A DNA stretch of 64,000 nt from a virus. The translations under genes were made by a program, and so were the position numbers. This document shows, piece after piece, positions 1-64,000 of the stretch. The number at the start of each line of letters is the position of its first letter. Position 1 is the stretch's first letter. The DNA lies in IMG/VR virus record IMGVR_UViG_3300047409_000726, positions 16,265 through 80,264 of that record; one strand, given 5' to 3'. Below the pieces are notes generated by a model, which saw only the letters and a list, made by a program, of their open reading frames with translations, had not been told where the DNA came from and did not search any database.

Positions 1-140
1 GCGCGCTCCACGTAGAACCGGACGTCATCGTTCCGGATCGCGCCGGGCAGTTAGTCGTTTTTCCGCAGAGCCTCTGGCACTGGGTTCCTAGCGTCGACGT
101 CGAGCGTGTGACGATCGCTGCGAACCTCTAACCCCTCTCA

Positions 141-1037
141 TCAGATCGCCTCTTGTACTTCGGGGCCCATACTCTTGAAGTGAAGCGCCCACGTGCGCGG
201 GAACGCCTTCGAAATAGCGTCACCGACGCACCAGGCATACTGTCGGATCTCGAACTGCGCGTGCGGATCCATGCGAAGCGTGAGAAACGCGAGCCAGTTA
301 CGAAGGTTTCCGGTCGCGCGCATTCGCGAGTAGCGAGCAACGGGCGTGTCGATGCGCGCTATCTCCTTCGCGACGCCGTAGGAAAGCATCTGTTCGTAGG
401 TCGCGTAGACACGCTGTTGTTCCTCGCGAATCATCTCTTGGATACTCTCAGCGGCAACGCGCTCATAATCGTTCGCTCGTAGTCCGGGGATTTCGAGCGC
501 GCCCTTGCCACTCGCTTGCCGGTTCCCGCTCTTCTTCGCCGAGTCTACGATGCGCCGAACGCTCGGCACGTAGTGCAGGTTCGGCATCTGCACATACCGA
601 GCGCTCATCTCGCTGTACGACTGCGTCCGGTGCCGGTGCCACTCGCGGTACACCATGATCGGCGCTTGGCACTCGATCGTGAGCCCGGCGAACTCGAACG
701 GGGTCGAGTGCTTGTGCTCGTAGAGGTACGCGAGGAGCTTCGCGTCGCCGGGGATCGATCCTTTGCCGCCACAGTCGTGACAACTGTGGCGCTCGTCACT
801 CACTGAATCTTTGAGCTCCCCTTCTCCTGTTCCGTTGCAACTCGGGCACGGGCCCGGCTCCCAACCTAGGAATCCCTTGTCCGTCGACATGCGCGCCGTC
901 TCGATGATCTCCTCGTCGGAGCCCCAAGTGCGCTTCACCTTGAGATAGCCACGGTCGAGCACGTCGTAGCTGAGGTTGTCGCGCAATCGCCACTCTCGTT
1001 CACCTTCGTATGGAGCGTTTTCTACGTGAAGTTTCAT
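141..1037 (-). CDS. thyX: FAD-dependent thymidylate synthase ThyX with inserted CxxCxGxG zinc finger
   Basis: HSTPFEF, REWHRHR, SYSEMSARY and HAQFEIR motifs. Confidence 0.93.
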   Translation of the reverse strand: MKLHVENAPYEGEREWRLRDNLSYDVLDRGYLKVKRTWGSDEEIIETARMSTDKGFLGWEPGPCPSCNGTGEGELKDSVSDERHSCHDCGGKGSIPGDAKLLAYLYEHKHSTPFEFAGLTIECQAPIMVYREWHRHRTQSYSEMSARYVQMPNLHYVPSVRRIVDSAKKSGNRQASGKGALEIPGLRANDYERVAAESIQEMIREEQQRVYATYEQMLSYGVAKEIARIDTPVARYSRMRATGNLRNWLAFLTLRMDPHAQFEIRQYAWCVGDAISKAFPRTWALHFKSMGPEVQEAI

Positions 1038-1147
1038 ATTCTTCTCCTATCGCTCGGCGTCCAGCCGAGAAAGTACAGACTACGTTGAGCTCCGGCGAAG
1101 TCGCCGCTGATCTTTGACCATCTCGTTCCGTCGCGTGATCGTGATTC

Positions 1148-1879
1148 TCATCTGAACAACCACTGTTCGATCTCATACGTAACGGCCAACTCCAGACCGG
1201 TGAGCGTGCCACCGTTCACGATCACACCATCGAACTCAGAATCCGGAATCGAAGTTTGCTCGGTCTCGCTTCGGTGCTGTCCGGCGCTTCCAGAGAGCCC
1301 GGCGTTCGGTCGCGTGATGCGAATGAGCTTGCCGCCGGCAGTTTTGATCGCGTCGACCTCGTTCTCGAAACGAACATCCGGGATCACGACGCTCGCTTTC
1401 CAGTTCTCATCTCCAGGGCGCCAGTCGTGCGACAACCCGCTCACGTTCGTGTAACTGTAGCCACCTTCGACGTCGAGCTTCTTCGCGACACCGATCGCGT
1501 AGTCGACCCACGTGCTCGAGTAGCAGACTCGGCCCCACTCACTTCCGAGCTGTTGGAGTGCAAACCTCGGCGTGAGGTAGCAAGGATTCTGCTTCCCGCG
1601 TGCTATCGCTTCTGGGAGTGTGTACCCGCTCGTTTTCAATCCGCAACAAGCGCAACTGCCGTCACGATACGGCCCATGCTCTCGCGGGAGCCGCTCATCG
1701 GGCGCGTTCCGCGCCGAGCTTCGACCCCACATCTGGTCGAACGAGAAGCCGTAGACGTCACGGCAGATGCGCTTCATCGGATCAGCGAAGCTCACCTTCA
1801 CGAAACCGTGCTTTCGAACGAGGAAGTCCGCGCACGTGTCCTTGCCGCTGTTCGACAATCCGGAAATACCTATGATCAT
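1148..1879 (-). CDS. Deoxynucleoside monophosphate kinase
   Basis: IIGISGLSNSGKDT P-loop, SFADPMK, TPRFALQQLGSEWGR, DVRFENE, HRSE. Confidence 0.88.
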   Translation of the reverse strand: MIIGISGLSNSGKDTCADFLVRKHGFVKVSFADPMKRICRDVYGFSFDQMWGRSSARNAPDERLPREHGPYRDGSCACCGLKTSGYTLPEAIARGKQNPCYLTPRFALQQLGSEWGRVCYSSTWVDYAIGVAKKLDVEGGYSYTNVSGLSHDWRPGDENWKASVVIPDVRFENEVDAIKTAGGKLIRITRPNAGLSGSAGQHRSETEQTSIPDSEFDGVIVNGGTLTGLELAVTYEIEQWLFR

Positions 1880-1888
1880 GTGTTTGCC

Positions 1889-1987
1889 CTATCCTTCGGC
1901 CAACGACCTAACGCCGGAATTCTCGCTCCAGTTATCCCAACGGAGTTGCACCGCTTCGACGACCACAGGTTTCTTTCGGAACTTCAT
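1889..1987 (-). pseudogene. Truncated remnant of a common phage protein (MKFRKKPVVVEAVQ...)
   Basis: Recognisable N-terminus but stops after 32 aa; start overlaps the upstream stop. Confidence 0.5.
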
Positions 1988-2346
1988 CGCGGCCTCCCCG
2001 AGTTCGCGAACTTCTCTTGCGCCTCGATGGCGAGATCGAGACACTCGAGCACGTCGAGGCCGAGATCGTCGATCCAGCGGATGGTCGAGAAGACGATGTT
2101 GCCGAGCTCTTTCTTGAGCTCGCGCTGGTACTCGTCTAGGGTCGGAGCACTACTTCGCGCGAGCCGCGCCAAGTCGCCGACACCGATCATGAGGCGTATG
2201 ACGACGCCGGCCAGTTGGAGCTTGTGCAATTCGCCGTTGCCCCAAATCTGCCGCGCCTGCACTTTGAGCGCCAAGAGCCCAGCGCGTACGTCCGCACGCA
2301 CCTGCGGATGTTTTCGAATGTCGATTTCCATTCCGTCGTAGTTCAT
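1984..2346 (-). CDS. MazG-like nucleotide pyrophosphohydrolase-fold protein
   Basis: Helical; VGDLAR...ELKKELGNIVFS pattern. Confidence 0.55.
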   Translation of the reverse strand: MNYDGMEIDIRKHPQVRADVRAGLLALKVQARQIWGNGELHKLQLAGVVIRLMIGVGDLARLARSSAPTLDEYQRELKKELGNIVFSTIRWIDDLGLDVLECLDLAIEAQEKFANSGRPR

Positions 2347-2966
2347 CTCGATGCTCTCCTTCGTGCTTTCTGCTCGGCTTTGAGTTGCACTCGCATACGC
2401 TCGTCCGTCCTTTTCAAGCTGGCGATCGTTTCGACGTGTTTCTCGATGATCTCGCGCTGCGCGCGGTTCGTCGCCTCGAGCGAGCGATACGCCTTGAGCA
2501 CGACGAGCACGAGCGTGGGTTCTACGACGCCTTCACGCTTCTCGATTTCGGCGAGCATCGCGTCGACCGGGCGGATGACGGGCTCGGGGCGCTTTCGCTC
2601 ATGCCACACGCCGAGCTCCGGGTGCATCTTGCCGCCGGTCAGTGTGCGCCAAACCCAATCGAACGCGATGGCGCTCGGCGCGTCCTTGGCGATGCGGCTC
2701 TTCTTGCCGTGCGAGTAGCGCAAGCCGTCGTCGCCGTCGTTGTCCGAACCCGTCAACACCGCCACAAAGTGCGAAGGGCCTAAGCTGACATCGCCAGGGT
2801 GGCACTGACGAACCTGGACGCGGTAGGTGAACCTCGTCCCCGTCCGACGGCTCTGGAACGTCACGTGGGCGCTTCCAGCGAGCAGGAACCGGACGGTCAC
2901 GGCGGGGTCGACGAGCTCGGCGCGAGGACCTGGTTGATCGTCGAGAATCGTCATTTGCTGGAGCAT
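2343..2966 (-). CDS. Phage hypothetical protein, apparently deleted or fused
   Basis: LAGSAHVTFQSRRTGTRFTYRV, VLTGSDN, DAPSAIAF, VWHE motifs, then a coiled-coil tail. Confidence 0.55.
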   Translation of the reverse strand: MLQQMTILDDQPGPRAELVDPAVTVRFLLAGSAHVTFQSRRTGTRFTYRVQVRQCHPGDVSLGPSHFVAVLTGSDNDGDDGLRYSHGKKSRIAKDAPSAIAFDWVWRTLTGGKMHPELGVWHERKRPEPVIRPVDAMLAEIEKREGVVEPTLVLVVLKAYRSLEATNRAQREIIEKHVETIASLKRTDERMRVQLKAEQKARRRASR

Positions 2967-3149
2967 ATTTCTGAGACGGGCGGCACCGCCTTCTATTCAC
3001 CTACCGTACACTTTTTTTGGAGAGGTTCGGGGGTCAATCACCCCGTTCTGGTTTTTCGCCATTTTTCGTGACGAAAATACCTGGAATCATTTTCGGCATT
3101 TATTTCGTTAAATCTTGACTGGAATGATTGTGGTGATGATTTAATTTAA

Positions 3150-3272
3150 GTGACTGTGTGACTCTAGGTGACTCAGTTTTGGTTATCGTTCCGAAAAAAT
3201 AAAAACGGACCCCTGATTTGGAAAAATCCCGAAGCGCCTCTTGGGGAGAGTCACCTAGAGTCACTGAGTCAC
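3150..3272. repeat. 25-bp inverted repeat, each arm with three GTGACT units; candidate replication origin
   Basis: 3150-3174 gtgactgtgtgactctaggtgactc vs 3248-3272 gagtcacctagagtcactgagtcac (2 mismatches) in an AT-rich gap downstream of the primase. Confidence 0.7.
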
Positions 3273-3866
3273 CTGCGGGCTTTTCCACTGCATGTGGTTG
3301 CTGGCGTTGGCCCAGCGCCGATCAAAGTAGTCTTTGACGAAGCCGAGGTGACCGCCTTTGCCGTTGCTAACGCACCCGGTGACGGAACATCGACAACCTT
3401 TTCCGTGTGTGCTGTCGTGGAAGAACGATGCCTTTTTACACTCGATGCAGTTGAAAAATTGGACGGAGCTCCATTCGTTCGTTGTTGGTGAGTAACCAAA
3501 ACCGAAGATGTGGTCGTCAGGGAAGAAAAAAGTTTCGGAATCGTCGTCGAACTGATCGCTGTAGTGGAGGGTTGCTCCGGCGATCACGATCTCTCCTTCC
3601 CAACCGGAGTGAAGGATTTTGTTTTTGTGTGGTTTCAGTTCTTCGAACGTTGTCGACGATTTGATCTCAACTAACACCGGAGTTTTTAGCTTCAGGATGA
3701 AGTCTGGGATGTAGCCGTTCAGATCGATCGGCTCGTAGTCCCATGCCCACGTTAGGGCGTCGAACATCGCCGCCCATCGTGCTTCGATGCGACTCCTGAA
3801 TTGAACGCCTTCGTATTTTGTAGGAATGCCTTTGTTCATGGTGTTTTTATTCGTGCGACGAACCAC
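3261..3866 (-). CDS. PD-(D/E)XK-family nuclease-like protein
   Basis: FRSRIEARWA, YEP, YIPDF, VEIK motifs. Confidence 0.7.
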   Translation of the reverse strand: MVRRTNKNTMNKGIPTKYEGVQFRSRIEARWAAMFDALTWAWDYEPIDLNGYIPDFILKLKTPVLVEIKSSTTFEELKPHKNKILHSGWEGEIVIAGATLHYSDQFDDDSETFFFPDDHIFGFGYSPTTNEWSSVQFFNCIECKKASFFHDSTHGKGCRCSVTGCVSNGKGGHLGFVKDYFDRRWANASNHMQWKSPQVTQ

Positions 3867-6223
3867 GGAGTGCCTCCGCCTTGTTTCGGTCGGTGGTCGA
3901 ACATGCGGCCTCCGACGTTTTGTTTTTTGTGTTTTTTAAGTTTCGCGCCGACTTCTCTCGCTGTGAGTTTTTCGGGTGCGCATTCACAGAGTTCGGCGAG
4001 GGCTGTCTTGAGTTCTAGGTGTGCGAACGCCGTTGCACCTATTTCGTTCAGAAGATCCGAAACAAGTGTGGGCTTGCCGAGTTTCTCCCACGCAACAAGA
4101 ACTTTTTCGAGAACACTAACTTCAGAGTCTCCAGATTCCACGAGCTCAGCACGACCGACGTAGGGATCGGGCATGTCTGACCACACGAGCGCGCCGCGGA
4201 TGATACGGCTCCAGTTTTCGAAGCTTCCCCACGATGAAAGTTTTTGGTCGGGACATCCGGCGGCGAAGTAGGCGCGCAAGATGGTGAGCACGGCGACGAC
4301 GAGCGTCGGACGAACTTTGTTTACATGAGGTAAGAGTGGGTAGTACTTGAAGCCGCCCCGATCTTCGGGATGTTCCATAAAGGACTCGAGCCGGACGTGA
4401 AGGGCGCGTCGGATGAGCTCGGTCGACAAGGTGAGGTTCTTCGCCGTGATGAGCCAGAGCGCTCGCATTGGCATCGGGATCATCTCAGAGACCCCGAGCT
4501 TGCGTTCAGAAATAGTGCCGCTCGTGATCGTTGACGCAAGCACGGCAGAGTTGAGAGAGCCTTCTAGGTTATCAAGCAGTACGACAGAGTCACCGGAGAT
4601 TGCGAGCGCGAGGATTCGTTTTCTCATTTCTGTTTCGTCGGCTAGCGCTATTTTTGGGAGTCCTCTGCCTGAGCAGACTGTACCGATGATGTCAGCGAGC
4701 ATTCCTGCGCCGGCTCCGTTCACGTTCTTGTCGAGAAGTCCGAACGGAATTGGGCCATCGATTGCAGGACGAGCGAACGGCGTGAGAAGGAGAGCTAACC
4801 ACGCGGAAACGTGTTCGTCTGTTTGCCAAGGAAACTCGTCGATGACGTCCAGGAGTGTAAGAATTGAGCTTCGTGCGTCGTCAATGGTTGGTTCGGTAGG
4901 AACGGGTGGGTAGTCCGCGTTCGGTTCGTAGAAAATGCCCGTCATCCGATCGTAGCCGGGTGTGTCGAGTATCGTGCCGTCTGGACGAAACACCGGGGAC
5001 TCTGCAACGGTTTCGAGATAACGAACCCCGGGCCATTCTCCGCGTTTGTGAAGTTCGTTGACAGGATCGTCCGGGACGCTGCATTGAACGAGTTTCGGGA
5101 TGCCGTCGCTTCCGGTCTTCCAACGTTGGAACAGGCAGACATGCGAAGCAAGTGCGCGGGTTCGTTCTTTTGGTATTGCAGAGATTCGTGGCGATTCGGG
5201 TTCGCGCACGATGTCGTCTTCTTTGGTTTTAACGTCGTCGCGGAGGATCTGTACGAGCTTCCATCCGCGTTTGAAAACGTTCGGTAGTTTTGCGATTGGC
5301 GAGAGCATTTGATCGGCGATTTCGAGTTCGTCGAAGCCGATGGTGATGGCTATTTTTTCTGTGTCGGTAGGAAGAGAAGGTTGAACGGGTGCGAGCCATT
5401 TCCTTATCTTTTTTACGAGCTTTTCTCCACCAACGCCGCCTCCGAGTGGCCGGTCTTTAATCAGGTCTTTTACTTTCCCCCATCTCGTGACGTTTTCGCC
5501 CGCGTCCATTTTTTCTTTCGTGCCGGTGACGCTCGCGCTGCGCGCTTTTGGGTTGTCCGAGCCTCCGGCCCAGGCGACGAGGTAGACGAAGAGCTCGGCA
5601 TGCTCCGGTGTCCAACCTTCTTGAAGAAGGCCACCGCCAAGTGCGAGACAAAAATCGTGACGACCTTTTGCTGGAAAATATCTTGCGAGAAGACACGCCG
5701 CTGCGAGTTTTTTGACGGCTTCTTCAAGCTTCTTGGCGTCGACGACCGGAATTTTCGTTACGTCGCAACCGTCTTCGAAGTCGATGAACTCGCCCGAGAC
5801 GTGGTGGCTTCCTGGAAACACCGTCTGTACGCCGCCCGTGCGCAGCTCGACGATCGTGCCGCCGTTGGGATCTTCGAACTTTTGGTGTTTCGGAACGTTC
5901 GAGAAGTAGAGCCAATGTGATGCGCGCTTCGATGCACGGCCGAACCTGCCCGACGTCGCAGGTAAGAAGTACGGTGCAAGTGCGAGCGCTTCGGGGCAAT
6001 CGATGTCGATGTCGACTAGACCCTTGGACGCTTCGCCGAGAATGATGCCTATGTTTTGCGGGATGCCGTTGAAGTACTGCGGCGCGGTCTCGTGAGTGAT
6101 CCGCAGGTTTGTCCAGTCCGGGAGTGTCGGCCCTTTCTCACGGTATGGGATGGGCACCGGCTGCCATCCCAGATTTATGTATTCGATCGCTAGATCGAAA
6201 ACCGTGAAGGGTGATGACGACAC
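3836..6223 (-). CDS. Bifunctional primase/polymerase (prim-pol) with C-terminal helicase-like domain
   Basis: N-terminal PIPYREKGP, NIGI, DIDID, TVFPGSHH; C-terminal GAGAG / LLDN degenerate P-loop region. Confidence 0.82.
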   Translation of the reverse strand: MSSSPFTVFDLAIEYINLGWQPVPIPYREKGPTLPDWTNLRITHETAPQYFNGIPQNIGIILGEASKGLVDIDIDCPEALALAPYFLPATSGRFGRASKRASHWLYFSNVPKHQKFEDPNGGTIVELRTGGVQTVFPGSHHVSGEFIDFEDGCDVTKIPVVDAKKLEEAVKKLAAACLLARYFPAKGRHDFCLALGGGLLQEGWTPEHAELFVYLVAWAGGSDNPKARSASVTGTKEKMDAGENVTRWGKVKDLIKDRPLGGGVGGEKLVKKIRKWLAPVQPSLPTDTEKIAITIGFDELEIADQMLSPIAKLPNVFKRGWKLVQILRDDVKTKEDDIVREPESPRISAIPKERTRALASHVCLFQRWKTGSDGIPKLVQCSVPDDPVNELHKRGEWPGVRYLETVAESPVFRPDGTILDTPGYDRMTGIFYEPNADYPPVPTEPTIDDARSSILTLLDVIDEFPWQTDEHVSAWLALLLTPFARPAIDGPIPFGLLDKNVNGAGAGMLADIIGTVCSGRGLPKIALADETEMRKRILALAISGDSVVLLDNLEGSLNSAVLASTITSGTISERKLGVSEMIPMPMRALWLITAKNLTLSTELIRRALHVRLESFMEHPEDRGGFKYYPLLPHVNKVRPTLVVAVLTILRAYFAAGCPDQKLSSWGSFENWSRIIRGALVWSDMPDPYVGRAELVESGDSEVSVLEKVLVAWEKLGKPTLVSDLLNEIGATAFAHLELKTALAELCECAPEKLTAREVGAKLKKHKKQNVGGRMFDHRPKQGGGTPWFVARIKTP

Positions 6224-6411
6224 GCGAGGGCAGTCCTCCTACGGGGGCAAGTTCCCCCCGGCCGTCATTTACCGCGCGAGGTACCAGCGACAGGTTCACG
6301 ACGGACGAGGGATTCATGGAGGTACACGAGAAAAGAAACCGAGTCCAGATATTCTCAGGCTCTAGAGAAAAAACTTGACGACCTGGTCGGGGTAACGGAT
6401 AACGCAGAGGA

Positions 6412-7863
6412 ATGGGTGCGCTCTTCGTTTCGGCGTCGGAGATTGAAGTTTGGGATTTGTGTCCGAGGAAATGGGCGTTTGGTTACATCGAAGGCCGGCG
6501 CTTGCCTCCGAACGAGTCCGCGGCTTTGGGCACTCGAGTTCACGCGATTCTCGAGAAGTGGCTCAAGGAAGGTGCGGCTCCCGACCTGCTAACGAACGAA
6601 GGTGAGATCGCTGCTTCTGGTTTGCATTTTCTTCCACCGCCTCGGACGCCGACGCTCGTCACCGAGGAGAAATTTTCGTTCACGAGCCAGCGTGCTTGGT
6701 ATACGGGTTTTAAGGATTTTCGATACCGCGACGCTAATGGTTTGCTCCACGTGGGGGATCACAAGACAACCAAGGCGTTCACTTGGGCCAAGACATTGGA
6801 CGAGATTCTTTGCCACCCGCAGGCGCTTGTTTACGCAGTCGACGAGTTTTTCCGAAACCCGAACGACGATCGCCTTGCCCTCGATTGGATCTATTACAAA
6901 ACGACGGGTTCGCGGAAAGCAGAGCTTCGTTCTCAGATCGTGACCAAAGATGTGGTTGCCGAGATGTTTTTCGAGCACGTGGATCCGGTTGCGGGGCACA
7001 TCACGCAAATGCACGATGCGCCGCCCGGCACGTCCGCGCTCGAGTTCCCTCCCGACTTCCGAGCGTGCGATGCGTTCGGAGGCTGCGCATTTTTGAGTAT
7101 TTGTAACCCGACCCCAACACAGAGAGTTCAAGCAACCATGACCCAGGCAGGAATGTCCCTCACCGACAAGCTCAAGGCGATGAAGGCGGGCCGAGCGCCG
7201 AGCCCAATCCACCCTCCGGAGGCGTACCAGGCGCCCGCAGGGCCCGCGGCGGCGCCGCAGATGCCCCAAGTGCCGGCGATGCCACCTCAGATGCAGTTCG
7301 CCCTTCCGACGCCTCAGGGCGCGCCTGTGGCGCCGCAGGCGCAGCAACAGTTCTATCCTCCTGTCGAGGGCCAGGCAGCGCCCTTAGCGCTTCAGCCCGT
7401 GTCAGGGCCAGGGATGGCTCCTCAGGTACCTTTCCAACCTGTTGCCGCGCCCCAGCCCCCGCCCGCACCGGCGGCGACGCCCGAGCCCCCGGCGACGCCG
7501 GCCGCTCCCAAGAAGCGCGGACGCCCGAAAGGGTCGACGGCCGAGGCCGCACAGAATGAGGGCGGCTTTACCCTCTACGTCGGCTGCGCGCCGATCGGCA
7601 GTCACGTGACGAACGCTCTCGAGTACGTGAACGCCGCGCACGATCAACTGAGAGCGGCTCGTGGTGTCACCCACTACCGGGAAATGGAGTACGGCAAAGG
7701 TCCGAGCGAGCTCTGCGCGGCGCTCGAGGCGCTCCTCGCGCTCTGTGAAGGGACCCCGAACGCGCCCGCGGGCGACGTCGTGCTCGGCGGCGCGCAGATC
7801 GAGGAAGACACGGCGTCGGTTTGGTTCTCAAAGGCGGCGAAGATCGTGAGGGCGTTTCGGTGA
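6412..7863 (+). CDS. PD-(D/E)XK (Cas4/RecB-like) exonuclease with Pro-rich linker and AT-hook
   Basis: SAS...CPRKW, LGTRVHAILE, GFKD, DHKT, QALVY, CDAFGGC...C; KKRGRPKG. Confidence 0.78.
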   Translation: MGALFVSASEIEVWDLCPRKWAFGYIEGRRLPPNESAALGTRVHAILEKWLKEGAAPDLLTNEGEIAASGLHFLPPPRTPTLVTEEKFSFTSQRAWYTGFKDFRYRDANGLLHVGDHKTTKAFTWAKTLDEILCHPQALVYAVDEFFRNPNDDRLALDWIYYKTTGSRKAELRSQIVTKDVVAEMFFEHVDPVAGHITQMHDAPPGTSALEFPPDFRACDAFGGCAFLSICNPTPTQRVQATMTQAGMSLTDKLKAMKAGRAPSPIHPPEAYQAPAGPAAAPQMPQVPAMPPQMQFALPTPQGAPVAPQAQQQFYPPVEGQAAPLALQPVSGPGMAPQVPFQPVAAPQPPPAPAATPEPPATPAAPKKRGRPKGSTAEAAQNEGGFTLYVGCAPIGSHVTNALEYVNAAHDQLRAARGVTHYREMEYGKGPSELCAALEALLALCEGTPNAPAGDVVLGGAQIEEDTASVWFSKAAKIVRAFR

Positions 7864-7981
7864 TAGTCGGTCCCGCACCGCCATCGCAAGCGGAGATTCG
7901 TTTCGAACGCGATACAACTCTCGTAGATTTTCAGTTTTTCGTGCAAGCAATCACAAGAGGCGATTTCAAATTTGCGCTCGA

Positions 7982-10339
7982 GTGTTTTGTCGCTCGTTTG
8001 GAATACCCACCACGCGATTTAAATTGAAAATGCCCGACTTTAAAGAAGCAGAACCGTCGCACGTCTCTCCGCCCGTCGTCGTGTCGGCCATCGACCAGTT
8101 ACGGTCTTATCAGAAGCGCGATTACCGTGACGTGCTTGCGCGTTGTGAGGCGGTGCGTCGTGTCTTGTACGTTGCGTTCATGGGTTCCGGTAAGACAGTG
8201 CTCGCGGCGGCGTTGATTCGCACGTGGGTTGCTCGTGGCGAACACATTCTCATCTTGACGCACACGCGAGAGATTCTTCGACAGACGCACGACAAGTTGT
8301 TGAGCGCCGGCATTCCGGAAGAACAGATCGGGTGGATCTGGCGAGATCACGTCCGAACGAATTCGAAGGCGTTGATTCAGCTCGCGAGCCTCGACACTCT
8401 CGTGCGACGAGATTTTCCGAAAGGGATCACACGCATCGTCATCGACGAGGCCCATCACGCAACCGCGCAAAAGTGGCGCGGCGTGCTCGATGCTTACCCG
8501 GAAGCTCGTGTGCTCGGGCTCACAGGAACGCCGGTGCGTTTGGACGGGCAACCGCTTGGCGCCGTGTTCGAAGAGATGATCGAAAGCGAGCCGGTTGAAA
8601 GTTTGATCGAACAAGGTTGGATCGCACGTCCTTCGTATTGGACGCCGATGTGGAATGTCGAACTACCGCGCCGTTCCGGACAAGACTTCGGTGATCTTGT
8701 TGCTGCGGAGATGATACCGCATGCGAGAGTGCTCGAGAGCATGGTCGCGGAGTATTCGAAGCACGCCGCCGGGTTGCCGGCACTTGGCTTCGCCGCCACT
8801 CGCGAAAAGGCCGAGCAGTACGCAGCACACTTCACTGCGTCCGGCATTCCGGCTGATACCCTCTTCGGTTCGGACACGGATCTTAAACGACAAGGGACGT
8901 TGGCGCGTCTCCGTAAAAGAGCGCTTCGTGTGCTCTGGACATGCAACGTGTTAGGCGAAGGTTGGGATTACCCTGGACTTCGTTGCGTGATGCTCGCGCG
9001 CCCGACGTTGTCGATCGCGCGGTACCTTCAACAAGTTGCGCGATGCATGCGTCCTGGGGATCCGCCTGTGGTGCTCGACTTGTGGGGGGCATGGAATGTT
9101 TTCAGCCCGCCTTGGTCCGATTTCGGATGGAGCTTAGAGGCAAAAGCGCGCAGAAGATTGTATAAAGGCGAGCGTAGTACCGACGGCGAGGTGACGTGGC
9201 TACCTCCTGTTGAGGTCGAAGGGCAACTTGTGCGTGCGGATACGTTGGTGCAGACACCGTGTTCGGTGTGTGGTGCGCCAGCAACTCGTGCGAGCGCGGC
9301 AAATGCGGCGATTGGAAAAAATAAACCGTACTGTGCGGCGCACGCTAGAGGTTTGAATTACGGTCTTCCGCCGCTCCCGTGTGCGATTTGTGGTGAGCCG
9401 GCAACTAAAATGAGTTCACAGAATGCGCGAGCTAAGGGCGGCGCACGGAAGCCTTACTGCGAGAAACACAAAGGCGGTCTTCTTACGAAAATTACGCGGC
9501 TTCCGTGTGCGGTCTGTGGTGCGCCCGCAACTCTTAACAGCACAAAGATGTCTCTCAACAGAGGCGACAAGCCGTACTGCGTGCAGCACAAAGGAGGGCC
9601 TTCCGCAAAACTTCCACTGCTCCCGTGCACGATCTGTGGCGCGCCTGCGATTAAGAGTAGTTCACAGAATGCGCGGCTGCGCGGGCAAAAGCCATATTGC
9701 GAGAAACACAAAGGCGGCCCCTCCGCAAAACTCCCGCCGCTCCCGTGTGGGATCTGTGGGAAACCGACATCGCGCATCGCTTCGTTGAGCGCTCGGTCTC
9801 GTGGTGGAAAGGCGTATTGTAAAGAGCACCGTTACGGCGGCCGCAAAACTTCCCAAAACTTCCCGTTACTTCCGTGTGCGATCTGCGGGAAGCCGGCTAC
9901 TAAGATGAGTTCGGAAACTGCGCGACTTCAAGGGCACAGACCGTATTGTAGCGACCACAAGGCAGGCTCACATCCGTTACTTACTTGTGCTATTTGTGGG
10001 AAACCAGCTAGTAAAGGCAGCTCTAACAGCGCACGATACAGAGGGGGCGGTGCGAAAGCGTATTGTAAAGAGCACAGGAAAGGGCCCGTAGCGCCTAAGC
10101 CGTTACTTCCTTGCGCGATCTGCGGAGAGCCAGCGACCAAAAGCAGTTCGTTGCAAGCAGGCTACGAAGGGCGCAAGTCGTATTGTGAGAAACACAAAGG
10201 AGGAGGCCACAAACCCCCGTTACTTCCTTGCGCGATCTGTGGGGCGGTGACGAACAGCCGGAATTCGACAGCCGCGCGTTACAGAGGCGGCAAAGCATAT
10301 TGCGTGAAGCACAAGTACGGACGGAACGCGGATGCCTGA
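7982..10339 (+). CDS. SF2 (DEAH) helicase with nine C-terminal CxxC...YCxxH repeats; start may be at 8030
   Basis: GSGKT, IDEAHH, GLTGTP, GWDYP, QQVARCMRP. Confidence 0.85.
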   Translation: MFCRSFGIPTTRFKLKMPDFKEAEPSHVSPPVVVSAIDQLRSYQKRDYRDVLARCEAVRRVLYVAFMGSGKTVLAAALIRTWVARGEHILILTHTREILRQTHDKLLSAGIPEEQIGWIWRDHVRTNSKALIQLASLDTLVRRDFPKGITRIVIDEAHHATAQKWRGVLDAYPEARVLGLTGTPVRLDGQPLGAVFEEMIESEPVESLIEQGWIARPSYWTPMWNVELPRRSGQDFGDLVAAEMIPHARVLESMVAEYSKHAAGLPALGFAATREKAEQYAAHFTASGIPADTLFGSDTDLKRQGTLARLRKRALRVLWTCNVLGEGWDYPGLRCVMLARPTLSIARYLQQVARCMRPGDPPVVLDLWGAWNVFSPPWSDFGWSLEAKARRRLYKGERSTDGEVTWLPPVEVEGQLVRADTLVQTPCSVCGAPATRASAANAAIGKNKPYCAAHARGLNYGLPPLPCAICGEPATKMSSQNARAKGGARKPYCEKHKGGLLTKITRLPCAVCGAPATLNSTKMSLNRGDKPYCVQHKGGPSAKLPLLPCTICGAPAIKSSSQNARLRGQKPYCEKHKGGPSAKLPPLPCGICGKPTSRIASLSARSRGGKAYCKEHRYGGRKTSQNFPLLPCAICGKPATKMSSETARLQGHRPYCSDHKAGSHPLLTCAICGKPASKGSSNSARYRGGGAKAYCKEHRKGPVAPKPLLPCAICGEPATKSSSLQAGYEGRKSYCEKHKGGGHKPPLLPCAICGAVTNSRNSTAARYRGGKAYCVKHKYGRNADA
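9257..10320 (+). repeat. Nine tandem ~40-aa zinc-finger coding repeats
   Basis: PCxxCGxPAT...(K/R)(P/A/S)YCxxH repeated 9 times. Confidence 0.9.
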
Positions 10340-12113
10340 TCCCATCGACCTCTCCAACATCTTCGCTGCCGTTGCCGAAGCAACCAACGGCGCGCGGCGA
10401 GGTACGGCTCTCGGTAAGATTCGAGAAGCTGAAGGCGTAAGACACACGCCCGAGCTCGATAGGATCATCATGATCCCACGGCGTGTGCCCCTCACGCCCG
10501 ACGAGGAAGCCGAACAGATCGATCTGCTCACGAATCATCTCCGCACGCCGGGCGGGACGATGCGGCTCCGCCCGGTGCAGTCCCAAGCTCTCTACGAGAT
10601 GCACGACTACGGTGGCCTCTTCGGGCCCATCCGAGTCTCCGGCGGCAAGACGCTCATCTCCCTCCTCGCGCCGCTCGTGCTCGAGGCGCAGCGGCCGATG
10701 CTCATCGTCCCCGCTGCCTTGATCGAAAAGACACGCACCGAAGCCAGCAAGCTTGCTCAGCACTGGAAGCTCCCGCCGTTCCTTCACATCGTGAGCTACC
10801 AAGCGCTTGGCCGTGTCTCTGGTGCGGAGACGCTCGAGAAGGCAAACCCTGACCTCATCATCTGCGACGAGGCGCACAAGCTCAAGAACAAGCGCGCTGC
10901 CGTCACGAAGCGTGTCGCCAGGTATATGCACGACCACCCCGAGACGCGCATGGTCATATTGACCGGCACGATCTCGAAGCGTTCGCTTCATGACTTCTCG
11001 CACCTTTTGCTCTGGTCTTTGAAGCTCCGAACACCACTTCCGCGGCACTGGACCGAGCTCGAGGCGTGGGCGCTTGCGCTCGACGAGCGACCGAATTCAG
11101 TTGTGCCGCCGCTCTACCCGGGGGCGATTTTGAAGCTTGCGACCGAGGAAGACACTGGTGGCGCGACAGAGCGGGCGCGCAAAGCAGTGCGACGTCGGAT
11201 CAATGGCACGCCCGGTGTCGTGACGGCTTCCGGTCCGGGTTGTGACGTGAGTCTTCGGGTGCAAGGGCACATCGTCGAGACGTTGGAAGTGACCGAGGAA
11301 GCGTTTGACCGACTTCGTTCGAAATGGGAAACGCCCGATGGTTGGCCGCTCTCTGACGGGTTTGCGATTTGGCGACACGCACGCGAGCTCGCTTTAGGGT
11401 TTTATTATCGATGGGAAGTTCGACCGCCCGACGAATGGCTCGAGGCGCGGAAAGCCTGGTCGGCGTTTTGTCGGAAAGTTCTTGGAAGTAATCAACGCCG
11501 GCTCGATTCCGAGATGCAGGTTGCGCTCGCGTGCAAGGATCATCCTGAATGGTACGGTGACCAAGAGTACAAGGCGTGGGTCGCGATTCGTGACACGTTC
11601 AAACCGAAGACCGTTGCGGTGCCGTTCGACGACTCGGTTCTGGAGTACTGCCAAGAGTGGTCCAAGCACGGCGGACTCATCTGGTGCGAGCACATTGATT
11701 TTGCGAACCGGCTCTCGTCCATGACGGGCATTCCGTACTTCGCTGGTGAAGGTCTCGATGCGCACGGAAATTCGATCGAGACCTACGACGGTACGACGGC
11801 GATTCTTTCGATCGAGGCGAATCGAGAGGGTCGGAACCTTCAACGGTTTTCGAGAAATCTCGTGAGTTCGGTACCGCAGCAGGGCGACCGAATGCAGCAG
11901 CTCCTCGCGCGTACGCATCGTGACGGGCAAGAAGCCGATGAAGTGATCTGCGACATCGTAGTCTCGTGCGCCGAGCACGTTGAGGCGATGCACATCATGC
12001 AGAGCGACGCGCGCTACCAAGAGGACATCACCGGAGATCATCAGAAACTTTTGCTCGCGGACATCGTCGTGCCGAACACGATGCACTTGAAAGGAGCGGT
12101 TTGGAACAGATGA
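10332..12113 (+). CDS. SNF2-like SF2 helicase
   Basis: LRPVQ, SGGKT, CDEAHKLKN, LTGT, EGRNLQ, QLLARTHR. Confidence 0.8.
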   Translation: MPDPIDLSNIFAAVAEATNGARRGTALGKIREAEGVRHTPELDRIIMIPRRVPLTPDEEAEQIDLLTNHLRTPGGTMRLRPVQSQALYEMHDYGGLFGPIRVSGGKTLISLLAPLVLEAQRPMLIVPAALIEKTRTEASKLAQHWKLPPFLHIVSYQALGRVSGAETLEKANPDLIICDEAHKLKNKRAAVTKRVARYMHDHPETRMVILTGTISKRSLHDFSHLLLWSLKLRTPLPRHWTELEAWALALDERPNSVVPPLYPGAILKLATEEDTGGATERARKAVRRRINGTPGVVTASGPGCDVSLRVQGHIVETLEVTEEAFDRLRSKWETPDGWPLSDGFAIWRHARELALGFYYRWEVRPPDEWLEARKAWSAFCRKVLGSNQRRLDSEMQVALACKDHPEWYGDQEYKAWVAIRDTFKPKTVAVPFDDSVLEYCQEWSKHGGLIWCEHIDFANRLSSMTGIPYFAGEGLDAHGNSIETYDGTTAILSIEANREGRNLQRFSRNLVSSVPQQGDRMQQLLARTHRDGQEADEVICDIVVSCAEHVEAMHIMQSDARYQEDITGDHQKLLLADIVVPNTMHLKGAVWNR

Positions 12114-12125
12114 AGGAAAACTGAT

Positions 12126-12191
12126 CGTGAGCTAGGCACGAACGGGGCGACACCTCTCAGGAGGCATCTGACGTTTCGTGCCTAGCTCGCG
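12126..12191 (+). promoter_or_regulatory. 17-bp stem-loop in the leader of the SSB-like gene
   Basis: cgtgagctaggcacgaa pairs with ttcgtgcctagctcgcg (one G-U). Confidence 0.6.
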
Positions 12192-12227
12192 GGAATTTTT
12201 CCCGTCTACGAAAAGGAATATCAAAAC

Positions 12228-12989
12228 ATGCCCCCCATCGATTGGTCCCAAATTGGAGCTGCGCCGATTTTCGAACGTGGAAACTACTTCAACCCAGGAA
12301 GGTACAAGCTCCGCTTGCTTCGGTGCCTGAGCAAGCAGACGCAAAAAGTTGGAGTGGCGTTCATCGCCGAATTCGAAGTCTTGGAGAGCGACAACCCCGC
12401 GCACCAGATCGGGAGCAAGGGGACGTACTTCGTCAAGATGGCTCAACAGCAGCAAGCGTTTTCCAACATCCTCGAGATGATGGCGGCGCTTCTCGGATTC
12501 GATATCACGAACAAAGAACACGTTACGCAAATCGATCAGCAACTGAGGCCCCAGCTTGCGGGGCTCATGACGGCGCTCGAGACGCAGGGCACGGCCGTGC
12601 TCGGCGGACGCGAGACGATTTCCGTCGAGTGTCGGATCACGCTGACCAAACAGCAGAGGGAGTTCACGCTTCACGTGTGGACGCCGTGGACACCTCCGCC
12701 AGGTTGGCAGCCTGTTCCGACGCCGGCACAGGCGCAGATGCCTCAGAGGTCAGCGGCGCAACCCGTCGCTCAGCCTCAGGGGTATCCGGCTGCGTACGCC
12801 CCACCGGCGTTTGCGCAGCCCGCGCTGGCGCAACAGGCGCCTCAGCAACCGCCGGGGTTCGCTCCGGCACCGATGCAGGCGCCTCAGCAACAGGCGTTTG
12901 CTCCGGCACCTCAGCAGATGCAAGCCCCCTACGGACAACCCGCCATGCCCCCGGCTGGCGCGTTGCCTCCGTGGATGACTCCTCGGTGA
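12228..12989 (+). CDS. Probable single-stranded DNA-binding protein with Pro/Gln tail
   Basis: Beta-rich N-terminus, low-complexity tail, position between helicase and polymerase, good RBS. Confidence 0.5.
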   Translation: MPPIDWSQIGAAPIFERGNYFNPGRYKLRLLRCLSKQTQKVGVAFIAEFEVLESDNPAHQIGSKGTYFVKMAQQQQAFSNILEMMAALLGFDITNKEHVTQIDQQLRPQLAGLMTALETQGTAVLGGRETISVECRITLTKQQREFTLHVWTPWTPPPGWQPVPTPAQAQMPQRSAAQPVAQPQGYPAAYAPPAFAQPALAQQAPQQPPGFAPAPMQAPQQQAFAPAPQQMQAPYGQPAMPPAGALPPWMTPR

Positions 12990-13000
12990 AGTGAAAGAGA

Positions 13001-13038
13001 GCCCCGCTCCGGTGCCCGGCCGGAGCGGGGCGAGTTTT
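13001..13038 (+). terminator. Terminator-like hairpin
   Basis: gccccgctccgg / ccggagcggggc 12-bp stem followed by gagtttt. Confidence 0.6.
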
Positions 13039-13040
13039 CG

Positions 13041-14894
13041 ATGCAGTCCTTCGACACTGAAACCTTCCTCATCACCGACGGCAACCTTGCCCCGGATCTC
13101 GTGTGCATTTCTTTCGCCGGGCCCGACTACGTTGCCGAGCTTTACCACGCGATCGACGGCTCTCCGACGTTCCGCGCGATGGCCGACTGCGCCTTGGCCA
13201 AGAACACTCCGGTGATTGGTGCGAACACCGCCTACGACATGGGCGTCATGCTTGCGCACGATCCGTCGCTCGCTGATCGGATCTGGACGCTCTACGACCA
13301 AGGGCTCGTGCGCGACGTGATCATGCGTCAGAAGATGATCGATATCGCGAAAGGTTGCTACGGCGGATTCAGGCGCGGTGAAGACGGCAAGGCGTACAAG
13401 ATCGGGTACAGCCTGGCCGATCTCACGAAGCGGCACTTGGGTCATGAGCTCGACAAGGGTGCGGACACCTGGCGTCTCAGGTACTCGGAGCTCTACGAGG
13501 TGCCTTTGCCTGAATGGCCAGCGGAGGCGCAAGGGTATGCCAAGGACGACGCGGTCGCGACGGTCGCCGTCTATCAGGCACAGGAGGCCGACGCGGCGCT
13601 GCTCCTCGACGAGCCGGCACGGTGCCGCACGGCGTGGATGCTCCACCTCATGTCCTGCTACGGGATCAAAACGGATCCGGAAGCCGTCGCCGCGTTCGTT
13701 CGGGCCACAGAGAAGAGCGTCGAAGAACTCAAAGCCGTTCTAGTAAATTGGGGCTTAGTACGTCCAAGCGGCACGCGAGACACGAAAGCTGCGAAGGCTC
13801 TTATGGTCAGCGTGTGCGCGGCCAAGGGTTTGGAGATCGTAAAAACCGACGGCGGTGACGTCGCCCTCGACGACGCGACGTGCAAGAAGACAGGTGATCC
13901 TGTTCTCACCGCTTACGCAAACTTCTCGAGCCTTGCGAAAGTCGTTTCGACTGACATCCCGATCCTTCTCAAAGGCGTCGACACGCCGATTCAGACTCGT
14001 TTCGAACCGCTTCTAGAAACCGGTCGCACGTCGTCGAGCGCGCCCAATATTCAGAACATCAAGCGCCTGGTCGGGATGCGCGAGTGCTTTCGGCCTCGTC
14101 CTGGGTACGTCTTCGTCGACGCGGACTACGCGATGCTTGAGCTATGCACGTGGGCGCAGACGTGTCTCTGGGCCTTGGGGTACTCGAGGCTCGCGGAAGT
14201 TCTGAACGCCGGTGACGATCCGCACTTGGCCTTCGCGGCTCAGATCCTTGGCATCACCTACGATGAAGCGAAGGCGCGACGTAAGGGCGGTGACAAGGAA
14301 GTCGAGCAACGACGTCTCGTGGCGAAGGTCGGAAACTTCGGTTTCCCTGGCGGCCTCGGCAAAGACAGTTTCGTCGAATACGCCGCGTCTTCGTACAAGG
14401 TGAGCATCACCGTTGAGAAAGCCGCGGAGCTGAAGAGTTTCTGGCTAGCACAATGGCCAGAAGCCCGAGCGTACTTCGATTGGATTGCGAAGAAAGAACA
14501 GGACAGCGGAATTTCGATGCAGCGCTTCGTCGTTGGATCGTGGCGCTCCGGTATGCGGTACACGGTCGCGTGCAACGACCCGTTTCAGAGTCTCGGTGCG
14601 ACGGCCGCGACGTGGGCCGGTTACGATCTCGCGCGGGCCTGCTACTACGAGCGAGACCATATTCTCTTCGGCTCGCGGCCCGTGAACTTCATCCATGACC
14701 AATACCTCGTCGAAGTACTCGACGACTACTACGCGCACGATCGCGCGATGGCCGTGGCGAGCATCATGGTCGCGGCGGCGAAGCGAGCGATCCCTGACGT
14801 GACGCCGAAGGTCGAGCCTCTCTTGTGTAGGTACTGGAGCAAGGACGCGAAAGAAGTCTTCAAGGACGGGAGGCTCGTGCCGTGGCCCTCATAG
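13041..14894 (+). CDS. polA: Family A DNA polymerase with 3'-5' exonuclease domain
   Basis: FDTET, YAKDDA, TGRTSS, NIQN, DADYAMLE, AKVGNFG, IHDQ. Confidence 0.92.
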   Translation: MQSFDTETFLITDGNLAPDLVCISFAGPDYVAELYHAIDGSPTFRAMADCALAKNTPVIGANTAYDMGVMLAHDPSLADRIWTLYDQGLVRDVIMRQKMIDIAKGCYGGFRRGEDGKAYKIGYSLADLTKRHLGHELDKGADTWRLRYSELYEVPLPEWPAEAQGYAKDDAVATVAVYQAQEADAALLLDEPARCRTAWMLHLMSCYGIKTDPEAVAAFVRATEKSVEELKAVLVNWGLVRPSGTRDTKAAKALMVSVCAAKGLEIVKTDGGDVALDDATCKKTGDPVLTAYANFSSLAKVVSTDIPILLKGVDTPIQTRFEPLLETGRTSSSAPNIQNIKRLVGMRECFRPRPGYVFVDADYAMLELCTWAQTCLWALGYSRLAEVLNAGDDPHLAFAAQILGITYDEAKARRKGGDKEVEQRRLVAKVGNFGFPGGLGKDSFVEYAASSYKVSITVEKAAELKSFWLAQWPEARAYFDWIAKKEQDSGISMQRFVVGSWRSGMRYTVACNDPFQSLGATAATWAGYDLARACYYERDHILFGSRPVNFIHDQYLVEVLDDYYAHDRAMAVASIMVAAAKRAIPDVTPKVEPLLCRYWSKDAKEVFKDGRLVPWPS

Positions 14895-15358
14895 CGATCG
14901 ATCCGGGCACGCGCGAACAGAACGCACACAAGTCTGCGGAGAAGACAGGCGTGGCAGTGTTTTTAGGAGGCGCACTAATTTTCGCGACAGCTTGCACAGT
15001 TGAAGAAGCTCTTCTCTCCATAAAAGACGCGATGATTGGTGCGGATGACGATTGCATCATTGAAGTTCCTCAAGTTTATCCAACACAACACCAGAAGAGC
15101 GATCAGAATGATCTGATTGCCCTAGCTGTTACGGTGGGCCGATATGTTGAGCGCGCGACGTCGTGTGGCTTCCGGATTAAGCTTGTCAAGCCTCGCGAGT
15201 GGAAGGGGCAGCTTCCTAAGGACGTGTGCTGGGAACGCGCTAAGGAAACTCTGACGCCGACGGAGCTCGCCACGATCCCCGAGCTTCCAAAATCTCACGC
15301 GCACAACATGTACGACGCAATCGGTCTCGGAACCTGGTTCCAGAAAAGGTGGAGATGA
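14882..15358 (+). CDS. RuvC-like Holliday junction resolvase
   Basis: IAIDPG, IIEVP, PREWKG, HNMYDAIGLG. Confidence 0.75.
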   Translation: MALIAIDPGTREQNAHKSAEKTGVAVFLGGALIFATACTVEEALLSIKDAMIGADDDCIIEVPQVYPTQHQKSDQNDLIALAVTVGRYVERATSCGFRIKLVKPREWKGQLPKDVCWERAKETLTPTELATIPELPKSHAHNMYDAIGLGTWFQKRWR

Positions 15359-15594
15359 AGGTGGCCAAGAAAACGATGACGCTCAAAGCGTGGTTCGAAA
15401 GCACGCTCCCGAAAGGCATGACAAAGACCGCCTACGCCCAGATTTTGGCAGATCGAGCGGGCGGCAAGATCGGAATGTCGACGATCTTGAACACCCTCAA
15501 GGGCCACAGGCTCACGAGCTACGCCAAAGGCAAGGCGATCAGCGATCTCACCGGTGGCAAGGTTCCGCTCACAGAAATCGTGGAAACATTATGA
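15355..15594 (+). CDS. HTH (Cro/XRE-like) protein
   Basis: Small helical protein ending ISDLTGGKV. Confidence 0.5.
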   Translation: MKVAKKTMTLKAWFESTLPKGMTKTAYAQILADRAGGKIGMSTILNTLKGHRLTSYAKGKAISDLTGGKVPLTEIVETL

Positions 15595-16190
15595 CCGCTA
15601 TTGAGCCTGTCGCAGTGGCAGACAGCGTTTGGCTTCGGCGCCCAAACGATCTTGAAAGCAAAGAAGCGCTCGCGGAGCTTTCGGCATCGCTTCAGGATCT
15701 TCCGTGCACGTCTCTCACGTACCCGGGAATTTGCGAAGCGCTCATCGAGGTCAAGGCGCGTGTGAAGAACTTGATCGCGCAGCGCGAGACGGTGCTCGGG
15801 CCGCTTCGAGAAGCAGAGCGCGCGGCGCGGGAGTGGTTCCGAGCTCCGCTCGAGACGTATCAGATGATCGAGAGCGTCTTGAAAGAACGTGTCGCCGGGT
15901 ATCAAGAAACGCTTCGTCAAGAGAAGCACGCGGCGATTGTCGCGGCCGGTCAGGCTCCGACACCGACGGCCATGGCGCAGCTCACGGCGCTCGCGACCCC
16001 TCCGACGCCGACGGCGATCACATTTCGGAAGACGTGGGAGGTCGAGATCACGGATCCGAACCTTGTGCCTCGGGAGTATCTACTCATCGACACGGCGGCA
16101 CTTCGGAAGGTTTGCGTGGCGACCAAAGGCCAGATCCAGGTGCCCGGTGTACGTTTCTTTCAGAAAGACGGCGTGGCGGTAGGCACGTGA
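15591..16190 (+). CDS. Coiled-coil phage protein (Gp157/Gam-like C-terminus)
   Basis: WEVEITDPNLVPREYL...IQVPGVRF. Confidence 0.6.
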   Translation: MTAIEPVAVADSVWLRRPNDLESKEALAELSASLQDLPCTSLTYPGICEALIEVKARVKNLIAQRETVLGPLREAERAAREWFRAPLETYQMIESVLKERVAGYQETLRQEKHAAIVAAGQAPTPTAMAQLTALATPPTPTAITFRKTWEVEITDPNLVPREYLLIDTAALRKVCVATKGQIQVPGVRFFQKDGVAVGT

Positions 16191-16465
16191 GCTACGACTC
16201 CGAAGAACTCCAGATCGGCATCCTCGAGACGTTCGCGAGTACCGCGGCCCTCAGCCGGTACAAGGCTGACTTCGGGGAGCTCCCGGCCCGCACCCGGAAG
16301 TCGAAAGCACGCGCCGGATCGCTCGGCCCCGGCATCAACACTCAGGAGTCCTGGCAGAAGATGGTCACGGAGAGGATCAAGAGAGGGCACGTGTGCTGCC
16401 CACATTGCGGCGCCATCGCGCCTTCGCACCGTTGTCCGGTCTTCATCGTGGGGGTGTCGACGTGA
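16187..16465 (+). CDS. Hypothetical protein with C-terminal Cys motif
   Basis: GTG start overlaps upstream stop; CPHCG...HRC. Confidence 0.5.
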   Translation: MSYDSEELQIGILETFASTAALSRYKADFGELPARTRKSKARAGSLGPGINTQESWQKMVTERIKRGHVCCPHCGAIAPSHRCPVFIVGVST

Positions 16466-16903
16466 AGAAGCAGCAGGTGGTCGTGCGGCAATACGGACGA
16501 AAGATGAATGGTCCCTGGCATCTCGTGCGCGACGACACGTTCACCATTTGTGGGAAAAGCCCAGCGCGTCTGCGCCTGCAAACAGTGACGACGCTCGGGC
16601 CGCTTAACATTTACCGGATATGCGTTCGCTGCGAGCACGTGGTCAGCGCTACCGGCACCACCCGACTAGCAAAGCCATGACGACGCTCTCGAGGCGCGAT
16701 CTCTGGAAGCTTCGCGTGTACTACGCCAAGCAAGTGCTTCTCGGCCGTGGCTGGGTGTACTGGGAGCTCTTCGTGTACGCGATGCGCCGATCACCTGGCG
16801 TGGACACCTCGACGCCAGGACTCTGCGGCGCGTGCTCTGCTGGCAAGCACGAAGACTGCTCTAACTGGTGCTACTGCAACTGCGAATTTAACCGGGAGTA
16901 AAC

Positions 16904-17377
16904 ATGAAGAGCATCGTTCAAGATTGGGCCTGCAAGCTCGGGCTTCGTCACCAGGGCGTCTTGATGACAGCGATCCGTGGTTGCGACGGGCTCGAGAAGA
17001 ACCACATCTCCAAGCGTGTCGCGCGACAGCTTCGCGCCGACGTTCTCAATTCTCACGTCGGCGATCCTCGAAAGTCGCGGTCGTTCATCCAAGTTTTCGA
17101 CGAGGGCGTCTTCACCGACATGATCGAGGAGCTCACGAGCGAGCTCGACGTTTACCCGCTCCACTACATCATGCACCTCGCGCACGCGGCAGAGGTGCTC
17201 GGATACAAGCACCCGGACCTAAACACGAACACGCGATGGCGGATCCTCTACTTTCGGGTCTGCAAGCGGCTGCACGTGAATCCGGAAACGGAAGAACAAC
17301 TCGATCGCCGCCTCGGTGCTTCCGAGGAAGAGTTTGCGGCGGACGGGAACAACGTGAACGATCTCATCCCTAACTGA
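16904..17377 (+). CDS. Conserved-looking phage hypothetical protein
   Basis: RBS GGAG; SIVQDW...HQGVLMTAIRGCDG...LHVNPET. Confidence 0.65.
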   Translation: MKSIVQDWACKLGLRHQGVLMTAIRGCDGLEKNHISKRVARQLRADVLNSHVGDPRKSRSFIQVFDEGVFTDMIEELTSELDVYPLHYIMHLAHAAEVLGYKHPDLNTNTRWRILYFRVCKRLHVNPETEEQLDRRLGASEEEFAADGNNVNDLIPN

Positions 17378-17400
17378 AAGGAAACCATGAAGAAGCCCAA

Positions 17401-17826
17401 GTGGGAATGATGTCGAAGAGCCCGAGCCCGCAGAAGAAGCCCTGTCCGCAAGTCCACCCGAACGGCGAGCGCTGCGCTCTCGAAGCCGGGCACGAAGGCA
17501 ATCACCAACTCTCGTACGCGCATCGGTGTCACGCCCGTGGTTGCGCCGCTCGCGTTCGCCCAGAGATGTTGATGTGTCGTTCGTGTTGGTTCCGTGTCCC
17601 TAGGCGGATTCAGAGCGCCGTCTATGCCGCCTACCGCCGCGGCCAGTGCGACGACATGAACCCAAGTGAGTCTTGGCACGAAGCGGCCGACGCGGCGATC
17701 GGCTACGTCGCGACGCTCGACGACGAGCCGTTACGTGTCTCGGAGATGAACGCTTTGAGGAAGTTCGGATACATGGTTCAGGAATCGAACGGCGGGCTCA
17801 GGGCTGTGCTCGTCGGGAGGGCGTAG
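17401..17826 (+). CDS. Cys/His zinc-finger protein
   Basis: CALEAGHEGNH; HRCHARGC...LMCRSCW. Confidence 0.55.
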   Translation: MGMMSKSPSPQKKPCPQVHPNGERCALEAGHEGNHQLSYAHRCHARGCAARVRPEMLMCRSCWFRVPRRIQSAVYAAYRRGQCDDMNPSESWHEAADAAIGYVATLDDEPLRVSEMNALRKFGYMVQESNGGLRAVLVGRA

Positions 17827-18190
17827 GCGATGTCTCCTCTCGTGTTGATAGTTCTCGAGTGCGATGAGTGCTCTAGAACGACCAAAGGATCAGCGCGAAT
17901 TCGGGTCGCCGAAAACGGAATCGAGATCGAGTACTACGATATCTGCGTTGTCAGGGGCAGCGATTGGTTGTTCGAGGAGTTGTTTCAAAGAGCGTTTTGT
18001 CCGAAGCACGGGAAAGAGAGACGAAAACGATGACACGTCGAAGCGACATGATGCTCGAGGACATCTTCGGGTGCGACCACACGCCGGAGACGCCTATCGT
18101 CGACGATTCGGGTGAGATTCTCTACTGGGTGTGTCGTTGTGGGAAGATGCATTCGGTACCTGAGAAAACCGCTCAAGAAAAGGAAGAGCC

Positions 18191-18544
18191 TTGAAAGTAA
18201 TCTACTTGGCACACCCACTCAGCGCCCCCACCCAAGAGGGCATCGACGAAAACCGCCGCAGGGCCGCGCTGTGGGCCGCGTGGGCACTCACGGTGTGCGG
18301 CGTTTCGCCGGTCTGCTCATGGATCGTGCTCACGGGCGTGCTCCCTGAGACGTCCGAGAACCGCAGGCTCGGGCTCGAAGCCGACAAGGCGCAGGTCGCG
18401 CTCTGTGATGAGCTCTGGTACGTCGGCGGGCGCATCTCGAGCGGCATGCGTGAGGAAGCCACCGTCGCGAAGAAGATCGTCGACTTGACGCACTTGGGAG
18501 AACGTCCGCCCAACGGTGTCCTGACGATGCTCGAACAGCAATGA
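18191..18544 (+). CDS. DUF4406 / nucleoside deoxyribosyltransferase-like protein
   Basis: IYLAHPL...CDELWYVGGRISSGMREE. Confidence 0.65.
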   Translation: MKVIYLAHPLSAPTQEGIDENRRRAALWAAWALTVCGVSPVCSWIVLTGVLPETSENRRLGLEADKAQVALCDELWYVGGRISSGMREEATVAKKIVDLTHLGERPPNGVLTMLEQQ

Positions 18545-18757
18545 CGATTGATCTCTCCACCCGCCCCCTAACCGACGGCGAGCTCGTTCGGCTTAAGGCG
18601 CGCCTACGTGAGTTCCGGTTCCAAGCGACGGCAGCCCGAGCGCTAGGCGTGTCCGTTGAGACGATCCAGGGCGCGCTCGAGGGGAAACGGGTGCAGTGCG
18701 CGAAGCGAGAAAAACTTCTTGCCAACCCCCTGTCACTCGCTGTACCTTGCGTGCTGC

Positions 18758-18943
18758 ATGAGAAAACTGAAGAAGCCGCCGCGTCAAAAACAGATTCGGA
18801 TGGGCGAAGACCTTGAAGCGCAGATTCATGAGTACCGAAAGATGCTCACCGACCAGACTGGAATCGAGGCTACGTTTTCTGACGCGACGCGAGCGCTTAT
18901 CCGGAAGGGCCTCAAGACTTTGGGGATCAAGGCGTTCCGATGA
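18758..18943 (+). CDS. Ribbon-helix-helix regulator
   Basis: QIRMGEDL...TFSDATRALIRKGL. Confidence 0.6.
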   Translation: MRKLKKPPRQKQIRMGEDLEAQIHEYRKMLTDQTGIEATFSDATRALIRKGLKTLGIKAFR

Positions 18944-19513
18944 AGTTCTCTCGCGTCAGTCGCAAGCTACCCGTCGGAGTCGTGATTCACACCGACGTGC
19001 ACGAGACGGCGAAGATGTTCGACAGTCTGTTCCGGACCGGAACGACGAAACAAATGAAAGTGGAGTCGAACACGCCGATGACGTTGACGCTCGAGGTACC
19101 TGACGGTCACGACAAAGCAGTTGCCGCGGCGCTTCGAGAGATGGCGAACGAGCTGGACGGGATCAAGGCGCAGCGATGAGCGACACCGAGAACAAGTTGC
19201 GGCTGTTTGCGAAGATCCTCTGCGAGCTGGCCTGGGATCAAGATCCGCCGAGCGGCTACTTCGAGACTTCTCTCGATGACGCTCTCACGGAGCACAACAT
19301 GACCCGCGACGGCCTAGACGCACTCGCCAAAGAGCTCGGGTTCGAGTGGCGATGCCAGGACGAGCCGGATGATCCGAAAACTCTTTGCAAAGCTTGCGGT
19401 GGCGGCTTCTTCGGCAGTCGGACCCGTAACCTCTGTTGCTGCGCGGAGGGCGCGAAAGTCGATCGTGGGGCCGAGCTTCGAGAGAAGCTTCGACGATTGG
19501 AAGGAGCCCTCAT

Positions 19514-19975
19514 ATGATCGCCGCCTATCTTGCCCACCAACTTTCCGCTCTGACCCGTGAGGGTATCGAGCAGAACCGTCGCAACGCCGCGAAGTGGGCC
19601 GCGTGGCTCTGGCGGCAAGGCTTCTCGGTCGAGTGTTCGTGGATCGTCTGCACCGGCGAGCTTGAGGAGACACCGGAGAACCGCGAGCTTGGGCTCAAGT
19701 CTGATTGCGAGCAGGTTCGTCGATGCGACGTCATGGTCCTCTGCGGCCCGCGCATCTCGAGAGGCATGCTCATCGAGGCCGGCGCGGCGAAGCTCATCGT
19801 CGACTTCACGCATCTCGGGCTGTCGCTTCCGAGCGAAGATCTCGAGTGGTGCGACGGCATGCCGGCCACGCTCGCCCACGTCGATGAGATGGCTGCGGCG
19901 TACAATCCGAGCGGGCCGGAGCTCGTGCAAAGCGATCAGCTCGAGATCGATAAAAACAGGTTGCCATTTACGTAG
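19514..19975 (+). CDS. Paralog of 18191..18544
   Basis: YLAHQLSALTREGIEQNRR...ETPENRELGL...RISRGM. Confidence 0.65.
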   Translation: MIAAYLAHQLSALTREGIEQNRRNAAKWAAWLWRQGFSVECSWIVCTGELEETPENRELGLKSDCEQVRRCDVMVLCGPRISRGMLIEAGAAKLIVDFTHLGLSLPSEDLEWCDGMPATLAHVDEMAAAYNPSGPELVQSDQLEIDKNRLPFT

Positions 19976-19998
19976 ACCGTTGTATCGTTTCGTAGCTC

Positions 19999-20214
19999 AT
20001 GCCATCACCGTCGAAGACCAAAAAACACTGGAAGCAGGGGTTTAAGGTCAAGCACCACTCGCTCGGAGCACCCGTGCAGCTTCGTCTGAGCGAAGATCTC
20101 AAAACCCGTATTCTCATGTACCAGGTGCAGGTGTTCAACAAGCTCGGCGTCGAGATGTCTTTCTCTGTGGCTTTGCGTTCGCTCATCGAGAAGGGACTAG
20201 AGGCTTCCCAATGA
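19999..20214 (+). CDS. Ribbon-helix-helix regulator
   Basis: VQLRLSEDL...SFSVALRSLIEKGL. Confidence 0.6.
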   Translation: MPSPSKTKKHWKQGFKVKHHSLGAPVQLRLSEDLKTRILMYQVQVFNKLGVEMSFSVALRSLIEKGLEASQ

Positions 20215-20886
20215 CCCCCCGCGCGTCAGTCGGTGCCGTTCTCGCCTCTGCCCTTCGCAAGGTCGTGGGAAACCACCTCTCGCGTAGCGGTCTCGGACAC
20301 GTCTGGAAGGACGATTTCACATGGCTCGAACTCGCGCGAGAAATTGATGCGGCTCTGCGCGGTCATCTAGTGCTTGTCGACAAGAAGATCTACGACGAGC
20401 TCGTTGCCGACGCGAATCAGATGCGTTACGCCCGCAAGTGCATCGAGGAGTACAAGGCGCGACTTCCACCGGACAAGAAGAAGGATGGGGTAAAAAACCC
20501 TTACGTGCGATGGGCGCTCGAACACATGCCGCCGAAGGAGGGGACGTGAGCAAGAAGAAGGATCCTCGCTCGTCGTTTCTCAATGTCGACGATGATGAAC
20601 TCGGAAGAGTAGATTTGCACCACGTGGGGGCGTGGAAACGTGTGCCGTCAACACGCGAAATGTTGATCGACACACTCGCTGCTGCTACGAACGCGAAGCA
20701 CGCTATTGCGATCGTTGAAGCGCTTGAAGCGTACCTTGCGGAGCCTGCTGATCGTGTCGCTGGATTAATTGTCTTGCCTCCTGATCCTAGCCAAGAACTA
20801 CGTGTGCTTCGTAGAGAGCGTGATGAAGCCGTAGCCCGCGCTGAGAAGGCTGAACAAGAGTTGGCGAAACGTGACGAGGAGGGCTC

Positions 20887-21186
20887 GTGAGCAAGAAGGA
20901 CCAGATCCGAATCGGCCAAGAGGTCGGCCCCAACACGCGCCTCGTCGAGCGCCGCAAGAACGGCCGCACGAGTGTCGGCACGCTCACGCCGATGAAGGAC
21001 GGACAATCGCTTCTCACCGGCGCGGAGATCGTGAAGGTCTCCCTCGACGAAGACGACGAGTGGCACGACGTCGAGACGATCTACGCGCCTGAGCCGGCGC
21101 TCAGCGGGCCGCCGCAGGTCGCGACGCCCGCGTACAAGAAGGGCTACGACCGGATTTTTGGAAAGCAGAAGGTGGGGCTCGCGTGA
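20887..21186 (+). CDS. Hypothetical protein
   Basis: Overlapping start/stop chain; GPPQVATPAYKKGYDRIFG. Confidence 0.55.
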   Translation: MSKKDQIRIGQEVGPNTRLVERRKNGRTSVGTLTPMKDGQSLLTGAEIVKVSLDEDDEWHDVETIYAPEPALSGPPQVATPAYKKGYDRIFGKQKVGLA

Positions 21187-21771
21187 GGTTCTTGCCGGAA
21201 GGTCGAACGTCGATGAAGTCGCGCTATCGCTACGCGCTTCGGACTCTCACAAGTCCACCACAGCGCCTCACGCTTGAGGCCGGACCGTTTGATGCCTCAG
21301 AGGCAATGGATTTCGGAGAAGCGGAAGCGAATAAACAGACCGTGCTCACCGGGCGCGAGTGGGTGTACGACTACCAGAGGATTGTCGAGGCTCAACCGGG
21401 GTCGCCGCGCGTTTCGTTGCTCATGCCTGAGTACGTCATGCATTTGTTGGCGGTCGTGATCTTCGTGTTGACAGCGATCATGATTTTCGAACGTTGCACG
21501 TGAAAGGATCGAAGTAAAAATGGCTACTAGAGACGCAAAAGAAAAAGAGCTGTGGGCCGCGTTCGCGGTGGCGGCGATGCAGTCGTACAGCCCCGACGTC
21601 GCCGACGCCGACGACATGGATGAAGTGATCGACGGCATGGTCGAGGTCGCGTCGACGTTCGCCGACGCGATGCTCGACGCTATGGACGCGCGGTACACCG
21701 AGAAGGGGCGCCGGGGCGCCAAGCGTCGCCGCGCGAGTGACGCGGACGATGATGACGACGAGGACGACTAG

Positions 21772-22071
21772 ATGGCGAACTTGAAAGAAGAGAAGCGCCA
21801 GAAGGCGAAAAAGCTCATCGAGCTCGCGTTTGACAACCCCGACAGCGAAGAGGGGGACGCGGCCGCGTGGCGCGCGCTTCGCATCATCCGGAAGTATAAG
21901 TTGCTCGACACGCCACCGCTCGACGGCATTCTCGAGAACGAAACCGTGCGCGCGGTGAAGAACGTCGCCGACGTGGTCACGAATCCCGAGTTCGTCGGCA
22001 ATTTGAAAAGTCTCGGGCAAACGCTCGGGGGGTTGGCGGCGGCAGCCAAGGCACGGAGGCGACGAGGATGA
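21772..22071 (+). CDS. DUF2786-like protein
   Basis: KKLIELA...EGDAAAWRALRIIRKY. Confidence 0.5.
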   Translation: MANLKEEKRQKAKKLIELAFDNPDSEEGDAAAWRALRIIRKYKLLDTPPLDGILENETVRAVKNVADVVTNPEFVGNLKSLGQTLGGLAAAAKARRRRG

Positions 22072-22471
22072 CAACAAAATTGATCCGTTCGTGTACCGCG
22101 TGCGGGACTTCGTTAGGTGAAGGTCATGAACGAGGCCCGTGGGTTTCGTTTTCTTTCAGTTTGGAAATGTTCCCAGGATATTCAGACTCGAAAGCTGTGC
22201 AAAGCAGTGAACACATCGACGTGTGCTCTGGTGCGTGTGCGAGAGAAGTGCTCGACAAAGCGGTTCGCGAATTCGAAGAATGCGTCACCGAGAAGCTAGC
22301 AGCAAACAGTACCGGCTCTGGCAATTTCTCGGGACCGTGCCCAGGTTGTGGGAATGCGCTGACGATTAACATGTCCGGTGGTGTAGATGTGGCACGACAC
22401 GTCGGACGATCTTGTGAATGGTTCAGTTCACGTCCGCTTTTCAAGATACTTGAACTAGTTCGGAGTGGAGT

Positions 22472-22882
22472 GTGACCGGCTCCGGCGACTTCTCGATCGG
22501 CAGCAAAGTCTGGCCGGGCACCTCGAAGCTTCTCGAAGAGATGGGCGAGCTTCAACAGGTGCTCGGTAAGCTCATCGCCGTCGCGGGGAGCACCGAGCAT
22601 TGGGACGGTGACCTCAGACCGAGGCTCATCGAAGAGATCGGTGACGTCTCAGCAGCGCTTGGTTTTTTCATGGAGCAGAACTTCGTGGGCGATGAATCTT
22701 TGATCGCTAATAGAATCGTGGAGAAGCTTCGACTCTTTCGAAAGTGGCACACCGGGCAAGATCAACACATTCGATGCTCTGGGCGCAGTCCTATGGGAAA
22801 TCGATGCGAAAAATTCAGCGGTCATCTTGGCTCGTGTCACGCGAATGACGGCGAGCACGTCGAAGATTGGATGAACACATGA
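22472..22882 (+). CDS. MazG-like protein
   Basis: KLLEEMGELQQ...LIEEIGDV. Confidence 0.65.
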   Translation: MTGSGDFSIGSKVWPGTSKLLEEMGELQQVLGKLIAVAGSTEHWDGDLRPRLIEEIGDVSAALGFFMEQNFVGDESLIANRIVEKLRLFRKWHTGQDQHIRCSGRSPMGNRCEKFSGHLGSCHANDGEHVEDWMNT

Positions 22883-23328
22883 GACCGACTTGGCCCGAAA
22901 CTTGGATGTCGATCGCGCGTGTCATCGCCGAGCGATCCTACGACCCTCGCCTCAAGGTCGGCGCGATCATCGTCACGAGCGACAACACACAGATGCTCTC
23001 CGGCGGCTACAACGGTAACTACGCCGGTGGCCCACACGAGCACGAGTCGCCTGAGCCTGGGCAGAGTGGGTTTATCCACGCCGAGGTGAACGCGCTCGTG
23101 AAGCTCGACTTCAACAACCCGAAAGAGAAACACCTGTACCTCACGCATTCGCCGTGCAGAATGTGCGCAAAACTCATCATCAACGCCGGCATCAAGCGTG
23201 TGGTGTACGGCGAGGCGTACCGAGACCCGAGTGGTGTGAAGCTCTTGCAGGGGGTTGGCGTCGATACGTATTCGTTTGAAGATGCTGTTTGGGCTGCGAA
23301 GAATCCGGGTGCTGGGCCGTCTCGATGA
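22879..23328 (+). CDS. dCMP deaminase
   Basis: KVGA, GYNG, HAEVNA, SPCRMC. Confidence 0.9.
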   Translation: MRPTWPETWMSIARVIAERSYDPRLKVGAIIVTSDNTQMLSGGYNGNYAGGPHEHESPEPGQSGFIHAEVNALVKLDFNNPKEKHLYLTHSPCRMCAKLIINAGIKRVVYGEAYRDPSGVKLLQGVGVDTYSFEDAVWAAKNPGAGPSR

Positions 23329-23856
23329 AAATTCTTGTGCCGTTTTGGTCTTGTGACGTTCCCGTACCGGTGTGCTCGTCAAGATCACGTGACGGGTTGC
23401 GGTATGCGGTTGGACACTATTTTTGGAAGGACAGATTGAAATTTATTCACCATCGCATACCGTGTACACCGTGAAAATCCACCGCTCCACCGGCTACATT
23501 CACATCGATCTCTCCGGGGCCGAGGCTGCGGTGCTCTTCGAAGAGCTCGAGAACGTCCGCGGCGGATCGAAGCTCCCGAAGGTTCGTCAGGTGTGCGAGG
23601 GGCTCAAGGAGTCGCTCGGGCTCAATGCTCTGATGGCCGTGTCGGAGTCGTACAGGCGGAAATACGCCCCCAGGAAGACACTATCGCTCGTCGTCAACGA
23701 CGCGCCACGTGCCGATCACGCTCAACACGAAAAGCACGTGAGCCACGATCGCGGTGGCGATGGCGACGTGAGTACGAGGGACGCCACTGACGACCCACGC
23801 GAATGCGAGCGTGAGCCCTTGAACGATCGCTAGCCCCGTCAGGCGTGTGGCGCGGC

Positions 23857-24084
23857 TCATGCCTCAGGTGCTCCGGGGATCTTCCGGTTCGTGATTATTT
23901 TGAGCGCGATCGAGAGCAGCGGGCCCTCGATGTGTTTCGGTACCAAGATGCCGAGTTCGCGCTGTGCCCGATCAAGCGCAGCGCCGAATGTTAGGTTGTT
24001 GTCGGCCGTGAGAATGTCGATGACCCTCTCGAGCACCGGTGCGCAGTGTCGCGCGTCGCGTAGCGCTTCTTCGACGGCTGTCAC
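23857..24084 (-). CDS. Hypothetical protein, last gene of the RAMP operon
   Basis: GTG start overlaps the upstream TAG. Confidence 0.5.
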   Translation of the reverse strand: MTAVEEALRDARHCAPVLERVIDILTADNNLTFGAALDRAQRELGILVPKHIEGPLLSIALKIITNRKIPGAPEA

Positions 24085-24578
24085 TAGTCGTCCCCGTTGA
24101 ACAACACGACCTGCGCAGCCTGCGCGCAGGCGTCCTGAAGCGATTCGCCTTGAAAGAACCCCTTCACTTCGTAGCCGTCGTTGGAGAGGCTTGCCTCGAA
24201 CATCTTGATCTCTCGCTTGCCTTCGGCGTTGACGCCCATCTCGATGGATCGGACGCCGGCCTCGCGTGCACGGAGCCACCGGTCGAGCGCTTCGAAGATC
24301 CGCACAGCTCCCTCGCCCTCGGCTTGGCGTATCTCGGCTTCTCGTGACTCGACCTGCGCGCGTACGGGCACGATGGTGACCGTTTTCATACGGAAGATGA
24401 GCTTACACGCTAGGTCGAGGTAGGCGCTCTCAGGGTTCGCTCGAACGTATAGCTCGTCGATCTCGTTGATGGTGTCGCGGAGCGCTTCTGCGAGCTCGTG
24501 AATCACGTCCTCGGACGTCATGGGAGCGGGGCGAGGGGGCGAGGAGTGTTTCGAGCGGGTAAGCGGGGCGTCGTTCAT
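24084..24578 (-). CDS. Hypothetical protein downstream of the pentamer tracts
   Basis: 164-aa ORF with RBS AAAGGA. Confidence 0.65.
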   Translation of the reverse strand: MNDAPLTRSKHSSPPRPAPMTSEDVIHELAEALRDTINEIDELYVRANPESAYLDLACKLIFRMKTVTIVPVRAQVESREAEIRQAEGEGAVRIFEALDRWLRAREAGVRSIEMGVNAEGKREIKMFEASLSNDGYEVKGFFQGESLQDACAQAAQVVLFNGDD

Positions 24579-24604
24579 CTTGGGTTCCTTTGTGTGTAGA
24601 AACG

Positions 24605-24786
24605 GTCCTTTGGTTTGCTCGGCTGTGCGCAGCGATGCGTAGCCCGGCGGCGCGCCGATTCGGGTGGCTTTGCTGAGCGCTGCTTTGTTGAGCGGTGCGT
24701 GGCGCTGCGGTGCCGAGACTTGCCGAGCATTGCTTTACAACGCGACGTTGCGCCATGCTGAGCACCGTACCGCTCAGCGGAGTTTG
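24605..24786 (-). ncRNA. Putative guide RNA, tract A (34 phased 5-nt units plus handle)
   Basis: G at every fifth + strand base 24617-24782 (33/34), GC in 26/34; handle gtcctttggtttgc. Confidence 0.75.
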
Positions 24787-24830
24787 TTGGGTTTGAAAAA
24801 AAGCTGTTCGGCACGGGGTTCGTTGAAAGT

Positions 24831-24947
24831 GTCCTTTGGTTTGCTTGGCAGTGCGTCACGACGCGGGGCAGGGTCGCGCGACGATCCGCTTCCCGGTGCA
24901 CTGATCTGCTTGACCGTGCTGGGCACAGCGCCGCACTGCGATGAGGG
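24831..24947 (-). ncRNA. Putative guide RNA, tract B (21 units plus handle)
   Basis: GC in 14/21 phased positions from 24843; same handle as A. Confidence 0.72.
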
Positions 24948-24987
24948 TTTTGAAAAAGTTGTTTGTGCGCGGGTTGTGCGAAAAGTG

Positions 24988-25074
24988 TGACTTTGATTTG
25001 CTGGGCTGAGCACGACTGAGCTTCGCGTCGCGTCGCTGGGCCGGGTTTCGCGAGGCGCTGCGTCGCTGGGTTTC
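24988..25074 (-). ncRNA. Putative guide RNA, tract C (15 units plus handle)
   Basis: GC in 12/15 phased positions from 25000; handle tgactttgatttgc. Confidence 0.72.
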
Positions 25075-25078
25075 TTTT

Positions 25079-25723
25079 CTAGGCCACCTTCCGTTTCATC
25101 GCAGCCGTCCCGTCGACGCAGTCCCATGCGACGACGTGGAAGAGCCCAAACGGCCCGCGCTTCTCAGGGCGGAAGGCGCCGATACCTAGTTGTTCTCCGG
25201 CCTCGGTGAGGAGCTGTCTCACGAACGCCGGATCCATGAGGTTCTCGTTGATGCGGATCGTGCACTTCAACGTCCAGCGTTCGATGCGTGGACGGTGAGC
25301 GAGCAGTGCGCCTTTCGTGCTTGGGTTGACGACCCGGCGACTGTCCACCTCGTAGGTCGTGATGCGCGTTTTCCGGTCTTCATTGTAGAGCGGTGCAAGC
25401 TCGTCGAGAACGAGCACCGCGGCCGGCACGCGATACTTCATCGACTTGCGGGTGCCCTTCTCCTTGTGGTTGCCGCCGGCTTCGACGATCGCGCGTTGTA
25501 CACCGGTGCCAGGGAACACGAGTGGGGAGTCGAGCTTCCCGTTCTCGCGGTAGCAGCTCTTCTCGGCGATCTCTCGCGGAGTGAGTTGCTTGACGGCTGT
25601 GATAGATGGCCGAGTGCCTGGGCCACTGCCGCCGGGTACGTTTTCGGCTGCTTCTGTTCCAAACGCCGCCATAAGTAGCGGCATCGTTCCTTCGATCCAA
25701 GTTTCTGTGTATTGAAAAGACAC
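25079..25723 (-). CDS. Stand-alone RAMP/Cas7-like RNA-binding protein
   Basis: N-terminal strand IEGTMPLL; FPGTGVQRAI resembling RAMP IPGSSLKGAL; C-terminal Gly-rich loop LGIGAFRPEKRGPFG; RBS AAAGGAG 7 nt before GTG. Confidence 0.75.
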   Translation of the reverse strand: MSFQYTETWIEGTMPLLMAAFGTEAAENVPGGSGPGTRPSITAVKQLTPREIAEKSCYRENGKLDSPLVFPGTGVQRAIVEAGGNHKEKGTRKSMKYRVPAAVLVLDELAPLYNEDRKTRITTYEVDSRRVVNPSTKGALLAHRPRIERWTLKCTIRINENLMDPAFVRQLLTEAGEQLGIGAFRPEKRGPFGLFHVVAWDCVDGTAAMKRKVA

Positions 25724-25747
25724 TGAGATTCTCCTTTGGTTGAAAAT

Positions 25748-25889
25748 GAGCTTTGGTTTGCGCGGCTGAGCGTGGCGATGCGGTGCGCTGCGAGGCGTAG
25801 ATCTGCTGAGGGCCGCTCTGTTGTGCGGGGGCGCGCTAGGCGGGGCGGCGATATGCTTTGCCGGGGCCTGCCCTGCGGCGCGGTGAATT
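25748..25889 (-). ncRNA. Putative guide RNA, tract D (26 units plus handle); variable positions spell a rhomboid motif
   Basis: G at 26/26 phased positions 25760-25885, GC in 19; handle gagctttggtttgc. Confidence 0.78.
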
Positions 25890-26434
25890 TAGGTGAACGA
25901 CCTTCCTCTCTCGCCGATGGCGTTCGCGAAGAGTGCAGCAACGACGCCGACGAACAGGCCGCCGATGTGGGCACCGACACTGACGTCGCCACCGTTGCCG
26001 GTTAGTGCCTGCCAAGTGCTGACAGCGCAAAAGGCGAAAGCGAATCCGATGAATCGGCGGTCGACCGCTACGGAGTACGTGACCAGGCCGCAGACAGCCC
26101 CGGAGGCGCCTACCATCGGGATTGAAGAGCCTGAAGCTACGATAATGTGGAGAGCGGCTCCGGCGACCGCTGCGAGGGCGTAGAGGCAGAGGAACCGAGC
26201 GCCCCCGATGACCCTCTCGACCAGGCTGCCGAAAACGGCCAAAAAGGCCATGTTACAGCCCAGGTGAACGAGGGTCCTAGGGTCGTGCAGGAAGGAGTAG
26301 GTGAGGAGCGAGCCCAGGCCCGGATGGGCCGGAACTAGGCCGAATTTCTCGCAGACCGGCATCCCGCCACTCGAGAGCTCGAGGGCGTAAACGGCCGCGT
26401 TCAGCGTCACGAGAAGGAGGGTCACGAGGGGCAT
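25889..26434 (-). CDS. Rhomboid intramembrane serine protease
   Basis: TYSFLH, HLGCNM, catalytic GASG, AHIGG; multiple TM segments. Confidence 0.92.
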   Translation of the reverse strand: MPLVTLLLVTLNAAVYALELSSGGMPVCEKFGLVPAHPGLGSLLTYSFLHDPRTLVHLGCNMAFLAVFGSLVERVIGGARFLCLYALAAVAGAALHIIVASGSSIPMVGASGAVCGLVTYSVAVDRRFIGFAFAFCAVSTWQALTGNGGDVSVGAHIGGLFVGVVAALFANAIGERGRSFT

Positions 26435-26458
26435 ATGGGGTAGACGGATACCATACGA

Positions 26459-26521
26459 GGGTATTCAAGGTCAATCATTCTTTAGACGGCTGTTGACGTT
26501 GAATACCCGGCGTGGTAGGGT
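26459..26521. promoter_or_regulatory. Divergent sigma70-like promoter pair built on a 16-bp inverted repeat
   Basis: gggtattcaaggtcaa (26459-26474) and ttgacgttgaataccc (26493-26508); + strand TTGACG-N17-TAGGGT. Confidence 0.6.
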
Positions 26522-26946
26522 CCGTCTGCTCTGCCATGACCTTCACAGGAGACCCAATGCCCAAACGCCCAAACGGTCGCTATTCGGGCGTCGAACCGAC
26601 CGGCACCCCCGCGGCGGTCGACCGGGCGCTCAAGAAGAACTCGAGGGACGACATGCGGGGCTACGACACGGACGCCCACGCTATCGCGAAGGTGCTCGTT
26701 CGCCACTACGGCGACGAGGCCGATGCGGTGCTCAAGCGCACGTTGGAGCTCCTTGGGGACGCACGGAGAACGAAGCGATGACCGACCCACGCAAGCCTCA
26801 AACCAAAGACGGCGCCGTGGCCTTCGTGTCCGCCGTGCTCCGAAACGAGCCAGCGCTTCAGTCGCCGGACTTCAAGGTCGCGATGGATCTCAGCGAGTGT
26901 TTCGACATTCGCGCGAAGGACTTACTCGAGTACCGAAAGGGGATGG

Positions 26947-27378
26947 TTGAAAATGGCCGCTGAAGAAAAACACACGTTCTCTTGCATAGGCATCACCAAG
27001 CAGCTCGAGGCGCTCACGAAACTCGCCGGCATCGGGCGGGGCATCGTGGTCACCGAGGAATTAGCTAGCAAGTTGGCTGACCGGCGCAATCGACGCGAAA
27101 AAATGGATCTCATCATCGACGAGCTTTGGCGCCGGTACAAGTACGCGGCAGATCCAGTGATCGACGGCGCCTGCCTGTTCGTCGTAACGCTCGCCCAAGG
27201 GTTTGGTATTCGGTGCCGTTTCACGATGGCACGCTACGGCCGAGCAAGTTGGACCCTCTTCGTCGCGTACGAAAACGAAGAGGGGCTCTGGCAAAACATC
27301 AACGTGCTTCGACAGGAAACAGCTCAGGTGCCAAACGAGCTCGTGATGGGGCCGATCCCAGGAGACGACGTTACATGA
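26947..27378 (+). CDS. Probable catalytically dead paralog of the transglutaminase-like protease
   Basis: RREK..IIDE..YAADPV, FGI, AYENEEGLW align with RRQK..ILDE..YIADPV, IGI, AFEDDLGEW of 48439..50082. Confidence 0.6.
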   Translation: MKMAAEEKHTFSCIGITKQLEALTKLAGIGRGIVVTEELASKLADRRNRREKMDLIIDELWRRYKYAADPVIDGACLFVVTLAQGFGIRCRFTMARYGRASWTLFVAYENEEGLWQNINVLRQETAQVPNELVMGPIPGDDVT

Positions 27379-27652
27379 ACCCTCCGACCGAGAGCGCCTG
27401 CCGTACGCGTGGCTGCGGCAAGGCCATCCCGATCCGGCAGTCGTTCTGCCGGAACTGCCTGAGCAAGCTCCCGAGCGAGATCCGGCATGCGTTACTGTTC
27501 GCGTCCGCCGAGATACGGCTCGAGGCGCTCAACAGAGCCGACAAGATCCTCTCCGGCGTCTCGGAGTCGATTCGTCCGGGCTCGGCGAAAGAACGGTTTC
27601 GAGCCGCACGCGATCACGCTGCGGCGGCCATGAGAACTCTGGAGAGAAAACG

Positions 27653-27835
27653 ATGAGTCCAAAACAAGAAGAACAAGTGCAACTGTGCGTCCGGTACCCC
27701 GAGTCGTTCACGAAGCGGCTAGACAAACTCGCAGAGCGTATGTCCGAACCTGGCATGCGCGTTACGCGCGTCGAGGTGCTCCGGCTCGCGGCGTTCCGTG
27801 GCGTCGAGCAACTCGAGACAGAAAAGAAGAAGTGA
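27653..27835 (+). CDS. Ribbon-helix-helix regulator
   Basis: LCVRYPESFTKRLDKLAE...TRVEVLRLA. Confidence 0.65.
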   Translation: MSPKQEEQVQLCVRYPESFTKRLDKLAERMSEPGMRVTRVEVLRLAAFRGVEQLETEKKK

Positions 27836-28500
27836 TGAAACGCAAACAACCGCCAGACATGATGGAACCGGTTCGGGCGCCGCCACCACCGCCATCAATT
27901 TCACACGAGGTTGAGAAGCGTCTGCGTTCTTCTAGTAAAGAGACCTGGGAGCGAGAAGAGATCGCATGGCTTCAGGCGTCCGAGATCGCGTGCGCCGTCG
28001 CCGATGCGTGGGTCTCTACCATCAACAAGTCGGTTCTCACGTACACCACAAAAGCGTTGCGGGTGAGCGTACCCGAAGACTTGTTCTCCGCGCTCTCTCG
28101 TCTCGAGCTCGTCACGCGCCCGAGTGCGATGCGAAAGGTGCGACCGTGACACGGTACGCGCTCGATAGGACGGACGTCATCGCGTTCGTGGTTGTCGCTT
28201 TTGGTGTGTTGATCGCGCTGATCATGTTTTTTCCGTTATTCGGCACGAAGGAACCGCCACCGCCGCCGGCCCGCCGGTGTCAAACCATCCCCGCCGAAGT
28301 CGCAGCGTGGGGGCTCTCGGTGCAGAGCACGCCCTCAGGGCTCTACTTTTGCTATCAGCAAGGCGCCGGGCAGGGGATGATCGAGGTCGTTTGCACGCCG
28401 ATGAAGGATTGTAAACCATGAAGACCGCTCTTCTCCTGCAACTCCCGGACGGCCGTTATTTGGCCGACGACTTCACGACGTGGGTCGAGAACATCGCTGC

Positions 28501-28558
28501 CGCTCACCGCTTCATCCCCGGCGCGGCGCTCACCGCTTCATCCCCGGCGCGGCGCTCA
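28501..28558 (+). repeat. 26-bp exact tandem duplication
   Basis: cgctcaccgcttcatccccggcgcgg x2 plus cgctca. Confidence 0.9.
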
Positions 28559-28641
28559 ATCATTGCTGGGAAGAGTTTCGGCGTCTCGGTGCGAAGGTCG
28601 TGCCTGTGCAAGCTAATACGCCGCTGTGATAGGGTGCGACC

Positions 28642-29181
28642 ATGAACACTGTCGTTTCTGTGATCGTCGTGCTCAAGGTCTTTCTCATGCAAGCCCCGTT
28701 CGATTGGGATCGCTCGCTCTCGGTCGAGGAGCGCACCGAATTCACGCGGCCCTATGCCGAAGCCGTTGCGCAGGCGGCGCACACGTACTGGGAAGCGGCG
28801 CTTCTCATGGCGCAGGCCATCTCCGAGACGCACATGGCGAGCTACGTGATCGAGGGTCGATGCATGGAGGGCCCGGTCGGGTATCGGTGCGATCCGAAGC
28901 ACGGGGTGCCTCGAGCTCGAGGGCCGTGGCAGCTTCATCTCGAAGCGTGCCGTAGCGCGTACGAGTTTCCCGAGACGTCGAACGAGTCGGTGATGGCGGA
29001 AGCCGAGTGCGCGATGCAGGCGATGAGATACTTCGCGCACGTCGGTAAGGATCACGCTCAGACGCCGAATCACGCGGCGTTCTGCGGCATGGGTCCGAAG
29101 CCTTGGGACTGGCCTGGCGCGAATAAACGGGTGAACCTCGCAAAAACCATCTACCGACAGCTAACGAGCGTAGCGCAATGA
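28642..29181 (+). CDS. Secreted, possibly lysozyme-like protein
   Basis: Hydrophobic N-terminus; AISET...ARGPWQL. Confidence 0.4.
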   Translation: MNTVVSVIVVLKVFLMQAPFDWDRSLSVEERTEFTRPYAEAVAQAAHTYWEAALLMAQAISETHMASYVIEGRCMEGPVGYRCDPKHGVPRARGPWQLHLEACRSAYEFPETSNESVMAEAECAMQAMRYFAHVGKDHAQTPNHAAFCGMGPKPWDWPGANKRVNLAKTIYRQLTSVAQ

Positions 29182-29321
29182 CGGCCCTGGTGCTTCTTAC
29201 GGCTCTCGCGTTTTTCGTCCCGTTCGGTACCGGGTATTACGTGGGGCACGATGTGGGCGTCAACGCCGAGCGCCGCCGAAAGGAACGCGCCCGTCGTCGA
29301 GCCTAGCGGTGCCTTTTTCCG

Positions 29322-30008
29322 ATGAGCAAAGTAATCATATCGTCTCGTTGTGAGGGATGCGGAAAAGAGTTTGTGGGGCGTCGACCGGACATCAACAGAA
29401 AGCCCGCGAAGTTCTGTTCGCGCGCCTGTCGCAGTAAGTTGGTGTCGAAACGGTGCATCCGATGCGGAGCTCAGTTTCAGGTAAAGGCGTATCGGATAAC
29501 GACAGCGCTCTACTGCTCGAAAGCCTGTCGCAGAGACCAGGTGGAGCGTCTATGCGTGCAGTGCGGTGTCGTTTTTCACGTAGCTCGCTGTCGAGAGACG
29601 ACAGCGTTGTACTGCTCGTTGAAGTGCAAAGACGACGCGCACACGGTGCGCGCGAAGGATATGTCACGCACGCTGGCTAGATTTTGGCGGAACGTTGACA
29701 AGAAAGGACCGACACCGAAGCACGTGCGAAGACTGGGTCCGTGTTGGCTTTGGCGTGGTACTTTGGACGATAACGGGTACGGAATGATTTCCACGAAAAC
29801 GTTGTCGAAGCACTCCCCGATCGTGAAGGCGCACCGTTTCTCGTTCTTCCTTGCGCACGGTCGATGGCCGAAGCTCTTCGTTTGCCATCGCTGCGATAAC
29901 CCGGCGTGTGTTCGTCCGGACCATCTTTTCGAAGGCACTCAAGCCGACAACATGACCGACATGGCGCGCAAGGGGCGCGGTCGTCGCGCGGCGCACCACT
30001 ACCTGTGA
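29322..30008 (+). CDS. HNH endonuclease with N-terminal zinc-finger repeats
   Basis: CxxCG...(F/Y)CSxxC x3; [27 protein letters not shown]. Confidence 0.9.
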
Positions 30009-30226
30009 CGAGGGAGCACAGGACCGCCCCACGGCATTGCAACGCCAAAGAATCCGGCGATGAGTGAGAGCGCCCACAATGCGACCGCCACTATCACGAC
30101 AACTTTTATTACCTGCTTCAACGGCGGGTTGCCGGGCCAGAGCGCGAGCAAACGGTCGCCGCCCCAAAGAAGCAGCGCCGCGATGAGAAGCGTGAGAACG
30201 AGTCCTAGGATGCTTGTCATGCGCAC
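29999..30226 (-). CDS. Small two-TM membrane protein
   Basis: Two hydrophobic helices. Confidence 0.6.
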
Positions 30227-30232
30227 AGAGTA

Positions 30233-30823
30233 TCACGGCTTCCAGGTGACGTACGGCGACGGATCGTGGCCAATTGCCTCATGTCCACGCAACGTTGCGC
30301 GCCACACAGTGGAAGCGCCCGGTTTCGAGATCATACCGCCTTCTGTTTTCGGCTTGTCGATGTACTGCCAGTTCCCGGTGCGTTTGATGAACTTCATCGC
30401 GTATCCGGTGTCTTCGAGCAATCCCTCAGCCTCGAGTTTCCTGGCTATTTTCGTGACTGTCGCGGTTGAGATGCCGAGGTCTTGAGCGACAGCTCCGCCA
30501 GGGCGGCCGTTCTCCTCTTTGAATTCGTCTAGGAGTTTTCGCTCGAGGTCGGTCAGTTCGATTTGTGATGTTTCGTTTACTTCTGGCCCCAACTCGTTCG
30601 GCGGGATGATTCGCACGATGTGGCTGATCGGAATGGTGTGTTCCTGGTGATACCACGGGCCCGTAGGCGAAAAGCGCACGTCGATCGAGGCACGCACGTT
30701 CACGCGGCCGATTTTGACTACTTTGAACACTCCCCCACCGGAGCCGTAGGACACACGTCGTGATGGATCTTGTACCTCAATCCAGTCACCAGGTTTGAGG
30801 TCTCGTTTGTCAATCTCGGTCAG
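30233..30823 (-). CDS. Hypothetical protein with winged-helix-like domain; start uncertain
   Basis: VAQDLGISTATVTKIARKLEAEGLL. Confidence 0.5.
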   Translation of the reverse strand: MTEIDKRDLKPGDWIEVQDPSRRVSYGSGGGVFKVVKIGRVNVRASIDVRFSPTGPWYHQEHTIPISHIVRIIPPNELGPEVNETSQIELTDLERKLLDEFKEENGRPGGAVAQDLGISTATVTKIARKLEAEGLLEDTGYAMKFIKRTGNWQYIDKPKTEGGMISKPGASTVWRATLRGHEAIGHDPSPYVTWKP

Positions 30824-31950
30824 CGACGCTTCTTGCGCGCCGACCTCTTGGCTTTTGGGCGGCGTCGGGCCTCGCTCGCGCGATTGCCTTCGAGCTCGCG
30901 CTTCTTGGTTAGAAGCTCGTCCGCTAGCCACTCTCGAGAGGTGTCGCAAGCGCCGCGGAAGCCCTCGTAGAAGGCGTGTATCTCCTCGCGCGTGGCGTCC
31001 GATCCGAGCGCTTCTTGCGCTGCGCCCTCGCGTTGCGCGTCCCACACGAGCTGTTGGAACATTTTGCGCGAGATCTCTAGTGCATCAGCTTTCGTTTCGA
31101 GCGGATTCACCTGATCGGGAGGCATCTTGCTCGCCTCGACGAGTTGGTCGTAGACCCAGTCGAGGAAGTGGTCGCTTCTGATTTGATCCTGACCGTATTT
31201 CTCACCGGCGGCGTAGGCGTGCTCTTCTGGAGTCGACTTAGAACGTCCGCCGCGCTTCGCCTCGCTCGCCCCCGGCCGCACGAACTTGACGACGCCCGCG
31301 GTCCCTGCTGCCCGCTTCATGTCGCTGTAGCTCTTGGAGGGCCCGGCGATGCGGCGGCCGCGGTTGTCGACGGCCTCGTAGTCGCGGACGGTGGTGCCGG
31401 GGCGCGGGGCGCCGAGTTTGAACTGGGGTTCGGCCGCTCGCCGTGCATGCCCTGCAATCGGCTTCGCCCCCGCCGGTAGCCTTGCGACGCCCGTACGCGC
31501 GCCCGGCCCCTGCGCGTGCCAGTAGCCGCTCTTCCGCCACACGGTGGCTTCCTCGTAGGGGTGCTGCCCGCCGCGAGGGAAGTAGATCTTCGTGTGGGCG
31601 TCGGAGCCGCTCGTGTGAGTTGCGCCTAGGTCGCGGGCGGCGTGCTCGACGAGGTCGCCCAAGGTGTTGAAGTCACGGACGATGCGGGGGGCGCGAGCCT
31701 CTCGTGTGCCTTTGCCGTGGTCGAGGAACGTGTAGTCCGCGTAGTCGCCAGCGAGTCGCCCGTAGTCGCCGCGGTGTCGGAATTCGGAGTCACCGACGTC
31801 GACGGGCGAACCGAGCCCTATGTCCGCGATGGCGGCATCGGCTTGCGCGATATCGTCGTCATCGATTCCTGAGGCGTCGCCGTTGATCAGGTAGGACGCC
31901 CAGTAGATGGGCATCGAGTAGGTGACGGTGGTGATTCGAGAACGAGCCAT
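30820..31950 (-). CDS. Multi-domain hypothetical protein
   Basis: WASYLINGDASG domain plus further modules joined by basic linkers. Confidence 0.6.
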   Translation of the reverse strand: MARSRITTVTYSMPIYWASYLINGDASGIDDDDIAQADAAIADIGLGSPVDVGDSEFRHRGDYGRLAGDYADYTFLDHGKGTREARAPRIVRDFNTLGDLVEHAARDLGATHTSGSDAHTKIYFPRGGQHPYEEATVWRKSGYWHAQGPGARTGVARLPAGAKPIAGHARRAAEPQFKLGAPRPGTTVRDYEAVDNRGRRIAGPSKSYSDMKRAAGTAGVVKFVRPGASEAKRGGRSKSTPEEHAYAAGEKYGQDQIRSDHFLDWVYDQLVEASKMPPDQVNPLETKADALEISRKMFQQLVWDAQREGAAQEALGSDATREEIHAFYEGFRGACDTSREWLADELLTKKRELEGNRASEARRRPKAKRSARKKRR

Positions 31951-31953
31951 GTG

Positions 31954-33174
31954 TCAACTCCCGTGGATCTGTCCGTCGTCACCGACGTACAAGTCGAATG
32001 TTCCGTAGCTTTTAGCGGCTTCCTGCAATTCGTCGAGGCCGTCGTCGAAGAACCCGGCGCCGTGACCGTTGCGCGAGAGCCAGAAGTTGTGCCCAGCGCG
32101 CCCACTGTCGATGTTTTCCGCGGCGGCAAGTAAGTCCGCGTACCGATCCTGGAAGTCGGCGCAGTCAGCGATCATCTTGGCGCGCGTTTCGGGCGCGATG
32201 TCGCTGATCGAATAGTTATCGTCGAGCGGGTCGCCGCCATCGTCGATGGAGCTCCAGAGCGCAGCGTCGAAATACGCTTGCGTGAACGAGTCGAGACGCG
32301 GTGCTTGAACTTCCTTCGCCCGACCCCTCGCCGGGACTCGTCCTCGTTTGTACGCGCTCCAACCTTGACCTCGAAGCGTGGCGTCGGGAGGGTACCATCC
32401 ACCACGTTTGCCGCGCGCTAAATCTATTTCGGCTTGTTCTATGAGGGCGGCCGAGATGTGTCCGATGACACGGCCGTCGCCTGAGATCACTTCGAACGTG
32501 TTCGGCAGTCCGCGCGTTTCGCGAGCTTCGTGGTTTCCTGACTCGCTTACTAAGCCGCTAGCGAACGCTTCTGCTTCCGCGTAACCTAGCGCCGTGTAGA
32601 TGCCGTTGTCCGGTCCGAAGTAGTCTTGCTTCGGTGAAGCGTTCTTGAAGAAACGATACCGAGTGACGCCGTCTCCTGGCGAGTACGTATAGATAGCGTA
32701 GCCTGGCGGCAGATCTGCGCGTAACTTGTCGAGACGTGTCTTGCCGCGGGCGTCGACGTGTTCCTCGACGACTTCTCCGACGCCGACGCGCGTGTCGACG
32801 TGGTCGTACTCCCCGTTCTCGACCGAGCTCCGGAAGCTCGCCTCGAGTTGCTTCGCCGCTTCGTGCCGCGTCGCGGGGTTGAACATCGTGCTCCAATTTT
32901 TCTCGGAGTCGAATTCTTTCGCGTACCGTTTTGCGCCCGCTTCGGTGAGATATTCGAATAGGCGCACAGCGAGCGCCGGGTCATAGGTTTTTTTGCGCCA
33001 CTTGCGGAGCGCGTTCAGGAGCACGCTTCGCCCCTGCCCGCTCGGGCCGTCGGGAGATAGGTCGGACGTGTTCTCGATGTACATGACGAGCTCGGTTGCT
33101 GCTTGCTCATCCGTGGGCTCGCGGTGAGTCGGGCTTTTTCGTTTCGCTTTCGCTTTTGCTTTTGTGCGGGCCAT
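31954..33174 (-). CDS. Multi-domain (polyvalent-like) phage protein
   Basis: ELVMYIEN..., YSPGDGVTRYRF and GHNFWLSRNGHGAGFFD modules. Confidence 0.65.
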   Translation of the reverse strand: MARTKAKAKAKRKSPTHREPTDEQAATELVMYIENTSDLSPDGPSGQGRSVLLNALRKWRKKTYDPALAVRLFEYLTEAGAKRYAKEFDSEKNWSTMFNPATRHEAAKQLEASFRSSVENGEYDHVDTRVGVGEVVEEHVDARGKTRLDKLRADLPPGYAIYTYSPGDGVTRYRFFKNASPKQDYFGPDNGIYTALGYAEAEAFASGLVSESGNHEARETRGLPNTFEVISGDGRVIGHISAALIEQAEIDLARGKRGGWYPPDATLRGQGWSAYKRGRVPARGRAKEVQAPRLDSFTQAYFDAALWSSIDDGGDPLDDNYSISDIAPETRAKMIADCADFQDRYADLLAAAENIDSGRAGHNFWLSRNGHGAGFFDDGLDELQEAAKSYGTFDLYVGDDGQIHGS

Positions 33175-34025
33175 TACTCGTCCTCTTCTTCCTCGAACTC
33201 TTCGTCGTCTTCCTCTTGGGATCGTTGAGCGACCTCTTCGATTTCGTCCGCGTCCGTCACTTCGTGAGCGTGAACCTCGTGAGAGATGACATGCGTGCCG
33301 CTCTTGAGCGTCGTCCAACCGATCGTGATCAGATCGGCTTCTGCGTGCTCTACGATCTTTTCGTAGTCGCGATCATCAAACGGAGTCCACGTCCCTCCGA
33401 ATTCTTTTCGCCCGACAGCGCCCCCATCAGACCACGCCTCGTCCCATTCGATGCCGAGGTCTTCTGCGGCTTCTTTGAGATCGTCTTCTGTAAGTGTGAC
33501 GAATACGCCGCGAGCGTTGTCGTCGGCCCACTCTATGGCGATCTCTTCGGCGTCCTCGAAACTAGCGGCCCACACGTAGACTTTTTTGTCGGCGTAAGCT
33601 CCGAACTGGAATTGATACAGTGACATTCTGCTGTATCGTTCGCCGTGGTCGCAATCTTCTGGGTTCGCGATCGGAACTTCCCTGTCGTCGGCGACTTGTC
33701 GCTTCGCGGTCACTCGTCCGGTTCTAGGCTCGTCTAACTCATCGTCGTCGCCCCCCGTCGCCTTGTGCTCTCGCGCCTGCTCGATCAGGTCTCGCGCGAT
33801 GTCCTTCGAGTCGAACCGCCGGTTGTTACCTGGCACTCTCGACGAGCCCCAGTACCCGCGATGATCCTGATCGTAGTCGGACAAGCCCCAGTTCACCGTC
33901 CAGGTGCTGTCAGGCATGACCTGCAACCGAACGTCGATCCCTTCGTCGGCGTCGTCCGGTTCGAGTGTTTCCTTGTTGATTCGCCGAAGCTCGGCCGACA
34001 CGTCGTTGATACTCGGGAAACGCAT
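33174..34025 (-). CDS. Acidic two-domain hypothetical protein
   Basis: IDVRLQV...YDQDHRGYWG; very D/E-rich. Confidence 0.6.
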   Translation of the reverse strand: MRFPSINDVSAELRRINKETLEPDDADEGIDVRLQVMPDSTWTVNWGLSDYDQDHRGYWGSSRVPGNNRRFDSKDIARDLIEQAREHKATGGDDDELDEPRTGRVTAKRQVADDREVPIANPEDCDHGERYSRMSLYQFQFGAYADKKVYVWAASFEDAEEIAIEWADDNARGVFVTLTEDDLKEAAEDLGIEWDEAWSDGGAVGRKEFGGTWTPFDDRDYEKIVEHAEADLITIGWTTLKSGTHVISHEVHAHEVTDADEIEEVAQRSQEEDDEEFEEEEDE

Positions 34026-34274
34026 CTTACTCGTCCTCTTCTTGTTGTTGGCGTGCTGATTCTTCGTTTTCCCAAGCGACGCCAGTATGATCTTCGACGA
34101 TGACTGCACGACGTCTCGAGAGGGTGTTTGCAAAATTGACTGCGGATTGAAAGTCGGAACGACTGGTGAACACAGCGCGTACAACACCTTCTTCTGTTAC
34201 GAAGATTAGTTGACTGTTTGTCGCGCCTACTTCTTTTGTTGCTAGTTTTTCTAGCGTTGGTACTTTGCTCGCCA

Positions 34275-34664
34275 TCACGTCCTCCATTCGATCCACGCCC
34301 GATCAACGTCGAGCGGTAACTTTGTCGTGGGCACGCCCACCGTTTTCAATACGTCGCGGAGCGCTCTCCATTCCTCGCCCGCGACTTCTAAAAAATACTC
34401 GCGCTCGGAGTCGCTCTCGATGCCGTAGAGTCCTCCGCTCGTGAGCGTTTGCACGATGTCTTCGATGACGACGTCGGCTTCGGCGCGGACGTAGACGAAG
34501 TTGAACTCGCCGCGATCGTAGGCGGCACGCCTGTCCTCGAGCTCGTCTTGGTCGAGGTACGACGGATCCGGACTCGGATCGCTACCCACGACCACGCGGA
34601 CGGACTCGAGCCGCACCGGGGACCGGCGGCGCTTGGGTTCGTAGGAGCGATGCTTCTTGGCCAT
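34275..34664 (-). CDS. Hypothetical protein
   Basis: DPSYL...SGGLYGIESDS. Confidence 0.6.
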   Translation of the reverse strand: MAKKHRSYEPKRRRSPVRLESVRVVVGSDPSPDPSYLDQDELEDRRAAYDRGEFNFVYVRAEADVVIEDIVQTLTSGGLYGIESDSEREYFLEVAGEEWRALRDVLKTVGVPTTKLPLDVDRAWIEWRT

Positions 34665-35971
34665 CGTGCTTCCCGTGCGCCCCCGTGGGGAGCGCTCATC
34701 TTGTCTCGAACAGTGTCCACCGACCCCAGGGGTGTCGTCAAGGGATGACTTCGTTGCCGAAAATATCCTCGAACATGAACCAGGTCGTGTCCGAGTAGCA
34801 CTCGGCAATGTCCAGCGTGTCGTGGTCGACGAGGTCGTACACGGCCGACGTGAGGGCCGTTCGCCAGTCGGAACCGGTCCACTCCGGGCTCGTCGGCGTG
34901 AGGCGCGTACGGCCCACGTCGTAGGCTTCTGCCGTGTAGAGCACGGCGACCCAAAAGTACCCGGGTTTCGGGTCGTTGGTGGGGCAAATGAGAAGCGCGA
35001 CGTCGCGCTCGCCGACGTACCGGCCGCGCTCTTTGCTAAGCGATGTGCGAAGCCACTTGTTGGCCGCACCGACCGCGTCGAGCTTCTTTCGGAGCTCGAT
35101 CTGGTCGTGCTCGATTTCGGCTGCCTCGAGTTCCATATCCCTGGAAGCGTTTTCTGGGTTCATGCTCTAAAGACGCGGGAAACCGGTGGGATCTGACACC
35201 TAGAACTAGGGCGAAAAAAGGTGTATGGTACGTGAATAGACGGCGAACGCCGTCGTCCTACCTCGCATGACCGAAAGACTCGTAATCGCGATCTTCGGCG
35301 TCATTCTCACGCTCGGGGTGATGTTACTGATCGCGCATCTTCTTGAGCGTATGGCAGAGGATCTGCCGAAGCTGACCGTCGTCGGATTCGAGAAGCTCGA
35401 GGGCGACCAAGCCATCGTGACGTTGTCCGACGGTCACAAGTTTCGCGGCAGCGGTACGGTCTGGCACTCGTGGCCGATGGGCAAGCGCGCGTCGACGAGC
35501 ATCGAGATGATCTGTTCGGACGAGTGGACGAGGCAGATGTGGGAGCTCGAATGATGACCGCGGTCGAGCGCGTTTGGTACTGGACAGCGGGCGTGCTCGC
35601 CGGCACCGCCAACAATTGGAGCGCCTACGTACAAGACGGCTACGTCGTGTGCGAACATTGGAATCTCTGGGATCTACGGTGGGAAGAGATCCGTCGGCCG
35701 ATCTCGGACTTCGAAGAAGGAGTGCCGGTATGAGCGAAGAACTGGAACGACGTGTCGCAGCGCTAGAAGAGCGTAGTCGCGAGCAGGACAAGTTCCTTGC
35801 GTGGGTTTATGCGCGAACACTACCGAACCCGTATTCGTTGTCGGTCACCGAAGCCGAGAAATTGTCTTTGAAGGAGTTGAAAGAGAAGATGCGCCAAGTG
35901 ATCTCGGGGGAAAAACGAGTGCGATCGTGGAACCTCGAGTACGGCAAACCCCTCTCGCCGGAGCTAGAAGA

Positions 35972-36229
35972 ATGAAACGATCGTTTGAAAAGTTCTCGAA
36001 GAGGCTCGAGGCGGTCGGGCTGTTCGACGAAGTTCTCGACCTCTCCTTACAAGAGCATGTTACGCTTCGCGACCTCTATGAAGGTCCCGTTCGTGCTCCG
36101 TCGATCGCGAATGCGCGTAGAAAAATCTACAAGTGGCTCATGAAGGAAGGCAAGGGGCTCAACGAGGTTGCGCGGCTATTCGACCGGGCGCCGAGTGGGG
36201 TGCTCAAGCTCACGAGGGGGCGAGGGTGA
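35972..36229 (+). CDS. HTH protein (DnaA C-terminal-like)
   Basis: ARRKIYKWL...GLNEVARLFDR. Confidence 0.55.
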   Translation: MKRSFEKFSKRLEAVGLFDEVLDLSLQEHVTLRDLYEGPVRAPSIANARRKIYKWLMKEGKGLNEVARLFDRAPSGVLKLTRGRG

Positions 36230-36536
36230 GCGAGAGCGAAAAACAACCAGTACCGAAGACAGCGACGTAAGAACTTCGCGAAGAGCTAGCGCGTTGCGGT
36301 GTTAGAAGCAACAATCACACTGCGCTCGCGGTGTTCGCGCTGCGGCGAACAAGGCGTCGAATTTGGAATGGACCCGATCGGATCGCTTCGGTGCATGAAG
36401 TGCTGCAACCGTTGGTGGAAGGGTGGAGGGCAATGAAAAAACAGGTGTCGGGATATTTATGTGGAACTCCGTTCGAAGTGCGAGTTCAGATTTTGGAGTG
36501 GTGGCTACGCCACTTGCACGGGACTGCGGTGTCAGG

Positions 36537-37127
36537 ATGAAGCAGTCGAGAACCGCAGCTCGTGAACGCCGGGTCCGGAGGCCACTTGCTTCTACGGTGG
36601 TCGGCCCACCTAGATATTTCGCTTACGCCGATCCGCCGTACCCGGGACATACGAAGCGCGGTCTCTATGCGGCGGACCCCAAGTGCGCCGAGGTGGATCA
36701 CGCCGAACTCGTGGCCCGCCTCGTTCGCGACTACCCGGACGGCTGGGCGCTCTCGACCGGTTCGACGAACCTTCGTGAGGTGCTCTCGCTTTGCCCCGAA
36801 GGGGCTCGCGTGGGCTCGTGGGTGAAGCCGTTCGCGATCTTCAAACCCGGCGTGAACCCCGGCTATTGCTGGGAACCGGTCATCTTCTGCGGGGGCCGTA
36901 GACTCGGGCGAGATATCCCCACGGTGCGCGATTGGGTCAGCGCCAACGTGCTCATTCAAAAGGGCTGCGCTGGCGCCAAGCCGGACGCGGTCATCGATTG
37001 GATCTTCTCGATGCTCGGCGCGATGCACGGGGATTACTTGGACGACATTTACCCGGGCTCCGGGGCCGTCTCTCGTAGGTGGTCCGAAACCTTCGGGCTG
37101 GGTAGGGAAAGCAGGGCGCAATCGTGA
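36537..37127 (+). CDS. Putative adenine DNA methyltransferase
   Basis: YADPPY, AKP, DIYPGSG. Confidence 0.75.
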   Translation: MKQSRTAARERRVRRPLASTVVGPPRYFAYADPPYPGHTKRGLYAADPKCAEVDHAELVARLVRDYPDGWALSTGSTNLREVLSLCPEGARVGSWVKPFAIFKPGVNPGYCWEPVIFCGGRRLGRDIPTVRDWVSANVLIQKGCAGAKPDAVIDWIFSMLGAMHGDYLDDIYPGSGAVSRRWSETFGLGRESRAQS

Positions 37128-38008
37128 AGCAGCCGCAACTCGCAATCCCGCCCACCGTCGCGCATCCATTTTTGAAATACGCGGGAGGCAAGACCGCTCT
37201 CTTGTCGGAGATCCTTCCTCGGCTCCCGAAGAAGATCAAAACCTACTACGAGCCGTTCGTCGGTGGTGGCGCGGTGTTCTTCGCGCTCGCGGCGGAAGAG
37301 AGGTTCAAGGAAGCGATCATCTCGGATTCGAATTCCGAGCTTGTATCAACTTACGCCACTCTGTGGACGCCGTGGGTCGAAGAAGTTATCGACAGGTTGA
37401 AATGGCACGCGAAGAAACATTCGGAAGCGCACTACTACGAAGTTCGCGGGCTTGACATACGCGCCGGTCGCCACTCCGTAGAGCGAGCGGCGCGCATGAT
37501 CTACTTGAACCGCACCTGCTTCAACGGTCTTTACCGCGTGAACAAAGGCGGGCGATTCAATGTTCCGTTCGGACGCTACGCGAATCCGACAATCTGCGAC
37601 GAAGAAAACCTTCGAGCGGTAGCGAAACTGTTCAACGAGAGGGTGCGTGCCGATAAGATGAAAGTCGGTATAGCTACGAGCGACTTCGAAAATGCGATTG
37701 TTTTTGCTCGTCGCGGCGACGCCGTCTATTTCGACCCTCCTTACGTGCCCGCCTCGGCGACGGCGAACTTCACCGCCTACAGCAAGGACGGCTTCGGTCC
37801 GTTGGATCAAATGCGTCTCTGTCGCGTCGCGACGAAACTCGCCAGGAAAGGCGTCCACGTGCTGCTCTCGAATTCCGACACGCCGTTCGTGCGCAAGCTC
37901 TACAAGGGGTTCAAGATCGAGCGTGTTGAGGCGCCTCGACGGATCAACTCGAAGGGCGGCAAGCGCGGCAACGTCGGCGAGCTGCTCATCTCTGGGAGAC
38001 GAACGTGA
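37124..38008 (+). CDS. dam: Dam-family adenine methyltransferase
   Basis: KYAGGK, EPFVGGGAV, LNRTCFNGLYRVN, FDPPY, LSNS. Confidence 0.93.
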   Translation: MKQPQLAIPPTVAHPFLKYAGGKTALLSEILPRLPKKIKTYYEPFVGGGAVFFALAAEERFKEAIISDSNSELVSTYATLWTPWVEEVIDRLKWHAKKHSEAHYYEVRGLDIRAGRHSVERAARMIYLNRTCFNGLYRVNKGGRFNVPFGRYANPTICDEENLRAVAKLFNERVRADKMKVGIATSDFENAIVFARRGDAVYFDPPYVPASATANFTAYSKDGFGPLDQMRLCRVATKLARKGVHVLLSNSDTPFVRKLYKGFKIERVEAPRRINSKGGKRGNVGELLISGRRT

Positions 38009-38249
38009 GACACGAGACGTTGGAAATCGAACGACAGGCGCGCGTCGAGGCCCTGTGTTGGGTTGCCGACGAGCTCGAGGCGCAGATCGAAGAGCTCCGG
38101 CAAGATTGGGTGAAGGTACTTCTCTCGGCCGGCGCTCGGAGTCGCATCAACGCACTCTCTGAGGTTGCCGCGATGTGCCGAAAAGCCGCCACGCGAAAAG
38201 GGAAGAAATAGACCGCTCTCGACGTAGCTTCTATAAGGAGAGATTCACC

Positions 38250-38909
38250 ATGAAACGGCTGCTTACCCTCATCGTTTTCTTGTCCGGCTGTTCCGGTGGC
38301 GATTTCACGTCGGGACTTTTCTATGGCGTCGATGCCCCCGATGCGGGTGAAGCGCACACCGACTCCGCCCCATTCCTGGCAGGGGGCGCATCAGGCAAAG
38401 GTGGCGCACCGGGGTCGGGCGGCGCTCCTGAGCTCGACGCAGGTCAAGGATCGGGCGGTTCGTCTCACGGTACCGGTGGTTCGTTTCAGGGAACAGGCGG
38501 ATCGTTTCAGACCGGGGGCGCACCAGGGACGGGTGGTGGTTCTGGTGGTACCCCAGGAACGGGCGGAGTGGTGAGTACTGGCGGTACGGTAGGAACCGGT
38601 GGCGCAAGTGTCGACGCCGGGTGCGCGCTCGTCACGCACACCAACGGCCTCGGACAGACGTGGCAGGACTGCGTTCCGCTTAGTACCTACGACAAGGCGC
38701 AGGCGACGAAAGCGTGCGAGGCGTGGTGCGCGGTCAACGGCGGCTGCGCGTGCCAAAACGGTACGTTGTGCAACGACAGTCACGAAAGAGTGTTCGTCTA
38801 CAGGAATACCTTTTTCATGTCGTGGCCGTGGCAAGGCACAAACGCAGGCGACGCAGTGCAATCGGGGGCCGGGTGCGATCCTTATTTGTTGATCGGCAAG
38901 TGGAACTAG
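38250..38909 (+). CDS. Lipoprotein with Gly-rich linker and Cys-rich domain
   Basis: Lipobox LSGC; GTGG repeats; HTNGLGQTWQDC. Confidence 0.75.
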   Translation: MKRLLTLIVFLSGCSGGDFTSGLFYGVDAPDAGEAHTDSAPFLAGGASGKGGAPGSGGAPELDAGQGSGGSSHGTGGSFQGTGGSFQTGGAPGTGGGSGGTPGTGGVVSTGGTVGTGGASVDAGCALVTHTNGLGQTWQDCVPLSTYDKAQATKACEAWCAVNGGCACQNGTLCNDSHERVFVYRNTFFMSWPWQGTNAGDAVQSGAGCDPYLLIGKWN

Positions 38910-39637
38910 GCGACGGACGCCGGATCGTCGTCGCCATCGTCGGGCTCTTGCACGGCGCGCCTCAGGTTCTCGGAAACGAGTGCGAGGACACGCGCCCGAT
39001 CGTCGTCGCTCGGACGGTAGCCGATTAGCGGGAGCGGTAAGAGCAATCGGTTTTGATCAAGCTCCGCAGGTTTGAATGATCCGCCTGGGCCGTTGGGTAC
39101 GAAAGGGCCCACGCGATGTTGGTGAATCGTCGCTGGCATGTTCCCTGGTGTTGCAGGTAGAGCATCACGATAATGGGCGCACCACAGTGGGCGATGAAGA
39201 ACCCACTCGGGCTTGCCGAGCATGCTCCAACCGCGTTGCGTGATGTACACGAGCGCTTCACCGTATTCGCTGACGAGTTTTTCGACGAACGCTTGGCAGC
39301 GGTCGGACCATGCCGGCGAGACTGCTTCCGGAGAGATCGGGTCGTCCTCGATGTCGAGCGCCGGCACGATGTCTCCTGTGCCGACGTTGGCCCCATCGGC
39401 GACACTTCGAAGCGCTTGGAGTTGATCCGTCCAGCTTTGGCTTGGGCGAAAAAATGTGTAGAGACCTACTTTTGCGCCGATGCCACGTGCACGGCTGATG
39501 TGCGCTTTCGCTCGGTTGTCGAGGACGACACCGAAACTCGCCCGTGCGATCACGAAGTCGACTCGGCCTTGAAACTCGGCCCACGGTAGGGCTGCCGGGT
39601 CTTGAAAATGGCTGAGATCGAGGCCGTACCCAATCAT
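38906..39637 (-). CDS. GH25 muramidase (lysin)
   Basis: GLDLSHFQ, GLYTFF, ALDIE, LWCAHY. Confidence 0.85.
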   Translation of the reverse strand: MIGYGLDLSHFQDPAALPWAEFQGRVDFVIARASFGVVLDNRAKAHISRARGIGAKVGLYTFFRPSQSWTDQLQALRSVADGANVGTGDIVPALDIEDDPISPEAVSPAWSDRCQAFVEKLVSEYGEALVYITQRGWSMLGKPEWVLHRPLWCAHYRDALPATPGNMPATIHQHRVGPFVPNGPGGSFKPAELDQNRLLLPLPLIGYRPSDDDRARVLALVSENLRRAVQEPDDGDDDPASVA

Positions 39638-39664
39638 GGTGAACGTATGGTAACATGCCTTTCA

Positions 39665-40075
39665 ATGGAGCTCGAGACCACGGGAACGCTCAGGACCGGT
39701 TTGGAGTTCGCGCCCAACACGTCCGAGGATTGCAAGAAACTCATCGGCAGGCTCCACACGCCCGCCTCGATTCTCGGCGCGTACAGGGCCGCGCGAGAGC
39801 AGTTCGGGACCAGTGACATCGTGCTCGCTGTGTCCGATCAGGTGGGCCACATCGAGTACATGACGCGGCGCACGTACTGTGAGCATCTGAAGCAACTCTT
39901 CGGAGATAAGGCTCAAGGGTTCAAGCTGTGGCACACGTCAGCGCAGACGCTCATGAAGCTCCCCCGAGAGTCGGAAGCGATGTGGTTCGTCGTGGACATA
40001 CGTGGCGCTGACTACCCGTCCATGTGCGTCATCTACGCGACACCGTACAAGGTCGAAGCCGCCGAGGCGAACTGA
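39665..40075 (+). CDS. Hypothetical protein
   Basis: 136-aa ORF with coding-like composition. Confidence 0.55.
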   Translation: MELETTGTLRTGLEFAPNTSEDCKKLIGRLHTPASILGAYRAAREQFGTSDIVLAVSDQVGHIEYMTRRTYCEHLKQLFGDKAQGFKLWHTSAQTLMKLPRESEAMWFVVDIRGADYPSMCVIYATPYKVEAAEAN

Positions 40076-40314
40076 TGAACTCGAAAACAGGTTTCTGGAG
40101 CGCGTTCGGCGCACTCGTCGGTGGAGCGGCAGGCGCCGCCGCAGGGTACTACGCGGCGCAGGCGCGCCCTGCGTTCCGCTACGCGGGCGCGCACCGCGGT
40201 CGCGGTCAAGAGCTCGAAGACGCGATGGTCGTCGGCGGTTCAGCAGGCGCGGTCGTCGGCGCGTTCATCGGCGGCGCGGTGTCTGCCGACGACGCACCTC
40301 AGCTTCCGAGGTAG
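40075..40314 (+). CDS. Small glycine-zipper membrane protein
   Basis: Two GxxxG-rich hydrophobic helices. Confidence 0.6.
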   Translation: MNSKTGFWSAFGALVGGAAGAAAGYYAAQARPAFRYAGAHRGRGQELEDAMVVGGSAGAVVGAFIGGAVSADDAPQLPR

Positions 40315-40777
40315 CGATGCTCATGCGGTTTCATTGGTGGTGCATGCGTTGGGCGGCGCACTACGACCGCTCAGGGTACTCGCTCCGATCGTGGGCTTTC
40401 GATTGGATCGGTGGTCGCGCGGCAGATCTCCACGCGGCGCTCAGTTTCTCGTTCGATGAGCACTAAGGCTTGGGCTTCGGTTTCGAGTTTTCGATGTCCT
40501 TAGCGGTGGGCGTCTCGAACGGTGTCGGCTCGTTGTCCCGTTGTTTGAGCATGACCTCGAGCACGAGCCCCGGCACGTACTGATTCAAGAGCTCCTCGAG
40601 CTTTCGGCGCGTCGCGTGTATGTCGACACGAGATTCGGCGAGTTGTTGGATCGATTCGTCTTGTTCGAGAAGAAGCGAGTACACCTCGACGAGCACCCTC
40701 TTGGGGATGAGCACCATCTCCGAGGAAAGCGTGCGCGGTCCTGGTGTTGTTGGACGAGAACCGGAGTCGCTCATCGC

Positions 40778-41104
40778 TCATCTCCTGAATCTTGGCGGCG
40801 TGCTTTGGCCGTCAACGTAGGCTCGGAGCCGATCGTCTTCCTCTTTCCGGCGACGTTTTTTCTCTTCCTCGAATTGCTCGAGGATGTCCTTCCGCCGGTT
40901 TCTGATGTCGGTTTTTTCTTCCCACTCCTGAGGATCATCTTGTGGGCTGCGCTTCACCTCTGCCGCCCACCGGTCGATCCAGTCCTTGCGTTCGACTTCA
41001 ACGGCGCGGAGCTTTGCCCAAAGCGCGGTGATGATCGCGGCGACGGCGCTCCCTAGCGCGACTAGTGCTGCCCACGGTATGTTGACAGCGCTCATTTGTG
41101 CCAC
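40778..41104 (-). CDS. Single-TM protein with charged tail (holin-like)
   Basis: N-terminal TM, located near the lysin. Confidence 0.4.
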   Translation of the reverse strand: MAQMSAVNIPWAALVALGSAVAAIITALWAKLRAVEVERKDWIDRWAAEVKRSPQDDPQEWEEKTDIRNRRKDILEQFEEEKKRRRKEEDDRLRAYVDGQSTPPRFRR

Positions 41105-41151
41105 AAATTAGCACGTCTGCCCGAAATCTGCGCCGGCTACCCCATGAGGTA

Positions 41152-41904
41152 TCAGGTAGGTGCCGGTTCCGGCACTTTTGGCCGCGGTGCGTAATAGACG
41201 ATGAGCACGCCGCCCACGACGACCGCTGCGACAGTCGCAACGATGGCAACGGTGCGTGCTGTGCTCGGGATCGCTTTCGCCGCGTCGGTGAGTCCCTTGG
41301 CCGTCGCGTCCGCGATGTCTCGAGCTTCGCCGAGTAGTGAGCTCGCCGAGTAGCCGATGAGCTGTATGACGCCCTTCGTCGCGATGTAGGCGCCTTCGAT
41401 GCGAGCGCGAAGTTGTGCTTGCGCGCTGAATGACGGTACGTCCGGGAGTACGGGTGGGTTCAGGCGCCAAGACTTGTGAAGATCGAGGAGTTCCTTCGTG
41501 TAGATCCCACCGACGCGCATGACGGTGTTCTGGTGCGACTCGAGCATCGAAGCGGCGCCCGCGACGATGTCGGCGCTCGACTTGTCCTTCCAGGCGTTCC
41601 ATTGCGTCAAGATCCCACCGGGATCGGTAGGGCTCACACGTGCGCGAGAGAGTGAGAGCGTGACGCAGAACCCTGTTGGATCGTCCTTCACTGCTGCGGC
41701 CGTGAAGATCCCGGGTGGGCACTTCTGCGCTTCCGGTTGTCTCTCGAGAAGCTCGTTCAGGTCTCGCCAGAGCTCGAGATGCGCGCCGATGAACGGCTCC
41801 CACTCTTGACGGTACGCGAGCAAGTCTCCGACGTCGCCGAGCGCGAAGGGCGGCGCGCCGAACCCGACCACGCGGTGTGATCCGAAGAAGAGTGTTTCGT
41901 TCAT
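41152..41904 (-). CDS. C-terminally anchored membrane protein
   Basis: TM VAIVATVAAVVVGGVLIVYY followed by APRPK. Confidence 0.6.
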   Translation of the reverse strand: MNETLFFGSHRVVGFGAPPFALGDVGDLLAYRQEWEPFIGAHLELWRDLNELLERQPEAQKCPPGIFTAAAVKDDPTGFCVTLSLSRARVSPTDPGGILTQWNAWKDKSSADIVAGAASMLESHQNTVMRVGGIYTKELLDLHKSWRLNPPVLPDVPSFSAQAQLRARIEGAYIATKGVIQLIGYSASSLLGEARDIADATAKGLTDAAKAIPSTARTVAIVATVAAVVVGGVLIVYYAPRPKVPEPAPT

Positions 41905-42339
41905 GGGAATGAAGCCGTTGTTACGGCGTAGGTTGGGTATGTAGGTTGCGGACTTGGATCTACAGGCTTGAATATGCCCGTTCCCGAGCGCTGACCGAGT
42001 ACGATGAAAACAGGTACCCCGATAGCGGCCCCCGTAACCGATCCGATCAGAGCCCCGCGTATGTGTTTGTTCTTTCCGGATGCCAGCGCACCAATCGTCG
42101 CTCCGACGACTAACCCAAGCGACGCGCCGCCCATCGCGTAAACCGAAGTCCAACGATCCGTCATCGTCGACGCTTCCTTTTTCGTACGGCGCGAGCAGCT
42201 TCTTCTATGACCCAACCCGTCGCCGCGCTGATCACGCTGGTCGCGACTGCGAACACCCAAGGCGACGGAGCGCGAACGACCGGCGCCGCGACGGTCGGCT
42301 CGCCGAGCCCGGAGATGGCTCTTCCGTTGTGGTAGATCG

Positions 42340-42753
42340 TCATTTGCCCCACGTTGCCAGCGTTGCCACAGTTCCGACGACGAGGCTCACGACCGTGAAC
42401 ACGCCGACTGCTTTATCGAGCTTGGTTGTCGTGGGCGGTGTGATCGTTCCGGCACCTTCGGGAGCGTCGTCCGGTAAGTAGATACCGCTCGTGCGGAAAC
42501 ATCCTTGCACGAAATTTCCTTGCGCGTCGCGGCTCCAAGCGCGCGGCTCGACACGAATGAGCGTCGTCACGCCGGGAAGCGGATAGCTTTCGGTGACGCC
42601 GAGCGGGATGTTCGTGTCGGCGGCGAGAGCGGCGGCTCGTTTTGAAAGTCCGTCAGGGATCGGACCCTCGGCGTCGGTCCACGATCTCCAGCCGTCAGGT
42701 GGCGCCACGTGCGAGCATTGCGCCGCGAGCTCGGGGCCAGCGCCAAATTGCAT
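42340..42753 (-). CDS. C-terminally anchored membrane protein
   Basis: C-terminal TM; first of four coupled minus-strand membrane genes. Confidence 0.55.
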   Translation of the reverse strand: MQFGAGPELAAQCSHVAPPDGWRSWTDAEGPIPDGLSKRAAALAADTNIPLGVTESYPLPGVTTLIRVEPRAWSRDAQGNFVQGCFRTSGIYLPDDAPEGAGTITPPTTTKLDKAVGVFTVVSLVVGTVATLATWGK

Positions 42754-42838
42754 CGCCCCTCAGTCTACGTGCGTCGTCTTGACACGTCTAGGCGGCTCGG
42801 TGCAGTATACCAAAAGTCTACCGAAAGGTGTCCCAACG

Positions 42839-43015
42839 GTGCACGTAGCGACGAAGACCAAGCGTGCGGTCGTCAAACTGACTCCTGAGCAATATCGAGC
42901 TATTGAGCAACGCGCAGCGCGGTGCGGGGTGCGCATGACGGCGTGGATGAGATCGATATTGCTACAGGCCGCAGCCGGCAAACGGATTCGAGAACCGAGT
43001 GGAGCGCTCATATGA
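42839..43015 (+). CDS. Ribbon-helix-helix protein
   Basis: VVKLTPEQYRAIEQRAARCGVRMTAWMR. Confidence 0.6.
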   Translation: MHVATKTKRAVVKLTPEQYRAIEQRAARCGVRMTAWMRSILLQAAAGKRIREPSGALI

Positions 43016-43620
43016 TCTGGCAAATCATCGGCATCATTTCGGTCATCGTCATAGGGCTTGCGTGGGCGCACGCCGAGCGCCGCGCTCGTCGAGCCGAGGC
43101 TCGAGTGCGTCAACTCACCGCACCGAAACCGAGTCCGGCTCAGGCGAAAATGATGGGTCTCGAGAGCCCCGGCGATCAGAAGGTACCGATCACGGTACGA
43201 GATTGGGATGCGCTGAAGCGCGCTCTTTGGCGTTCGAAGATCGTCCTCGAGATTGCCGAACGTCAGGCGAGCGTCATCCTCGAGCAGTGCTCGCACATGC
43301 CCCTCTGTCCTGGCAAGACGAGCGAAACCGAGCCGTGTTTCAAGGGCTGCGTCGATCGTGAGAAACGCTTGAGCGCGTGTGTCATTCTGGCTGCCGCAAG
43401 ACAATTGACCGCAGCCGTCAATGCCCGCAAGCCCCCGGACGGCCCGTACTACGCGCCGACCCGCGAGTATTTCAGCGAGACGTTGTCGGCCCTTGCGGCA
43501 GCGCAGGTGGAGATCGAGATCCTGCGGGCGGCCTTGCGAGGAGAGGGTGTTGACTCGCTAGACATCGCGCTTACATTGAACCCGCCATCGACGCCGGCAC
43601 AACTCGAGGAGCCCAAGTGA
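43012..43620 (+). CDS. N-terminally anchored membrane protein
   Basis: N-terminal TM; Cys cluster. Confidence 0.55.
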   Translation: MIWQIIGIISVIVIGLAWAHAERRARRAEARVRQLTAPKPSPAQAKMMGLESPGDQKVPITVRDWDALKRALWRSKIVLEIAERQASVILEQCSHMPLCPGKTSETEPCFKGCVDREKRLSACVILAAARQLTAAVNARKPPDGPYYAPTREYFSETLSALAAAQVEIEILRAALRGEGVDSLDIALTLNPPSTPAQLEEPK

Positions 43621-44000
43621 AATTCATTCCCAGAAACGACCACATCGTCGGCCGCATGATGATCAAGCGGTCGGACTCGACGATCATTCTGAACGACGCA
43701 ACGAAGGTCACGAAGTACGTGTTCGTCGACGCCGTCGGTCCCGGCGCCGCAGAGAAGGGGATCAAGGTGGGCGACGTCGTGGTGATCACGAAGCTCATGA
43801 GCATCGTGCAAGACGCCGGGCGAGTTTACATTCCGTTCTGTGAAGAGAAAGACGTGGCGCTCTTCGCGACGGACGTGGACATCGAGAAAGATCTCTTGAT
43901 ACAAGTCCCGAGCGGTAGAGAGTTCGTTGCGTTCGATCACGACCAGGCGATGCAGTCGGTCGGCGTTGACCCGGCGGTGCGCGAAGATAAGGCGGCGTGA
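43617..44000 (+). CDS. GroES-like co-chaperonin
   Basis: KFIPRNDHIV, AVGPG, IKVGDVV, EKDV. Confidence 0.62.
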   Translation: MKFIPRNDHIVGRMMIKRSDSTIILNDATKVTKYVFVDAVGPGAAEKGIKVGDVVVITKLMSIVQDAGRVYIPFCEEKDVALFATDVDIEKDLLIQVPSGREFVAFDHDQAMQSVGVDPAVREDKAA

Positions 44001-44623
44001 TGCAAGGCAACCCCTTGCTGCGAGATGGTTGCGCGTGCCGCGCCCCGACGACGCGTACGCGCCGTAACCCGTTCTTGCGTTCGGGGCGTGTGCTCGGAGC
44101 TTCGCGTCGTGGGCGCTCCGTAGAGCCGGTCGAGCTCGAGGGGCGCGAGCCCGGTTCGTCGTGCAGACCGTTCCTCATCGTCCAAAAGGATCCGGAGCGG
44201 TTCGCGGCGTGCAACGCGCTCGCCGACGAGATCGGCGAGCTCAACGATCCGAAGAAGGTGTTCAGGTTTCTCGAGGGCTACTTGAGCAATTCGCCCAACG
44301 AGGTCTTCGGCGTTTTGACGCTCGACCTTCATGGGCGCATGAAGGGATACGCGGAAACAGGACGCGGTGAGGCGTCGAGCGTGATGGCGCCCGTGCTTCC
44401 TACGCTCCGAGCGGCAGTACTCGGCGGCGGAGAGGGCGCGATCATTTTCCACTGTCACCCTTCCGGGATCGAAGCCGAACCAAGCGGCGCGGACAAGGAC
44501 ACGACGAAGGCGTTCGCCGACGCATTCGAATCGATCAGCATGCCGCTCATCGATCACATCATCGTCGGGGGCGACGCTCGAAGGCGCAGCTACTACTCGT
44601 TCGCAGAGGACGGAAAGCTATAA
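43997..44623 (+). CDS. RadC-like JAB domain protein
   Basis: EVF, HCHPSG, EPSGAD, LIDHIIVG. Confidence 0.85.
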   Translation: MMQGNPLLRDGCACRAPTTRTRRNPFLRSGRVLGASRRGRSVEPVELEGREPGSSCRPFLIVQKDPERFAACNALADEIGELNDPKKVFRFLEGYLSNSPNEVFGVLTLDLHGRMKGYAETGRGEASSVMAPVLPTLRAAVLGGGEGAIIFHCHPSGIEAEPSGADKDTTKAFADAFESISMPLIDHIIVGGDARRRSYYSFAEDGKL

Positions 44624-44627
44624 ACAG

Positions 44628-45095
44628 ATGGCACGAGAAGAGACGATTCAGCAGTACATCGATCGGTCGGTGCCGCCCGATCCGCAGTTCCCGCGCCTCA
44701 GTCGCGTAGGCTCCATTTCACCGGTCGGCAAAGCAGAAGTGGTGCAGTGGATTTTGCACCACGACCACCCGCTTTCGCCCGGGTTCGTTGTCATGCGCAT
44801 GTACCGCCGCCTCACCGGTATCAAGATCTACTCCGTGAGCACCAGCGGAGAGATGGGGCTCTTGAATTTTCTACCGATCGCTCAGGTGAGCCTCACCGAA
44901 GAGATCATGGGGCCGCCGATATTGCTCGCAGAGATCGCTGCCTGCGAGGCGGGCGAGGACGACAAGGAAGAGATCGACGACCCAGAAGAACCGGAAGGCG
45001 AAGACGATCCGGAAGACGGTGAAAAGGTCGATCGTCCAACACCCGCGCCTCAAGCCTCACCGCCCGCCACCTCGAACGGCCCGGCCGCATCCTGA
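44628..45095 (+). CDS. Hypothetical protein with acidic tail
   Basis: 155-aa ORF within an operon. Confidence 0.55.
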   Translation: MAREETIQQYIDRSVPPDPQFPRLSRVGSISPVGKAEVVQWILHHDHPLSPGFVVMRMYRRLTGIKIYSVSTSGEMGLLNFLPIAQVSLTEEIMGPPILLAEIAACEAGEDDKEEIDDPEEPEGEDDPEDGEKVDRPTPAPQASPPATSNGPAAS

Positions 45096-45101
45096 GTCGC
45101 G

Positions 45102-46718
45102 ATGACCACGAAGAAGAGAGAGGATCGCGAGGGGAGGAACGCGCTGAACGTTCCGGCGCAAGAGGACGAGGCGGACATCGTCGACGAGGTGCGTGCCGAA
45201 CAAGACGAAGAGACCGGTGAGCTCTCGGCAGACGCGGAACGAGTTCGCGAAGCAGGCGCGCTCGATCCTGCGAGTGTGCGTCAGAATCGCCACATAAATC
45301 GTGTCGCGGACAAGAAGCGCAAAGGCGAGAAGGTCTCGTTCGGCATCGACGATCCGATCGTGCTCTACGAAGCGCTCAACAAGGTGTGGCCTAACGACAA
45401 GGTGAACGTGCACGCACAGAATCTGGTTACCAGAGAGGTGCACATCATCCGAAGTCACCCTCGATCAGGCGCTGATCTCTACGAACTTCTGAGGGCGATT
45501 CACGGGCCGCGCGAAGCGCAAGAGTACAAAATCGAATTTCGGAGCGCGTCTCGTCAGGAGTATCTCGGCATTGCGCGCCTCACGATGCCCGACGCCAGGC
45601 CATCGGGGCAACAGGGGCAACCGTCGTACTACCAGCCGCCTCCTCAATACTCGCCGCAATCGCCAGCCGCGCAGGCGGCGCCTGTGCCTCAACCAACTCC
45701 GACGTTCGTTATGCCTCCCCCCGGAGGCGATCCGATGGCGATGGTTGGGCAGGTGTTCGACCTATTCCAACGCTTTCAGGCGCAGATGGCGCCGCAAGCC
45801 CAACCGCAGCAACACCCCAACGTGCCCAACGTGTTGCCGCCGCCGCCTCAGACATCCGATCCCGCGGCGATGATGAATTGGATGCAGCAGGCTTTCGGGA
45901 TTTTCCAGCAGATGCAATTGGCCGCCAGAGGTCAGCCGCAGCCGCAGGCGCAACCTCAGGCGGCGCCACCGAGCGGTGCTCCGATGGGCATGCCGCCGTT
46001 CCAACCGCCCCCGGGCACAACGTGGGTGTACGTACCGAATGCGGGATGGGTTGCGCAAGCGCTCGGCGTCGGTGTCGGCAGCAGTGGCGCCCCGCCGCAA
46101 CGAAGTCCGTTCCAGCGTCCGGCTTACTACCCGCAGGGCGATCCCAACGGCGGCGCCCCGCCGCAAGATCCTCGCTATCCACCGTACGGACAGCGCGTCG
46201 CGCCCGAGCGATCACCGATACAGGCGTTTCGAGAATCCGTTTCCATGATGCGCGACGCGCGCAACGTCGCCCAAGAGTTCAGTGACATCTTCGGTGGGGG
46301 CGGCGGGCCGGAACCTCCCGAAGTCGCCGAGGACGACGATGACAGCCCCATCAAGATCATCGAGACAGGGCACGGGAAACTCGCTGTCAACAGAAGCGAC
46401 GGCGCGCTTCGTTGGGCCGAGACGGGACTCATGCTCCTCCCCGACGTGTTCAAGTGGATAGGCGAGCAGCACGACAAGATTCAGACGGCGCAACGTCAAA
46501 AACAGCAGCCGGCGCCACCGAGACGAGTGTTGGCGCCTGGTTACGTCGAAGTCGATCAGAACTACGTACCGCCAAAAGGTTACGTCGCTGTGCCCATCGA
46601 AGCTACGCAAGACGAGCTGCCGGAGCCGCCCCCGAACGTGCCGCCTGCGATCGACGAACAAGAGGAAGAGCAGCAGCGCCCGGCTTGGGGCGCTCCGGTG
46701 ATTCCGCAGAACGGCTAA
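45102..46718 (+). CDS. Pro/Gln-rich protein
   Basis: 538-aa ORF with repeated DPxAM...Q.F..FQ segments. Confidence 0.7.
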   Translation: MTTKKREDREGRNALNVPAQEDEADIVDEVRAEQDEETGELSADAERVREAGALDPASVRQNRHINRVADKKRKGEKVSFGIDDPIVLYEALNKVWPNDKVNVHAQNLVTREVHIIRSHPRSGADLYELLRAIHGPREAQEYKIEFRSASRQEYLGIARLTMPDARPSGQQGQPSYYQPPPQYSPQSPAAQAAPVPQPTPTFVMPPPGGDPMAMVGQVFDLFQRFQAQMAPQAQPQQHPNVPNVLPPPPQTSDPAAMMNWMQQAFGIFQQMQLAARGQPQPQAQPQAAPPSGAPMGMPPFQPPPGTTWVYVPNAGWVAQALGVGVGSSGAPPQRSPFQRPAYYPQGDPNGGAPPQDPRYPPYGQRVAPERSPIQAFRESVSMMRDARNVAQEFSDIFGGGGGPEPPEVAEDDDDSPIKIIETGHGKLAVNRSDGALRWAETGLMLLPDVFKWIGEQHDKIQTAQRQKQQPAPPRRVLAPGYVEVDQNYVPPKGYVAVPIEATQDELPEPPPNVPPAIDEQEEEQQRPAWGAPVIPQNG

Positions 46719-46976
46719 GCGCGTGCGTTATCGTATCCTGATGAGCATCGAAGTTCGGGCGGCAGACGAGCGCCAAGCTCGAGAGCACGCGAAGAAACTC
46801 GGAGAGCTGCTCAAGTCGCCGCTCGTCAAAATGGCCGTCGAAGGAGAGGGCGTCGAGCTCGCAAACGGCGGAAGCCCCATCGTCTACCAGCCCAAAACAC
46901 CGTCGTTTTTCGGGCTTCCCTAGACGAATACCGATCGTGCATCAGCCGCGACGCGAATTCGTGTAATCTTCTTGGT

Positions 46977-47627
46977 GTGCGCGTCATAGACCTCACTGGG
47001 CAACGGTTCGGGAGACTTCGCGTTCTCGGGCGAGTCGGTAGTCTACGAGGCGCGTTGTGGGAATGTTTATGCGATCCGGAATTTGGTGGTTGCGGCAACG
47101 TTACGCACGTTTGTTCCGGTGACCTTCGACGCAAACGTCCTGTGCGTTCGTGCGGTTGCAATAGAGGAGGGTACGGAAGATTTTCCGCCACTCATGGGCA
47201 TACGGTGGGAGAGCTTCGACTACACGGCGGATCTCCTGAGTATTGTTGTTGGCAATCGATGCTCCAACGGTGCAAAAACAAAAAAGCCCCAAGCTGGCGG
47301 CTGTACGGAGGGCGCGGTATTCGTGTTCACCAGGCTTGGATAGAAAGTTTTGAAGCGTTCTTGGAGTACATGGGCCCGAGACCGTCGATCGCATATTCTG
47401 TAGATCGGTTTCCGAACCAGAACGGAAACTACGAACCAGGGAACGTGAGATGGGCTACCGCGAAGCAGCAAGGGCGCAATACACGCTCTTGCAAACTAAC
47501 CGAAACGGACGCGGCTTTCGTTCGGCACTGGTGTGCTAGAGGATTCAGGGTCAAAGACATATCTGAAGCGTTCGGCGTTACCACGTCAACCATATCTGCG
47601 GTCAAATCTGGGAAAACTTGGGCATGA
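46977..47627 (+). CDS. HNH-type homing endonuclease-like protein
   Basis: DLTGQRFGRL, YGGRGI, SVDR...GNYEPGNVRWAT; lower GC. Confidence 0.85.
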   Translation: MRVIDLTGQRFGRLRVLGRVGSLRGALWECLCDPEFGGCGNVTHVCSGDLRRKRPVRSCGCNRGGYGRFSATHGHTVGELRLHGGSPEYCCWQSMLQRCKNKKAPSWRLYGGRGIRVHQAWIESFEAFLEYMGPRPSIAYSVDRFPNQNGNYEPGNVRWATAKQQGRNTRSCKLTETDAAFVRHWCARGFRVKDISEAFGVTTSTISAVKSGKTWA

Positions 47628-48442
47628 AAACCCATACTGTTCAAGCAAATGAAACACCCGCGTCGATTGCAATTTTTTACGCCGGGTGCCCAAAATGTTC
47701 AGCGGATCTCATCAAATCGAATCCGCACAAAGAGTCGATCACGCACCCCAACGGGTACAAAACCTTCTCGTCGTTGTTAGCCGGAGAAAAACTGAACCTT
47801 CCGGAAAAATGGAGCAACGGAGAGTTAGATCGTCGTCCGCCGGTGTACTTCGCGGCATTGCCGTACCACGACGGCGTGACACCTTCGACGCTCGGTGATG
47901 CCGCGGCTGGTGTACTCGCCGACTACGCGACCATCGACGCGATCGTCGCTCAGATCGGTGCACTGCCGCAGATGAACGATCAGGAGTTCGCGACGACCGC
48001 GACGCTCCTCGGCAACATGATCGATCAAGCGGTCACGCAAGCTGGCTCGGTACCTCAAGCACAAGACGCTGGTGCCGCCGCAGAATGGGTGCGAGGACGC
48101 GCGCTCCAGATGGCAGGATCAATCATCAACAACGACACGGCTGCCGTCGCCGAAGCACGATCAGAGATCCAGAACGTGCTGCTCACCGGGCTGGACAATG
48201 CGCGCGGAGCGCTTCAAACGTACTACGCGCAGGTCACTCCGGCGCCTGCGCCAGCGCCGACACCGCATGCGGCGCCGCGTCCGTCGCCGCCGGATCTGCT
48301 TCCGACGCCAACGCCGCCGGCTCCTACGCCCGAACCTGGCCTCAGCACAGGCGATATGTTCGGGTACGGATTGCTCGTTGCGAGCGTCGCGGGCGGAACG
48401 ATCTACCTTGCCACTCGTCCGAGGCGTCGGAGACGTCGATGA
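47624..48442 (+). CDS. LysM-like protein with C-terminal TM and Arg tail
   Basis: HTVQANETPASIA...LIKSNP...GEKLNLP; YLATRPRRRRRR. Confidence 0.7.
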   Translation: MKTHTVQANETPASIAIFYAGCPKCSADLIKSNPHKESITHPNGYKTFSSLLAGEKLNLPEKWSNGELDRRPPVYFAALPYHDGVTPSTLGDAAAGVLADYATIDAIVAQIGALPQMNDQEFATTATLLGNMIDQAVTQAGSVPQAQDAGAAAEWVRGRALQMAGSIINNDTAAVAEARSEIQNVLLTGLDNARGALQTYYAQVTPAPAPAPTPHAAPRPSPPDLLPTPTPPAPTPEPGLSTGDMFGYGLLVASVAGGTIYLATRPRRRRRR

Positions 48443-50082
48443 TCCAGGACAAGCCTGCGCCGAACGTTCAGACGGATGTGCGTCCTCATCCTGGTGGCAA
48501 GAAGGGCGCGAAACTTTCGCTCGAGGAGGTCGGCAAGCGCGCATGGGCCGCGCGCATGAGCCCGAGGCTTCGTGCGTGGGCGACGCAGGTGCTCGACAAG
48601 GCCGGCGTTTCGCGCGGCACGCGAAGGCAAAAAGCAAAAGCGATCCTCGATGAGTATCGCGCGAAAGTTCCGTACATCGCCGATCCAGTGATGGGCGAGT
48701 TCATCGCGCATCCGGACCAAACACTCTGTCTCGACGAAGCGGGGCTCTGCATCGTGGGCGGCGACTGTTTTCCGGAGGGGACGTTGCTACTGCGGGACGA
48801 TTTCGAATTCGTACCGATCGAGCAGATCAAAAAAGGAGATCGCATCTGGGGGAAGGACAAATGGTCGATCGTCACCGAAAAATGGGCGAAAGGTAAGTTG
48901 CCCGTCGACGCCATCGAACTGTCCACCGGATCGACGATGTATCTGACGCACAATCACAAAGTCTACGTGGGCGCGTGTGAACACGGACGAGGATGCAATT
49001 TGGATCGGTGTTCATACGCCAACAAGCGGAACGTGTTCGATAGAATTTACGTTGAAGACCTGCGCGAAGAAGACGTGCTGCTTCAACCGGAACGCATTTC
49101 GTTCGGCGTCCAAGAAACAGATCCAGACCGCATGTATGTGGAAGCGCTCGCCCTGGCCGACGGTTGGACGAAAGCCAGCAAAAATCCGGATCTGCCTCAC
49201 ATTTGTTTCTACGTCGCGGGCCGAGACGGAATGCGCAAAGAGGCGCAAAAACACGAAGTCGTCAAAATCTGCGAACGATTGGGGATCGAGACGTTGTGGC
49301 ATCCACGATACGTCGTCGTGAAAGATCGAGAGTGGGCGTCGAAAATCGCGGAACTAGGGTCTCGAGCGCGGTTCAAACACCTAGAGACGATCAATTTGAA
49401 CGAGCCTGCGGCCAAAGCTGCGTTGCGCGGCCTAATGGCCGACAGCACGGCGAACACTTCCGGAAGTGCGCGCACGTACTCAACGACTAGCCGAATGATG
49501 ATGCTTCAGGTGCGCGTGCTTCATCGAATGTTCGGCAAGATGACGAGCGTCCGTATGTTGACCCCGGAACAACACGGAGGCGCGGGGAAATTTCCGCTTT
49601 GGCGCGTCGGACAACGAGAAAAGCAAGGACTCTCTGTTGTGGTCCGTTCGATCGAAAGAGCTGTGCGAGAAGTTCCGTGCTGGGACATCTCCACGGATGA
49701 TCACTACATCTACTTGCCTGAACACGACGTAACGGTTTCGAATTGCGACGACGCCGCAGTTACGATTTCGGCGGCAGTGATGTCGATCGGAATTCCTGCG
49801 AAGATCGTAGGGAGCTCGCACCGACCGCCCGCCGACGTGCCGACGCACGTGTACATGGCGTTCGAAGATGATCTCGGTGAGTGGGTTCGCATGGACGGGA
49901 CGACGCGGCTTCCTGTCGGAAAGGCGCCACCGAGACTCCGCGAGTGGTGGATCGAGCCAGGCAAAGACGCGAAAGCGAAAGGCGAAGGGGACTTCGTCGG
50001 GATGAGTGGCACGCTCGAGGGACCGTCATCACGGCACGCGACGATTCGCCTTGCCGATCTGCTCTATCCGACGATTCGCTAG
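48439..50082 (+). CDS. Transglutaminase-like cysteine protease interrupted by an intein
   Basis: Spliced GGD-CDD, HVY and RMDGT form a Cys-His-Asp triad. Confidence 0.82.
   Translation: MIQDKPAPNVQTDVRPHPGGKKGAKLSLEEVGKRAWAARMSPRLRAWATQVLDKAGVSRGTRRQKAKAILDEYRAKVPYIADPVMGEFIAHPDQTLCLDEAGLCIVGGDCFPEGTLLLRDDFEFVPIEQIKKGDRIWGKDKWSIVTEKWAKGKLPVDAIELSTGSTMYLTHNHKVYVGACEHGRGCNLDRCSYANKRNVFDRIYVEDLREEDVLLQPERISFGVQETDPDRMYVEALALADGWTKASKNPDLPHICFYVAGRDGMRKEAQKHEVVKICERLGIETLWHPRYVVVKDREWASKIAELGSRARFKHLETINLNEPAAKAALRGLMADSTANTSGSARTYSTTSRMMMLQVRVLHRMFGKMTSVRMLTPEQHGGAGKFPLWRVGQREKQGLSVVVRSIERAVREVPCWDISTDDHYIYLPEHDVTVSNCDDAAVTISAAVMSIGIPAKIVGSSHRPPADVPTHVYMAFEDDLGEWVRMDGTTRLPVGKAPPRLREWWIEPGKDAKAKGEGDFVGMSGTLEGPSSRHATIRLADLLYPTIR
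48766..49743 (+). mobile_element. Intein (326 aa) with degenerate LAGLIDADG domain
   Basis: Begins CFPEGT; block B LTHNHKV; LALADG and LRGLMAD; block F CWDIST; ends VSN before Cys. Confidence 0.88.
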
Positions 50083-50338
50083 TGACCGAAAGTGCACCTG
50101 TGGGGTGCCCCGACGGTGGCCCGTGCATGTTAGCGATCACGTGACTCGACACCGTGCGCGAATGCGCTGATCGTCGCTTCATGGATCTCAGCTAACTGAT
50201 TGGTTTGGTTACCGTTTCATATTGCGCGACCGATCACACGTCAGAGGAGCGCGCGGCAACATAACCACTCGCTCGCGCGAGTCCACTTTTCGTTTTCTTG
50301 ACCTGCCAAACGCGCATTGAAACTCTTGAGAGCGCACC

Positions 50339-52030
50339 GTGGGTCTTTATGACGATCGATTGGCCGACCTCAGTGAAGCGCGACGAAACACGTCGCGTGT
50401 CCGTCGATCGATCTTTCCGAGACCTTTCACGCGCCCCGCGCCGGTCGCCGCTCCAAAAAAGCGAAAGCCGAAGAAGCCTCCTACGAAGGTGCAGACGCTC
50501 CTCTTCAGCCGCAGCGCAGGTTGGACGGCGAGCAAAGCCAAGGCGTGGGCAAAGTCCCACGGCTACAAGTACGGGAAGGTGCACGTCACCGACCAGTACA
50601 TCCGCATTCGTCAATTCAGCCCGAAAGGGAAAGCGACGATGCGGACCATCCCGTTCGGTACGAAAGGCATCCGTGCCGTAGTTGCACGAGAAAGTACGAG
50701 CACAAGAGGTCCCATGGCACGAACTGTTCAAGCACGTAGGCGTCGGCGTCGGAAGGTCAAAGCAGAGGCACCGAAGCGTAGGCGACGGCGTCGGGCGAGC
50801 TCGCGCAAGCGCACGAGCCGTCGTAGGCGTCGGCGTGCAGTGAAGGTCGAAGCGAAGAGGACTCGTCGGCGTCGTCGTGTCGCCGCCGTCGCGGCTCCGC
50901 GTCGCAGGCGTCGCCGTCGCGTGTCGGCGTGGCGTCGCGACAAGGAAGGCCACTCGAAGGCGGCCCGCAAGGGTTGGCGTCGGCGCAAGAAGAGCTCGAC
51001 TCGTCGGCGTCGCCGTCGGGTGCGCGCAGCCGTGGCCGAGGCGCCGCGTAGGCGAAGGCGTCGCCGTGTCGCGGCAGCAGTCGCTACTCCGCGCAGGCGT
51101 CGTCGACGTCGGATGCACGCGGCTCCCGTGATGCAAGCGCGTCGGCGTCGGCACCACATGCGTGCGAGCGGTCCCGGAATGAGCGGCGGCGAGCTCGCGC
51201 TCGGCGTGCTCTTCGGCGGCGTCGGCTTCGCCGCTGCGGACGCACTCGATCGCTTCCTCGCGACGTACGACCCGTCGGCCGCCGAACGTCCGAAGGACAA
51301 GTTCACGTCGGACGGCACGGGAACTTTGGCGAATACTCTGAACGTTGCGAATCGTCCGGGCCTAGTCCGTCTCGGAGCCGGCATCGGCGTGACCGCGGTT
51401 CCCGCGATCTCGTCGATGTACATCCGGCACGCGGGACTCAGGAGTTCGCTCCAGGGCATGTCGATCGGTGCAGGCGTCAGCCTGTTCAAGTCGATCTGGA
51501 ACAACTTCCTGATGCCGATGCTCATCGGCAAGGATACGTCGCCGACGACTTTGCAGAAGTCGTACATCGCACGGCTCTACCCGGCCGAGGTTGCTGCATC
51601 GATCAACATGCGTGCAATCGACGCAGCGAAGAAGGCAGGGCAGACGCCAGCGATGAACGTGTCCTCGGGATCTTCGGGTCTCTCGGGTCCGGACGTCGGT
51701 CCGCACGCGCTCTCGGGCGACAGCCCGTACCCCGACGCGGTGCAATCGCTTCGTCGGCGCGCGGGCGTCAGCGACGAGATGTACCCCGACGCGGCATCGG
51801 AGCTTCGGCGCAGGACCGGCATGAGCGGCCCGTCGAGCTACCCGGACGCGGCGGACGTGCTCCGTCGTCGTGCGGGCGTCGGATACGAACCCGCGGGTCC
51901 GCCCGAAGGCGGCACCGGGCCGCAGGCGGAACCCCACAAGGATCCCGCGTGCGGCTGCGTCGGAACTCCCGGCGCTCGGTACGCGATGTTCCTTGGCGAC
52001 GACATGAGCGAGTCAGACAACACCGGCTGA
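50339..52030 (+). CDS. Arg-rich, protamine-like putative core protein with TM segments
   Basis: Many R5-R7 runs, hydrophobic helices, three YPDA...LRRR.G repeats. Confidence 0.72.
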   Translation: MGLYDDRLADLSEARRNTSRVRRSIFPRPFTRPAPVAAPKKRKPKKPPTKVQTLLFSRSAGWTASKAKAWAKSHGYKYGKVHVTDQYIRIRQFSPKGKATMRTIPFGTKGIRAVVARESTSTRGPMARTVQARRRRRRKVKAEAPKRRRRRRASSRKRTSRRRRRRAVKVEAKRTRRRRRVAAVAAPRRRRRRRVSAWRRDKEGHSKAARKGWRRRKKSSTRRRRRRVRAAVAEAPRRRRRRRVAAAVATPRRRRRRRMHAAPVMQARRRRHHMRASGPGMSGGELALGVLFGGVGFAAADALDRFLATYDPSAAERPKDKFTSDGTGTLANTLNVANRPGLVRLGAGIGVTAVPAISSMYIRHAGLRSSLQGMSIGAGVSLFKSIWNNFLMPMLIGKDTSPTTLQKSYIARLYPAEVAASINMRAIDAAKKAGQTPAMNVSSGSSGLSGPDVGPHALSGDSPYPDAVQSLRRRAGVSDEMYPDAASELRRRTGMSGPSSYPDAADVLRRRAGVGYEPAGPPEGGTGPQAEPHKDPACGCVGTPGARYAMFLGDDMSESDNTG

Positions 52031-52144
52031 GCACCACAGCCGTACACCTCGCCCCGGTAGGCTTCGAGCCCCGGGGTTGAGGTGTCAGAAGGTTCCGCGT
52101 CGGCCCAATGAAACCGGTGGAACTACACAGGAGAAAAGTTTTCC

Positions 52145-53431
52145 ATGGCCAAGCAAGCAAGAGACAAGAGAAGCATTCTCGGGCGCAAGATTCACGCTTT
52201 CGAACGAGACAACCGGTACGCACGTCTGCCATTCGGTCGCGGTGTCGATCCGACCACCATCGGTGTCGGTGAAGCAATCGGACTCGCCGAGAAGTGCATT
52301 CGATGCAGCTTCGGCAACATCCCCGTGATCGAAGAGGTCGTGTGGACGATCCCCATCCCGCTCACGGCGGAAGAGGCGCTCTCGACCCTCGGTGACGTGA
52401 TCAACCTGCTCTCGGGTTCCTCGAGCGTCCCCGGCGTCGCGTCGATCGACTCGACGTTCCTCATCAACGGCATCCTCCAGACGGACATCCTCGCGCAAGG
52501 CGTGGGCGTGCACGTGTTCTGCGAGCCGCTGTCGTTCTCGACGATCGGCAACGCCTTCACGGCGCCTGCCACGACCGTCGCGCCGCCCCCGAGCCCGGAC
52601 GTCTTCACGACGAACGATCTCGCGAACGGTGCGTTCCCGGATACGGTCGAAGTGGACGGTTCGAACTTCACCCCGGCGGTGTTCGAGTTCGGCGGCCCGG
52701 TGTGGCGCGCGGGCTGGAACTTCATCAACGCCTACCAGTTCCAGTGGAAGACCTCGCAGCGTGAACTCGTGCTGAACGAGCTCGCGGCGGACGTCAGCTA
52801 CTTCGGCTCCTTCGCGGACGCCGAAGCGGCGGGCACGAGCGAGGTTCCCGTCATCGAGTTCGTCGCTCAGGTCAATGCGACCTACCGCTCGAAGGGCTCC
52901 GGGACGATCTTCCTCCCGGCGAACTTCCGCCGCGTGGGAAGCGTTACCACCGCAAGCGTAACCGCAAACATCGGCATCTTCCACCCGACGCGCGATTTCG
53001 ATCTCGCGCCGGTGACCTGGGGCGGTCTCAGGTGGCAGGGCTACGGTTGCCGCGGTCAGATGTACCGCCCGATCGAGAGCCCGTGCTTCCTCGAGCGCGG
53101 CATCCCCATCGGCATGTTCTTCCAGGTGCAAGACGCCGTGCACCAGGCGCTCATGCTCGAAGCCGTCACGATCAACAACGAGCCTCTCGGCACGAACGTC
53201 AGCATCGACGAGAACCTCTCGACCACGACTGGCGGCGGCGCCCAGGTCATGGCCGAGCAGACACTCGACACGGTTCCGCTACTCGCGCCGCAAACCGTCA
53301 ACACCGAGCGTCAGACCTTCAAGGGCGGCATCTTGAAGATCGGCATCAAGATCAAGGGCTGGGAAATGCCCGGCGGCTGGAAGGCGTTCTGCGCCGACAA
53401 CCTGCCGCAGCTCGTTTCGAAGTCTGCCTGA
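52145..53431 (+). CDS. Candidate major capsid protein
   Basis: 428 aa, beta-rich, strongly G/C-ending codons, follows the core protein, flanked by hairpins; no HK97 motifs seen. Confidence 0.55.
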   Translation: MAKQARDKRSILGRKIHAFERDNRYARLPFGRGVDPTTIGVGEAIGLAEKCIRCSFGNIPVIEEVVWTIPIPLTAEEALSTLGDVINLLSGSSSVPGVASIDSTFLINGILQTDILAQGVGVHVFCEPLSFSTIGNAFTAPATTVAPPPSPDVFTTNDLANGAFPDTVEVDGSNFTPAVFEFGGPVWRAGWNFINAYQFQWKTSQRELVLNELAADVSYFGSFADAEAAGTSEVPVIEFVAQVNATYRSKGSGTIFLPANFRRVGSVTTASVTANIGIFHPTRDFDLAPVTWGGLRWQGYGCRGQMYRPIESPCFLERGIPIGMFFQVQDAVHQALMLEAVTINNEPLGTNVSIDENLSTTTGGGAQVMAEQTLDTVPLLAPQTVNTERQTFKGGILKIGIKIKGWEMPGGWKAFCADNLPQLVSKSA

Positions 53432-53457
53432 TCGAAAAAACGGTCGGTGTAAAGCAG

Positions 53458-53502
53458 CCAGCGGCGTGGCGAAACCAAACGCCGCGCCGCTGGTCGCGTT
53501 TT
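53458..53502 (+). terminator. GC-rich hairpin after the capsid candidate
   Basis: ccagcggcgtggcg / cgccgcgccgctgg, with tttt shortly after. Confidence 0.55.
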
Positions 53503-53531
53503 AGGCGAACGAATTTAGGAGAAACGAGCCA

Positions 53532-54137
53532 ATGCAACCGAAGGATCAACAAATCCACAATTTGGCTTTGTACGCGCCCCGGGTAGCTTACGCCATGATG
53601 ATCGGCGTACCCCGCGTGCCGTTCATCGCGGACATCCCGATCCAGTTCTCGTCATCGACGGTGAACGCGCCGCCGGTGGTGCAGAGCTTCGACAACAACC
53701 TCACCCAGGACACGCTGATCGAGCGAGTCTCGTTCAACCTGTTCCAGCAGAACAGCTTCCCGGGAAGCCCCTTCCAGCCTCTCTACTTCAACCAGTTGAA
53801 GCAAAGCGGGCAGACCGGCGTCGGCATCAACATGCAGGTCTACGGAGGCCCGAAGTACGCCGTCAACGACAACTTCACCGACCTCGGAAACCTCATCGAC
53901 GTGTTCGCTGCGACGTGGCCACAGGGATGGCCGCTCTACCGTCAGTCGAACGTGAAGGTCTCCGCGATCCTCACGCAAACACCGGTGAGCGTGCCGTACA
54001 ACATCCTCATCACGTTCATGGGATTCCAGTTCCTAGACAAAACGATAGACGATCTCTCGGACGCCGACGCGCGAGCCAACCTGCGAAAACTCGGCATCAG
54101 CACACCGGATCTCAGCGTGCTTCTCCCGCAGGCTTGA
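53532..54137 (+). CDS. Putative virion protein (minor capsid/penton candidate)
   Basis: RBS AGGAG; beta-rich 201 aa. Confidence 0.5.
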   Translation: MQPKDQQIHNLALYAPRVAYAMMIGVPRVPFIADIPIQFSSSTVNAPPVVQSFDNNLTQDTLIERVSFNLFQQNSFPGSPFQPLYFNQLKQSGQTGVGINMQVYGGPKYAVNDNFTDLGNLIDVFAATWPQGWPLYRQSNVKVSAILTQTPVSVPYNILITFMGFQFLDKTIDDLSDADARANLRKLGISTPDLSVLLPQA

Positions 54138-54150
54138 TCCGCACCACAAA

Positions 54151-55047
54151 ATGGGCGCCAAAACCGACAACGTAATCCGACTCCAAAAACACCCAGACGG
54201 TGTCGCGGCTGGGGTGCGTTCGGTTCTGAACTCGGGTCGATACGAGCTCGTTACAGGAGGGCCGAACGCCGAGTTCGGTTTCATCGGGAGCGACCCTTAC
54301 GAGACCAACTCCGGAACCGGTCTCATCGTCCCCGCGACGCCCAGCGCCTGGATCGACAACGCCCGCTACCTCCTGGTGCTCGCTCGGGCTCGATTCGGTC
54401 ACGGTGAGCAGAGCTCGGACAAGTGCGGCGTGCGCCTCGTCGGCATTCGACAGTACGCCGAGCTCATCGCACGGATCCCTGCGCGTACGTGCCCGCCGCT
54501 GAACACCGAAGTGGGCCCCGCTACCGGTGCGACCGTCGTTTTCCGCAAAGAGATCACGAGCCCGCTCTGGCACTTTCCAGACGGTGACATCTCCTGGCAC
54601 GTGATGGTCGTGAACCGCGTGCAGCGCGACACGCGAAACCCGGCGAACAACGACGGCTTCATTTACCAAGACGCGATCTCGCCGGCACTCCTCTACCAAG
54701 TCGCGGCGCCGTACTCGCCCCCGAACGGCGGGCGTCCTTGGGGGCGTCCCATCGGCGCGTCGCTCGGCAACATGCACGATCTTCGCTACCCGTGGCGCAC
54801 CCCGCGGAGTGAGCGAGTACTCGACATCCCGATCCCCGCGCCGTGCGATGTCATCTTTTTCGCGAGCGTTCGCCAGAACGATCCGCGGGCGACGAATCCG
54901 ACGCTTTGCGACACCGTCGACTGCTCGGCACTCACAGCGCTCGGTCCCGAAGATCAGTTCATGGTCGCGTACAACGAGTTCGCTCAGTACGGCGCCGTCG
55001 CGGGGGCACTCGTGTTCGACGAGAACCTGGGAGAGGACGTGCCATGA
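54151..55047 (+). CDS. Putative virion protein
   Basis: 298-aa ORF in the structural operon. Confidence 0.5.
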   Translation: MGAKTDNVIRLQKHPDGVAAGVRSVLNSGRYELVTGGPNAEFGFIGSDPYETNSGTGLIVPATPSAWIDNARYLLVLARARFGHGEQSSDKCGVRLVGIRQYAELIARIPARTCPPLNTEVGPATGATVVFRKEITSPLWHFPDGDISWHVMVVNRVQRDTRNPANNDGFIYQDAISPALLYQVAAPYSPPNGGRPWGRPIGASLGNMHDLRYPWRTPRSERVLDIPIPAPCDVIFFASVRQNDPRATNPTLCDTVDCSALTALGPEDQFMVAYNEFAQYGAVAGALVFDENLGEDVP

Positions 55048-55286
55048 GCACGCGCCTCGGAGTAGGGCTGGCGGCTGGACTCGGTTGCGCCGCGGGGGGT
55101 GTGATCGGCATTGTTGCCGGCCCCGCTATCTCGCCGAATATGACCAAGGACGATGCCGCGATCGCCGCGGGAGCGATCGGCGCAATTCTCGGCTCCGTGA
55201 TCCTGGCGACGGTGGCGGCGAGCGATCCGCCGAAGCAGATACAGACCGGCGTGAGCGGTGCGTTTCACAACCCGGAGTTCCCATGA
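55044..55286 (+). CDS. Small two-TM glycine-zipper protein
   Basis: Ends GVSGAFHNPEFP. Confidence 0.6.
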   Translation: MSTRLGVGLAAGLGCAAGGVIGIVAGPAISPNMTKDDAAIAAGAIGAILGSVILATVAASDPPKQIQTGVSGAFHNPEFP

Positions 55287-55525
55287 TCAACAACGGCCTC
55301 ACCATGATCGCGCTCGCCGGCATCGGCGGCATGATTCCTGGTGCCATCGGCGCGGCCGCCGCCGAAGGAAATCACCCGGTGCTGAGAGGCGCTCTCGTGA
55401 CGGGGATCGCCAACGTTGTTTTGACCGGTCTCTACATCGTTGCGGTCAACACCGCAGACCAGGAGCGGCTCACACAAGGGATGAACGGTCTCTCAGGCGC
55501 TCTCCACAACCCGAGGTTTCCATGA
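55283..55525 (+). CDS. Small two-TM protein, paralog of the previous gene
   Basis: Ends GLSGALHNPRFP. Confidence 0.6.
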   Translation: MINNGLTMIALAGIGGMIPGAIGAAAAEGNHPVLRGALVTGIANVVLTGLYIVAVNTADQERLTQGMNGLSGALHNPRFP

Positions 55526-55944
55526 TGGCACTAGCCTTCAATGGATTTTCTCTCGGAGAAGATCAGCAAACGTTTCAGGCCGGCGATGTTTGGGTGATTG
55601 ATGTCACGTCCGACAAGCCCGTCACGCCTGAGCAATTTTTCGCTTTTGTCGCGAAGGTTCAGCCCAAAGCGAGTATGCCGATCAAAGTCTTGTCGTTCAT
55701 GCCGATCGATCAGACTCACTTTCAAGCGGTCGTGCAGATGCAATCGACAGGATCTTTCAAAGGCGCCGGTCACACGGATATGGTCGATGGTGTTGTGTTC
55801 ACTGTCACGTCTGCGCACCCGCAATCGGAGACAAGCAAAGGTCTTTCAACCGGCGCAATAGCCGGAATCGTCGCCGCAGGTGCAGCCGCTTTTGGCGGCA
55901 TCGTCTACCTCGCAACTCGCAAACCTAGGAGACGACATCCATGA
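55522..55944 (+). CDS. Protein with STG-TM-YLATR-basic C-terminus
   Basis: LSTGAIAGIVAAGAAAFGGIVYLATRKPRRR. Confidence 0.65.
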   Translation: MMALAFNGFSLGEDQQTFQAGDVWVIDVTSDKPVTPEQFFAFVAKVQPKASMPIKVLSFMPIDQTHFQAVVQMQSTGSFKGAGHTDMVDGVVFTVTSAHPQSETSKGLSTGAIAGIVAAGAAAFGGIVYLATRKPRRRHP

Positions 55945-56660
55945 CCCCAGCGCAAGCAAGCGGACACCCGAATTTCGTCACGGACGTTCCTGTTCAAGGT
56001 CCGGTCGACGAAGGCATGCGCGCGGCGGATTGTTTTCACGCTCAACGAAAGCTACCGGCGCAGCCCGCGTGCGTCGATTGCAAAGGACCAATTCCAATGT
56101 GGGCTCAGCATTCACTCTCGGCAACTTCATCCGGCGCACGCGGCCCCTACTCCGGGATCGGCGAGCGACTCTCGTTCGGCACCGCGGGTGTGAAAGGCTT
56201 CGCTCTCGAAGGCCCAGGCGATCCAGAAGTTTGGAGCCACCTCTCGGCGGCGCAACAGACGTGGATCGGGGACACGCTCTCGAAGCTGAACGGAATCATC
56301 GTGAAGGCCACCGGCACGACGTGCCCGACGTGGGCTCCCGCGATCGATCGCGCGAGCGGTTGCTTTCAGGGTTGGTTCAACGGCGCCAAGTTCGGATTCA
56401 CGAAGGCGAACGGCGCGCCGCTCGTGCTTCGTACCGACGGCGTGTTCGACCAAGACACGCTCGACGCGCTTCGCACCGTCGCAGCGCTGAACCCCAAGAA
56501 CTTTACGACGGCGTTCCCAGGGACCGAGCTACCTGGCACGGGCGTGACTCAGAAGAAGCTTTCCACCGGCGCAATAGCCGGCATCGCGACGGCCGGCGCC
56601 GCGGCGATCGGCACGGTCGCGTACCTCGCCACTCGCAAGAAGAGCCGGAGACGCCGCTAA
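55941..56660 (+). CDS. Peptidoglycan-binding-like protein with STG-TM-YLATR C-terminus
   Basis: LRTDGVFDQDTLDAL; LSTGAIAGIATAG...YLATRKKSRRRR. Confidence 0.65.
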   Translation: MTPAQASGHPNFVTDVPVQGPVDEGMRAADCFHAQRKLPAQPACVDCKGPIPMWAQHSLSATSSGARGPYSGIGERLSFGTAGVKGFALEGPGDPEVWSHLSAAQQTWIGDTLSKLNGIIVKATGTTCPTWAPAIDRASGCFQGWFNGAKFGFTKANGAPLVLRTDGVFDQDTLDALRTVAALNPKNFTTAFPGTELPGTGVTQKKLSTGAIAGIATAGAAAIGTVAYLATRKKSRRRR

Positions 56661-56687
56661 GACCGCAACTCGTAGGAGACGACGAAG

Positions 56688-58247
56688 ATGCTGTATCGAG
56701 TGAAAACCGGCGAGACCCCCGCGATCATCGCGCGCACGTACGGCGTGCCGTTCGATGCACTCATCAACGCCAACCCGAGGAAGCCAACGACCATCGTTTC
56801 CAACGGACGCGGCCCTGTCCGTACTTGGCGGGAGCTTTTGGTGAACGAGGAGATCATCGTTCCGGTTGGCGGACTCGTTGGCGCTCCCGCAGACGACGTC
56901 GTGAGCATTCTCGTTTCGGCGGGCGGTCCGTGTCTCAAAGCAAACGCGGGCTACGTCTGCCAGATCCAGAGCATCCTCGGGCTCAAGGTCGACGGAAAGT
57001 GGGGAAACGACACCGCGGCTGCGGTTCGCGCTCTCGTACCGGGCGCGCCAGGCGCGTGCTCTCCGACGCCGAGCTGGTGGGTGAGAGGTGTGAGCGCATG
57101 TCCCGCGGGCGCCGTCGCTCCGTCGCCCGCGCCTGCTCCGTCGTCCGGCCTCTCCTCGGCGGCAAACGCGGCGCTCGCTGCGCTCAACGCGGATTCGAAC
57201 TACTGCGCAAGCGTCTCGAGAGTCGGATCGGCCGTCAACAGCGCTATCCACAACTTCAAAGCGGCGTGGAACGCTTCGCATCCGTCAACTCCTGTTCCGA
57301 TCGGCACCGGCAAGTACGAGCCGTCCGTTGCAGATGCGCTCTCGACAGCGCTCGGCGGGCTTCCCGTGCCCCCCGGTTGCGGCGCCACGCCTGCGCCTTC
57401 GCCGACTCCGATCGTCACGCCAACACCGACGCCCGCTCCGCGCGGAGCCGTTCCGTCCGCCGTGCTCGCGCTCCTAGGAATCAATCCGTGCGATCCGTCA
57501 AGCGCATCGGACGTGTGCGCGGCTCAGCGCGCGCTCGGTGTGTCTCCAGACGGAAAGTACGGAGTGGACACGGCGACAGCCGCACGTCGAGTGCTCCCGG
57601 AAGCGCCCCCTGGGTGCTCGCCTCGCCCCTCGTGGTGGGCGCCAAAGGGCCAAACGAATTGCGGAGGCGCAGCCGTACCTCCGCCGCAACCGGCACCGAT
57701 CCCGCCGCCGGCTCCGACACCTGGGCCCGCGCCCACGCCGTCACCTACAGCAGCGGCCCCGGCAGCCGTCTTGATGCTCGCCACGATCAATCCCTGCTTG
57801 CAGGCGAACGTCGAAGTGGTCCGGAACGCGCAACGCGCGCTCGGTCTCACACCGGATGGCAAGTACGGAAACGATACGATGAGCGCCGCTCGCCGGCTCG
57901 GCGTGAGTGTGCCGGCGGCTTGTAGCCCCGCGCCCATGTGGTGGGGCGCGAAGGGTGTACCAGCGCCGCCCGGACCGCCGGCACCTGTTCCGGGTCCGAC
58001 GCCAGGCCCTTCTCCGGCACCGGGTCCGATCGTCCAGACAGAGAAGAAGATCTCGACTGGCGCAATCGTCGCGGGCGCGATCGGCGTCGCGGCGCTCGTC
58101 GGGCTTACCGTCGTCGCACTGTCCGGCAAGAAGAAGCATCACCGCCGTACGCGCAAAGGCGCGCACAGGCCGAAGCGGAAATCGCACGGGCATCACCACA
58201 AGCCGCATCACAAGGCCCATCGCAAATCGAAACGGAGAAGCAGATGA
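56688..58247 (+). CDS. LysM plus repeated peptidoglycan-binding domains, C-terminal TM and His/Lys/Arg tail
   Basis: YRVKTGETPAIIARTYG; Q..LG...DGK(W/Y)G.DT x3. Confidence 0.8.
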   Translation: MLYRVKTGETPAIIARTYGVPFDALINANPRKPTTIVSNGRGPVRTWRELLVNEEIIVPVGGLVGAPADDVVSILVSAGGPCLKANAGYVCQIQSILGLKVDGKWGNDTAAAVRALVPGAPGACSPTPSWWVRGVSACPAGAVAPSPAPAPSSGLSSAANAALAALNADSNYCASVSRVGSAVNSAIHNFKAAWNASHPSTPVPIGTGKYEPSVADALSTALGGLPVPPGCGATPAPSPTPIVTPTPTPAPRGAVPSAVLALLGINPCDPSSASDVCAAQRALGVSPDGKYGVDTATAARRVLPEAPPGCSPRPSWWAPKGQTNCGGAAVPPPQPAPIPPPAPTPGPAPTPSPTAAAPAAVLMLATINPCLQANVEVVRNAQRALGLTPDGKYGNDTMSAARRLGVSVPAACSPAPMWWGAKGVPAPPGPPAPVPGPTPGPSPAPGPIVQTEKKISTGAIVAGAIGVAALVGLTVVALSGKKKHHRRTRKGAHRPKRKSHGHHHKPHHKAHRKSKRRSR

Positions 58248-58774
58248 CCGAATTCGTTGGACGCGGACCGGGCGGACGCCCCTACTCTTACGTGGAAACA
58301 CCGAAGGGCGGCGGCTTGGGGGCGCTCGCGCGAAACTTCGCTGTAGGACCGGCAGAAGGTACCGCCGTAACTACCGGCGGCGTCCAAATCCCCTGGGGTA
58401 CGACGGACGTGCCCGGATTCACTTTCGCGGACGTACCGATCACCCCGAGGGTCTCTGGAATCGTTCGCGTTACTGCTGTGGTTTGCGTCGCGAACAGTAC
58501 ATCAAACCCGGCCACGCTTATCGTCGAAGTCCAAGTAGACGGAGTGACACAAATTCGACCTCTGCACGAAGAGGTCACAGTGCCGTTCACCAACGGTGGC
58601 GAAGAAACTAGCGGGTTCGCAGCGGTTCCAATCGAGACCGAGATTCTCGGGTTAGTGCTGGGAACCGCAGTGAACATACAAATCAAAGTAACGGCGCTCA
58701 CAGCCGACGCTCTCACGCTAACCACGAACAACTCGTCGATCGAAGTACAGGAAGTGCTCCCCTCAACCGGCTGA
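58244..58774 (+). CDS. Beta-rich spike-like protein, paralog 1
   Basis: ARNFAVGP, VPITPRVSG, SSIEVQE. Confidence 0.65.
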   Translation: MTEFVGRGPGGRPYSYVETPKGGGLGALARNFAVGPAEGTAVTTGGVQIPWGTTDVPGFTFADVPITPRVSGIVRVTAVVCVANSTSNPATLIVEVQVDGVTQIRPLHEEVTVPFTNGGEETSGFAAVPIETEILGLVLGTAVNIQIKVTALTADALTLTTNNSSIEVQEVLPSTG

Positions 58775-59035
58775 AGAGAATCAAAATGCAGGTCGTCATC
58801 CCGAAAGAAAAGCTCGAGGCTCTCAAAGCCTGCGACGCTTACATCAAATCACCGGAGTGGAACGGCGAAGCGCTCGTCTACTCCGACTGGGACGCGACGG
58901 TGCGACGTCTGATGTCTACCGGACCTGGGATCACCTTTCTCGGATATCTGGTCAAGAACGAGCTCGTGCCGATGACCAAGGAAGAGTTCAGGCAGGCGCG
59001 AGTGACGCACATTTTCAAGAACGAGGAGCGCTAAC

Positions 59036-59542
59036 ATGGGCGAGTTCAGAATCGGACGCAGGTTCGCACAGCACACCTACCCCGACACACCAAGAGGGGG
59101 AGGGGCGCTGGCGTTCGCGCGAAACTTCGCGATGGGTCCGGCTACGCCCACCACCATCACGACCGGCGGCGTTCAGGTTCCGTGGGATTTCATCGAAAGC
59201 GGTGCCCCCTCCGGCGTCAACGTGCCGATCACACCGCGTGTCACCGGGCGAATGCTCTTCTCCGGCGTCGTTCAGGTCACGAACAACGACGACGCGCCTG
59301 TGACCGTACAGGTGCAGATTCAAGTGAACGATGCCACGGCACTCGTTCCACTTGTTCAAGAGACGGTCGACGCGAACGGCGAAGCAGCTATCGCTTTCGA
59401 GATTATGTACATCGCGTCGCTTCCGGTCGGCGTCACCGCTCAGATCCAATTACTGGTCACGTCTACAGCAGACGTCGACGTCGTTTTGAGCACGGACAAC
59501 TCAACGCTAGAAATCGAAGAAAAATCGTTCGCGACCGGGTGA
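59036..59542 (+). CDS. Beta-rich spike-like protein, paralog 2
   Basis: ARNFAMGP, VPITPRVTG. Confidence 0.65.
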   Translation: MGEFRIGRRFAQHTYPDTPRGGGALAFARNFAMGPATPTTITTGGVQVPWDFIESGAPSGVNVPITPRVTGRMLFSGVVQVTNNDDAPVTVQVQIQVNDATALVPLVQETVDANGEAAIAFEIMYIASLPVGVTAQIQLLVTSTADVDVVLSTDNSTLEIEEKSFATG

Positions 59543-59546
59543 ACCC

Positions 59547-60059
59547 ATGGGTGAATTCAGAATCGGCCGCAAATACGCGCACCACTTCTACCCGGACACA
59601 CCACGGGGAGCGGGAGCGCTGTCGCTTGCGCGAAATTTCGCGATGGGCCCTGGGGATGCAACCGACGTCGTCACGTCCGGTGACGGTGGCACTCAGATCC
59701 CTTGGGATTTCATCGAGAGTGATGCCGCCCTAGGCGTCGACGCGCCGATCACCCCAAGAGTCACTGGGCAAATCCTTTTCAAAGGCGTGATCGTTTTCAA
59801 AAACAACTCACTGTCTCCGGTAAACGTGACGGCGCAAGTCGAGGTGAACGACTTGGCAATAGCGCCTCCGGTCGTTGAAGAGACAGTCGCAGCAAACGGG
59901 TTGGCCGCCGTACCTTTCGAAGTGCTCATCGATACCCCACTCGCCCTCGGCGTCACAGCGAACATACAAGTCATCGTGACCGCGTCGATAAACGATGCGA
60001 TCACGCTTACCGTGGACAGTTCGACCATCGAAATCGAAGAAGTTCCGTTTGCGGCGTGA
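59547..60059 (+). CDS. Beta-rich spike-like protein, paralog 3
   Basis: ARNFAMGP, APITPRVTG. Confidence 0.65.
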   Translation: MGEFRIGRKYAHHFYPDTPRGAGALSLARNFAMGPGDATDVVTSGDGGTQIPWDFIESDAALGVDAPITPRVTGQILFKGVIVFKNNSLSPVNVTAQVEVNDLAIAPPVVEETVAANGLAAVPFEVLIDTPLALGVTANIQVIVTASINDAITLTVDSSTIEIEEVPFAA

Positions 60060-60272
60060 TGCAAAGGAAACTCGTCAATGCCCAAGAAAATTCACCAGGA
60101 GACGATGTGCTGCGGTAGCAAGCGGTGTCCGACGGTGACGTTGTTCGATGACGGTTCGATGGAGATCTTCGACAACGACGCGCAGAAGAACTCCGTCGGA
60201 AACATCAAGCTCGACCCCGATCAAGTTTCGAGACTCGTCGAGCTTGCGAACAAAAAATCGGCAGAATGATCC

Positions 60273-60902
60273 ATGAAAACCACAGGCAGAAAATCGCAAG
60301 AGGTCTACCCGGAAAGATCACCCGGAGCTTCGGGATCTGGCGCGCTCGTACGCGTCGGTTACGACGGCACGACCGAAGAGTTCGAAATCGAATCGGGTAA
60401 CGCATACCTCCCGCGAAACGCCGCACTCGATCCGCTCCAGGTGACGTTCCCCTCGTTCACGCTCGGAGACACGCTCGAGGTCGATTTCAGGCTGAACGGC
60501 TCTGTTTCTGCAGAAGAGCCGACCACTGCTCAAATCAACACACAAATCGTGGTGAGTTTGGACGGCGGCGTGACGTTCTACACGCTCACGCCTTCGGACT
60601 CGGCGGTCGGCGTCACCACCGACAGCGGAGCAGACAACGTCATCCTTCTCAGAAGCCTCGATTCTATCCAGATCGTCAATCCAATGCCGGTCGTCGTGAA
60701 CGGCGTTCCGAGCACCATTCCGGTCACGTCTCCGCCCATCGTGCGTGTCATCTACCAGTACGCCGATGACACCATGGTCGTTTTGGTCAACGGCGGCACG
60801 GACGAGCTCACGCTACCGGGCGCTATTCTGAAGTGCAGCGAGCTCTTGGCTGCGTCCGTGTTCCAGGGCCCGCTCGGACAGCTCGCGATCGCCATCGCCT
60901 GA
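60273..60902 (+). CDS. Beta-rich virion-associated protein
   Basis: N-terminal GR...YP tag; VSLDGGVTF Asp-box-like motif. Confidence 0.55.
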   Translation: MKTTGRKSQEVYPERSPGASGSGALVRVGYDGTTEEFEIESGNAYLPRNAALDPLQVTFPSFTLGDTLEVDFRLNGSVSAEEPTTAQINTQIVVSLDGGVTFYTLTPSDSAVGVTTDSGADNVILLRSLDSIQIVNPMPVVVNGVPSTIPVTSPPIVRVIYQYADDTMVVLVNGGTDELTLPGAILKCSELLAASVFQGPLGQLAIAIA

Positions 60903-60913
60903 AAGGTCACCAA

Positions 60914-61477
60914 ATGAAACTCATCGGCAGAGGCAGATACGCGACAGAGGCTTACCCGGGAGGATCCTCGGCGGCGGGCGCCGCTTCAGCAGCGCTGCGC
61001 AACCGAAACGTCGCTCTTCCAGGCGCGCTTGCAGTTCCGTTCACGCCCACCAACGCTGTGCTCGCGGCCGTCTTGTTCACACCAAGCGTCAGCGGCGTCA
61101 TTCAAATAGCTGCCTCGGCTTTAGTGGAGAACGGAACAGACGCCGAAACCTACCTGATTGGCATGGAAGTGATACCAGGTACCGGGCTCACCGTTACAGG
61201 CGGCGACATGACCGTCGATGGCTGGGTAGTAGGTACCACATCAGCTCCGGTAGTAGGCGGCGTCACGGGATCGCCTGTGATGGCGCTAGAGGATTTAACG
61301 GCACCGCTCCTCAGTGGTGCAAGCGCAGCGCTGTCGGTATTCGGTATTTCCGACAACGTGTCTCCGTTGCCACTCGGGGTGCCTGTAGTGATCGTCGTCA
61401 TACTAGGCGAGGTTGGTAGCGGCCACGCGATAGCTCAACTTGCGGTTACGAACCTCTCGGTAATGGAACTCCCGTAA
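60914..61477 (+). CDS. Beta-rich virion-associated protein
   Basis: [15 protein letters not shown] tag; TPSVSG. Confidence 0.6.
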   Translation: MKLIGRGRYATEAYPGGSSAAGAASAALRNRNVALPGALAVPFTPTNAVLAAVLFTPSVSGVIQIAASALVENGTDAETYLIGMEVIPGTGLTVTGGDMTVDGWVVGTTSAPVVGGVTGSPVMALEDLTAPLLSGASAALSVFGISDNVSPLPLGVPVVIVVILGEVGSGHAIAQLAVTNLSVMELP

Positions 61478-61481
61478 GTAG

Positions 61482-61766
61482 ATGAATGACCTGCTCCTCA
61501 CTCTTGCCCTCATCGGCGCGACGCTCATCGTCACGCGCGGGACGATTTTTCGTCTACTTCGACGTATCTGGCCAGAGTTTCTCGAGTGCCCGCTCTGTGT
61601 CGGTTTCTGGATCGGCGCGGCAGCAGGCGGAAGCAGTGTCGTGTCGCTCGGCAACGGGAAAATTCTCGACGCCTTCATCGTCGGTTGCGCAACGAGTTTT
61701 CTCTCGATGCTCGCCAACGCTGTGTTGATCAAATTGCTCGACGACAACGAACCCGTCGGGCCGTAG
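61482..61766 (+). CDS. DUF1360-like small membrane protein
   Basis: FLECPLCVGFWIG. Confidence 0.6.
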   Translation: MNDLLLTLALIGATLIVTRGTIFRLLRRIWPEFLECPLCVGFWIGAAAGGSSVVSLGNGKILDAFIVGCATSFLSMLANAVLIKLLDDNEPVGP

Positions 61767-61793
61767 ACCCCGAAAGAGGAAGAGAGACATCCC

Positions 61794-63014
61794 ATGGGTA
61801 ACGTTATAGGTAGAGGTCGATACGCGCGTGATACATACCCGGGACCCCCGGCAGCGCCCGCTACTGTCGACGACAGAATCGACGTGCTCACGGCGATTCT
61901 GGAACACAACGTACAGCTTCAAGGTGACGCCACGCAAGTGAGCGGCAGCGTCGTCGCGCTCGACTCGCCGCTTTACACGTTGGTCCCCGGGGTCACTGTC
62001 TTCCCGGGATCTCCGACCGTAGAAGTGACCGGAAGCATAACGGTGCACGGCACTCCTGGCTCGAACGTGCTCTTCGAGCTCGTGCGGGATCGCGGAAGTG
62101 AAGGAGAACTGGTACTCACGCATCAAGATGCCACGATCAGCGGCGCTGCTGGCGATCTGGCGACCATCACGCTCGTGTCGCTAGACGTAAACCTAGAAAA
62201 GGGCTCGACACACACGTGGTCCATACGCGCAACAGGTGCAGCGGCGATCACCTCTCCCGATCCGGCACTCATCCTGGTCGAACAAAAGCCGTCCGGAACC
62301 GCAGTCGTCATTCCTACCCCGCCAACACAAGCGGTTGAGCTGAACACAGCGGCCGACTTCGCTGCATTCGGCGGAACCGGCATCACGACGACGGGCGGCT
62401 CAAGCATCGACGGAGACATCGGCGTGAGTCCCGCCGTCACGTCCGCCGCCATCACGGGCTTCGCACTCGTGCTCGACGGCTCCGGGCAATTCTCTACGTC
62501 CTCGCAGGTGCACCCTAGCGTACCCACGGGACAGCTCGGACACGTATTCGCGTTCAACTACGCGGTGCCTACGCCCGCAAAGGTCAATCAGGCGAACCTC
62601 GACATGATCACGGCGTACAACGACGCCGCTGGGCGCCCTGCGGACACGACAGCGGCAGGCGGTGACATCAGCGCCGACTCGCCGCTCGCAGCAGGGGCGG
62701 TCTACCGCTACACCGGAGCGTCCAGCGTTACGGCAGGAGCTCTGACACTGAACGGCGGACCCACCGACGTCATCATCATTCAAGTGGCCGGTGCGCTCGA
62801 CATTCACCAAGACATTCTGCTCACGGGCGGATTGCTTCCAGAGAACGTCTTCTTCGTTGCGGCAGGACAGGTCACCATCTTCGGCGGCATCACGGTCAAC
62901 GGAGAGTTCTTGGGCCAAACCGGCATCGCCATGCAAGCAGGCACGACACTCAACGGTCGAGCACTCGCTCAGACCGCAGTCACGCTCATCAACAACACGA
63001 TCGTTGAGGCGTGA
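61794..63014 (+). CDS. Protein with C-terminal DUF3494 ice-binding-like beta-solenoid
   Basis: GDIGVSP, AYNDAAGR, IIQVAGAL, ENVFF, LNGRALAQTAVTL. Confidence 0.88.
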   Translation: MGNVIGRGRYARDTYPGPPAAPATVDDRIDVLTAILEHNVQLQGDATQVSGSVVALDSPLYTLVPGVTVFPGSPTVEVTGSITVHGTPGSNVLFELVRDRGSEGELVLTHQDATISGAAGDLATITLVSLDVNLEKGSTHTWSIRATGAAAITSPDPALILVEQKPSGTAVVIPTPPTQAVELNTAADFAAFGGTGITTTGGSSIDGDIGVSPAVTSAAITGFALVLDGSGQFSTSSQVHPSVPTGQLGHVFAFNYAVPTPAKVNQANLDMITAYNDAAGRPADTTAAGGDISADSPLAAGAVYRYTGASSVTAGALTLNGGPTDVIIIQVAGALDIHQDILLTGGLLPENVFFVAAGQVTIFGGITVNGEFLGQTGIAMQAGTTLNGRALAQTAVTLINNTIVEA

Positions 63015-63037
63015 AAAGACTGAAAGCGTAACAAACC

Positions 63038-63925
63038 ATGTCTAAAATCATTGGAAGAGGACGTTACGCGACCGATACGTACCCGCAACCGTCTTTCGGA
63101 TCTGGATCTGGCACCGGTACGACGGGCTCAACGGGCCCAACCGGTCTACAAGGAGTCGGGATCGGATTAACGGGGCCGACAGGGCCAACAGGACGAACCG
63201 GAGCAAGCGGCCCCACTGGTGTCGCCGGAGCTGCAACGAACACCGGTGCGACCGGTGTAACGGGACCGAGCGGGCCCAGCGGGAGCACCGGAGCAACAGG
63301 ACCTACTGGCCCCACCGGCGTTTCTGGTTCTGCAACCAACACCGGCGCCACAGGCCCAACGGGATCAAGTGGTCCTACTGGTACCGCTGGTGGTGCAGCC
63401 AACACCGGCGCCACAGGTCCGACTGGACCAAGCCCAGGATCAACCGGACCGACAGGAAGCACGGGACCGACAGGATCGACGGGCAGCACGGGCCCAACAG
63501 GCTCAACAGGCCCGACAGGGCGAACCGGATCAACGGGACCCACCGGTGCGGCATCGACAGTCACGGGACCCACAGGTCCAACGGTTTTTGCGACAGAGAC
63601 GCGCGCCAACAAAAACATGGCTGCGTCTACGACGGTCAATGACGGCGATCTCGCTTGCGCCACGGCCGTCGCGTTCACTCCCGCCGCCTCTTCTACGAAC
63701 GGCGGCTACATAGGCGTCGGCATAAACCCTGCGTTCCCGTACAACGTCGGCGACGGAACGAAAGTAAACGTCGACTGCTACTTCTCCGGTGACGCCGGAG
63801 CTACAGCGCGCTCGCTGAAAGACGTCATCGCGGGAGATTTGCTGTTTTGGAATCAGAGCGTTGCCGGGTTCAACCTGGACGCAGCCACCGACGTGGTCAG
63901 TTTCTTCTATTCGGTAATCGTGTAA
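63038..63925 (+). CDS. Collagen-like fibre protein
   Basis: Long G-X-T triplet region, shared N-terminal tag, globular C-terminus. Confidence 0.85.
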
Positions 63926-64000
63926 AAAAGTGGCTTCTATCCAGCCGAAGCAAATCCGCGCATCCCGACTGAAACAAGTCGGGGTGGCGGCCGGCATGAT

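What the first reader, a model, noticed from the sequence alone, without database searches (positions are those of the whole stretch)
24605..25889. Candidate RNA-guided system: lone RAMP/Cas7-like gene with four phased pentamer-repeat RNAs and no CRISPR array
Seen: four non-coding tracts (34, 21, 15 and 26 units) keep an exact 5-nt phase with no indels. Each unit is a near-constant trinucleotide (mostly GCG/GCT on +, CGC/AGC on the gene strand) plus a variable dinucleotide. Every tract ends in GCAAA(C/T)CAAAG on the gene strand. One tract lies upstream and three downstream of a 214-aa gene with RAMP hallmarks. Established: Cas7-type RAMPs oligomerise along guide RNAs with a fixed nucleotide period. 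Inference: one subunit binds each pentamer through the constant 3 nt and exposes the 2 variable nt for target pairing. From memory this resembles reported viral RAMP plus GGY/NN repeat (VIPR) systems; I cannot verify that here, and the constant motif in this locus is (A/C)GC rather than GGY.
Basis: partly seen in the sequence, partly recalled or inferred. Interest (0 to 1): 0.97.

Follow-up and report, generated by a model that had tools for sequence, protein, structure and literature searches.

The report
Phage VIPR system with GC-type guides
This soil phage carries a real copy of the VIPR RNA-guided DNA-silencing system first published in 2026: a small Cas7-like protein and four guide RNAs made of five-letter repeats, here with an unusual repeat letter code and one guide that spells a rival phage's rhomboid protease gene. 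It is a tidy new member of a known family, not a new kind of system.

Summary
Four non-coding tracts around the 214-aa gene keep an exact 5-nt phase. On the gene strand each unit reads n-G-C-N-N, and every tract ends in GCAAA(C/T)CAAAG. Nothing else in the 80-kb phage genome looks like this.

The interpretation also holds. The gene product has a Cas7/Csm3 fold, and its family profile matches the solved SUSP1 Vipr protein (E 9e-9). More than 130 of about 150 homologous loci carry flanking pentamer tracts on the gene strand. This is therefore a VIPR system (bioRxiv 10.64898/2026.04.26.720920), with the same layout as SUSP1: one vrRNA upstream and three downstream.

What differs is the scaffold, nGC instead of GGY. 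The two residues that read the first G in SUSP1 (H17, D177) are both Ala here. Across 107 distinct loci, Asp at the G-loop site goes with G at repeat position 1, though that rests on only 4-6 independent changes.

Under the published 1-nt-skip rule, and under no other skip rule, the 14 units at the 5' end of the upstream guide match a related vipr-less phage's rhomboid gene base for base. The phage's own rhomboid matches only 8 of those 14.

No targets were found for the other three guides, and expression is untested. Non-canonical VIPR repeats are already in print, and this scan has noted VIPR loci in about 400 other genomes.

The parts
25079..25723 (-). vipr gene (214 aa, P0001): single-RRM RAMP with G-loop GIGAFRPEKRGPFG
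   Evidence: ORF and translation. AlphaFold model pLDDT 83, top PDB folds Csm3/Cas7. Family profile matches PDB 36pp 'SUSP1 Vipr protein' at E 9.3e-9 over residues 4-192. phrog_4652 E 2e-10, no Pfam or PADLOC hit.
25742..25882 (-). vrRNA A (upstream guide): 24 nGC/NN units (25763-25882) plus conserved tail GCAAACCAAAG-CTCATTTTC. It starts 6 nt after the rhomboid stop codon, and the vipr ribosome-binding site follows the tail. RNA ends are not mapped.
   Evidence: The 14 units at the 5' end match the rhomboid gene of phage G001 at 28 of 28 bases under the 1-nt-skip rule.
24980..25067 (-). vrRNA B: 13 units (25003-25067) plus tail GCAAATCAAAG-TCACACTTTTC. It starts 11 nt after the vipr stop codon.
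   Evidence: No target found.
24825..24940 (-). vrRNA C: 19 units (24846-24940) plus tail GCAAACCAAAG-GACACTTTC
   Evidence: No target found.
24599..24779 (-). vrRNA D: 32 units (24620-24779) plus tail GCAAACCAAAG-GACCGTTTC. It is the only guide shared with the sister phage L002, which has one extra 5-nt unit in phase.
   Evidence: The only external hit (L168) looks like chance.
24084..24521 (-). 145-aa ORF directly after the guide array: possible accessory (vap-like) gene, function unknown
   Evidence: 90% identical and syntenic in L002, weak match in L076. Only 6 homologs. No Pfam, PHROG or PADLOC hit. Models too poor to use, pLDDT 52 and 0.44.
25889..26434 (-). The phage's own rhomboid protease gene, directly upstream of vrRNA A. 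It is a homolog (43% aa) of the gene that guide A spells. The own site at 26078-26119 matches only 8 of 14 units.
   Evidence: Pfam PF01694 E 4e-19. Comparisons.

Best explanation
The locus is a VIPR (Viral Interference Programmable Repeat) system in a complete 80-kb soil phage genome. It comprises a vipr gene and four vrRNA genes on the same strand, one upstream and three downstream.

By homology with the solved SUSP1 system, Vipr protomers should line up one per pentamer along each vrRNA. They would hold the constant bases and present the two variable bases. The filament would bind double-stranded DNA whose sequence reads NN-x-NN-x (one base skipped per unit) and block transcription of a rival element.

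This clade uses a reduced scaffold, n-G-C instead of G-G-Y. The likely reason is that the two residues which hydrogen-bond the first G in SUSP1 (H17 and D177) are both Ala here (A19, A183). The residues that hold G2 and Y3 are kept (R144, F184, R185).

The upstream guide is aimed at the catalytic-serine segment of rhomboid protease genes carried by sibling phages. The phage's own rhomboid allele is different enough to escape.

Shown: fold, homology, repeat anatomy, association of repeats with the gene family, guide turnover between sister phages, and the gapped match. Inferred: transcription and processing of the tracts, RNP formation, DNA binding, silencing, and the role of the Ala substitutions.
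For: - Fold: AlphaFold model pLDDT 83. Csm3/Cas7 chains are the top PDB matches at E 3e-7, probability 1.
- Homology: the profile of 25 homologs matches PDB 36pp 'SUSP1 Vipr protein', E 9.3e-9, residues 4-192 against 2-185. The family has 6,034 representatives at E <= 1e-3.
- Association: of about 150 homologous loci from viral, metagenome and genome collections, all but 13 have period-5 tracts beside the gene on the gene strand.
- Strand: relatives show GG followed by C/T on the gene strand. The window's tracts have their conserved tail on that strand.
- Scaffold versus protein: among 107 distinct proteins, 84 have Asp at the G-loop site and G at position 1, 22 have Ala/Ser and no G1, and 1 is an exception. 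The tree shows 6 changes of state, and the 4 well-supported independent pairs go the same way in nearly every sampling (3.8 of 4 on average, never the opposite way). Contact residues come from the cryo-EM paper, mapped through the ungapped alignment block.
- Guide behaviour: Vipr is 99.5% identical in L002 and 91% in L076, yet the NN series are unrelated apart from guide D. In a soil run a 12-kb contig keeps the flanking genes and guide D, but other sequence replaces guides B+C and guide A. The indels seen are 5 nt, so the phase is kept.
- Target: a 10-unit seed from guide A found one place in IMG/VR. There 14 consecutive units (28 of 28 bases) match in frame, with the skipped base at the codon wobble position, on PLVGASGAIFGLLA of a rhomboid gene. 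Within that 109-kb phage only the 1-nt-skip rule gives this run; other rules and shuffled guides give at most 7. Background for 347 other tracts against 1.06 Mb is 5-8 units.
- The target phage is a relative (27.6 kb of tblastx cover) with no vipr.
- Second guide: the upstream guide of sister phage L002 decodes to ALRPRLLGFA, a rhomboid segment five codons downstream. It aligns in frame at the homologous site of the three non-self rhomboids and L002's own, at 6-8 of 15 units.
- Self-avoidance: no guide matches its own genome above shuffled controls. The own rhomboid site matches 8 of 14 units.
Against: - No RNA data exist. Only soil DNA runs hold the locus, so transcription, processing and RNA ends are inferred.
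- No sigma-70-like promoter, no convincing terminator and no Rfam family were found. The tails fold no better than shuffles, unlike the SUSP1 pseudoknot tail.
- The rhomboid match covers only 14 of guide A's 24 units (34 of 48 bases, 71%). That is below the 80% NN criterion of the VIPR paper. The segment encodes a conserved catalytic motif, so part of the match could reflect protein conservation.
- Guides B, C and D have no target. One hit for D in an AT-rich phage has its skip base off the wobble position and looks like chance.
- The residue-to-motif link rests on 4-6 independent transitions (sign test p 0.125) and has one exception, L139.
- No recognisable vap gene.
Confidence: 0.88

Rival explanations
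1. The guides are transcribed from the opposite (+) strand, so the scaffold is G-C-K/NN and the RNAs are antisense to the gene.
For: GC is its own reverse complement, so the window alone cannot fix the strand. No promoter was found on either strand.
Against: In over 100 homologous loci the repeats read GG-Y on the gene strand. The conserved end motif with its T-run lies 3' of each tract only on the gene strand. The retained G2 and Y3 contact residues fit n-G-C, not G-C-K.
Confidence: 0.04
2. The locus is a decaying or inactive VIPR remnant. Loss of the G1-reading residues disabled RNA recognition, and the tracts are drifting relics.
For: In SUSP1 the D177A mutation abolished silencing. About a quarter of the units lack GC. 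Three of the four guides have no detectable target.
Against: The ORF is intact and 83-93% identical in several metagenome relatives. 22 distinct Ala/Ser-type proteins keep long in-phase nGY tracts. Sister phages exchange whole guides while keeping the phase and the tails. One guide still spells 14 perfect units of a rival gene.
Confidence: 0.06
3. The tracts act as DNA, for example as phased binding sites or a recombination hotspot, and not as RNA guides. The RAMP gene is merely adjacent.
For: No expression data. The tracts are replaced cassette-like between strains.
Against: The same gene-plus-tract pairing recurs across hundreds of unrelated contigs. For the homologous SUSP1 system the RNAs were sequenced and co-purified, and the complex was solved. 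The decoded guide matches a coding sequence under the published RNA rule only.
Confidence: 0.02

Closest known systems
Type II VIPR of Escherichia phage SUSP1 (Vipr, vap1, four vrRNAs; bioRxiv 10.64898/2026.04.26.720920 and .720927; PDB 36pp)
   Same: Phage-borne. Single small RAMP protein detectably homologous to SUSP1 Vipr. One vrRNA upstream and three downstream on the gene strand. Pentamer units of three scaffold and two variable bases. A constant 3' tail after each tract. No CRISPR array. A gapped match under the 1-nt-skip rule with the skipped base at the codon wobble position. The target lies in a competing related phage, and there is no self-match.
   Different: - Scaffold is n-G-C, not G-G-Y.
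- The G1 contacts H17 and D177 are both Ala.
- Guides are longer: 13-32 units against 9-16.
- The tail is a short unstructured motif (GCAAAYCAAAG plus a T-run), with no predicted pseudoknot.
- There is no recognisable vap1; the neighbouring 145-aa ORF has no assignable fold.
- Host unknown, soil, 60% G+C.
- Protein identity to SUSP1 is very low; only a profile detects it.
Non-canonical VIPR repeat classes already in print: NNNGG, YNNNG and NNNNG (10.64898/2026.04.26.720920, methods); WGT/NN, TGH/NN, GAC/NN and CAC/NN clusters (10.64898/2026.10.21.760802)
   Same: The window's unit, written C-N-N-n-G, is a YNNNG repeat. It is degenerate at one scaffold position and lies next to a Vipr-like fold.
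   Different: In the text held here those papers list motifs without linking them to protein residues. Here the relaxed first position goes with loss of the Asp/His pair. I could not see their figures or tables, so this exact clade may already be in their sets.
Cas7 family RAMPs of class 1 CRISPR effectors (Csm3, Cmr4, type VII Cas7)
   Same: RRM core, glycine-rich loop and thumb. Best structural matches are Csm3 chains. They oligomerise along a guide with a fixed period.
   Different: No CRISPR array, no other cas genes, a 5-nt rather than 6-nt period, a non-contiguous guide, a single-RRM minimal protein, and a phage-encoded locus.
Solo or orphan vrRNAs and vipr-targeting guides in SUSP1-family phages and satellites (10.64898/2026.10.15.759431)
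   Same: Guides are used in conflicts between related mobile elements, and self-match scores are lower than scores against rivals.
   Different: Here the guides sit with their own vipr. No solo tracts occur elsewhere in the genome. The identified target is a rhomboid protease gene, not vipr or a satellite.

Membership tests
VIPR system | Vipr protein with RAMP fold (RRM core, G-loop, thumb) | tested here: met
   Model pLDDT 83. Foldseek top hits are Csm3/Cas7 at E 3e-7, probability 1.00. G-loop GIGAFRPEKRGPFG with invariant G180, G182, R185, P186, G190 and G193.
VIPR system | Sequence homology to an experimentally validated Vipr | tested here: met
   Profile A1 against PDB 36pp_D 'SUSP1 Vipr protein': E 9.3e-9, query 4-192 against chain 2-185.
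VIPR system | Tandem pentamer repeats (constant scaffold plus variable NN) flanking vipr on its strand | tested here: met
   88 units in four tracts in exact phase. G2 is 82%, C3 is 94%, N4 and N5 are at background. Relatives show the same on the gene strand.
VIPR system | Canonical GGY scaffold | tested here: not met
   Position 1 is G in only 12 of 88 units. The discovery paper itself admits 'a related consensus' including YNNNG, so this feature does not define the family, only its canonical types.
VIPR system | Invariable 3' tail after each repeat tract | tested here: met
   GCAAA(C/T)CAAAG followed by a short T-run after all four tracts. A structured or pseudoknot tail as in SUSP1 was not found.
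VIPR system | NN positions hypervariable between close relatives while the scaffold is kept | tested here: met
   L002 (Vipr 99.5%), L076 (91%), L079 and L080 carry unrelated NN series on the same nGC scaffold. A soil contig replaces whole guides.
VIPR system | Minimal locus without CRISPR array or other cas genes, usually on a virus | tested here: met
   Complete 80,264-bp viral record with terminal repeats. Phage replication genes nearby. No arrays. No PADLOC hits for the neighbours.
VIPR system | Accessory vap gene beside vipr | tested here: inconclusive
   A 145-aa ORF after the array is conserved in L002, but it has no family, and both models are poor.
VIPR system | Guides match natural DNA targets under the 1-nt-skip rule and not the own genome | tested here: inconclusive
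   Guide A: 14 of 24 units perfect on a related phage's rhomboid gene, under skip 1 only. That is 71% of NN bases over the whole guide, below the paper's 80% criterion. Guides B-D have no target. No self-match.
VIPR system | vrRNAs expressed and bound by Vipr; DNA binding and silencing | not testable with these tools
   No RNA run holds the locus. This needs small-RNA sequencing, a pull-down and a reporter assay.
CRISPR-Cas class 1 effector | CRISPR repeat-spacer array and partner cas genes (Cas5, Cas6, large subunit, and others) | tested here: not met
   No array in 64 kb. The neighbours are a rhomboid gene and unknown small ORFs.

The most novel reading that the evidence does not exclude
A whole sub-lineage of Vipr proteins has given up the pocket for the first scaffold base (His and Asp replaced by Ala or Ser) and works with a two-base scaffold (G-C). 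This would show that the protein-RNA code of VIPR can be re-tuned by one or two residues. In this phage group the system is used in a running conflict over a rhomboid protease gene. Each phage carries, right next to its own diverged rhomboid allele, a guide that spells rival alleles. That would make rhomboid a new class of VIPR target and suggest that it matters for these phages' reproduction.
Probability: 0.35. Interest if true: 0.55.

Novelty: new member of a known kind. Interest (0 to 1): 0.35.

Why it matters
The locus adds a well-documented soil-phage example to a family known so far mainly from E. coli and Pseudomonas systems, with three points that can be tested.

1. It gives a concrete residue-level hypothesis for how Vipr scaffold specificity changes: Asp/His present goes with G at position 1, and Ala/Ser goes with any base. 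That would help anyone who wants to engineer orthogonal VIPR guide scaffolds.
2. It shows that the 1-nt-skip rule, established for GGY guides, also fits a GC-type guide.
3. It points to phage rhomboid protease genes as an object of conflict between phages. The rhomboid gene next to the system diverges far faster than vipr between sister phages (72% against 99.5%, and 46% against 91%).

None of this changes the general picture given by the 2026 papers.

Tried and rejected
- Pfam and PADLOC gave nothing for Vipr. PHROGs gave only an unnamed family.
- The phage collection held no relative by tblastn or megablast.
- Self-targeting: no guide matches the own genome at nucleotide or decoded amino-acid level above shuffled controls.
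- Exact 10-unit seeds in IMG/VR found nothing for the 3' part of A, the 3' part of D, either half of C, or B.
- The middle of D hit one AT-rich 195-kb contig. Only 11 units matched, the rest of the guide matched at chance level, and the skip base was off the wobble position. I treat it as chance.
- Skip rules 0, 2 and 3 gave nothing in the target phage.
- Is the semi-variable position 1 read as a third guide base? Its complement equals the skipped target base in 4 of 14 units, which is chance level.
- Rfam, the sigma-70 promoter scan and the terminator scan found nothing useful. The tails fold no better than shuffles.
- Sequencing runs: no RNA holder is listed. Only soil and freshwater DNA metagenomes hold the locus, and the best one may be the source sample.
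- The accessory-gene candidate gave two poor models (pLDDT 0.44 and 52), so no fold search was run on it.
- The supplementary tables of the VIPR paper are not held. I therefore could not assign a VIPR type (I-VII) or check whether this clade is in their 667 loci.
Full report
**1. What is in the sequence**

The window is bases 16265-80264 of an 80,264-bp IMG/VR virus record with direct terminal repeats, rated complete. It has about 60% G+C and no tRNA genes. Its phage-type replication genes are two helicases, a PolA-type polymerase and an exonuclease, at 7982-16190.

On the minus strand the gene order is:
- a rhomboid protease gene (26434-25889; PF01694, E 4e-19);
- tract A;
- a 214-aa ORF (25723-25079);
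- tracts B, C and D;
- a 145-aa ORF (24521-24084).

Read in 5-mers on the gene strand, the tracts hold 24, 13, 19 and 32 units in exact phase. Over the 88 units:
- position 2 is G in 72;
- position 3 is C in 83;
- position 1 is only biased (A 29, C 37, G 12, T 10);
- positions 4 and 5 are at background.

Each tract ends in GCAAA(C/T)CAAAG followed by a short T-run.

In-phase GC reaches 12 of 15 units here. It reaches at most 7 elsewhere in the whole genome and 7-9 in shuffled genomes. There are no further tracts in the genome and no CRISPR array.

**2. The protein**

Pfam and PADLOC are silent, and PHROGs gives an unnamed family. A search found 31 homologs, almost all metagenomic. Their alignment shows a glycine-rich loop, GIGxFRPEKGGPFG.

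The AlphaFold model (pLDDT 83) is matched best by Csm3/Cas7 chains of type III and type VII CRISPR effectors, E about 3e-7, probability 1.00. The profile of the alignment matches exactly one solved protein, PDB 36pp 'SUSP1 Vipr protein', at E 9.3e-9 over almost the full length. A profile search of 1.84 billion representatives finds 6,034 relatives at E <= 1e-3, so this is a large family.

**3. VIPR is a published system**

Four preprints are held:
- the discovery paper (10.64898/2026.04.26.720920);
- the cryo-EM paper (.720927);
- a paper on competition and solo vrRNAs (10.64898/2026.10.15.759431);
- a language-model survey that recovers VIPR arrays and reports 21 clusters with non-canonical pentamers (10.64898/2026.10.21.760802).

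In SUSP1, four vrRNAs of about 100 nt lie around vipr, one upstream and three downstream. Each is a run of GGY/NN units followed by a constant tail. One Vipr protomer binds each unit. The NN bases pair with DNA that has one skipped base per unit, and binding silences transcription. The paper also lists alternative repeats: NNNGG, YNNNG and NNNNG. The window's unit, written C-N-N-n-G, is a YNNNG repeat.

**4. Do homologs carry the tracts?**

I fetched 74 viral, 80 metagenome and 5 genome loci. All but 13 of them, several of those being short contigs, have period-5 tracts next to the gene. In the great majority the tracts read GG then C/T on the gene strand.

It also fixes the transcribed strand, which the window alone cannot do because GC is its own reverse complement.

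**5. Why nGC instead of GGY**

The cryo-EM paper names the contacts:
- G1 is read by H17 and D177;
- G2 by R138 and W178;
- Y3 by a pocket that includes R179.

In the ungapped alignment blocks these map to A19, A183, R144, F184 and R185 of the window protein. The G2 and Y3 contacts are kept, and both G1 contacts are Ala. That fits the observed motif exactly.

Across all loci, 117 with Asp at the G-loop site have a median G1 frequency of 0.92 (minimum 0.51). Loci with Ala or Ser there have 0.00-0.34, with one exception (L139, 0.96). Some Glu/Ser-type loci have A at position 1 instead.

Counted as distinct proteins, that is 84 concordant Asp/G1, 22 concordant non-Asp/non-G1, and 1 discordant. 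On a tree the Asp state changes only 6 times. The 4 well-supported independent pairs go the same way in nearly every sampling (3.8 of 4 on average, never the opposite way), but the sign test cannot go below p 0.125 with so few pairs. I rate this a good structural hypothesis, not a demonstrated rule.

**6. Guide-like behaviour**

The sister phage L002 has a Vipr 99.5% identical in protein and 93% in DNA, but only three tracts. Its upstream tract and first downstream tract are unrelated to the window's. Its last tract is guide D with a few base changes and one extra 5-nt unit.

Relatives at 55-91% protein identity (L076, L079, L080 and L083 among them) have nGC tracts with unrelated NN series.

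Laying soil-metagenome contigs on the locus shows the same pattern in an independent study. A 12-kb contig keeps the 145-aa ORF, guide D (with 5 nt inserted), vipr and the rhomboid ends. It replaces guides B+C (295 nt by 149 nt) and guide A (222 nt by 172 nt). The scaffold and phase are kept while the content turns over, which is what guides do.

**7. Targets**

No guide matches the phage's own genome above shuffled controls, at DNA or decoded-peptide level.

Decoded as codon positions 1-2 on the complementary strand, guide A reads ...P-L-V-G-A-S-G-A-I-F-G-L-L-A.

A 10-unit seed (20 fixed bases) found one place in IMG/VR. There 14 consecutive units (28 of 28 bases) match in frame, with the skipped base at the wobble position, in a rhomboid gene of a 109-kb viral genome. 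Inside that genome only the 1-nt-skip rule gives this run. Other rules and shuffled guides give 4-7 units. The best runs of 347 other tracts against 1.06 Mb are 5-8 units.

The target phage is a relative of the window's phage. Its structural genes are 60-80% identical in protein, and 27.6 kb is covered by tblastx. It has no vipr.

The phage's own rhomboid (43% identical) matches 8 of the 14 units, or 21 of 28 bases.

A second, independent guide supports the reading. The upstream guide of L002 decodes to A-L-R-P-R-L-L-G-F-A, a rhomboid segment five codons downstream of the first site. It aligns in frame at the homologous position of the three non-self rhomboid genes and L002's own, at 6-8 of 15 units.

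The rhomboid gene is syntenic with the system in L002, L076 and L078. It diverges far faster than vipr: 72% against 99.5%, 46% against 91%, and 45% against 84%. Its middle part is marked 'same length, diverged' in two soil runs.

Four cautions apply:
- The ten 3'-proximal units of guide A do not match. Over the whole guide the match is 71% of NN bases, below the 80% criterion of the paper.
- The matched segment is a conserved catalytic motif, so protein conservation adds to the match.
- A later check on a similar 'guide spells a conserved motif' claim elsewhere in this scan found part of that claim did not hold (e1-5205340).
- Guides B, C and D have no target in what I could search. The single hit for D looks like chance.

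**8. Expression signals**

I found no sigma-70-type promoter, no convincing terminator, no Rfam family and no hammerhead ribozyme. The tails fold no better than shuffles.

Tract A starts 6 nt after the rhomboid stop codon, and tract B starts 11 nt after the vipr stop codon. I therefore infer one transcript from the rhomboid gene through the array, cut at the conserved linkers. This is inference only, because no RNA run holds the locus.

**9. Accessory gene**

The 145-aa ORF after the array is conserved in L002 and weakly in L076. It has six homologs, no family and no usable model. Whether it is a vap gene remains open. I could not assign the VIPR type (I-VII) because the paper's tables are not held.

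**10. Verdict**

The locus is a genuine VIPR system with the SUSP1-like layout and a YNNNG-type (nGC/NN) scaffold. The kind, its recognition rule and the existence of non-canonical scaffolds are all in print. This scan has already noted such loci about 600 times, in about 400 genomes.

This locus adds three things: a residue-level explanation of the scaffold change, evidence that the skip rule holds for this scaffold, and rhomboid genes as a likely object of conflict between sibling phages.

Noticed in passing
window 25977-26160 (inside the rhomboid gene 25889-26434, minus strand): Related phage contigs in two soil runs align to both ends of the rhomboid gene, but the middle 182 nt is 'same length, diverged'. 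That part holds the site homologous to guide A's target. Between sister phages the rhomboid is 45-72% identical while Vipr is 84-99.5% identical. This looks like allele replacement or fast divergence of a targeted gene.
   Followed up: partly
L148, L150, L152, L154 (metagenome loci): Vipr relatives with Ser at the G-loop site (Glu at the His site where the alignment covers it) have A at repeat position 1 in 78-100% of units (A-G-Y/NN). This probably corresponds to the WGT/NN class reported in 10.64898/2026.10.21.760802. It suggests a re-specified rather than merely relaxed first pocket.
   Followed up: no
L139 (metagenome locus, Vipr at 1214-1768): The one exception to the residue rule: Asn/Ala at the two G1-contact positions, yet 96% G at repeat position 1.
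   Followed up: no
L002:4990-5320 and soil run X2 (between window 24577 and 24605): Sister phages carry about 340 extra bases between guide D and the 145-aa ORF. The stretch reads as an open frame.
   Followed up: no
window 28501-28552: A perfect tandem duplication of a 26-nt unit (2.2 copies), at the start of a minus-strand ORF (28504-29073). Unexplained.
   Followed up: no
G001 = IMGVR_UViG_3300032893_000012 (L161-L167): The 109-kb relative that carries the matched rhomboid gene has no vipr homolog at all (E <= 10). It would be a defenceless target, or the loser, in this conflict.
   Followed up: partly
L168:2750-2778 (195-kb AT-rich viral contig): Ten-unit seed hit of guide D. It extends by one unit only, and the skipped base falls on codon position 1. 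Probably chance, but it is the only external hit for guide D, which the window shares with L002.
   Followed up: yes

What the first reader, a model, noticed from the sequence alone, without database searches (positions are those of the whole stretch)
25760..25889. Variable dinucleotides of tract D spell the rhomboid active-site motif when every third target base is skipped
Seen: the + strand NN series is CG GA TG AT GT CT AG TA CT GA CC CT GT GG GC AG GG GC AT TT GG CT CT GC GT TT. Read as codon positions 1-2, the last 16 give P-L-V-G-A-(S/R)-G-A-(I/M)-(F/L)-G-L-L-A-V-(F/L). Established: VGASGAIFGL is the rhomboid catalytic GxSG consensus. A rhomboid gene ends at the edge of this tract. Inference: the guide pairs NN-gap-NN with the sense strand or mRNA of a rhomboid gene, with the gap on the wobble base, so most synonymous changes would not allow escape. 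This is internal evidence for both the code and the target class. The first 10 dinucleotides do not fit the motif as clearly.
Basis: partly seen in the sequence, partly recalled or inferred. Interest (0 to 1): 0.95.

Follow-up and report, generated by a model that had tools for sequence, protein, structure and literature searches.

The report
Phage VIPR guide aimed at rhomboids
The 130-base tract is one guide RNA of a phage VIPR system, a CRISPR-like DNA silencer described in 2026 that reads two target bases and skips the third.

Summary

The locus is a VIPR system. It has a solo Cas7-like RAMP gene (vipr, 25079-25723, minus strand) and four pentanucleotide-repeat guide RNAs (vrRNAs) on the same strand. 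One lies upstream (D) and three downstream (C, B, A), as in the characterised phage phiSUSP1. Three 2026 bioRxiv preprints establish that vrRNA dinucleotides pair with DNA while skipping one base, usually the codon wobble.

With a one-base skip only, units 11-25 of D match 30 of 30 bases of the PLVGASGAIFGLLAV codons in the rhomboid gene of one IMG/VR phage (109 kb, no vipr). Its catalytic Ser is TCC where the guide reads AG. Shuffled guides reach at most 25/32, and skips of 0, 2 or 3 give nothing.

The ten units nearest the tail match nothing found. No expression data exist.

Verdict: a real new member of a known kind, with a new target class (rival phages' rhomboid genes).

The parts
25760..25889 (-). 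vrRNA D repeat tract: 26 pentamers. In RNA sense each unit is 5'-NN-[C/A]-G-C-3'; on the + strand it reads G-C-[G/T]-N-N.
Evidence: It lies on the same strand as vipr and 5' of a conserved tail, as in phiSUSP1.
25810..25884 (-). Units 11-25 of tract D, the rhomboid-directed part of the guide (codons for PLVGASGAIFGLLAV).
   Evidence: 30/30 informative bases match the rhomboid gene of IMGVR_UViG_3300032893_000012 with a one-base skip. Shuffled guides reach at most 25/32.
25760..25809 (-). Units 1-10 of tract D (nearest the tail): no target found.
   Evidence: No exact match of units 1-10 in IMG/VR. No match of a pattern spanning the junction (units 7-18) in the viral, metagenome or genome collections. 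Chance-level scores against the four rhomboid genes.
25724..25759 (-). Conserved 3' tail core of vrRNA D (GCAAACCAAAG...), running into the ribosome-binding site of vipr.
   Evidence: The core GCAAA(C/T)CAAAG follows all four tracts and is conserved in the sister phage while the guides differ.
25079..25723 (-). vipr: 214-aa solo RAMP (Cas7/Csm3-like) with G-loop GIGAFRPEKRGPFG.
   Evidence: AF2 pLDDT 82.5. Foldseek top hits are Csm3/Cas7 chains, E about 2e-7. hhalign to the phiSUSP1 protein ALH47069, inferred to be its Vipr, gives probability 96.3%, E 1.6e-9 over 184 columns. phrog_4652. Homologues in 37 IMG/VR contigs, nearly all flanked by period-5 tracts.
25000..25074 (-). vrRNA C repeat tract (about 15 units).
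   Evidence: No target found.
24953..24999 (-). Tail and linker of vrRNA C, ending in a T-run.
   Evidence: homologous to the B-A linker.
24843..24942 (-). vrRNA B repeat tract (about 20 units).
   Evidence: No target found.
24797..24842 (-). Tail and linker of vrRNA B, ending in a T-run.
24617..24786 (-). vrRNA A repeat tract (about 34 units). It is nearly identical in the sister phage apart from a one-unit (5-nt) indel.
   Evidence: No target found.
24579..24616 (-). Tail of vrRNA A, running into the ribosome-binding site of the 164-aa ORF.
25889..26434 (-). The phage's own rhomboid protease gene, immediately upstream of vrRNA D.
   Evidence: PF01694, E 4e-19.
26072..26119 (-). Site in the phage's own rhomboid that is homologous to the guide (PMVGASGAVCGLVTYS). 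It matches 22/32, and its catalytic Ser codon is TCC where the guide reads AG.
   Evidence: 22/32 lies within the shuffled-guide range (maximum 22-23).
24084..24578 (-). 164-aa ORF downstream of the array; a candidate accessory (vap) gene of unknown family.
   Evidence: No Pfam, PADLOC or PHROG family. 89.6% identical copy downstream of the array in the sister phage. Absent from the other 35 vipr loci.

Best explanation
The tract is the guide portion of vrRNA D, one of four guide RNAs of a VIPR (Viral Interference Programmable Repeat) system in a complete 80-kb soil phage. The RNAs are transcribed from the minus strand together with the vipr gene. By the published mechanism, one Vipr protomer binds each pentamer, sequesters the constant triplet (here [C/A]-G-C rather than G-G-Y) and presents the two variable bases. 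The resulting filament binds double-stranded DNA by pairing two bases and skipping one. In coding targets the skipped base falls on the wobble position, and binding silences transcription. Units 11-25 of vrRNA D are antisense to the codons for PLVGASGAIFGLLAV, the catalytic-serine helix of a small phage rhomboid protease. The most likely natural targets are the rhomboid alleles of related competing phages. The phage's own allele, which sits next to the guide, is spared because it differs at 10 of 32 read positions, including a TCC instead of an AGY serine codon. Shown here: the anatomy, the homology of the protein, the code-specific natural match and the self-mismatch. Taken from the literature: filament assembly, DNA binding and silencing. 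Inferred: that these particular phages meet in one host, and that silencing their rhomboid matters to them.
For: Protein: AF2 model with pLDDT 82.5. Foldseek hits to Csm3/Cas7 at E about 2e-7. The profile of the window's family hits a 195-aa ORF of phiSUSP1 (E 5.7e-9); its position (vipr, then a second gene, with GGT-NN repeat tracts in both flanking intergenic regions) matches the preprint's description of the SUSP1 VIPR locus, and its residues C173, D177, W178, R179 and H17 carry the numbers the cryo-EM preprint names. hhalign probability is 96.3%.

Linkage: 37 IMG/VR loci encode homologues, and nearly all have period-5 G-G-Y-N-N tracts beside the gene on the coding strand.

Architecture: one vrRNA upstream and three downstream, each a tract followed by a conserved tail, on the strand of vipr. 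phiSUSP1 has the same layout.

Guide behaviour: between the window and its sister phage, vipr is about 97% identical, but guides D, C and B are replaced while the tails are kept.

Code and target: 30/30 bases in the rhomboid gene of G001. 27/32 and 26/32 in G002 and G003, and 22/32 in the phage's own gene. Shuffled-guide maxima are 23-25 of 32. Only skip 1 scores above null. All four genes are PF01694 rhomboids. G001 and G002 are complete genomes that lack vipr and share about 45 ORFs with this phage at about 50% identity.

Independent support: the sister phage's upstream guide has 9 perfect units (18/18 bases, skip 1 only, wobble phase) on the codons for LRPRLLGF of the G002 rhomboid, just downstream of the same site.

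Protein-RNA covariation: the two SUSP1 residues that read G1 (H17, D177) are His and Asp in the loci whose repeats keep G1 (one has Asn for the His), and both are replaced in the three loci (this window, its sister, L028) whose repeats have lost G1. R138 and G2 are kept everywhere.

Literature.
Against: No expression or processing data exist for these RNAs. Only 15 of 26 units match; full-length identity to the best target is 36/52 (69%), below the 80% used in the discovery preprint. A six-unit, 18-bp footprint is nonetheless treated as functional in 10.64898/2026.10.15.759431. The ten units nearest the tail have no match anywhere searched. The tracts have 15-34 units, against the 9-16 reported for the SUSP1 clade. 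The matched peptide is the most conserved motif of the rhomboid family, so the match fixes the target class better than the target organism. The hosts of the four phages are unknown, so co-infection is not shown. No vap gene could be recognised.
Confidence: 0.82

Rival explanations
1. The guide targets the rhomboid gene of the bacterial host, not of rival phages. The phage would silence the host protease and supply its own guide-resistant copy.
For: The matched peptide is the family consensus, so many cellular rhomboids could match. A 12-unit sub-pattern hits one bacterial MAG (Planctomycetales) in 185,579 species genomes. The phage carries a recoded rhomboid next to the guide.
Against: That single bacterial hit matches 13 units, sits in a low-GC giant ORF and scores 32/52 overall. 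The best and longest match (15 units) is in the phage orthologue of the neighbouring gene. The host is unknown, so the relevant genome could not be examined. Published natural targets are overwhelmingly other mobile elements.
Confidence: 0.1
2. vrRNA D regulates the phage's own rhomboid or its own operon by partial pairing with the adjacent gene.
For: The guide and a rhomboid gene are adjacent, probably on one transcript. The best genome-wide 16-unit match in the phage's own genome is its rhomboid site.
Against: That match is 22/32, equal to the best shuffled guides. It breaks at the catalytic Ser codon and five further units. The discovery preprint found no self-targets at 80% or above and reports that disturbing NN pairing abolishes silencing.
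Confidence: 0.05
3. The resemblance to the rhomboid motif is chance: GC-rich dinucleotides read as codons naturally give Gly/Ala/Pro/Leu/Val-rich strings.
For: The dinucleotides are GC-rich, and the decoded peptide consists of common residues. Guides A-C decode to nothing recognisable.
Against: An exact 30-base in-frame match lies in a gene orthologous to the neighbour. Shuffles never exceed 25/32. The match is specific to skip 1. Three control 12-unit patterns from tracts A-C give no IMG/VR hit. A second guide from the sister phage lands in the same gene.
Confidence: 0.02

Closest known systems
Type II VIPR system of Escherichia phage phiSUSP1 (KT454805; vipr inferred to be ALH47069). bioRxiv 10.64898/2026.04.26.720920, 10.64898/2026.04.26.720927, 10.64898/2026.10.15.759431.
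   Same: A solo RAMP protein of about 200 aa with homologous G-loop and thumb (hhalign 96.3%). It is phage-encoded. The guides are tandem pentamers with a constant triplet and variable NN, on the strand of vipr, each followed by a conserved 3' tail, with one upstream and three downstream. The target is read with a one-base skip on the wobble position, and the phage does not target itself.
   Different: Protein identity is only about 20%. The constant triplet is [C/A]-G-C rather than G-G-Y, which corresponds to the 'YNNNG' variant mentioned in the preprint's Methods; the two G1-reading residues are replaced (A19, A183). The tracts have 15-34 units rather than 9-16. No gene sits between vipr and the downstream array, and no vap was recognised. 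No pseudoknot or other consensus fold was predicted for the tail. The target is a rhomboid protease gene rather than a satellite recombinase or a prophage regulator.
Cas7/Csm3 backbone of class 1 CRISPR effectors (for example PDB 6IFN, 6XN3, 9G9B)
   Same: The fold is shared (Foldseek E about 2e-7, TM about 0.5-0.57). One protomer binds each repeat of the guide, and a thumb breaks the duplex periodically.
   Different: No CRISPR array and no second RAMP copy in the genome; a dedicated cas-gene search was not run. The period is 5 nt with 2 read bases, rather than 6 nt with 5 read bases. The target period (3) differs from the guide period (5).
TIGR-Tas (tandem interspaced guide RNA) systems
   Same: Arrays of compact guide RNAs outside CRISPR, also found in phages, that direct a small protein to DNA.
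   Different: Tas proteins have a Nop domain and are not RAMPs. TIGR guides are two contiguous spacers per repeat unit, not dinucleotides interleaved with a scaffold. This comparison rests on my own knowledge and the abstract; it was not tested here.

Membership tests
VIPR system | Vipr protein: a stand-alone RAMP (RRM core, glycine-rich loop, thumb) homologous to characterised Vipr proteins | tested here: met
   AF2 and Foldseek place it with Csm3/Cas7. hhalign to the inferred phiSUSP1 Vipr gives probability 96.3%, E 1.6e-9, with the G-loop aligned. The A1 profile finds that phiSUSP1 gene at E 5.7e-9.
VIPR system | vrRNAs: tandem pentanucleotide repeats (at least 4 units) with a conserved triplet and hypervariable NN, flanking vipr on its strand | tested here: met
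   Four tracts of 15-34 units. G2 is 0.87 and Y3 is 0.94 conserved, while G1 is not; this is the published 'YNNNG' variant. NN are hypervariable between sister phages.
VIPR system | Conserved 3' tail after each repeat tract | tested here: met
   GCAAA(C/T)CAAAG... follows all four tracts and is kept in the sister phage. Its fold is not established: RNAalifold predicts no pairs.
VIPR system | Natural targets obey the 1-nt skip rule, with the skip on the codon wobble position, and there is no self-target | tested here: met
   Guide D scores 30/30 at skip 1 only. The sister phage's guide scores 18/18 at skip 1 only. Apart from each tract's trivial match to itself, no match in the phage's own genome exceeds the shuffles. 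Guides A-C remain without targets.
VIPR system | vrRNAs are expressed, processed and bound by Vipr | not testable with these tools
   No RNA run holds the stretch.
VIPR system | Accessory vap gene (typical, not universal) | tested here: inconclusive
   The 164-aa ORF downstream is conserved in the sister phage but matches no family. The type (I-VII) cannot be assigned because the preprint's supplementary data are not held.
CRISPR-Cas class 1 | CRISPR repeat-spacer array and further cas genes beside the RAMP | tested here: not met
   No CRISPR-like array in the tandem-repeat scan of the window. A single RAMP copy in the complete 80-kb phage genome. The immediate neighbours are a rhomboid gene and unknown ORFs. 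A dedicated cas-gene search was not run.

The most novel reading that the evidence does not exclude
The rhomboid gene and vrRNA D form a linked 'silence-and-replace' module. The guide shuts off the rhomboid alleles of co-infecting relatives, or of the host, at their least mutable codons, while the phage's own allele next to the guide has been recoded to be immune (Ser AGY to TCC, plus the changes that turn AIFGLLAV into AVCGLVTY). Rapid turnover of this gene segment among relatives would then be an arms race driven by VIPR guides. Supporting observations: the N-terminal part of the sister phage's rhomboid (roughly the first 95 residues, by eye) is nearly identical while the rest diverges, for 72% identity overall; the Ser codon family alternates among four phages; and two sister phages aim guides at adjacent sites of the same gene.
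Probability: 0.2. Interest if true: 0.65.

Novelty: new member of a known kind. Interest (0 to 1): 0.45.

Why it matters
The kind of system and its gapped code are already public (three bioRxiv preprints, April-October 2026), so the finding does not open a new mechanism. It does three smaller things.

First, it extends the natural-target picture from E. coli and Pseudomonas phages to an uncultured soil phage lineage and to a new target class: the catalytic helix of a phage-borne rhomboid protease. This is a clean natural example of a guide placed on codons that cannot change without loss of function.

Second, it offers a natural experiment on specificity. The variant repeat lacking G1 occurs only in the three loci whose Vipr has replaced both residues that read G1 in the cryo-EM structure. 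This supports the published contact map and suggests how scaffold specificity evolves.

Third, the phage's own allele escapes through one of the few synonymous routes open against a wobble-skipping guide, a switch of serine codon family.

Tried and rejected

Exact patterns for units 1-10 (viral contigs only) and for the junction units 7-18 (viral, metagenome and genome collections) found nothing. A target matching all 26 units was therefore not found.

12-unit patterns from tracts A, B and C found nothing in IMG/VR. Local scans of four phage genomes with A-C at skips 0-3 stayed at shuffle level.

tblastn of the Vipr protein against 50,697 phage records found nothing at E 0.01; the link to phiSUSP1 needed a profile.

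Relatives cannot be drawn for a virus record, so the host could not be approached that way.

No RNA holder was listed among the sequencing runs, and read laying was not used.

Rfam found no ribozyme or known RNA in 23500-27000. The promoter and terminator scan gave nothing above shuffles. RNAalifold on the four tails predicted no pairs.

Alternative registers of the tract were tried as controls. Registers falling on the constant GC give high but meaningless scores on GC-periodic DNA.

Before the literature search I considered a TRAP-like ring protein site or a nucleoprotein assembly signal. I dropped these once the RAMP fold and the VIPR papers accounted for the periodicity.

The VIPR type (I-VII) could not be assigned.

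Full report
**1. The observation**

The + strand of 25760-25889 divides without slippage into 26 pentamers. Read as the first two bases of codons, the last 16 spell P-L-V-G-A-(S/R)-G-A-(I/M)-(F/L)-G-L-L-A-V-(F/L). The rhomboid gene (PF01694, E 4e-19; 25889-26434, minus strand) ends at the edge of the tract, and its stop codon overlaps the last unit. Three more tracts of the same kind lie at about 24617-24786 (A), 24843-24942 (B) and 25000-25074 (C). On the + strand each is preceded by the same motif, the complement of GCAAA(C/T)CAAAG.

**2. What the locus is**

A 214-aa ORF (25079-25723, minus strand) lies between tracts C and D. It has no Pfam family but matches phrog_4652. Its homologues are metagenomic and viral.

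- Linkage: in 37 IMG/VR loci that encode a homologue, nearly every one has period-5 tracts directly beside the gene, often as arrays of up to 13. Protein and tracts therefore form one conserved phage module.
- Fold: an AlphaFold model from the family alignment (pLDDT 82.5) matches Csm3/Cas7 backbone subunits of type III and VII CRISPR effectors (Foldseek E about 2e-7).
- Literature: a search then showed that this module was described in 2026 as VIPR, the Viral Interference Programmable Repeat system. A solo RAMP, Vipr, polymerises on vrRNAs made of alternating G-G-Y and NN. The NN pair with double-stranded DNA while one target base is skipped, generally the codon wobble base, and binding silences transcription (10.64898/2026.04.26.720920; cryo-EM in 10.64898/2026.04.26.720927; biology in 10.64898/2026.10.15.759431).
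- Link to the characterised system: the profile of the window's family finds one ORF in phage phiSUSP1 (KT454805, 28474-29061; E 5.7e-9). I take this to be its vipr, because the locus layout fits the preprint's description and the residue numbers named in the cryo-EM preprint fall on the right residues. hhalign gives 96.3% probability over 184 columns, with the G-loops aligned.
- Layout: in phiSUSP1 the repeat tracts lie on the coding strand of vipr, one upstream and three downstream, each followed by a tail. The window has the same layout on its minus strand.
- Genome: it is a complete phage of 80,264 bp with terminal repeats and one vipr copy.

**3. Strand and register**

The vrRNAs are therefore minus-strand transcripts. 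In RNA sense the unit is [C/A]-G-C-N-N. G2 (0.87) and Y3 (0.94) are conserved and G1 is not, which corresponds to the 'YNNNG' variant noted in the preprint's Methods. The two variable bases are + strand positions 4-5, the register used in this finding.

**4. The target**

It lies in frame in a 182-aa rhomboid gene (PF01694, E 9e-17) of a complete 109-kb phage, G001. That gene is 40% identical to, and collinear with, the window's rhomboid. The only metagenome match was to a record of the same length (109,321 bp), presumably the same phage.
- Whole-genome scans: I scanned four whole phage genomes with all four guides at skips 0-3, using shuffled-guide nulls. Apart from each tract matching itself at skip 3, only guide D at skip 1 stands out. 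It does so at the homologous rhomboid site in G001 (15 consecutive perfect units), G002 and G003.
- Scores over the 16 units: 30/32, 27/32 and 26/32, against null means of about 20.5 and maxima of 23-25.
- The phage's own rhomboid: 22/32, no better than the shuffles. Its catalytic serine is TCC where the guide reads AG, and the motif AIFGLLAV is AVCGLVTY.
- The candidate targets: G001 and G002 lack vipr and share about 45 ORFs with this phage at about 50% identity. They are relatives and plausible competitors.
- Orientation: the guide is antisense to the coding strand.

**5. Independent support from the sister phage**

G003 has a vipr that is 99% identical in protein and about 97% in DNA. It keeps the tails and guide A but carries different guides at positions D, C and B. 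Its upstream guide has nine perfect units on the codons for LRPRLLGF of the G002 rhomboid. The match occurs at skip 1 only, in wobble phase, antisense to the coding strand, and a few codons downstream of the site read by the window's guide. Two sister phages thus aim the guide that sits beside their own rhomboid at neighbouring sites of the rival allele.

**6. Protein-RNA covariation**

In the SUSP1 structure, G1 is read by H17 and D177, and G2 by R138 and W178.

- Across 29 aligned loci plus the window and phiSUSP1, the loci whose repeats keep G1 (frequency 0.6-0.96) have Asp at the D177 column and His at the H17 column, with one Asn exception for the His.
- The three loci whose repeats have lost G1 have both residues replaced. 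These are the window, its sister phage and the distant L028.
- The Arg aligned to R138 and base G2 are kept throughout.

This ties the variant scaffold to the protein in the way the published structure predicts.

**7. What remains open**

- Units 1-10 of D, next to the tail, match nothing. There is no exact hit for them in IMG/VR, none for a pattern spanning the junction in the viral, metagenome or genome collections, and only chance-level scores on the four rhomboids.
- Full-length identity to G001 is 36/52 (69%). This is above the shuffle maximum of 32 but below the 80% cut-off of the discovery preprint. A six-unit footprint is, however, treated as functional in the satellite study.
- The tracts are longer than the 9-16 units reported for the SUSP1 clade. 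D may be one long RNA or two.
- Guides A-C have no identified target.
- No RNA data exist, and no tail fold was predicted.
- No vap gene was recognised. The 164-aa ORF downstream is a candidate, being 89.6% identical in the sister phage.
- The host is unknown. A host rhomboid target cannot be excluded, but the only bacterial match to a 12-unit sub-pattern is a consensus-motif hit in an unrelated low-GC MAG.

**8. Comparison and verdict**

The locus passes every sequence-level membership test for VIPR. It differs from the characterised type II systems in scaffold motif, tract length, gene order and target. It is not a CRISPR system: the tandem-repeat scan shows no CRISPR-like array, and the phage has a single RAMP gene.

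It reached them from sequence alone, and they coincide with work published in 2026. The finding is therefore real and correctly interpreted, but it is a new member of a known kind rather than a new mechanism.

Points that seem new and worth a specialist's attention:
- the rhomboid target;
- the recoded serine codon in the phage's own allele;
- the paired guides of the sister phages;
- the G1 covariation.

Noticed in passing
window 25079-25723 (residues A19, A183); loci L001-L037: The two Vipr residues that read G1 of the G-G-Y scaffold in the SUSP1 cryo-EM structure (H17, D177) are His (one Asn) and Asp in all loci whose repeats keep G1. Both are replaced in the three loci (window, L001, L028) whose repeats have lost G1. 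The Arg aligned to R138 and base G2 are kept everywhere.
   Followed up: yes
L001:4884-4958 (sister phage G003) versus G002 66169-66213: The upstream guide of the sister phage has 9 perfect units (skip 1 only, wobble phase) on the codons for LRPRLLGF of the G002 rhomboid, a few codons downstream of the site read by the window's guide D.
   Followed up: yes
window 26072-26119 and the homologous sites in G001, G002, G003: The catalytic serine codon alternates between the two codon families among four related phage rhomboids (TCC, AGT, TCG, AGC). This is one of the few synonymous escape routes from a guide that skips the wobble base. By eye, roughly the first 95 residues of the sister phage's rhomboid are nearly identical to the window's, but the remainder, around the guide sites, is divergent (72% overall).
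   Followed up: partly
window 24560-25960 versus L001:4760-6200: Between two phages with about 97% identical vipr DNA, guides D, C and B are replaced while the tails are kept. Guide A is kept almost base for base, apart from an indel of exactly one 5-nt unit.
   Followed up: partly
L057 (CAZVZR010000044.1, Planctomycetales MAG), whole 8-kb locus: One reading frame is open across the entire 8,000-base locus (over 2,600 aa). It contains a rhomboid domain with PLVGASGAIFGLL and a stretch that, by eye, resembles a lytic transglycosylase motif. It may be a giant multidomain membrane protein.
   Followed up: no
L016:4500-5690, L021:5570-6560, L011:5650-6365: Some vipr loci carry arrays of 10-13 successive period-5 tracts downstream of the gene, far more than the three or four seen here or in phiSUSP1.
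   Followed up: no
window 24756-24779: A 22-base near-palindrome (8-bp stem) sits at the tail-distal (5' in RNA sense) end of tract A and is kept in the sister phage. It may be a processing or termination signal between vrRNA B and vrRNA A.
   Followed up: no
window 24084-24578 (-): A 164-aa ORF of no known family follows the guide array. An 89.6% identical copy lies downstream of the array in the sister phage, about 350 bases further away. It is a candidate accessory (vap) gene.
   Followed up: partly
window 22867-23328 (+): A dCMP/cytidine deaminase gene (PF00383, E 3e-22) lies about 750 bases beyond the 164-aa ORF at the end of the VIPR locus (about 1.3 kb from the guide array).
   Followed up: no

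Follow-up and report, generated by a model that had tools for sequence, protein, structure and literature searches.

This locus raises the question of which rhomboid protease gene a short-repeat guide is aimed at when it lies next to a rhomboid gene that it does not match. A soil phage carries, immediately downstream of its own rhomboid gene, a tract of five-base repeats in which two bases of each of 15 units, read in order, specify the catalytic-serine motif of a rhomboid, and the coding sequence so specified differs from that of the adjoining gene. The DNA that was analysed (the window) is 64,000 nucleotides long and comes from a virus record of 80,264 bp (G000) that is complete and carries terminal repeats. 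All coordinates below are those of the window unless a contig is named.

The arrangement belongs to a class of systems that is already published, in three 2026 preprints. In VIPR (Viral Interference Programmable Repeat), known for example from Escherichia phage SUSP1 and a Pseudomonas fulva prophage (bioRxiv 10.64898/2026.04.26.720920; structures in 10.64898/2026.04.26.720927), Vipr protomers coat a vrRNA in which GGY/NN pentamers precede a conserved 3′ tail (10.64898/2026.04.26.720920). When the NN bases read double-stranded DNA, each unit passes over one base, usually the codon wobble; the guides are directed at competing phages and satellites, and transcription is repressed upon binding (10.64898/2026.04.26.720920). 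Natural targets were called at an NN identity of at least 80%, and no self-target reached that level (10.64898/2026.04.26.720920). For some guides the self-match scores are lower than the non-self scores, which avoids autoimmunity (10.64898/2026.10.15.759431). The elements of the present locus that bear directly on the question are listed here.

25889-26434, minus strand: own rhomboid protease gene, 181 aa (Pfam Rhomboid PF01694, E 4e-19)
26075-26119, minus strand: own-allele site homologous to the guide target, codons 106-120, PMVGASGAVCGLVTY; it encloses 26078-26119
25813-25887, minus strand: vrRNA D, the 15 tail-distal (5′) units, whose NN dinucleotides specify P-L-V-G-A-S-G-A-I-F-G-L-L-A-V
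25763-25812, minus strand: vrRNA D, the ten tail-proximal units, reading in target sense CG GA TG AT GT CT AG TA CT GA
25724-25762, minus strand: vrRNA D, the conserved 3′ tail, GCAAACCAAAG..TTTTCAAC, which runs into the ribosome-binding site of vipr

The decoding of tract D was settled by an exhaustive trial of dinucleotide choices, registers and strands, in which the criterion was eight of 14 agreements with AG opposite TCC. The series identified in this way is the plus-strand dinucleotide at every fifth base from 25813: CC CT GT GG GC AG GG GC AT TT GG CT CT GC. An earlier note on this DNA had proposed that two bases of each pentamer are paired and that every third base of the target is skipped, with the skip on the wobble position, and this rule is the '1-nt skip rule' of VIPR (10.64898/2026.04.26.720920). 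If the vrRNA is placed on the minus strand, its canonical NN positions coincide exactly with the dinucleotides of that first reading. Two other choices were tried and rejected. Reading the dinucleotide that follows each GC on the plus strand gave at most 5/14 matches anywhere in the rhomboid, and this register is wrong because the vrRNA is minus-sense; the third variable base, treated as a read base, agreed with the third codon position in 5/14 units by hand count, which is the chance level. The GC core is kept in ten of the 15 tail-distal units and is degenerate (CC, TC or AC) in the other five. In total tract D comprises 24-25 units, within a GC-periodic region at 25735-25895. Judged by its sequence, tract D encodes a vrRNA, in the same orientation as the rhomboid and vipr.

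The remaining elements of the locus lie downstream of tract D in the direction of transcription.

25079-25723, minus strand: vipr, encoding a 214-aa single-RRM RAMP (Cas7-like) protein
25004-25073, minus strand: vrRNA C repeat tract, 14 units (GC-periodic region 24985-25085)
24842-24946, minus strand: vrRNA B repeat tract, 20-21 units (GC-periodic region 24843-24948)
24616-24785, minus strand: vrRNA A repeat tract, 33-34 units (GC-periodic region 24597-24787)
24084-24578, minus strand: 164-aa ORF downstream of the vrRNA array, without a Pfam match

The 214-aa protein has 31 homologues, and a profile of 22 Vipr family members matches PDB 36pp_D, 'SUSP1 Vipr protein' (E 5.8e-8). An AF2 model built on the homologue alignment has a pLDDT of 82.5, and its top Foldseek matches are Csm3/Cas7 backbone subunits of type III and type VII CRISPR complexes (E 2e-7, TM ~0.5). 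By homology and predicted fold, the protein is a Vipr RAMP. Within the entire 80-kb genome, GC at a period of five in register is confined to four places, namely the tracts that flank vipr, one upstream (D) and three downstream (C, B and A). Across the four tracts the core positions are G in 82% and C in 95%, with A or C in the first position of the core. The core in the clade of the window is thus [A/C]GC instead of GGY; a YNNNG-type variant is listed in 10.64898/2026.04.26.720920. All four tracts end in the same tail, GCAAAyCAAAG..TTTC in gene sense.

Tracts A, B and C, which served as negative controls for the search with D, had no exact match in IMG/VR for their 5′ 10-11 units, and no target for them was found in G000 or in the two phages described below (G001 and G002). 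A match of tract A to window 3803-3843 reached 21/28 with a non-canonical decoding and was treated as chance. The 164-aa ORF is 90% identical in G002 and 30% identical in an 86-kb metagenome contig (L042). A role as a VIPR accessory gene is improbable, because its homologue in L042 lies near a rhomboid gene where neither a vipr homologue nor GC-periodic tracts were found. Scans of the window with Rfam and for tRNAs found nothing, and a promoter and terminator scan of 23000-27200 gave no promoter-like site and terminator-like sites at the level of shuffled sequence. Among the sequencing runs listed as containing the stretch, none is recorded as RNA. The short divergent region between the start of the rhomboid gene and the plus-strand genes holds a 16-nt inverted repeat (26459-26508; 94% complementary, arms 18 nt apart) that looks like an operator.

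A search of IMG/VR with a gapped pattern of 12 units returned one contig, G001 (109 kb, CheckV complete). The rhomboid of this phage agrees with the guide in 15/15 units and 30/30 informative bases, in frame and with every skip on the third codon position, and the three units beyond the 12-unit search pattern are among those that agree. Its product is 182 aa long and 43% identical to the own protein. G001 has no vipr and only a few distant proteins in common with G000. The rhomboid of the sibling phage G002 scored 25/30, or 26/30 in a window shifted by one unit (0.83-0.87), and that of L042 scored 25/30. A metagenome scan with the rhomboid protein returned mostly generic rhomboids, with L042, which is without tracts, as the sole member of the family.

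Several smaller observations concern these two contigs. The L042 rhomboid (L042:3001-3430) is open for only 141 codons and stops shortly after the GASG helix, so the gene may be frameshifted or truncated; the homologue of the 164-aa ORF lies ~0.9 kb downstream of it, with no vipr homologue or GC-periodic tracts between. A 143-aa plus-strand ORF (26947-27378) adjoins the own rhomboid in the window, and a homologue ~50% identical to it is found at G001:88722-89006, inside a minus-strand operon led by the rhomboid. This homologue is among the genes that a roadblock at the G001 rhomboid would silence.

The strength of these matches was judged against 300 shuffles of the informative bases of the guide, the best site anywhere in each genome being scored. 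The maxima of the shuffled guides in the genomes were 18-23, and the scores of the true guide were 30 in G001, 25 in G002 and 21 at the own allele. The G001 and G002 sites thus exceed the null, and the own site falls within its range. Shuffled 15-unit guides attained at least 21/30 somewhere in the genome in 13% of trials. With all 24 decodings applied to the 64-kb window in six frames, no score was above 21/28, and this value arose at two independent places.

The own rhomboid has a complete catalytic set (H57xxxN, Ser111 in GASG and His156 in AHIGG). Its codons at 26078-26119 on the minus strand read CCG ATG GTA GGC GCC TCC GGG GCT GTC TGC GGC CTG GTC ACG, or PMVGASGAVCGLVT, as the earlier note gave them. 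The agreement counted there between codon positions 1-2 and the decoded series, 8/14 dinucleotides, is exact (21/28 bases), and the catalytic serine codon was correctly described as TCC opposite a guide unit that reads AG (25838-25839). Against the full 15-unit guide the own allele agrees in 21/30 informative bases (0.70) and 8/15 units. The mismatched units are 2, 6, 9, 10, 13, 14 and 15 (7/15); the mismatch at unit 6 is a synonymous serine switch, TCC versus AG, in which both bases are lost, and the others correspond to conservative amino-acid changes. The own rhomboid is the best guide site in G000, yet it remains at this score, and no self-target of 0.8 or more was found. At 70% identity, which is no better than that of random sites in its own genome, the own rhomboid should escape silencing. 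The proposal that the guide aims at the homologous rhomboid of another phage while the resident copy is spared is thus supported in silico by the scores of 30/30 in G001 versus 21/30 in the own gene.

The same proposal included self-avoidance, and this part stood only in the sense of sparing. When the own allele was compared with that of G001, identity at the site (0.70) was higher than in the rest of the C-terminal half (0.52), so that there was no signature of focused escape. In the sampled rhomboids about half of the serine codons are AGY and about half are TCN. Because the two serine codon families are used about equally and the site is more conserved than its surroundings, there is no sign of selected immunity: the match is at background (0.70), and no mark of specific selection was found. 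A selective reason for the sequence of the own allele would be a further assumption.

The best explanation, to which we give a probability of roughly 70%, is that D is a VIPR guide against the rhomboid of rival phages and that the own copy is spared. We infer that D is expressed and processed, and that it acts by binding and repression. Tract D would be co-transcribed with the rhomboid and vipr, from the minus strand. By analogy with SUSP1, Vipr protomers, one per pentamer, would coat the vrRNA, hold the core and present the two variable bases, and the resulting filament would read double-stranded DNA with two bases on and one off. The 15 tail-distal units would correspond to the coding strand of PLVGASGAIFGLLAV, the catalytic-serine helix, in the small rhomboid family of this phage group, and binding at the PLVGASGAIFGLLAV region would block transcription of the rhomboid operon of the rival. 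In G002 this operon would include the phage's own VIPR locus as well, provided that the rhomboid promoter drives both. The resident rhomboid, which differs in 7/15 units including TCC for the AGY serine, would escape silencing.

If the real target were instead the GlpG-type rhomboid of the host bacterium, the phage would supply a guide-resistant enzyme in its place ('silence-and-replace'). The own allele keeps all catalytic residues and could therefore substitute for such an enzyme. Cellular rhomboids with the 10-unit core (VGASGAIFGL, with an AG serine and a CT leucine) were found in >120 species-representative bacterial and archaeal genomes at 22-27/30, and many of them pass 0.8. The guide is thus aimed at a conserved consensus motif of the rhomboid family, which accounts for part of its match. 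The cellular motifs typically end in GL(L/F)G(A/V), whereas the guide specifies GLLAV, as in G001. The exact 14-unit pattern was found in no cellular genome among 185,579 species, whereas the phage rhomboid matches in 15/15 units, and the published VIPR targets are mobile elements. A host target is therefore unlikely.

Other data bear on whether the tail-distal block of D works at present, or is a decaying remnant or blocked by the mismatch next to it, in which case its resemblance to a rhomboid would have no present function. The best score of the tail-proximal units in G000, G001 and G002 was 14/18, which is the null level, and no target was found for them there. An IMG/VR match of nine tail-proximal units to L134 (44% GC) was taken as chance, being a single match, out of frame and without extension. 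When all 25 units are counted, full-length identity is 0.72 to G001 and 0.66 to G002, below the 0.8 criterion, although the RNA ends used in this count are predicted only. Because the SUSP1 R-loop grows from the tail end to the 5′ end, mismatches in the tail-proximal block could keep the guide from engaging, unless processing of D removes the obstacle or the clade differs from SUSP1 in this respect. The five degenerate cores among 15 and the length of D (24-25 units versus 9-16 in characterised vrRNAs) point in the same direction. Against this, 30/30 informative bases are intact with respect to a gene of a living phage, which would be unexpected for decay, and the published callers tolerate internal degeneracy and up to 40 units. 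A block without present function is accordingly considered improbable.

The alternatives of the earlier note, that the guide weakly autoregulates the rhomboid-vipr transcript through the phage's own rhomboid or is a drifted former self-derived sequence, are very unlikely: the own site is the best match in its own genome and lies upstream of vipr on the same strand, where a roadblock would feed back on VIPR expression, but its score is within reach of shuffled guides and below the level used for natural targets, at which the published surveys contain no self-targets, and the perfect foreign target disfavours both versions, the residual similarity being that expected from homology of the catalytic motif.

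A guide against the rhomboid of rival phages can also be considered in the light of the mosaic structure of the locus. In G000 and G002 vipr is 99% identical, while the rhomboid is only 72% identical, and the differences are distributed in blocks, given here as G000 versus G002.

Rhomboid 5′ half: 85-97% identical
Rhomboid 3′ half and D repeats: 50-65% identical or unalignable
D tail and vipr: 83-100% identical
Tracts C and B: replaced in G002 by one different tract
Tract A: nearly identical, and likewise nearly identical in a soil contig of run X2

This 12-kb soil contig has the same pattern of shared and replaced parts as G002; the comparison drew on contigs from four DNA sequencing runs and is informative on the shared parts. 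The 3′ half of the rhomboid and the D repeats were exchanged together, and the guide and the resident target allele therefore lie in one exchanged patch. As far as the alignment goes, the patch would fit a guide and a resistant allele that are inherited together.

A more far-reaching version of this reading is possible but doubtful. The guide and the guide-resistant allele (rhomboid 3′ half and D repeats) would form one recombination cassette, and siblings with different cassettes would silence each other's rhomboid-led operon, in a poison-antidote form of allelic exclusion that would diversify the region coding for the catalytic site; the rhomboid would be targeted because it heads the arming operon of the rival. 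In G002 the rhomboid is directly upstream of the phage's own VIPR locus and on the same strand. A roadblock at the G002 rhomboid might thus silence the VIPR system of the rival as well, provided that the rhomboid promoter drives this locus, and such an effect would agree with the published guides against other VIPR systems.

Two further features were noted in G002. An extra ORF of ~110 codons lies between tract A and the 164-aa ORF (L001:4990-5330) and is absent from the window. Directly after the rhomboid stop codon and ahead of the tract in the position of D (D′), the sequence GCAAAACTAAG (L002:4529-4560) resembles GCAAAyCAAAG, and GCAAAACTAAG may be a remnant of the tail of another guide.

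In terms of its general organization, the locus is similar to VIPR of SUSP1. Both have a small single-RRM RAMP protein, that of the window being homologous to SUSP1 Vipr, and guides on both sides of vipr. In both, the guides are built of pentamers that combine a constant core with two hypervariable bases, and they end in a conserved 3′ tail. Both also skip one base on the wobble, have a target in another phage and have no self-target at 0.8. In contrast to SUSP1, the core here is [A/C]GC rather than GGY and the tracts are 14-34 units long rather than 9-16. A pseudoknot is not evident in the tail, which consists of a short AAAG..CTTT mini-hairpin motif. There is no recognisable vap gene, and some published types are arranged otherwise in this respect as well. 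Of the units of D, the 15 tail-distal ones alone have a target, and the guide adjoins a diverged homologue of the targeted gene that belongs to the carrier itself.

The vrRNA-targeting vrRNAs of SUSP1-family phages, including the solo guides of VIPR-null phages (10.64898/2026.10.15.759431), offer a second comparison. As in those cases, the target class is also present in the carrier, the self score is lower than the non-self score, and in G002 the targeted rhomboid is directly upstream of the VIPR locus of the rival. The targets of those guides are vipr or vrRNA genes, whereas the target here is the catalytic motif of a rhomboid, in a gene for an accessory protein; and unlike the carriers of solo guides, the carrier here keeps a full VIPR system. 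The backbone of class 1 CRISPR-Cas complexes (Cas7/Csm3 on crRNA) is similar in its RAMP fold and in a filament that presents a guide interrupted by protein contacts. It differs in its period, 6 nt with five read bases compared with 5 nt and two read bases here, and the present locus has no cas genes and no CRISPR repeats, its guides being hard-wired in the phage.

The natural targets of VIPR have so far come mainly from phages of E. coli and Pseudomonas. This locus adds a soil-phage clade with a variant core, the catalytic motif of a membrane protease as a natural target, a carrier that keeps a homologue of the target at a background-level match, and a mosaic patch that links guide to allele. 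The three natural alleles, at 100%, 83% and 70% identity, provide a test bed for the tolerance of VIPR to mismatched units. A further question is whether phages with such guides disarm sibling phages through a block on the operon in which the VIPR system of the sibling is encoded.

Vipr homologues were found in 37 viral contigs, and period-5 tracts lie beside the gene in 36 of them. In the related loci the tracts are of GGC-NN or GG type, on the gene-sense strand, and often form arrays with conserved linkers. When 68 guides from these loci were run against ~0.55 Mb of viral DNA, no window reached 19/20 or more; the shifted-register control for this search was inflated by the constant G and was hence discarded. 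Beside the gene of L036, neither GC- nor GG-periodic tracts were found. Nine loci (L007, L019-L021, L025, L027, L028, L031 and L039), most of them lower in G+C, are without GC-periodic tracts beside the gene and have instead GG at every five bases, in gene sense, just downstream, and also upstream in L027, L028 and L031. This suggests cores of GGT type in these nine loci.

The arrays themselves vary in their architecture. In one contig (L037:4793-5360) nine units of ~54 nt each consist of about ten GGCNN pentamers and TCAN, and in another (L026:4588-4877) five units are separated by GGTTCGT. The 40-nt linkers of L006:4570-5139 form a hairpin with compensatory changes between copies, and L033:4573-5046 has single tracts of 38 and 52 pentamers. 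Elsewhere in the window, the top-scoring tandem repeat is a perfect 26-nt repeat present in 2.2 copies (28501-28558), and repeats with a period of 9/27 at 63430-63519 are possibly a collagen-like Gly-X-Y coding stretch.
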